This document shows positions 1-20,000 of a stretch of DNA of 20,000 nucleotides, piece by piece (positions within the stretch are counted from its first letter, which is position 1; each line of letters begins with the position of its first letter). The notes beneath the pieces are model-generated. The model did no database searches, had not been told where the DNA came from, and saw only the letters and a program-made list of their open reading frames with translations. The stretch is from the IMG/VR virus record IMGVR_UViG_3300049846_000869; one strand, written 5' to 3'. The position numbers and the translations under genes were made by a program. The stretch comes from an uncultured virus (IMG/VR IMGVR_UViG_3300049846_000869). Taxonomy: Duplodnaviria; Heunggongvirae; Uroviricota; Caudoviricetes.

Positions 1-21
1 GCGGACATTCATCCGACTAGA

Positions 22-294
22 ATGAACTTGAACAAGGCTATTCTGTCTTTCAATAAAAGAAATGGTAGATACCCGGTAGACACTTATCGTTCTGCTGCTG
101 GAAGGAAGTTCACGGTCTTCGGAGTTGTTGTATCCAAGGAAAGCTTTAAAATCAACATCACCCCATTGAAGAAGGTCATGAAGACCAAACCGACCGACAA
201 GCAAATCCAATTATTGGAAACAGCTTATAGCCGAGTCCCTAAAGTCACCAAAAAGAAACTCGGAAAGAAACCTGAAATCTTTATCTATAGTTAA
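22..294 (+). CDS. Hypothetical basic protein; may be the 3' part of a gene starting before the window
   Basis: Lys-rich ORF whose end overlaps the convergent kinase gene by 4 nt. Confidence 0.5.
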   Translation: MNLNKAILSFNKRNGRYPVDTYRSAAGRKFTVFGVVVSKESFKINITPLKKVMKTKPTDKQIQLLETAYSRVPKVTKKKLGKKPEIFIYS

Positions 295-1112
295 TAGTAA
301 GGGTCAGTAATGACCAATTGAGGGTATGCCCCGCCGCGACGAATCATAAGGTTTCCCTCATGGATATCATTACCGGGGCTGGCGTACTGATAACCGATAT
401 CCTGTGGGTTGGTCATACAATGGTGGACCCATTCAACAGCATCTAACAATCTTGGGTCTACGATGACTTCTTCGTTAGGGTCATTGACATTAGAATCTAT
501 AAGCCTTGTGATGATTGCAATCATCATGTTCTTAAGTTTAGGATTGTCCTCTTTTATCATTCTCATGAGGTCGTATTCTTTGACGGTACGGCCCTTACCA
601 TACTTGGCATTGAATCTTTCTTCAGCAGTTTTCTCCCAAGAAGCGCCGCTAACCATCAGTTCTTTGAAGGAATCAGAGTCAAGGATTCTGACTTTAAAAT
701 CATCCCCGAAGTAATGCGTCCCCATCGTGAAGATTTCTTGAGCCGTGCAGGAACGGAACGGCAACAGCCTTTCCATTTTAACTATTTTTTTCTGAACCAT
801 GTCGTGCCTTTCACCCTTCTGCTTCGCGGTCACAACCTTGAAGAATCTAGGAAAGAAAGGATTGGATTGCCCATGCTTCTCATTGTAGAACAGGACAGCA
901 TCAACGAAAAAATTATAATGGTCTTCTACCCTGTTCTCATTGTGAGAAGAAAGCTTGACCACTTCATGAGGATTGTTAGACTTGACAGTAATCCCGTACT
1001 TACCCTTGCCTATGAGTCGCTTAGGATTGTTCAAAGCCGAGGTACGGTCATAGAGTCCCTTGGAAGGGTTGACTCTCTTGGTCACCGGATTTAGAATTTC
1101 ATTAATCTTCAT
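291..1112 (-). CDS. T7 gp0.7-like Ser/Thr protein kinase, paralog 3 (start reassigned to MKINEIL)
   Basis: Gly-rich loop IGKGKYG, EVVK lysine, NPFFP, MERL, catalytic loop DIHEGNLM and LVITDP; same motif order as I recall for the T7 gp0.7 kinase domain (LGNGHFS/RVIK/DMHSGNIMF/ITDP). ATG at 1112 lies 2 nt past the upstream paralog's stop. Confidence 0.85.
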   Translation of the reverse strand: MKINEILNPVTKRVNPSKGLYDRTSALNNPKRLIGKGKYGITVKSNNPHEVVKLSSHNENRVEDHYNFFVDAVLFYNEKHGQSNPFFPRFFKVVTAKQKGERHDMVQKKIVKMERLLPFRSCTAQEIFTMGTHYFGDDFKVRILDSDSFKELMVSGASWEKTAEERFNAKYGKGRTVKEYDLMRMIKEDNPKLKNMMIAIITRLIDSNVNDPNEEVIVDPRLLDAVEWVHHCMTNPQDIGYQYASPGNDIHEGNLMIRRGGAYPQLVITDPYY

Positions 1113-1114
1113 GG

Positions 1115-1780
1115 TTAGACATTCTCGGTCCAAGGGTCCGTGATGACAAGGTGTGGCCCTTGAGGTGTGCGCCTCCACATCAAATTGCCGGAATGAATGT
1201 CCCAACGAAGATTCGGATTCTGCTTCTTATAATTATTCAAGAAGTCAACAGCCTCTTGGAACCTGAAGTCCGCAATCTCAACACCTTTTTCGTCTGGGTA
1301 CTTAAGAGCCGCCTCAACATTGTCTATCAAGTCATAGACGCCGGGAGTTTCAGGAACAAAATATCTTGTCTTAGAGAACATAAATGTAATCATCTGTTTA
1401 ATGTCGGAAGATTCTAGGTCATACATCCCACGGAGTCTTTCCATTTTAATGACCATAGCCGTATCAGCATCTTTCTTGAACTCATTGACTCTGGTGAATA
1501 CAGGGAAGTAAGGATTCGGTCTTTTGTGGGTACGCTGGAACTCGATGACAGCTTTAACGAAGGCAGGGTATCCGTCCTTGAAGGAACGCCCATTATTATC
1601 GAGCTTGGTTTTCTTTATGACTTCAAAGGGGTTCTTGGAGGTTCTGACCGTGGCGAACAGCCCGGTTCCTAGTCTCTTAGGGTCATGGGCATCAGGGTCC
1701 ATACCAGCCCTAATTCTATCAAGGGGCTTGGTGGCAGTATAAGTTTTATGTACGGGTTCTAAGATTTCAAGTATCTTCAT
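1115..1780 (-). CDS. T7 gp0.7-like Ser/Thr protein kinase, paralog 2 (start reassigned to MKILEILE)
   Basis: LGTGLFA, EVIKK, NPYFP, MERL, DIHSGNLM, LVITDP; TAAATA and AGGA upstream of the ATG at 1780. Confidence 0.88.
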   Translation of the reverse strand: MKILEILEPVHKTYTATKPLDRIRAGMDPDAHDPKRLGTGLFATVRTSKNPFEVIKKTKLDNNGRSFKDGYPAFVKAVIEFQRTHKRPNPYFPVFTRVNEFKKDADTAMVIKMERLRGMYDLESSDIKQMITFMFSKTRYFVPETPGVYDLIDNVEAALKYPDEKGVEIADFRFQEAVDFLNNYKKQNPNLRWDIHSGNLMWRRTPQGPHLVITDPWTENV

Positions 1781-1802
1781 AGTGGACAGTTTCCTATAGG
1801 AG

Positions 1803-1808
1803 TATTTA
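1803..1808 (-). promoter_or_regulatory. T4-type late promoter motif TAAATA upstream of kinase paralog 2
   Basis: Minus strand reads ccTAAATActcctataggaaactgtccactATG. Confidence 0.55.
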
Positions 1809-2423
1809 GGAAAGGGGGTCGGTGATAACGAGGTGTGGACCTTGGGGAGTCCAACGGAACATGATATTCCCAAGCCCTATATCTGGAAAACTGCTATTTT
1901 CTTTCTGGACCCTTTTTATTAATTCTATGGCTTCCTCTAACCTGAAGTCAACAATAATACTGGGGTCTATATCCCCATCAATAAGGCCACGCAACTTGGT
2001 GAGTATTCCAACCTTAGCATCACTAACAGGCCCAGAGAACATACGGGTATACATCTCATAGGCATCCTCTTCAGAAAGCTGAGAAAGATGCTGTAGCCTT
2101 TCCATACGAATGTTCATCAATTCGTGACCGGGGTATTTCCCATTAGCATTCTTAGCAGATACAACACGAAAGAACTTAGGGAAGTAGGGATTCTCCCCCT
2201 TAGCTTTAGTATACTCAATGATGGCTCTGACATAAGCAGGATAACCGTCTTCAGAGAATTGATTAACATCTCTGGATATGGTTTTCTTAATGACTTCGAA
2301 AGGATTCTTAGAGTGGTGGACTGTACTGTAATACCCAGCATCATCATAGTTCTGGTCTCTAGACCTAACAACGCTCTTACGGTTATAGATGCCTTTCTTG
2401 GGTATAATGTCTCTAATGTTCAT
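1806..2423 (-). CDS. T7 gp0.7-like kinase, paralog 1, with divergent Gly-loop and catalytic loop
   Basis: DAGYYS, EVIKK, NPYFP, MERL, DIGLGNIMF, LVITDP; AAGGA SD and TAAATA upstream. Confidence 0.8.
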   Translation of the reverse strand: MNIRDIIPKKGIYNRKSVVRSRDQNYDDAGYYSTVHHSKNPFEVIKKTISRDVNQFSEDGYPAYVRAIIEYTKAKGENPYFPKFFRVVSAKNANGKYPGHELMNIRMERLQHLSQLSEEDAYEMYTRMFSGPVSDAKVGILTKLRGLIDGDIDPSIIVDFRLEEAIELIKRVQKENSSFPDIGLGNIMFRWTPQGPHLVITDPLS

Positions 2424-2446
2424 AGTGATTACATTTCCTTCTTGGG

Positions 2447-2454
2447 TATTTATT
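2447..2454 (-). promoter_or_regulatory. T4-type late promoter motif (AATAAATA) upstream of kinase paralog 1
   Basis: Minus strand reads aaTAAATAcccaagaaggaaatgtaatcactATG. Confidence 0.55.
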
Positions 2455-2460
2455 AAACCC

Positions 2461-2503
2461 TTAAATACCCCTATAGAGGATATCCTTACGCGAGCGTTAG
2501 GAT
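2461..2503 (+). repeat. TAAATA-N18-TTACGCKAGCGTTAGG element, copy 1
   Basis: TAAATA at 2462, TTACG at 2486; imperfect palindrome ATCCTTACGCGAGCGTTAGGAT. Confidence 0.75.
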
Positions 2504-2593
2504 TAAGCTATTAGGAAACGGTGGGAAGATTTTAGGTGATAACAGGGTAACGCTCATCAGGATTAGGAGCGGTTACTAGATGGGTAGAAAGTC

Positions 2594-2640
2594 CTTAAAT
2601 AGCCTATTTGACCTATCCCTTACGCTAGCGTTAGGGTTTA
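2594..2640 (+). repeat. TAAATA-N18-TTACGCKAGCGTTAGG element, copy 2
   Basis: TAAATA at 2596, TTACG at 2620; CCCTTACGCTAGCGTTAGGG. Confidence 0.8.
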
Positions 2641-2676
2641 TTAGGTGAACAGGAAAGAAAGGGTGTTTATAATTGT

Positions 2677-2726
2677 GATATCATGTTGATATCGTACTGA
2701 TATTATAGGGATATTGTTATAATATC
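2677..2726 (+). repeat. Five RATATY motifs at 11-bp phase
   Basis: GATATC 2677, GATATC 2688, GATATT 2699, GATATT 2710, AATATC 2721. Confidence 0.7.
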
Positions 2727-2789
2727 GTATGGCGGGTTATAATAAACGATAGGAGAAGCATAAACGAGCAATCTAAGTATACCCTGCGT

Positions 2790-3005
2790 GTAAAAAGCTT
2801 TGCAACTTTTTGATAACATTGAAAAAAGTTGCGTCAATTAATGTTTTAGAAAGTTTTGTAAAGTTTTTTGTAATCTTTTTTAATCGTTATTAATGATTAG
2901 AAAACCCTTTAAAAAGCTTTCTTATTTTTTCTGAGGCGTTATTAATAAAAATTCCATAAGCTTTTTTAAGGGTTTTTTTATTCTTGATTAACTTTCCTCA
3001 TTAAA
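2790..3005. other. AT-rich tract with poly-T/poly-A runs (possible unwinding element)
   Basis: Visibly very low GC; inverted repeat GCAACTTTTT/AAAAAGTTGC at about 2802-2833; repeated AAAGTTTT(T)TGTA. Confidence 0.55.
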
Positions 3006-3006
3006 G

Positions 3007-3201
3007 TTGTCAACAGGTTATCCACAGGATATCCACATATCAACAGGCTGTCCACAGGATATCCACAGGGGTTGTTGATAAAGTGTGGATAACTTTTTTC
3101 ATGGTAAAACAATCCTATAGGAAACCTCAATAAAACTTTCGGAAAAGTGCCGAAAGGCTTATAAAGATTTTCCTTTATCTCAGGTTTATGCCTGTGGATA
3201 A
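3007..3201. promoter_or_regulatory. Cluster of DnaA boxes (oriC-like or DnaA-titrating array)
   Basis: Perfect TTATCCACA at 3018 (+), 3084 (-) and 3193 (-); near matches at 3007, 3029, 3037, 3048, 3059 (+) and 3073 (-); mostly 11-bp spacing. Confidence 0.8.
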
Positions 3202-3551
3202 CTTTTTTCCGAGTTGTTAAAGAGCGTCCAGAAAAGACTGGCAAAAAATCGAACAAGGCCGTATCCGGATAGTTGAGAACGATTCTCAACACCTAGAAGT
3301 CGGCCATCTACCATTATATCGCGTTTGGCTTTTCTAGTCCATTTATTATTTCCGAGAATGTTTTATTAATACAACATGGCTTCGGAAAGTGTTGGAATTC
3401 TACCACAGGTTCCGAGGTTGTCCATTTGTATATTCACCGGTTTATGAAATCTGAAAGATGTTACATAATACTGTTGACGGCTTATAATTTTTCTGGCAAA
3501 ATGGGTGTGGAAGGTTGGTGGTAGGGCGTCGTTTTTTGTGGCACTCTCTGC

Positions 3552-3580
3552 TTGACATTGTTGGGATGTGAATGTAGTAT
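3552..3580 (+). promoter_or_regulatory. Sigma70-type early promoter; transcript probably leaderless
   Basis: TTGACA-N17-TAGTAT; ATG begins 7 nt after the -10 box. Confidence 0.75.
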
Positions 3581-3586
3581 GGTGAG

Positions 3587-4051
3587 ATGAGTGCAGCCCT
3601 GAAACAGTTCTATGACTTCCCCTACCATTCTTGGAATGACCAAGAAGATGCCGTTCGGGTCATCTCGGTGTACCGCGTCGAGAGTCCGGAGGGTGACGGT
3701 CCTTTTCAGGATGAGGCGTTCAAGAATTCAGAGGACTACATGGATGCGGACTTCGCCTTCCATGCTAACCGGTTTCCCACCCCTTGGATGGATGAGAATA
3801 TTGCCGGGAAGATTCGGCACAATGACTTCAACTATTACTGCGGATGTTCATCCATGCGACAGCTTGAAGACTGGTTCGCTCCTTTCTGGGAGATGCTCCA
3901 TGCTTATAATTTCCGCGTGGTAGTCTATCAGGTTCCTGCCGAGCATGTCATCATCGGGAAGCATCAGGTGGTGTTTAAGAAGGAACATGCTACCGGTAAA
4001 AAGACTTTGACTTGGGCGGGTGCCTATGGTAATATCCGTCCTATAATTTAG
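3587..4051 (+). CDS. Phage protein, possible ADP-ribosyltransferase-like fold
   Basis: 154-aa ORF directly behind a promoter; VYRVE..GxGPF, GCSS and QVVF fall in ART-like R-S-(Q/E) order (function speculative). Confidence 0.75.
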   Translation: MSAALKQFYDFPYHSWNDQEDAVRVISVYRVESPEGDGPFQDEAFKNSEDYMDADFAFHANRFPTPWMDENIAGKIRHNDFNYYCGCSSMRQLEDWFAPFWEMLHAYNFRVVVYQVPAEHVIIGKHQVVFKKEHATGKKTLTWAGAYGNIRPII

Positions 4052-4060
4052 GAGTTGTCC

Positions 4061-4198
4061 GTGGAAAAGATGATTGATTGCCCCAACTGTTACGGTTCTG
4101 GAAAAGACACCTTCGTAGACCAAAATGGGGTCCATGAGGAAAATTGCGAATTGTGTGATGGTACCGGGGAGATTGAATCCTCTGGGGAAGATGAATAA
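4061..4198 (+). CDS. 45-aa DnaJ-type (CxxCxGxG)2 zinc-finger miniprotein, not in the ORF track
   Basis: AGGAG SD, GTG start; CPNCYGSG...CELCDGTG; TAATG coupling to the next ORF. Confidence 0.75.
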   Translation: MEKMIDCPNCYGSGKDTFVDQNGVHEENCELCDGTGEIESSGEDE

Positions 4199-4377
4199 TG
4201 GACCATTCTAAACAATGCGACCATTGCCATAAAGACTGCTTGGACTGTAATGGTACCGGTATGGTTACCCGTACTTTAAAGTCTGGCACTCCCGTTGAAG
4301 ATATTTGCCAAACCTGCCACGGTGATGGTAGAGTCCCTAAGAGGTATGAGAACAATGAACAGCCCTATAGTCATTAA
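4198..4377 (+). CDS. 59-aa DnaJ-type zinc-finger miniprotein, not in the ORF track
   Basis: MDHSKQCDHCHKDCLDCNGTG...CQTCHGDG; coupled to the upstream ORF. Confidence 0.75.
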   Translation: MDHSKQCDHCHKDCLDCNGTGMVTRTLKSGTPVEDICQTCHGDGRVPKRYENNEQPYSH

Positions 4378-4693
4378 TTTCTGGGATGATTTCTACGATG
4401 ATGGTTGTGTTCCTGAAGGTGAGATTCAGGAAACCCATGCTTATGTGGAAAGCCCATATCAGATGCCTGACAGCATCAAATATACAATCCTTCAGGAACT
4501 TTCTCAACATATCAATAAGCAGCACTCGCATCTCATTGAAGGTGTTAATATCTGTCTTAGTGGTACTAGGAGATATGGTAATGAGTATACTTGGAGATTA
4601 GTGTTCGACAATATCACTCATAAACAACTCGAAGCCTTGGTGGAACAGCTTGAGAAGTCCATTACTTGGGCTAGAATCATTAGTGAATCATAA
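4355..4693 (+). CDS. Hypothetical protein (start MNSPIV)
   Basis: In-operon ORF; GAGG/GAG upstream. Confidence 0.7.
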   Translation: MNSPIVINFWDDFYDDGCVPEGEIQETHAYVESPYQMPDSIKYTILQELSQHINKQHSHLIEGVNICLSGTRRYGNEYTWRLVFDNITHKQLEALVEQLEKSITWARIISES

Positions 4694-4695
4694 AC

Positions 4696-4890
4696 ATGAA
4701 AAGATGGCTTGTAATTGTAAACGACCAATACTATCCTTCTGCCGGTACTAGGGACTGGAGAGGCTGTTTCAAAACTCGTCCTGAAGCCGAAGCGTATGCT
4801 GCGACTATCGAGAGAGATGGTAATAGCGTTGAAATCGTTGACTTGTTTCAATGGATTGACCCAGACAAAGACTTCTGGGATTGGAAATAA
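4696..4890 (+). CDS. Hypothetical protein
   Basis: Tightly packed in operon. Confidence 0.75.
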   Translation: MKRWLVIVNDQYYPSAGTRDWRGCFKTRPEAEAYAATIERDGNSVEIVDLFQWIDPDKDFWDWK

Positions 4891-4891
4891 A

Positions 4892-5080
4892 ATGGCTAAG
4901 AAGAAAGACTTTATTGATGCTCTCCAGCAATTGACCCTTGATGGTGAAATCTATGATTATGAAAGACGAATCATGGAGAATGTCATGTCTAACATCCAGA
5001 TGAACCTGATGTTCGCCAAGAAACACCTTGAGGCCGATTCTTACCAGCGCCTTCTTGAAATCATAGAGGATGTAAAATAA
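4892..5080 (+). CDS. Hypothetical protein (start MAKKKDF)
   Basis: ATG 1 nt after the previous stop. Confidence 0.7.
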   Translation: MAKKKDFIDALQQLTLDGEIYDYERRIMENVMSNIQMNLMFAKKHLEADSYQRLLEIIEDVK

Positions 5081-5082
5081 CC

Positions 5083-5352
5083 ATGTGTACTGAAAAATGC
5101 TCCCACGGATACCCCAAGACCAAGCCTGAGACTGAACATTATGTTGTTCCTCCGGGATTCGTCAATGAGGGTCAACATCGTATCCACACCAGCATTCGTT
5201 GGATGTGGTTTTGTATGGCGCTAGCCTTGGTGCAGTTGCCCGGAATGGCCGACCCGAATATCAGACCGTTTGCGGTCGGTATTCTAATCCTGAACATTGG
5301 TATGGCATTCCTGTACAGCCTTAGAATTGACGAAATCAACAAACCGGAGTAA
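5083..5352 (+). CDS. Hypothetical membrane protein (about 2 TM)
   Basis: GAGG SD; two hydrophobic segments. Confidence 0.7.
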   Translation: MCTEKCSHGYPKTKPETEHYVVPPGFVNEGQHRIHTSIRWMWFCMALALVQLPGMADPNIRPFAVGILILNIGMAFLYSLRIDEINKPE

Positions 5353-5355
5353 CTC

Positions 5356-5607
5356 ATGAAACAATATTTTACCAAACTTCCTCGCTCAATCAAGGCTGGT
5401 CTTGCCGGGATGGGCATTTCTGCTGCGATGATTATTTTCACTAGTGTAATCTTTATGATAGGTAATTGGGTTGAGGCCACCTTCGGGCGTGAGGCCATGC
5501 AGCTTACCATATTGTTTATCTTTTTCAGTACCATATGTTCCCTTCCGGCCTATTTTATTTGGTTCGCTGAAGAGAAGAAAGAAGGTGGAGAAACTAAAAA
5601 TGGTTAA
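5356..5607 (+). CDS. Hypothetical membrane protein (about 2 TM)
   Basis: GGAG SD; two hydrophobic segments. Confidence 0.75.
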   Translation: MKQYFTKLPRSIKAGLAGMGISAAMIIFTSVIFMIGNWVEATFGREAMQLTILFIFFSTICSLPAYFIWFAEEKKEGGETKNG

Positions 5608-5824
5608 GAGACTCGCACTATCGGTGTTATTTGGCATTGCTGCAACCGCTGCTATGCTTGGTGCCCTCTTAGGGCTTATCAAACTTTCACATATGGCCGT
5701 TGCTCTGTTAGGCGGAACCTATGCTTTAATCGGGTTCCTGTTGCTATGTGTAGCAGGGTTATTCACAGGATTCATGTATTACAATGTTTTCAATGAAAAG
5801 CCGAAAGGCGGGATGTACTGGTAA
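5600..5824 (+). CDS. Hypothetical membrane protein (start MVKRLAL)
   Basis: GGAG SD; two hydrophobic segments; TAATG coupling downstream. Confidence 0.7.
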   Translation: MVKRLALSVLFGIAATAAMLGALLGLIKLSHMAVALLGGTYALIGFLLLCVAGLFTGFMYYNVFNEKPKGGMYW

Positions 5825-6111
5825 TGAGCGACCTTAGACAAAAAATTCAAAGCCTTGCCCGCGCCTTTGATGCCGAGGACAATGCTGCTAGCGACCTGTG
5901 GACATGGTTGCCTTCTTACGAGATTGCTAAGAAGAACCACGGAGATTACGCTTTCAATTTTCAACCTACCATAGAGAGTCTTATGGTAGAAGCCTCAATG
6001 GTGTTGGCTAACTATAAAAACGGTAAGCCTTTCGGCACCGGAACAGAATATTGGCCGGAAAATGAATGTCCGTGTGGTGAGTACGATTGCCAGAAAAAGG
6101 ATGAGTCGTAA
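5824..6111 (+). CDS. Hypothetical protein with C-terminal CPCGxxxC
   Basis: TAATG coupling at both ends. Confidence 0.75.
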   Translation: MSDLRQKIQSLARAFDAEDNAASDLWTWLPSYEIAKKNHGDYAFNFQPTIESLMVEASMVLANYKNGKPFGTGTEYWPENECPCGEYDCQKKDES

Positions 6112-6293
6112 TGGAATTCGCTCTCAACACAGCGTTTGTTCTTTATGGATTGGTAGGTGCCACATTCGTTGGTCGAGGTGCGTATCTGGCCTTGATTGAA
6201 GAACGCGATGACCCGATTTTAATTCTCGGGTACTGTATCTTTGGTGCGTTCATTGTGCTACACTCTCTCCAATACTTTGGAGCATTCAAATGA
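6111..6293 (+). CDS. Small membrane protein
   Basis: Coupled start; two hydrophobic segments. Confidence 0.7.
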   Translation: MEFALNTAFVLYGLVGATFVGRGAYLALIEERDDPILILGYCIFGAFIVLHSLQYFGAFK

Positions 6294-6508
6294 ACTTCGA
6301 GATGCTGTTACGATTTGTTAAGAAGTCTGCTATCGAGGCTGTTAGGCTTACGGTACTGGTGTGGATTGGATACTTTCTCACAACCCTGCTAGGCTTCGAG
6401 ATGCCCGAGCAGGTGTTCATCATTGTGTGCTTCCAATTGGCTATCTTCTTCTTTGCGTTCTTCTTCAATCGCTACATTGAGATTACGGTATTCAATCGAG
6501 AAGTGTAA
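6290..6508 (+). CDS. Small membrane protein
   Basis: ATGA overlap; GGAG SD; hydrophobic. Confidence 0.7.
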   Translation: MNFEMLLRFVKKSAIEAVRLTVLVWIGYFLTTLLGFEMPEQVFIIVCFQLAIFFFAFFFNRYIEITVFNREV

Positions 6509-6690
6509 TGAGTGCCAAGAGTTATCGAAAGATGGGTAAGGAACAATGGGGGAACTGGTTTCCCGCAGGTTCCAAGAAACGCGACGACCGTAAAGACAAG
6601 CGCGAAGTTAGGCGTCTTGGTCATAAATCTGCCCGTAAAGCTGCTCAGAGAGAATTAGAGAAAGAGGTTAAAGACACATCCAATGACTGA
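6508..6690 (+). CDS. Small basic hypothetical protein
   Basis: TAATG coupling; Arg/Lys-rich helix. Confidence 0.7.
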   Translation: MSAKSYRKMGKEQWGNWFPAGSKKRDDRKDKREVRRLGHKSARKAAQRELEKEVKDTSND

Positions 6691-7012
6691 AGATAAACTT
6701 CCAACTAGAGATGACTTGGTTTCCATGCTGCTCATCAGCAGGAATGCCATGAACGAAGCCTTGGCAAAGATGACAGTCCACAACTTGGACCGCTCTGCGA
6801 AAGAATTGGCCCAGCGAATCGAGCAGTTGAACGAATTCATCGAAAGCATTAAGAAAGTGACTGTCGTTCCTCTTGAGCCTAATAAAGAGATGACCGAGGC
6901 TGGTGCTTGGGTCATGAAAGATATCCAAGAAGTCTCACCGTACACACATCCCAACGACCGTGCGGCCTTGATGTTCAAGGCTATGTCTTCTGCGTGGAAT
7001 GAAAGACAATGA
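6683..7012 (+). CDS. Hypothetical protein
   Basis: In operon; GAGG SD. Confidence 0.75.
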   Translation: MTEDKLPTRDDLVSMLLISRNAMNEALAKMTVHNLDRSAKELAQRIEQLNEFIESIKKVTVVPLEPNKEMTEAGAWVMKDIQEVSPYTHPNDRAALMFKAMSSAWNERQ

Positions 7013-7197
7013 CTGTACTTAAGCGAGCCTTCATCTCTGGTATGATAGCAGGAATCATCTTTGCTATCATGCTCGTCATTTCTGTAATCCTACATGGCGA
7101 CACATTTGGTCAGAGATGTGCTACACTACATGAATCTGGTTCCCCTGAGTGGAACCAATGTGTTCAGAGACTAACCGAAGGGAAACCGCTAACATGA
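7009..7197 (+). CDS. Small protein with N-terminal TM and a C-terminal Cys pair
   Basis: ATGA overlap; hydrophobic N-terminus. Confidence 0.7.
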   Translation: MTVLKRAFISGMIAGIIFAIMLVISVILHGDTFGQRCATLHESGSPEWNQCVQRLTEGKPLT

Positions 7198-7709
7198 AAA
7201 CTTTAAAACCAGCCGAAAGAAAATTGCTCGACAAGACTCTTAAAAGTCTGCTTGTCGAATTCGATAAGTTGACTCGTCCTAGGACGGTAAAGGTTCAACC
7301 TAAAGGGTTGCCGGTTATCATAGTTACCGATTTGGTCTGGGAAGAAGATGTTTATTGTTACCCAGACATTCCTAGTTGTACCTTCAAAGGGATTAAGAAC
7401 GACAGGCTTGTTAAGTCTGGGCTGTTTTCGATTCAACAAGCCAAAGACTTTTACGAGAATATGGTAAGGGATTATGATTTCATTGATATCTTGGCTGATA
7501 AGGACAAAACTCTCAAGGCTGCTATCGGGCAATACGACGCTGATATCAAAGCGTTCTGTAAGAAGGCCGAGCAATTCGGAGAACTCTACTTCGAAGATAG
7601 CGATTGGTTCTTCAGCGAATACGCTAGAGATATGTATCCCGGCTTTGACTTGAAGGGTAACCTCAAGTATGCTAAGGATGTGGTTGATGATGCTTTGGAG
7701 GCAATGTAA
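7194..7709 (+). CDS. Hypothetical protein (start MKTLKP)
   Basis: ATGA overlap with the previous stop. Confidence 0.75.
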   Translation: MKTLKPAERKLLDKTLKSLLVEFDKLTRPRTVKVQPKGLPVIIVTDLVWEEDVYCYPDIPSCTFKGIKNDRLVKSGLFSIQQAKDFYENMVRDYDFIDILADKDKTLKAAIGQYDADIKAFCKKAEQFGELYFEDSDWFFSEYARDMYPGFDLKGNLKYAKDVVDDALEAM

Positions 7710-8017
7710 TGGCTAAGAAATTATTGACTTTTGCTCAAGCCGCTAAGAAGGCTTCGTATGCTATCTTTGAACCGAAAAATGGTAAAGATGGTGCTGAAGC
7801 AATTCTGTGTTTCTGTGAGTATGCTTCAGACTGGACCGTTGATGATGCCGGTGACGCTATGGGAGCATGGTTGTTCGCAGCAGTAAACGACAATGACATT
7901 CTCGATGAGGCTCTAACCGATATCGAGGTCAAAGACCTGAAGCGTTACGGTAAGACTAACCGTTGGCTCTGGGGTGGTGATACTATCATCACTCTGGTCA
8001 AGGCTGAAACAATCTAA
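7709..8017 (+). CDS. Hypothetical protein
   Basis: GGAGG SD; TAATG coupling. Confidence 0.8.
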   Translation: MAKKLLTFAQAAKKASYAIFEPKNGKDGAEAILCFCEYASDWTVDDAGDAMGAWLFAAVNDNDILDEALTDIEVKDLKRYGKTNRWLWGGDTIITLVKAETI

Positions 8018-8499
8018 TGCCAACCGGTGACCCAACATGCTTGGTTCATGGACAAATTCGTTGCAATTGCTACGAGAATGGTCTAAGATATAGATGGTCG
8101 CATCTGACCCGAGATGGTCAGGATGTGTATGTTGAAATAAGTTCTGGAGAACAATTTATGTACCAAGGTGAAGAAGGCCGCAAGGCTTATGGAAAACACG
8201 ATGCCGGTGGCGCTTGGTCTTTTGACAATACCAAGGTCAACCCTGCTCTAGCGATGGAATGGCTGACCAAGCCTACCAATCGTTTCGAACAGATTTGGGG
8301 AGTCATCTACTTCTACCACATGGACTGGAACCATATGGCACTTCCTACAGCCCTTGGCTCACTCTGCAAGGAGATGTTCATCAACGGGGATGTTCATGGC
8401 TATCGAGCCTTCGTGGTTCGTAAGGCGCTTCAATCTTTGCAAGACCCCGGCTTCATCGAATTCGGTGAGAAGCCTTGGGAGATGAAAGATGAGGCTTAA
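8017..8499 (+). CDS. Hypothetical protein with N-terminal CxxH..CxC
   Basis: TAATG coupling. Confidence 0.75.
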   Translation: MPTGDPTCLVHGQIRCNCYENGLRYRWSHLTRDGQDVYVEISSGEQFMYQGEEGRKAYGKHDAGGAWSFDNTKVNPALAMEWLTKPTNRFEQIWGVIYFYHMDWNHMALPTALGSLCKEMFINGDVHGYRAFVVRKALQSLQDPGFIEFGEKPWEMKDEA

Positions 8500-8872
8500 C
8501 TACGGCGACAATATGTTTCAGGCTATCACCAAGGTTTCCGAAGGTAACCCCGGTGCTATAGTAGCGATTATGAAAATCGCTGAAGTGTACTCCAAGGTTG
8601 ACCCGAAACATTGGATTGTACAGGCTGCTCCCTCTAGTATCGCCGGAGGTGTCGCCATGATGTTCGATGACCACGAAATCTACGGACCTAACATCCACAT
8701 TCTGTTCAAAGATGTATGCGGATTGAAGCCGGAGCGTGTGATTGTTCTATTCCGTGCCCATCAATTAGGCTTCAGTTCTTTGAGTAATTTCAAGGACTTC
8801 CCGCATCTTTCCATTGATTTCGATGACCTGATTGCTAGAATCAAGGCCGAGGTACCCGACTTCAATCCTTAA
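8489..8872 (+). CDS. Hypothetical phage protein (EGNPGA motif)
   Basis: GGAG SD; last gene before a new promoter. Confidence 0.8.
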   Translation: MRLNYGDNMFQAITKVSEGNPGAIVAIMKIAEVYSKVDPKHWIVQAAPSSIAGGVAMMFDDHEIYGPNIHILFKDVCGLKPERVIVLFRAHQLGFSSLSNFKDFPHLSIDFDDLIARIKAEVPDFNP

Positions 8873-8893
8873 GAATAAAGTTTCCAAAAGGTG

Positions 8894-8922
8894 TTGACAG
8901 TTACTAGTAACTGTTATATACT
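8894..8922 (+). promoter_or_regulatory. Sigma70-type promoter with an overlapping 18-bp perfect palindrome
   Basis: TTGACA-N17-TATACT; ACAGTTACTAGTAACTGT at 8897-8914. Confidence 0.85.
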
Positions 8923-8928
8923 TGTTTT

Positions 8929-9227
8929 GTCTTGTGGCGGATAAGACCCGTTCTTCGGGGGAAACGCACCCAGTACAGACATGGGCTGGGGTACAAGTAG
9001 TCATAGGAAGCTTAATGCCGATGTAACCTAAGCGTATGCCATGTAAGGCTTGGGGGAGGGCGGTTCGGTTGGTACCATACTAATTATGGCAAGAAGACGA
9101 CCGATTGCAGGTGAGAATCCTGTCAAGATGTTGAAGGGGATATAGCTAGTCTCCGGAGTCTTGTAGCAAAATAAAGCGACTTATATCAAGACGAAAGTTG
9201 TAGGGGTTTGCATCCCTGCCAAGGCAC
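8929..9227 (+). ncRNA. Putative structured ncRNA transcript with two tRNA-like units (8929-9130, 9158-9225)
   Basis: No long ORF between a promoter and a terminator; acceptor-like and T-arm-like stems; several internal hairpins. Confidence 0.7.
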
Positions 9228-9228
9228 T

Positions 9229-9259
9229 AAAAAGGGGACTCATCGAGTCCCCTTTTTTT
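9229..9259. terminator. Bidirectional intrinsic terminator
   Basis: AAAAA GGGGACTC ATC GAGTCCCC TTTTTTT between convergent units. Confidence 0.85.
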
Positions 9260-9605
9260 ATTTCTTCAAAGATTCCCTGAACCTCTCCGCTTCCTCGTCC
9301 AACACCTCGGGATGTGCCTTGATGTAGGCCAGACGCTCTCCGTGGAACAGGTCAACCCCACGATTGTACTTGTCTCGGGTGCTACGAACGGTACAGATGA
9401 ACTCGTCCACGACCAATAGAGCCTCATGGACGGCAACAAGTTGGTCCTCGATGCTAGTGTTGAGGTCGGTCATGTTCTGCTCTGCGGTGAACTCTCTGGC
9501 CCCAACTAACTTAGCAGCATCACGCAGTTTGCCAGCGATTAGTTCCAGATTGTCAGCATGGACCGATAAAGCACCAGCAACCTTTCTGTCTAATTCTTTA
9601 TACAT
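9258..9605 (-). CDS. Hypothetical helical protein
   Basis: AGGA SD; follows 9607-10314 and ends at the terminator. Confidence 0.75.
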   Translation of the reverse strand: MYKELDRKVAGALSVHADNLELIAGKLRDAAKLVGAREFTAEQNMTDLNTSIEDQLVAVHEALLVVDEFICTVRSTRDKYNRGVDLFHGERLAYIKAHPEVLDEEAERFRESLKK

Positions 9606-9606
9606 T

Positions 9607-10314
9607 TTAGTTTCCTACTTCCAAATCTTTGGTAATTTCATCCCATTTTTTCATGATTACCTTAAGCCTTTCAAGATGCGAAACTCGACTCTTATACGGA
9701 GGCAACAAAGCCTTGGCAATCGTCTTTTCCCCGCTCTCATGTTGAATAACCATAAGAGCCGTGATGTTCAAAATATCCCTGAACTTTTCGATATGGTTGA
9801 GCCTGTTACTTTGACTGAACATATCGTACTTCTCCACGATAGGGAGGAAACGGTTGATTACGGCATTGTAAGTCCTAGGCGTTTTCTTACGAAATTCCGC
9901 TTCATCGGCGGTCGAAGGATTAATGTCCATGACGAGCCTAGAGAATCGTTCGACTCGCCCTCCCGCAATTTCTCGATAATATTTCCAATCTCCCAGAGCA
10001 TCAGGATAAGTCATATAAGCACTTATCACAACTTCGTAGGAGCCATTACCTTTGGTGCCACCATATCGTCTATGACTGGCATAGGTGGTTACTCTAAGCG
10101 TACCGCACATCAGTTCCAATTTTGACTTAATTGAAAAATGAGGGTAACTACCCGTATCCAGTTCAGATTCCGTTGTCATTTTAGGCTTGGCCTTATCGTA
10201 CAGAGGAAGGCCGAATTTCTCGTACATATCCAAGAACTTCGGGTTCTCCATAAGCCCATCAACCGCTAGGTTGTGTTGGGTGTCCAAATAATCAGCGATA
10301 TCCTTGAACTTCAT
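9607..10314 (-). CDS. Hypothetical protein
   Basis: 235-aa ORF with AGGAG SD. Confidence 0.8.
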   Translation of the reverse strand: MKFKDIADYLDTQHNLAVDGLMENPKFLDMYEKFGLPLYDKAKPKMTTESELDTGSYPHFSIKSKLELMCGTLRVTTYASHRRYGGTKGNGSYEVVISAYMTYPDALGDWKYYREIAGGRVERFSRLVMDINPSTADEAEFRKKTPRTYNAVINRFLPIVEKYDMFSQSNRLNHIEKFRDILNITALMVIQHESGEKTIAKALLPPYKSRVSHLERLKVIMKKWDEITKDLEVGN

Positions 10315-10383
10315 GCCTACTCCTATGGGTTCTACCCGTTGAACTGACAGCCTAACATCTTGGAACTACATTAGCAATACCCC

Positions 10384-10411
10384 TTGACAAAAAATTATAA
10401 GCGTGTATAGT
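10384..10411 (+). promoter_or_regulatory. Sigma70-type promoter
   Basis: TTGACA-N16-TATAGT. Confidence 0.65.
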
Positions 10412-10431
10412 AGGGTCTACGAGGTATTCTT

Positions 10432-10797
10432 ATGCAGGGCGGGTTTTTCGTTTTAATGCTTATGTATGTAGCCTTTAGGGTTGCGGTCATAGAACCGTAC
10501 ACCCCACAGGAATTACATAACTTCTTTACCGTCCTATCGTGGATAATTCCCGGCTGGATTGGTGGGTGTTTGGATTCTAATGCCCATGAAGCAGATAATA
10601 AGTGGTATCCAAGAAGTCTAAGAGGATTTTTCCTAATTTTCTTCGGACCAATCGGATTACTCGATGGTATTGGAAGCCATTACGACGCTAAGGCTCGTAG
10701 GTCAATGCGAGAATTCGAGCGTCAGGAACGCCAAGAAGCCCGCGAAGCCGCTGCCGAGGCTGCTGAAGAATTCAGAAAGAGATATAAAAAGGACTAA
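10432..10797 (+). CDS. Membrane protein with charged C-terminal helix
   Basis: GAGGT SD; hydrophobic segments. Confidence 0.7.
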   Translation: MQGGFFVLMLMYVAFRVAVIEPYTPQELHNFFTVLSWIIPGWIGGCLDSNAHEADNKWYPRSLRGFFLIFFGPIGLLDGIGSHYDAKARRSMREFERQERQEAREAAAEAAEEFRKRYKKD

Positions 10798-10834
10798 TAC
10801 CATCCAACCTAAATAACCATGAAAAGGAGATTTC

Positions 10835-11068
10835 ATGGTTGGGTTGCTCATCTGGGTGTCCATCGGACTTGTAGGATATTACTACGGTCCATACTTAAAA
10901 GCAGAGAAAGATACCGACACCAGAGAGATGGTGTGGTTAGCAATTGGTTATATGATATTCGGCCCTACCTCATGGATAGGGAACTTCATAGTAAACGCAC
11001 AAGAAGCGTCTTACAAATCTAAATCAGAGAAATCAACCTTGCCCAGAGAATCATCAACCATTCGATGA
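10835..11068 (+). CDS. Small membrane protein, probably late
   Basis: TAAATA at 10810, AGGAG SD, two hydrophobic segments. Confidence 0.7.
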   Translation: MVGLLIWVSIGLVGYYYGPYLKAEKDTDTREMVWLAIGYMIFGPTSWIGNFIVNAQEASYKSKSEKSTLPRESSTIR

Positions 11069-11202
11069 TTCTCTGTTTTCTTACAATGGATGCAACGACT
11101 ATACCTGAACTTCGGCTTGTCGTTAATCCCATGCCCATACTGAACCACGACTTCTTCCCAGTCATGATTATCAAACCAACAGAAGAACTTATGAAGGTTC
11201 AT
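11011..11202 (-). CDS. Small putative Zn-binding protein (C..H..CxxC)
   Basis: TAATG coupling to 11202-11939; FCWFDNHDW...CIHC. Confidence 0.65.
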   Translation of the reverse strand: MNLHKFFCWFDNHDWEEVVVQYGHGINDKPKFRYSRCIHCKKTENHRMVDDSLGKVDFSDLDL

Positions 11203-11939
11203 TATTTCTTGGCCGCGAGCAGGGCTTCCAAAGTTTCCTTCGGAATCGTTTTCAACATCTTGTCGAATTCTTTCTTCTTCTTGGCTTCAGCCTTCTTAGC
11301 GGCTTCCTCGTCCTTAGCCTTTTGAGCCGCAGCGCGTTCAGCAACAGTTATTGCAGCAATACGCTTCTGGGCTTCGACTCTCCAAGCACTCTGCACTTGA
11401 TAGAGTTTTCCTTGGGCTTGCTGAAGGGCTTGAGCATAGTTAGCCGGAGTGCTGTAGTAAATTTCCAACTTAAGGGTACTGGAAGCATCGTCGTAGTTAT
11501 ATTCCGTATCTGCGGTCAGACCATAGGAATGAACCTTAAATTCCTTGTGCTGTTTAGCCAACACCCTTTCCATGTCAATGAATTTTTGCATCAAGGAACT
11601 AAAAATCAATTCAGGATTAACAGCAACCATACTGTTGCTGATGGTGTATCCACCGTTATTCAAATCATACGGCCCCATAGCATGGCGAGAGCCAGTAGGG
11701 ACGAATTGCGTTAAAGAAGGAGCGTGTTCAGAATAAGTATCGTTGACCCAAGCCGCTGCATCCAAGATAGCCTGACGGCTGACATACTTGGTCAAGGTCT
11801 TATGATAATCATCACCAATGGCGGTTGCTTGGCATTTGGCCCCGTATTTTTCAGCCTCGGAATCGGGCAGGGCATCATACACCTGCTTGACCATCGCCAG
11901 AAATTCGTCTAAAGTCATCTTCTTAGCCATTGGGTACAC
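11202..11939 (-). CDS. Hypothetical protein with Ala/Lys-rich C-terminal helix
   Basis: 245-aa ORF with its own promoter; the GAGGT SD favours ATG at 11930 as the start. Confidence 0.8.
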   Translation of the reverse strand: MYPMAKKMTLDEFLAMVKQVYDALPDSEAEKYGAKCQATAIGDDYHKTLTKYVSRQAILDAAAWVNDTYSEHAPSLTQFVPTGSRHAMGPYDLNNGGYTISNSMVAVNPELIFSSLMQKFIDMERVLAKQHKEFKVHSYGLTADTEYNYDDASSTLKLEIYYSTPANYAQALQQAQGKLYQVQSAWRVEAQKRIAAITVAERAAAQKAKDEEAAKKAEAKKKKEFDKMLKTIPKETLEALLAAKK

Positions 11940-11953
11940 CTCTATAGAAGGCC

Positions 11954-12014
11954 AGTCTATACAAGAAAGAAGTTGCCGTCAAGGGGTTGACAGGGATTTT
12001 TATCTAGGTATACT
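11954..12014. promoter_or_regulatory. Back-to-back divergent sigma70-type promoters
   Basis: Minus: TTGACG-N17-TAGACT (11982-11954); plus: TTGACA-N16-TATACT (11987-12014) with ATG at 12021 (leaderless). Confidence 0.7.
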
Positions 12015-12020
12015 GACACA

Positions 12021-12626
12021 ATGACACAAATGCCTTCAGTACAATATGGCGGTGAACGCCTATACATAACGCCCTTCTCCTTCAAGCATGGAGATGACAA
12101 GGTGTGTTATTACCATTGCTCCGAATTCCAGCCTATGGGTGGTTCAGAATTCGAATGGCGTTCAGAATTTAGCCTACCTAAGAAACTCTGGTATAAACTC
12201 GTAGGGGCTTCTACCAGACTGTTCGGGTATAACCGTCTTTATTTAAAATGGTGGGTTATTAGATATGTGTGGGATTATACGATACCTTTCGTAGCATCAG
12301 AGATTTACGATGACCATCTTGGATTGCCTTTCACACTTATGATTGGTGTGGAACAACATGATGTGGTTCAGTTTCAATACTTGTGTCCTACAGACGCATT
12401 TATCTCTAAGAAATTGACTGAAGCTTATCCTTTCCCGGACACTAACGAATTCAAGTTCTCACCAGATGGTCCTCTCTGTTATGTTGATGACAGCCCAGAG
12501 TACCATGATGAAAATGTTCGATACCAGAAGCGCAAGTTCGAGGAATGGCGTAAGTACAAAGCTTGGGAATACACCCAGCAGTTGCTTGGCCGACAGATTT
12601 CGTATATCGTAGAATTAGACACATAA
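12021..12626 (+). CDS. Hypothetical aromatic-rich protein
   Basis: 201-aa ORF directly after a promoter. Confidence 0.75.
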   Translation: MTQMPSVQYGGERLYITPFSFKHGDDKVCYYHCSEFQPMGGSEFEWRSEFSLPKKLWYKLVGASTRLFGYNRLYLKWWVIRYVWDYTIPFVASEIYDDHLGLPFTLMIGVEQHDVVQFQYLCPTDAFISKKLTEAYPFPDTNEFKFSPDGPLCYVDDSPEYHDENVRYQKRKFEEWRKYKAWEYTQQLLGRQISYIVELDT

Positions 12627-12636
12627 GGGACTGCAC

Positions 12637-12873
12637 ATGAACGAAAAGATTTCAGACGAAGAAATTCTAGCAGAGACTAACACTCTCGAAATTGATGAGG
12701 ACGATGTTATTTCGGACGACCCTCTTGATGAGGATGATGCCTCCAGAGATGATATCTACGGTGTCGAGGACGAGTATGGGTATGGCTCTGATGAGGGTCT
12801 TGAGGAATACATCCGTGAAACCGGGCTTTATGACGGTAACATGGACGGGCTTGAGAAAGGCTATGACTACTAA
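12637..12873 (+). CDS. Highly acidic small protein
   Basis: AAGGGG SD; very Asp/Glu-rich. Confidence 0.7.
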   Translation: MNEKISDEEILAETNTLEIDEDDVISDDPLDEDDASRDDIYGVEDEYGYGSDEGLEEYIRETGLYDGNMDGLEKGYDY

Positions 12874-13096
12874 GTACGCTATCAAGTACCGTTATTCTGA
12901 TACGGGATGGCTTCTTCCGTCAGTAGAACTTTTCGATGATGATGGAGATGCCTACTTCAAGGCTGCTGCCGAAGAAAAGGCTTCCAAGGAATCATACCAG
13001 AAGTGTGTTGATGCTGGTATTGATGTGCCCTTTATTGTCGAATTTAAGGTAGTCCCTATGGAAAAGGACTGTATAGGGAGATGGTGTCAGGTATAA
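12863..13096 (+). CDS. Hypothetical protein (start MTTKYAI)
   Basis: AAGG SD; overlaps the previous stop. Confidence 0.65.
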   Translation: MTTKYAIKYRYSDTGWLLPSVELFDDDGDAYFKAAAEEKASKESYQKCVDAGIDVPFIVEFKVVPMEKDCIGRWCQV

Positions 13097-13099
13097 ATA
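13092..13099 (+). promoter_or_regulatory. Perfect T4 late promoter consensus TATAAATA
   Basis: TATAAATA 8 nt before ATG 13108. Confidence 0.7.
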
Positions 13100-13107
13100 C
13101 TGGTACC

Positions 13108-13638
13108 ATGAAGATACTTTCACTATTAAAAGAAGTTACCTTATCCCGTTTAATGCGACAGGATTCCGCCCATTCTACAGGGGCTATTTCAGCCTTCAGA
13201 GGGCAGTATTCTTGGCGCGAAAACATGCAGCGTCACAGGTCTTTAAAGGCTAAGTTGATGGCTCTAGGATACGGGGTCTCCGAGATTGACGGCAGTTACA
13301 TCGAAGGGTATGATACCCCAGATGCTAAAGAAGTCTCAGAGAAAAGCTTCTTCGTCGTAAATTATAAGGTGAAGGGGTCTGACGACGGTAAACTTGAACT
13401 TGACCTTATCATGTTAGGTCAGGAATTCGACCAAGACAGTATTCTTTCTATTCCTTTTGGACAGAAAGCCCGTCTGGTTGGAACAAGCAACAGAGATGAT
13501 ATGTTTGGTGCTGACAACTCGAACCGCATTGAAGTCGGTTCCATGCGTCCGGGAAAGACAGCCCAATTTATGAGTCGTGTCAGAGGCCGTCCTTTCGTCT
13601 TTGAATGTATCGAAACTAAACCATTGACAACCATCTAA
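13108..13638 (+). CDS. Phage protein (ISAFR...EN..R...L...L...GYG...E.SFFV...QDSIL pattern), start MKILSLLKE
   Basis: Motif pattern I recall from uncharacterised large-phage proteins; late promoter upstream. Confidence 0.8.
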   Translation: MKILSLLKEVTLSRLMRQDSAHSTGAISAFRGQYSWRENMQRHRSLKAKLMALGYGVSEIDGSYIEGYDTPDAKEVSEKSFFVVNYKVKGSDDGKLELDLIMLGQEFDQDSILSIPFGQKARLVGTSNRDDMFGADNSNRIEVGSMRPGKTAQFMSRVRGRPFVFECIETKPLTTI

Positions 13639-13652
13639 ATAGTTGATATTAT
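13624..13652 (+). promoter_or_regulatory. Dual promoter for tRNA-Leu: sigma70-type with embedded TAAATA
   Basis: TTGACA-N17-TATTAT; TAAATA at 13636-13641 inside the spacer. Confidence 0.7.
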
Positions 13653-13661
13653 TGTAAATCT

Positions 13662-13746
13662 GGCCTCTTGGGGGAATTGGTAGACCCGGCAGACTCAAAA
13701 TCTGCTGCCGCGAGGCGTCTCGGTTCGAGTCCGAGAGAGGCCACCA
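13662..13746 (+). tRNA. trnL: tRNA-Leu (CAA)
   Basis: Acceptor GGCCTCT/AGAGGCC, anticodon arm GCAGA-CTCAAAA-TCTGC, long variable arm, TTCGAGT T-loop, encoded CCA. Confidence 0.97.
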
Positions 13747-13770
13747 GATTAAAAAGATTTCCAAAACCCA

Positions 13771-13799
13771 TTGACTCTACCTTCGGGTGTTGGTAATCT
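13771..13799 (+). promoter_or_regulatory. Sigma70-type promoter with extended -10
   Basis: TTGACT-N17-TAATCT preceded by TGn. Confidence 0.65.
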
Positions 13800-13805
13800 T
13801 GATGA

Positions 13806-14285
13806 ACCTTAGCGGCATTTGTAGGGTCTGAGGGTAAAAATTGGTATAGCCAATCTATATCTCGGTGCTTATATGTACCGGCCCCGAACTAAATTCAGAC
13901 AAAATGCCCAAGAATTAGAAAGCCGTGGTAATGCTTGCCTTCCGGCGATGACCACGGGAGAGATTAGGGAAGGCAAAGTTTAAGTTTGTCAGTCTAAAGG
14001 TGATGTAGCGTGATAGACACGCCTGTTACTTGAGGACAAGGCCGAACGAGCGTTTTGGGATTCGCGGTCCCTCGCAAAGTTCTCATAAAACTGAAGAGTC
14101 GAGCGCAACTCTTAAAGTCGGCTGGCATATAGGTGAGCCTTTCACTCTAGTAGTGATTAACAGGTGAGCGCCTCTTCAATGAGGACAATAGACTGGGAAC
14201 AATAGTCCTATATCCCTTCACCCTGACAATTCAATTTCATGCGGTGTTATCTACTTGTAATGCGAAGAACCTTGAGCCGCACATT
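13806..14285 (+). ncRNA. Putative large (about 430-480 nt) structured ncRNA with a pseudoknot
   Basis: No ORF of 60 aa or more; many nested long-range helices and an H-type pseudoknot at 13923-13976. Confidence 0.75.
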
Positions 14286-14299
14286 TACAAAGGTGATAT

Positions 14300-14842
14300 A
14301 TGTTCAGCAAAAATAGTTATCCTGCTTTAGTTATCCTTACCTTCTTGGGCGCTCTGCTCGCAATTCACTACCTAGCACCATCACTAGATGAGGTTACGCT
14401 CGCACCTGTTGCGACACCACCCACGCTACCTGCTTCGGCTGCTGGCGGAACCATCTCCAACATGGTTGGGCTTCCCATCAGAGTCAAAGAACCTTTAGTC
14501 ACGGTGAACGCCGAGAACTACACCGAGTATGTGGCTCTTCATGCTAAGTTGGTCAAATATTACAACGATACCCGTGGTACGGAATTGAAGCCTCTTCGAA
14601 TCTATGTGGCCGATTGGGATTCGTCTGGTCCTCTAGCATACTACACCCAGAAAGGAATTTATGTTCGAGCGGACTCAGTTAACAACGGCGGTCGAGGTTC
14701 GATGATTACCTCTATTGTTGAGGAAACCGCGCACTATGTTTTCGACAAGCATGGCCATAAAGTAACTTCACGACCTGATGACCATACCGATTACGATTGG
14801 TTGATGCTTCGTAAAGAATTTGATGGAATTAGTTTAAAATGA
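14300..14842 (+). CDS. Membrane-anchored or secreted protein with a zincin/SprT-like EExxH...H motif
   Basis: AAGGTG SD; N-terminal hydrophobic helix; Pro/Ala linker; SIVEETAHY...DHTDYDW. Confidence 0.7.
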   Translation: MFSKNSYPALVILTFLGALLAIHYLAPSLDEVTLAPVATPPTLPASAAGGTISNMVGLPIRVKEPLVTVNAENYTEYVALHAKLVKYYNDTRGTELKPLRIYVADWDSSGPLAYYTQKGIYVRADSVNNGGRGSMITSIVEETAHYVFDKHGHKVTSRPDDHTDYDWLMLRKEFDGISLK

Positions 14843-15015
14843 GCAGAATGAAACGATTGATTGATGATATCCTAGCTCCCGTAGATTCTAGGTTTATTCA
14901 ACGAGAAGAACAGCAGGAGCCGTTCCCTGAAGGATTGGCGGAAGCCATCCGTGAAGGAGAGAAGGAGATGGACATGGACAAATATCAAGAGGCCAAAGGA
15001 AAGCCGTTATGCTGA
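14839..15015 (+). CDS. 58-aa hypothetical protein (MSRMKRLIDD...), not in track
   Basis: ATGA overlap with the previous stop. Confidence 0.6.
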   Translation: MSRMKRLIDDILAPVDSRFIQREEQQEPFPEGLAEAIREGEKEMDMDKYQEAKGKPLC

Positions 15016-15152
15016 AGATTCTTGCTATTTTAATTCTGCTTACTGCTGTTGTGTACATTGGTTACAAGTTGCACCAGATTTCCCAATTCCTTGAGAGCAT
15101 GTCCAAGATGTTCGAGAACAAGCACGACAAAGATACCCCACATCTCGGTTGA
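15009..15152 (+). CDS. 47-aa single-TM protein (MLKILAILILLTAVVY...), not in track
   Basis: AAGGA SD; hydrophobic N-terminus. Confidence 0.6.
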   Translation: MLKILAILILLTAVVYIGYKLHQISQFLESMSKMFENKHDKDTPHLG

Positions 15153-15177
15153 CATTGTACATCCATTGTTCTATACT
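15149..15177 (+). promoter_or_regulatory. Sigma70-type promoter
   Basis: TTGACA-N17-TATACT. Confidence 0.8.
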
Positions 15178-15195
15178 GAATCCAAGGAGTTACAA

Positions 15196-15399
15196 ATGAA
15201 ACTGAAGATGCTGATTGAAGAAGAGAACCCTCCGTTCATCTTCTTGAAAGGGAACCTCTCCGAAGGGTTCGAGGCTTACGGCCCGTACCGGAACTTCGAT
15301 GAGGCTTCAGCCGCACATGAATTCGAAGAAGGCTGGGTGATGGTACTGGATGTTTCCGGGACTTTCAAGATGGCCAAACCTTCTGACTACACGCTTTAA
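15196..15399 (+). CDS. Hypothetical protein (start MKLKMLIEE)
   Basis: AAGGAG SD after the promoter. Confidence 0.75.
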   Translation: MKLKMLIEEENPPFIFLKGNLSEGFEAYGPYRNFDEASAAHEFEEGWVMVLDVSGTFKMAKPSDYTL

Positions 15400-15410
15400 A
15401 GAGAACCGAA

Positions 15411-15842
15411 ATGCTTGCTACTGCTATTAGAATCGCCTCCCAAGTCCACGAACACCAGAAAGACAAAGGTGGGAACGCTTACATCCTACATCCGATGAGG
15501 GTGATGATGAGGCTCAGGACTTCAGACGAGGAATTGATGGCCATTGCTATCCTCCATGATGTGGTCGAGGACTCTTCTTGGACTCCTGAGATGCTCAAGG
15601 ATGCTGGTATGTCGGACAGGGTGATTACTGCCCTAGGGTTCCTTACCAAACTTCCTACGGACACTTACGAGATGTACATCCAGAGGATGGTGTTCAACAG
15701 GGACGCCATGCTGGTTAAACTTCAGGACTTGAAGGATAACTCGGATATCAGTAGAATGAAGGGTCTGAGAGATAAAGATTTCGAAAGGCTGGTTAAGTAT
15801 AACAAGGCTTATGCCTTTCTTGAAGGAAAGTTAAAGGAGTAA
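15411..15842 (+). CDS. HD-domain RelA/SpoT-like small alarmone hydrolase (Mesh1-like)
   Basis: H..Q.DKGG..YILHP, AILHDVVED and VKLQDLKDN motifs of stand-alone RSH hydrolase domains. Confidence 0.88.
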   Translation: MLATAIRIASQVHEHQKDKGGNAYILHPMRVMMRLRTSDEELMAIAILHDVVEDSSWTPEMLKDAGMSDRVITALGFLTKLPTDTYEMYIQRMVFNRDAMLVKLQDLKDNSDISRMKGLRDKDFERLVKYNKAYAFLEGKLKE

Positions 15843-15845
15843 TGT

Positions 15846-16190
15846 ATGGACTTCGAACAGTTTTCAGAAATTGCTGGTCATTCTGACCGAGTGCTGGTAG
15901 ATGGTTATGAATACGACCATATGCGTTTCACCGCCGAGGGTATTATCTTCGAGGATACCGGCGATGAAAAGAATGCTTTGAAGTTCGACAGGCTTAATTT
16001 CGAACAGGCTCGCCCTTTCGGTGATGAAATCGAAGTGGATGATGACAACGGGTACATCCGTCGCATCAAGTGTTTGAAGATTAAGGCTCCCGAGGTCAAC
16101 AAGGATGACCGTTTCTCCAATGGAATCATCGAGTTAGATGAAGATGACCCGTCCGAGCAGTTATACGGAAAAAAGACTGAAAACGCTTAA
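15846..16190 (+). CDS. Acidic hypothetical protein
   Basis: AAGGAG SD. Confidence 0.75.
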   Translation: MDFEQFSEIAGHSDRVLVDGYEYDHMRFTAEGIIFEDTGDEKNALKFDRLNFEQARPFGDEIEVDDDNGYIRRIKCLKIKAPEVNKDDRFSNGIIELDEDDPSEQLYGKKTENA

Positions 16191-16198
16191 TTAAAGTA

Positions 16199-16226
16199 TT
16201 GACAGGGGCATTAGATTTGGTATAAT
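16199..16226 (+). promoter_or_regulatory. Strong sigma70-type promoter
   Basis: TTGACA-N16-TATAAT with TGn extension. Confidence 0.8.
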
Positions 16227-16323
16227 ACCCCTCGTTGATTAAGAAAAGACTGGTTACGGTTCTACGGCGTAACAAAGTTTCTGGGTAGACTGTAGAATAT
16301 CAAACAACAAAGAGGTAAATGAT

Positions 16324-16500
16324 ATGCGTACTATTCGAATTGGAACCAAGACCCCGGCTGCTAATACTGCTGTTCGAGTGAAGTTGGATAACGGCAAGAC
16401 CGTTGCTGCCACCTTCAACGGCACGGCTTTCGTTGGTGCCGATGGCGCTCCGGTTGCCGGTGCCGTCGCCTATTTCATTCCGCGCAAGACCGCTAACTAA
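16324..16500 (+). CDS. 58-aa Ala/Thr/Gly-rich protein (MRTIRIGTKTP...), not in track
   Basis: GAGGT SD; own promoter and terminator. Confidence 0.8.
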   Translation: MRTIRIGTKTPAANTAVRVKLDNGKTVAATFNGTAFVGADGAPVAGAVAYFIPRKTAN

Positions 16501-16521
16501 GCGTTCTTCCGGTTGAGATAA

Positions 16522-16554
16522 AGAAAGGCCGCTAACTGCGGCCTTTCTGCTTTT
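16522..16554 (+). terminator. Intrinsic terminator
   Basis: AGAAAGGCCGC TAACT GCGGCCTTTCT GCTTTT. Confidence 0.8.
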
Positions 16555-16568
16555 CTAAATACCCATAT

Positions 16569-16644
16569 GCTGGTGTAACTCAGTTGGTAGAGTAGCTGTT
16601 TCGTAAACAGCAAGTCGGGAGTTCGAACCTCTCCACCAGCACCA
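16569..16644 (+). tRNA. trnT: tRNA-Thr (CGT)
   Basis: 76 nt; acceptor GCTGGTG/CACCAGC, anticodon arm GCTGT-TTCGTAA-ACAGC, TTCGAAC T-loop, CCA; TAAATA at 16556 upstream. Confidence 0.97.
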
Positions 16645-16684
16645 TAATTATAACCCTCTAGGACTAAATACAATGACCTAGGAG

Positions 16685-17179
16685 ATGACGATGAAGATTA
16701 GGCAGATAGACACGAACCCCGTAGCCAAACACGCCCATAAGTTCAATAAGGCGGCTGTCATGGCCGACAAGAAGAAGGCTATGAAGCACGGGAAGCAGAA
16801 GCACAAGAAGAAAGACCTCCAGATGGCTATGGAGAGCGATTCCACGGCGACCGACGCTCTGGAATCCCTTTTCGAGTCTGAGGCTGGGAAGGTCTGGACT
16901 GTCGAGGAAATCCGTGCTAAGATTCAGGAAGATGACAAGTGGTTGATTCGCGCCATGCAAGCAATCTACCAGCGTCAGACAGAAACCGAGAGAGCCAACA
17001 GGAATACCAAGGTTCTCAACAATATCGGCTTCAACGCAATGGACGCAGACTTCTTGAGTGGGATGGTAGCCTTCTACAAAGACAGAGGCTTCTTCACTCC
17101 TAAGCAGATTCAGGTCATCAGACGCAAGATGATTAAGTACGCAGGACAGTTGACCAAGATAGCCAACAGGAAGATTTAA
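16685..17179 (+). CDS. Phage protein with a basic N-terminus and IY..QT..E....T...N..GF...DA pattern
   Basis: TAAATA at 16665; AGGAG SD favours ATG 16691 (MKIRQI). Confidence 0.8.
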   Translation: MTMKIRQIDTNPVAKHAHKFNKAAVMADKKKAMKHGKQKHKKKDLQMAMESDSTATDALESLFESEAGKVWTVEEIRAKIQEDDKWLIRAMQAIYQRQTETERANRNTKVLNNIGFNAMDADFLSGMVAFYKDRGFFTPKQIQVIRRKMIKYAGQLTKIANRKI

Positions 17180-17382
17180 TGAACCTAGAGGACGAGTTCC
17201 CAGATGACATTGAGACCCTTCAGGGCCAATCGTATGTCGTTAATGGGAAGGAAGCTGAAGTGTTGATGGTCCTAGGTGGACCGCTCGAAGTGTTTTGTTT
17301 GATGCGTTGGAGAGATACTGGTAAGCTGTTTCAGGAATCTGCTCCTGAAGTCATCCATAAGCTCTTAAATAGCCAACTCTAA
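17179..17382 (+). CDS. Hypothetical protein
   Basis: TAATG coupling; AGGA SD. Confidence 0.7.
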   Translation: MNLEDEFPDDIETLQGQSYVVNGKEAEVLMVLGGPLEVFCLMRWRDTGKLFQESAPEVIHKLLNSQL

Positions 17383-17410
17383 CCCTAGGTTACGCTAGCG
17401 TTAGGGTTTA
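17364..17410 (+). repeat. TAAATA-N18-TTACGCKAGCGTTAGG element, copy 3
   Basis: TAAATA at 17366, TTACG at 17390; 21-nt identity TTACGCTAGCGTTAGGGTTTA with copy 2. Confidence 0.8.
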
Positions 17411-17628
17411 CTAACCTTAAGCCTAAGCTTAGACTTACCATTACCAAACGATACGGAGACCTTACCATTGCGAATGATAAGCGTTCCCAATACCTCGTCA
17501 TATTCATTAACCACATCCATAGAAATATTATTGGAATTCACCCCTGCTAAAGAAAGCATGGTTTCTAATTCCGTTCCATTAATTCCAAACAACTGAAGAA
17601 TGTTCTCGGATTTCATAGGATGTACCAA
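17401..17628 (-). CDS. Hypothetical late protein (start uncertain, possibly MKSENIL)
   Basis: TAAATA (17641-17646, minus) and GAGGT upstream. Confidence 0.6.
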   Translation of the reverse strand: MVHPMKSENILQLFGINGTELETMLSLAGVNSNNISMDVVNEYDEVLGTLIIRNGKVSVSFGNGKSKLRLKVSKP

Positions 17629-17653
17629 CTGGTGTACCTCTATTTAGGGCAAT

Positions 17654-17682
17654 AAAAAAGCGGGGAGTTTGACCTCCCCGCT
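17654..17682 (-). terminator. Intrinsic terminator
   Basis: Minus strand AGCGGGGAG GTCAAA CTCCCCGCT TTTTT after 17688-17906. Confidence 0.85.
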
Positions 17683-17687
17683 GTTAG

Positions 17688-17906
17688 TTACGCCGAAGCA
17701 GGAACTTCGACACCATATTCATCAAGGATGAAAACATCAGGACTATTCATAGTCTTGACATACTCCAAGTGAACTTCCATCAGGGAAACGACCTTATCGA
17801 AATCCCACGGGTCGCTGACCTGTAGGTTAGGGTCAAAGCGATGAACCGACCCATTCGAGAAGAGCGTGAACACCTTTCGAACATACTGACGCTTCTGGTA
17901 GGCCAT
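17688..17906 (-). CDS. Hypothetical protein
   Basis: AAGGAG SD; followed by a terminator. Confidence 0.8.
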   Translation of the reverse strand: MAYQKRQYVRKVFTLFSNGSVHRFDPNLQVSDPWDFDKVVSLMEVHLEYVKTMNSPDVFILDEYGVEVPASA

Positions 17907-17929
17907 GTGGCACTCCTTCTGTCAGGTTA

Positions 17930-18574
17930 TTACACACCGGATGCTTTCGCACCGGCACCTTTATCAGCCTTATCTTTGTAGAAGATATGGCTGCTAATCT
18001 TTGCGACCATCACCTTAGTTGCCGCCCATGCTGGTTGAACATAGTCAGCGTGGTAATAGAGCGCGTCCTTAACCATTGTATCAGACTTGTACTTGCCTAG
18101 CAAGACACCTTCGGCAACATCGCGGGCCTTACGCCACGCCTTGCGTTCTCCGTCGTCTGCTAGGTTTGGTTCATCACCTAGGCCATCACAGTACCACGAA
18201 AACTGACACTTGTTAAGCACTATATTCCCAGCATCATCGCGTTCGGCTTGGTACACGACTTCACAGATGCTCGAAGGGTAACCTTCTGCCGACGCTCTGT
18301 TGAGTGTAACTGTCGCTACGGCAATCATACCTTCTAACGACTGGTTACGAGCCTCCCAGTAGATGTTCTTATGTAGGCAATCCAACTCGGTTGTGTTGAC
18401 TGTAATCGTCTCAGAAGGTGCTACAGGCTGTTTAGGCTTGACTACCTTGTACTGAACGGTGGTCAACATCACTTGGTCGGAGACTGGTGCAATCTCAGAG
18501 AACACGGCACAAGCGGCCAATGACGCTGCGGCAACAGTCGCAATTCCTACAAGCAAAATTTTCTCTATCTTCAT
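17930..18574 (-). CDS. SleB-like cell wall hydrolase (Hydrolase_2 family)
   Basis: CL..NIYWEARNQ...G..AVA.V.LNR, ICEVVYQ, CQFSWYCDG, ALYYHADYVQPAW, HIFY; N-terminal signal/lipoprotein-like segment; GGAGG SD. Confidence 0.92.
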   Translation of the reverse strand: MKIEKILLVGIATVAAASLAACAVFSEIAPVSDQVMLTTVQYKVVKPKQPVAPSETITVNTTELDCLHKNIYWEARNQSLEGMIAVATVTLNRASAEGYPSSICEVVYQAERDDAGNIVLNKCQFSWYCDGLGDEPNLADDGERKAWRKARDVAEGVLLGKYKSDTMVKDALYYHADYVQPAWAATKVMVAKISSHIFYKDKADKGAGAKASGV

Positions 18575-18657
18575 ACAAACCTCCCTAGGTTTTGTTATGC
18601 GACATGAGTTCCATCATGTCGTAGTTCTCCCCCTCGGGGAAGTCTGTTACATCATGT

Positions 18658-18909
18658 TTATTTGCCACCCGTAGCAACAAGGCTTCGAATAGTGAACACG
18701 ATGAAAAGCATAGCCCACATATTTACCCAAGTGAAGGATAACCATGCGGTAGGTAAGAAAGTGAAATATGTTGGAGCAACAGCGTTCCACATGAGATACA
18801 TGGGAATGGCTAATGTAGCAGTAACGATTAGATGAATCACGGGCGCAAATGCCCAACCGAGTATGGCTAGGAATGCGACTTCAACAGATGATTCTTTTTC
18901 TTTATACAT
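18658..18909 (-). CDS. Membrane protein
   Basis: GGAG SD; hydrophobic; promoter upstream. Confidence 0.75.
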   Translation of the reverse strand: MYKEKESSVEVAFLAILGWAFAPVIHLIVTATLAIPMYLMWNAVAPTYFTFLPTAWLSFTWVNMWAMLFIVFTIRSLVATGGK

Positions 18910-18929
18910 TAGTTTCTCCAGAATAAGGA

Positions 18930-18958
18930 AGTGTACCCGAATATGGGCGAGAAGTCAA
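18930..18958 (-). promoter_or_regulatory. Sigma70-type promoter
   Basis: TTGACT-N17-TACACT on the minus strand. Confidence 0.7.
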
Positions 18959-19094
18959 CCCTTATGACATGCGTAGGTCGCCGGGTTGATAATAGCGAAA
19001 GTGTCCGCAGATGGAACATTCATACCTACTACCGTATTTAGTGGCCCCAAGAAAAATATATTCGTGTTTTTCGCACTTATAATTTTCTACGGGC

Positions 19095-19511
19095 TTATTT
19101 TCGTTCGTAGGGCAATCCACAATGGATGCAGTATTCAGAGTTTTCTTGATAGTCATATTCGCAAAATTTGGTTGGTGAGGTTTCGCAAGCCCAGCCAACT
19201 TTCGGACTAAATTCGATGGCATCGAACTCATCATCACGAATTCTGCTAAGGCAGCGTTCGAAATAAAAACATTTGGCATCTGCAATTAGATGCAAGAACT
19301 TAGTTTGGACTTCAGGAGTGAGATTTGCATAAATCTCATCAATCAAAGTCTGGTCAGTATGTCTGATATCTTCATTGAAGAAATCATAGAAGCATCGAGC
19401 AGAATGCGCCCAGCCGGAATTCTTAAAAATACAATCATTACCCCAACGCAGAACATCAGCAATCAAATGCTGACGCTCTGTTGGAGACATGATGTGTGTT
19501 TGATTAGCCAT
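19095..19511 (-). CDS. Hypothetical protein with C-terminal Cys cluster (C..SPT..C.Y......CIHCG.P.ERK)
   Basis: In operon; overlaps the upstream stop; Zn-ribbon-like tail. Confidence 0.75.
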   Translation of the reverse strand: MANQTHIMSPTERQHLIADVLRWGNDCIFKNSGWAHSARCFYDFFNEDIRHTDQTLIDEIYANLTPEVQTKFLHLIADAKCFYFERCLSRIRDDEFDAIEFSPKVGWACETSPTKFCEYDYQENSEYCIHCGLPYERK

Positions 19512-19896
19512 ATGGTTCTGTAGTACGAGTCAAACCAAGAGAAGCCAGTTCAGCATCCGACAAAGTGCTTACGACCTTACGGAGAGCAGCGGCATCCTTG
19601 GCCGACTTTTCAGCAGCGGCGAGTAGCCTACGCTCTGCTTCAGCCTTTTCCTTAGCCTTACGAGCAGCATCCTCTTTCTGGTGGCGCTTCCACCAAGTAA
19701 CGGCTTCCTTCTTGGTGATGCCGAGTTCCTTCCAGTCAACATTGTTGAGGAAGGAATCGAGAGGATTAGGATTGCCCTCATACATCTTGGCGATGAAATT
19801 CAGAGTAGCACAAGCGATGCCCTTAGTGATTCGAGCGTCATTGCGCTCTTGAATCTCTTGGGGCGAAGGGCCGGGGTCATGAGTAACGCAAGGCAT
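19504..19896 (-). CDS. Hypothetical phage protein (MPC...C...WW..H...D..R pattern)
   Basis: GGAG SD; ATG 2 nt after the upstream stop. Confidence 0.8.
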   Translation of the reverse strand: MPCVTHDPGPSPQEIQERNDARITKGIACATLNFIAKMYEGNPNPLDSFLNNVDWKELGITKKEAVTWWKRHQKEDAARKAKEKAEAERRLLAAAEKSAKDAAALRKVVSTLSDAELASLGLTRTTEPYG

Positions 19897-19898
19897 GG

Positions 19899-20000
19899 TC
19901 AATCTCCAGTTAGGTCTTTACCATTTGGGTCGTAGACAGTATAACAATGCTCCTTGAGCAAGTCAATAGCATTCTGGATTTCTTCTGCTTCTTGTTCTTC
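19899..20000 (-). CDS. 3' end of a gene running in from beyond the window
   Basis: Open frame EEQEAEEIQNAIDLLKEHCYTVYDPNGKDLTGD* abutting the next gene. Confidence 0.6.
   Translation of the reverse strand, partial: EEQEAEEIQNAIDLLKEHCYTVYDPNGKDLTGD

Follow-up and report, generated by a model that had tools for sequence, protein, structure and literature searches.

A putative processed 248-nt RNA with joined ends in the tRNA-linked leader of an orphan phage

What is made from the 553 bases that separate a tRNA-Leu(CAA) gene from the next gene (positions 13747-14299) within what seems to be a phage early region? A preliminary description, made from the sequence of the 20,000-nt stretch of DNA that we analysed (hereafter, the window), had read most of this gap (13806-14285) as a single noncoding RNA of ~480 nt in three domains, pseudoknotted and driven by its own promoter, which would represent a new large structured RNA class. 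The evidence points instead to domain 3 alone, which probably gives rise to a stable phage RNA that is small, belongs to no known family, and may be circular.

Layout and folding of the leader

That the gap is free of ORFs was confirmed: the longest ORF in 13747-14299 is at most 45 aa on either strand, and all of the forward frames contain each of the three stop codon types. The rest of the genome is less tightly packed than had been described, with further gaps at 8873-9363, 10126-10431, and 2424-3586. Upstream, the tRNA-Leu gene (13662-13746, + strand; called by ARAGORN, matched by the Rfam tRNA model at 54.8 bits, and with its CCA encoded) is preceded by a sigma-70-type promoter (13624-13652, + strand; TTGACA-17-TATTAT, 11 of 12 positions matching, with TG before the second hexamer), which likely drives the leader as well, by read-through. 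The separate promoter that had been claimed for the RNA did not emerge from our promoter scan, which lists only the tRNA-Leu promoter. The weak candidate closest to that claim, TTGACT (13771-76) with TGG-TAATCT (13794-99; + strand, spacing 17), is TG-extended, but its -10 hexamer matches at only 3 of 6 positions and it is absent from the scan list; it is enclosed by a 16-nt inverted repeat (13754-13800, + strand; 88% complementary, arms 15 nt apart), and the repeat listing shows CCATTGAC to be common to this repeat region and the tRNA-Leu promoter. At the other end, the remainder of the leader (14233-14299, + strand) carries the ribosome-binding site AAGGTGAT of the next gene, and no terminator was found after the leader RNA, between the promoter and that gene. 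The gap is best read as the untranslated leader of a rightward early operon in an orphan freshwater phage, an assignment that forms part of the interpretation of domain 3 that we modestly favour below. As a separate observation, made post hoc, AGGTGA occurs in the leader at 13998, 14131, 14162, and 14291 (+ strand), which amounts to 4 of the 10 copies on the + strand of the 20 kb; three copies lie within the 248-nt RNA described below and the fourth serves ORF180, the gene that follows, as its ribosome-binding site. The other genes use different Shine-Dalgarno words.

Every helix named in the preliminary description could be located, either in a listing of inverted repeats or by direct reading of the sequence. 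The listing contains GGCATTT/AAATGCC of domain 1, CCGTGGT/ACCACGG and TTGCCTTCC/GGAAGGCAA of domain 2, and TTGTCAG/CTGACAA with GGTGA/TCACC, as well as CCTGTTA/TAACAGG, of domain 3; GTCTGA (13826-31) and its partner TCAGAC (13895-900) were read directly. Domain 1 (13814-13908, + strand), a proposed three-way junction, folds with z = -2.35 (6 of 300 shuffles as good) and, in isolation, with helix probabilities of 0.57-0.59. Domain 2 (13923-13976, + strand) is made up of two interleaved perfect stems, S1 (13923-29/13951-57; 7 bp) and S2 (13935-43/13968-76; 9 bp), which from their sequence could form an H-type pseudoknot or, alternatively, two competing hairpins. Interleaved perfect stems of 7 and 9 bp occur four times in the 20-kb window, against a mean of 0.125 per dinucleotide-shuffled 20 kb, and just 5 of 40 shuffles contain any such arrangement; the remaining three are clustered at 2911-3091, where the DNA is rich in repeats and resembles an origin. 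At the sequence level, the pseudoknot proposed for domain 2 is not a chance feature. Domains 1 and 2 both lie outside the RNA that we map below.

A stretch of 35 nt within domain 1 (13838-13872, + strand) matches the full 34-position model of the ToxI type III antitoxin, with 13 of the first 14 model positions identical. The match is a single copy outside the mapped RNA, in contrast to a tandem array of ~36-nt repeats, and it scores 15.6 bits (E 1.5-6.1) against a gathering score of 50; Pfam and PHROGs scans of the window ORFs found no ToxN-type endoRNase gene nearby. We rejected ToxI membership on these three counts. The match is probably due to chance, a pseudo-ToxI decoy being conceivable.

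Folding against shuffled controls, a check that had been proposed for the RNA, gave an ordinary result for the whole gap (z = -1.12 on the + strand, with 18 of 100 shuffles as good; z = -1.15 on the - strand). That 13806-14285 constitutes one large GOLLD/ROOL-like noncoding RNA with its own promoter is hard to sustain. This reading draws on the presence of all the helices, on pseudoknot stems that are rarer than chance, on the z-score of domain 1, and on the adjoining tRNA gene, and we nevertheless consider it improbable: the RNA ends mapped below cut it at 13984↓13985 and 14232↓14233, the z-score of the whole gap is only -1.1, the promoter is weak, and the searches reported below returned neither a family match nor a homologue.

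RNA-library contigs and the head-to-tail joint

Sixteen public runs contain part of 13000-15500, and four of these were compared with the window over 12500-16000: X2 and X3, from DNA, and X12 and X14, from RNA. The small shares (0.05-0.15) of X5-X11, X13, X15, and X16 (wastewater, groundwater, sludge, and others) cannot be taken to indicate habitat or conservation. X12 and X14 were obtained from riverine metatranscriptomes, both in 2018 and of like size, and may derive from one sampling campaign; both also contain pieces of foreign tRNA-Leu genes.

In X12, a 257-nt contig consists of 14 letters of 14219-14232 fused directly to 13985-14227, and in X14, a 160-nt contig corresponds to 14058-14217, in both cases with 0 differences from the window. 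Of the transcript expected under the preliminary description, domain 3 is thus represented in both RNA libraries, by contigs that match it at 100% identity. The 14-letter 5' part of the X12 contig occurs in the window solely at 14219-14232, and the start of the contig does not continue leftward into 13971-13984. The resulting back-joint, from 14232 to 13985, defines a head-to-tail unit of 248 nt, and its position is unambiguous on both sides because G13984 differs from C14232 and A14233 from U13985. The joint marks both ends of a discrete species, be the molecule a circle, a concatemer, or a ligated linear RNA. In place of the single ~480-nt RNA of the preliminary description, the mapped species is domain 3 (13985-14232), with domains 1 and 2 outside it; we assign it to the + strand, as suggested by the rightward promoters and genes alone. 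On these grounds, we lean towards the view that domain 3 by itself is a processed, stable 248-nt RNA with joined ends. Its true circularity in vivo is a separate matter, which we regard as a serious but somewhat doubtful possibility.

The joint is seen in a single contig with a k-mer depth of 4.1 and 14 letters beyond the joint, which is below the 31-letter threshold for counting bridges, and it does not appear in the automated table of joints. The contigs reveal neither the strand, the amount, nor the ends of an RNA, and the gaps in RNA-contig cover of X12 and X14 at 12500-13660, 13790-13984, and 14233-16000 say nothing about domains 1 and 2 or about mRNAs.

These properties of the joint bear directly on the alternative that the locus acts only in cis, as a long 5' UTR of the ORF180 operon in which domain 3 is merely the most nuclease-resistant decay intermediate and the joint an artefact of cDNA synthesis or library ligation on a linear fragment whose two ends the helix keeps together. 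Such an account fits an RNA flanked by a promoter and the following gene and lacking a terminator downstream of it, a fold energy that is ordinary for this genome (see below), and a joint known from one contig at a depth of 4.1; reverse-transcriptase template jumping or end-to-end ligation during library preparation could yield the same joint from a linear RNA. Every 31-mer of such an assembled contig would be expected to occur in reads. An artefact would need to be present in reads frequent enough to assemble at a total depth of about 4, and discrete ends at the foot of a helix would still have been mapped, which means that a defined RNA species exists regardless. We judge the purely cis-acting account, the main rival to our reading, rather unlikely; if the joint did prove artefactual, an ordinary orphan processed leader fragment would remain.

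The joint could equally come from a DNA circle, and we considered whether domain 3 might be a small inverted-repeat mobile element (ends TG...CA), present as an excised circle or tandem duplication, or else a captured viroid-like RNA replicon, in which case the river RNA libraries would contain its free circles and not phage transcripts. Domain 3 does have imperfect terminal inverted repeats (15 nt at 80%), and its 248 nt fall within the reported viroid range of 220-450 nt (PMC8781251). In DNA, however, the contigs are colinear across both boundaries: X3 contains identical short contigs that include 13866-14149 and 14182-14332, and X2 contains one contig over 13549-14266 with 5 differences in 718. 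The domain 3 words that we tried revealed no further copy in IMG/VR, JGI metagenomes, or 185,579 species genomes, and there is neither a flanking target duplication nor a known ribozyme. Samples that differ in year and place agree at 100% identity, which suits a DNA gene better than an RNA replicon. An origin at the DNA level or from a foreign replicon is accordingly highly improbable. The near-identity of X2 over 13549-14266 is itself no sign of selection, as X2 shows 0 differences in 591 positions over 15410-16000 and 140 in 1016 over 14327-15342; neighbouring blocks differ by 0 to 14%, and the X2 and window genomes are therefore mosaic.

We return to the reading of domain 3 as a processed RNA, for which the position of its ends is informative. 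They lie 1 nt before and 3 nt after a perfect 7-bp helix, TTGTCAG (13986-13992, + strand) with CTGACAA (14223-14229, + strand), whose pair probability is 0.95 in the linear and 0.98 in the circular form. This closing stem had been predicted independently of any RNA data, and the joint places the RNA ends at its foot; by our estimate, two points chosen arbitrarily would have a helix of this kind within 3 nt with a probability of about 49 x 4^-7 = 0.003. On either side lie short linkers that are 78% A+U and predicted to be open, the 5' linker AGUUUAAG↓U (13977-13985, + strand), with the RNA 5' end at 13985, and the 3' linker UUC↓AAUUUC (14230-14238, + strand), with the RNA 3' end at 14232. In the energy model their unpaired probabilities are 0.62 and 0.77, respectively, compared with a transcript mean of 0.42, and just 3.4% of 9-nt windows are as open as the 3' linker. 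In a circle, the junction would occupy a 4-nt loop (UUC↓U) capping the terminal helix.

Beyond the closing helix, the folding evidence is weak. Domain 3 has a z-score of about -2.7; of 300 shuffles each time, 2 and 0 did as well in the two runs on the linear form, and 2 did so in the circular form. Among 60 other 248-nt windows of the genome, however, the mean z-score is -0.86 (sd 1.63) and 8 reach -2.7 or lower, and the minus strand of domain 3 scores -2.6; its fold energy is unexceptional against the background of this genome. Of the helices in domain 3, just two are favoured by the energy model: the closing one, at a mean pair probability of 0.95-0.98, and TCACT/AGTGA, at 0.66. The inner helices described earlier are all present in the sequence, but those other than TCACT/AGTGA have probabilities of 0.07 or less and compete with rival pairings. 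Two further ideas about the RNA were rejected, namely, that domain 3 is internally duplicated (its best self-alignment scores 34, with a null of 30 +/- 5.2) and that the 248-nt RNA pairs with the two phage tRNAs, which it does no better than shuffles. Coding around the circle is excluded, with a longest open stretch of 52 aa in either linear or circular form, and a never-ending ORF as in DRT2 was rejected, since 248 is not a multiple of 3 and every frame is closed.

Known families, circle-forming systems, and a proposed mechanism

No match at gathering score was found in Rfam 15, so that the cmscan check suggested in the preliminary description turned up no known family. At E values up to 10, slices of 761, 258, and 191 nt gave chance matches to unrelated families, far below gathering scores; the best outside the tRNA family was the ToxI match of 15.6 bits described above, followed by a handful of 12-15 bits. 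GOLLD, ROOL, and the other large noncoding RNA covariance models did not match at gathering score or at E up to 10. The earlier statement that RNase P and tmRNA signatures are missing held up as well: ARAGORN called no tmRNA, and neither RNA appeared in Rfam at E up to 10. ARAGORN applied to the doubled circle, as a search for permuted genes, gave 0 genes at default and junk calls only under relaxed settings. Like GOLLD and ROOL, the RNA is phage-borne, noncoding, and located beside a tRNA gene, but it is much smaller at 248 nt and matches neither covariance model at any threshold tried; the resemblance is confined to its place next to a tRNA gene. Of the proposed new large structured RNA class, what stands is an RNA without a known family; it is 248 nt long, and its fine structure lacks thermodynamic backing.

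Searches for homologues were likewise negative. Neither blastn against phages and plasmids nor a nucleotide comparison of the whole window with 50,697 phage records returned a match. Five different 20- to 22-mers of domain 3 gave 0 exact matches in IMG/VR, JGI metagenomes, and 185,579 species genomes, with three words used for IMG/VR, one for the JGI metagenomes, and two for the species genomes (one IMG/VR word and the JGI word overlap, and those two results are not independent). The pseudoknot pattern found 18 IMG/VR loci, all of which we rejected as chance matches of about 22 nt. Nor did IMG/VR contain relatives of ORF180 or of the SAM-lyase-like gene upstream. Relatives of ORF164 were found at 19 loci, none of them syntenic, and those of the HD protein at 8 metagenome loci, among which L038 is 87% identical over 14839-16421 and ends before the RNA. 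No homologue was thus found for the covariation analysis proposed in the preliminary description.

A circle with exact ends could in principle be made by a ribozyme, either as a permuted self-splicing intron (a PIE-like group I or a circularly permuted group II arrangement) or by self-cleaving ribozymes with RtcB ligation, and a nonrandom pseudoknot does lie 8 nt upstream of the 5' end. In group I introns, G is the last intron base and U precedes the 5' splice site. The circle starts at U13985 and ends at C14232; only G13984, which precedes it as the omega-G of a permuted group I intron would, suits that layout, whereas its last base is C where U is needed, and group I covariance models (Intron_gpI-type) did not match at E up to 10. 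Circularly permuted group II introns, which are likewise bacterial and release small RNA circles when an internal segment is back-joined, are reported to carry D5/D6 upstream and D1-D4 downstream, with boundaries AY↓ and ↓GUGYG and splice sites typically less than 100 nt apart (PMC8637638). Here, by contrast, the boundaries are AG↓ and ↓AAUUU, 13640-14400 contains no group II match, and the coding gene that starts 67 nt downstream of the circle leaves too little room for D1-D4. Among self-cleaving ribozymes, such as flank the circles of viroid-like RNAs and retrozymes and of which known models alone were covered, hammerhead, hairpin, twister, HDV, hatchet, and pistol gave no Rfam match at E up to 10. 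Archaeal-type intron circles carry a bulge-helix-bulge motif at both cut sites; by inspection, the UUGU after the 5' cut cannot pair with the AUUU after the 3' cut, and we rejected this route, the promoters and Shine-Dalgarno sites being of bacterial type. A ribozyme-made circle is, in sum, very unlikely.

For a processed RNA whose ends are joined by other means, two systems offer parallels. 5S rRNA is released from its 9S precursor by RNase E, which cuts in AU-rich single-stranded segments a few nucleotides beyond the terminal helix on each side; both would be stable RNAs with ends paired in a terminal helix and AU-rich flanking cuts, differing in that 5S rRNA is linear and universal and the 248-nt RNA is an orphan with joined ends. 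The second, and the nearest precedent, is DucS of Bacillus altitudinis, a nonintron noncoding RNA that permuted reads revealed to occur in both a linear and a circular form and whose ligase is reported as unknown (PMC10504365). Both RNAs are DNA-encoded, nonintron, noncoding RNAs of about 200 nt. In that account, DucS does not self-splice in vitro, and its terminal sequence and stem matter; it is also chromosomal, Gram-positive, a primary transcript running from TSS to terminator, and variable in its 5' junctions (PMC10504365). The RNA considered here differs in that it is encoded by a phage, would be released from a leader through a pair of internal cuts, and is represented by one junction. 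For DucS, the criteria are a permuted (chiastic) junction in RNA-seq together with resistance to RNase R, a Northern signal from a junction probe, and slowed migration in gels; on the first of these, the evidence here is one RNA-library contig with 14 letters beyond the joint.

Drawing on these parallels, we propose that the 248-nt RNA would be excised from the leader by cuts in the two short AU-rich single-stranded linkers, presumably by an RNase E-type nuclease. The 5' site at 13984↓13985, AAG↓UUU, has a U at +2, and uridine at +2 is reported to dominate RNase E sites in vivo (PMC5222698). The 3' site, UUC↓AAU, lacks a U at +2 and would suit RNase E only if the cut fell at 14234↓14235 (CAA↓UUU) and were followed by trimming of 2 nt. 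Domains 1 and 2 would remain as upstream leader and, more speculatively, the domain 2 pseudoknot might act as a folding insulator that holds the 5' linker open. The terminal 7-bp helix would keep the 5' and 3' ends adjacent for joining head to tail, and a cellular or phage RNA ligase could seal them into a covalently closed circle with its junction in the UUC↓U loop on the helix. Scans of 44 window ORFs found no RNA ligase, RtcB, or RNase gene; the contig is at least 77 kb long, so that at least 57 kb fall outside the 20-kb window. The exonuclease-resistant product may then accumulate and, early in infection, act on a protein of the host or the phage as a long-lived decoy or scaffold, a role that we favour weakly and that is, on balance, doubtful. 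In its full form, that the phage encodes a closed circular noncoding RNA, neither an intron nor ribozyme-flanked, made by host-type endonuclease cuts and an RNA ligase and serving as an exonuclease-proof decoy, the proposal is a tentative one that we hold to be somewhat short of probable.

Before DucS, according to its report, the sole bacterial circular RNAs reported were self-spliced group I and II introns (PMC10504365), and our search of the literature on circular RNAs found no phage-encoded nonintron circular noncoding RNA. If the proposal is correct, this RNA would extend DucS-like circular noncoding RNAs to phages for the first time and would raise the question of what a phage gains from an RNA circle; its exact ends, simple terminal helix, and open linkers would also make it a compact, clonable substrate for finding bacterial circle-making nucleases and ligases. 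A survey of viroid-like RNAs named DNA-encoded contamination as a possible artefact and retained only circles with known ribozymes; circles that match DNA may carry real biology.

Neighbouring features of the window

Just upstream lies a SAM-lyase-family gene (PF23780, 48.6 bits), and the window also contains two tRNA genes and genes for an HD phosphohydrolase and a cell-wall hydrolase. Small ORFs without a family match make up most of the rest. The gene that follows the leader, ORF180 (14300-14842, + strand), encodes an orphan 180-aa protein with a hydrophobic N-terminus, for which a search of 5.8 billion proteins returned no relative but itself (on a 77,405-nt contig). It offers a weak lead to a zincin-like fold: its Atlas model compares with SprT, YgjP, and M48 zincin-type metallopeptidases at TM scores of 0.43-0.50, all below the bar for naming, and an EETAH...HGH stretch stands in place of HExxH. 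The 140 differences in 1016 positions that separate X2 from the window over 14327-15342 have a period of three, which indicates coding. Elsewhere in the X2 relative, 216 bases (12867-13082) are missing and replaced by 9 other letters, with the loss of most of the ORF at 12692-13096, and 69 other letters replace 67 at 15343-15409.

Several observations concern the other ORF-free parts of the window. The gap at 8873-9363 (+ strand) is a second candidate noncoding RNA gene, with a TTGACA promoter at ~8895-8925, ~330 nt free of ORFs, and a strong hairpin with a T-run at ~9234-9261. Its minimum free energy gives z = -2.59 (1 of 100 shuffles as good), its Rfam matches are driven by the terminator only, and no match was found in phage records, nor in IMG/VR for one 22-mer. 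The region 2440-3210 is origin-like, with six DnaA-box-like 9-mers of the TTATCCACA type, four in one orientation (3018-3026, 3028-3036, 3048-3056, 3058-3066) and two reversed (3084-3092, 3193-3201). Beside them, 2780-2990 is very AT-rich and the motif CCTTACGC-AGCGTTAGG is repeated (2486-2505 and 2619-2637), and the 104-aa ORF at 2978-3292 (- strand) is probably spurious. Two neighbouring ORFs with a slight overlap, on the - strand (1115-1873 and 1806-2423), both weakly match the same part of phrog_15752 (E 3.3e-7 and 2.4e-4), a family annotated as protein kinase/inhibitor of host transcription, and represent either a tandem pair or one disrupted gene.
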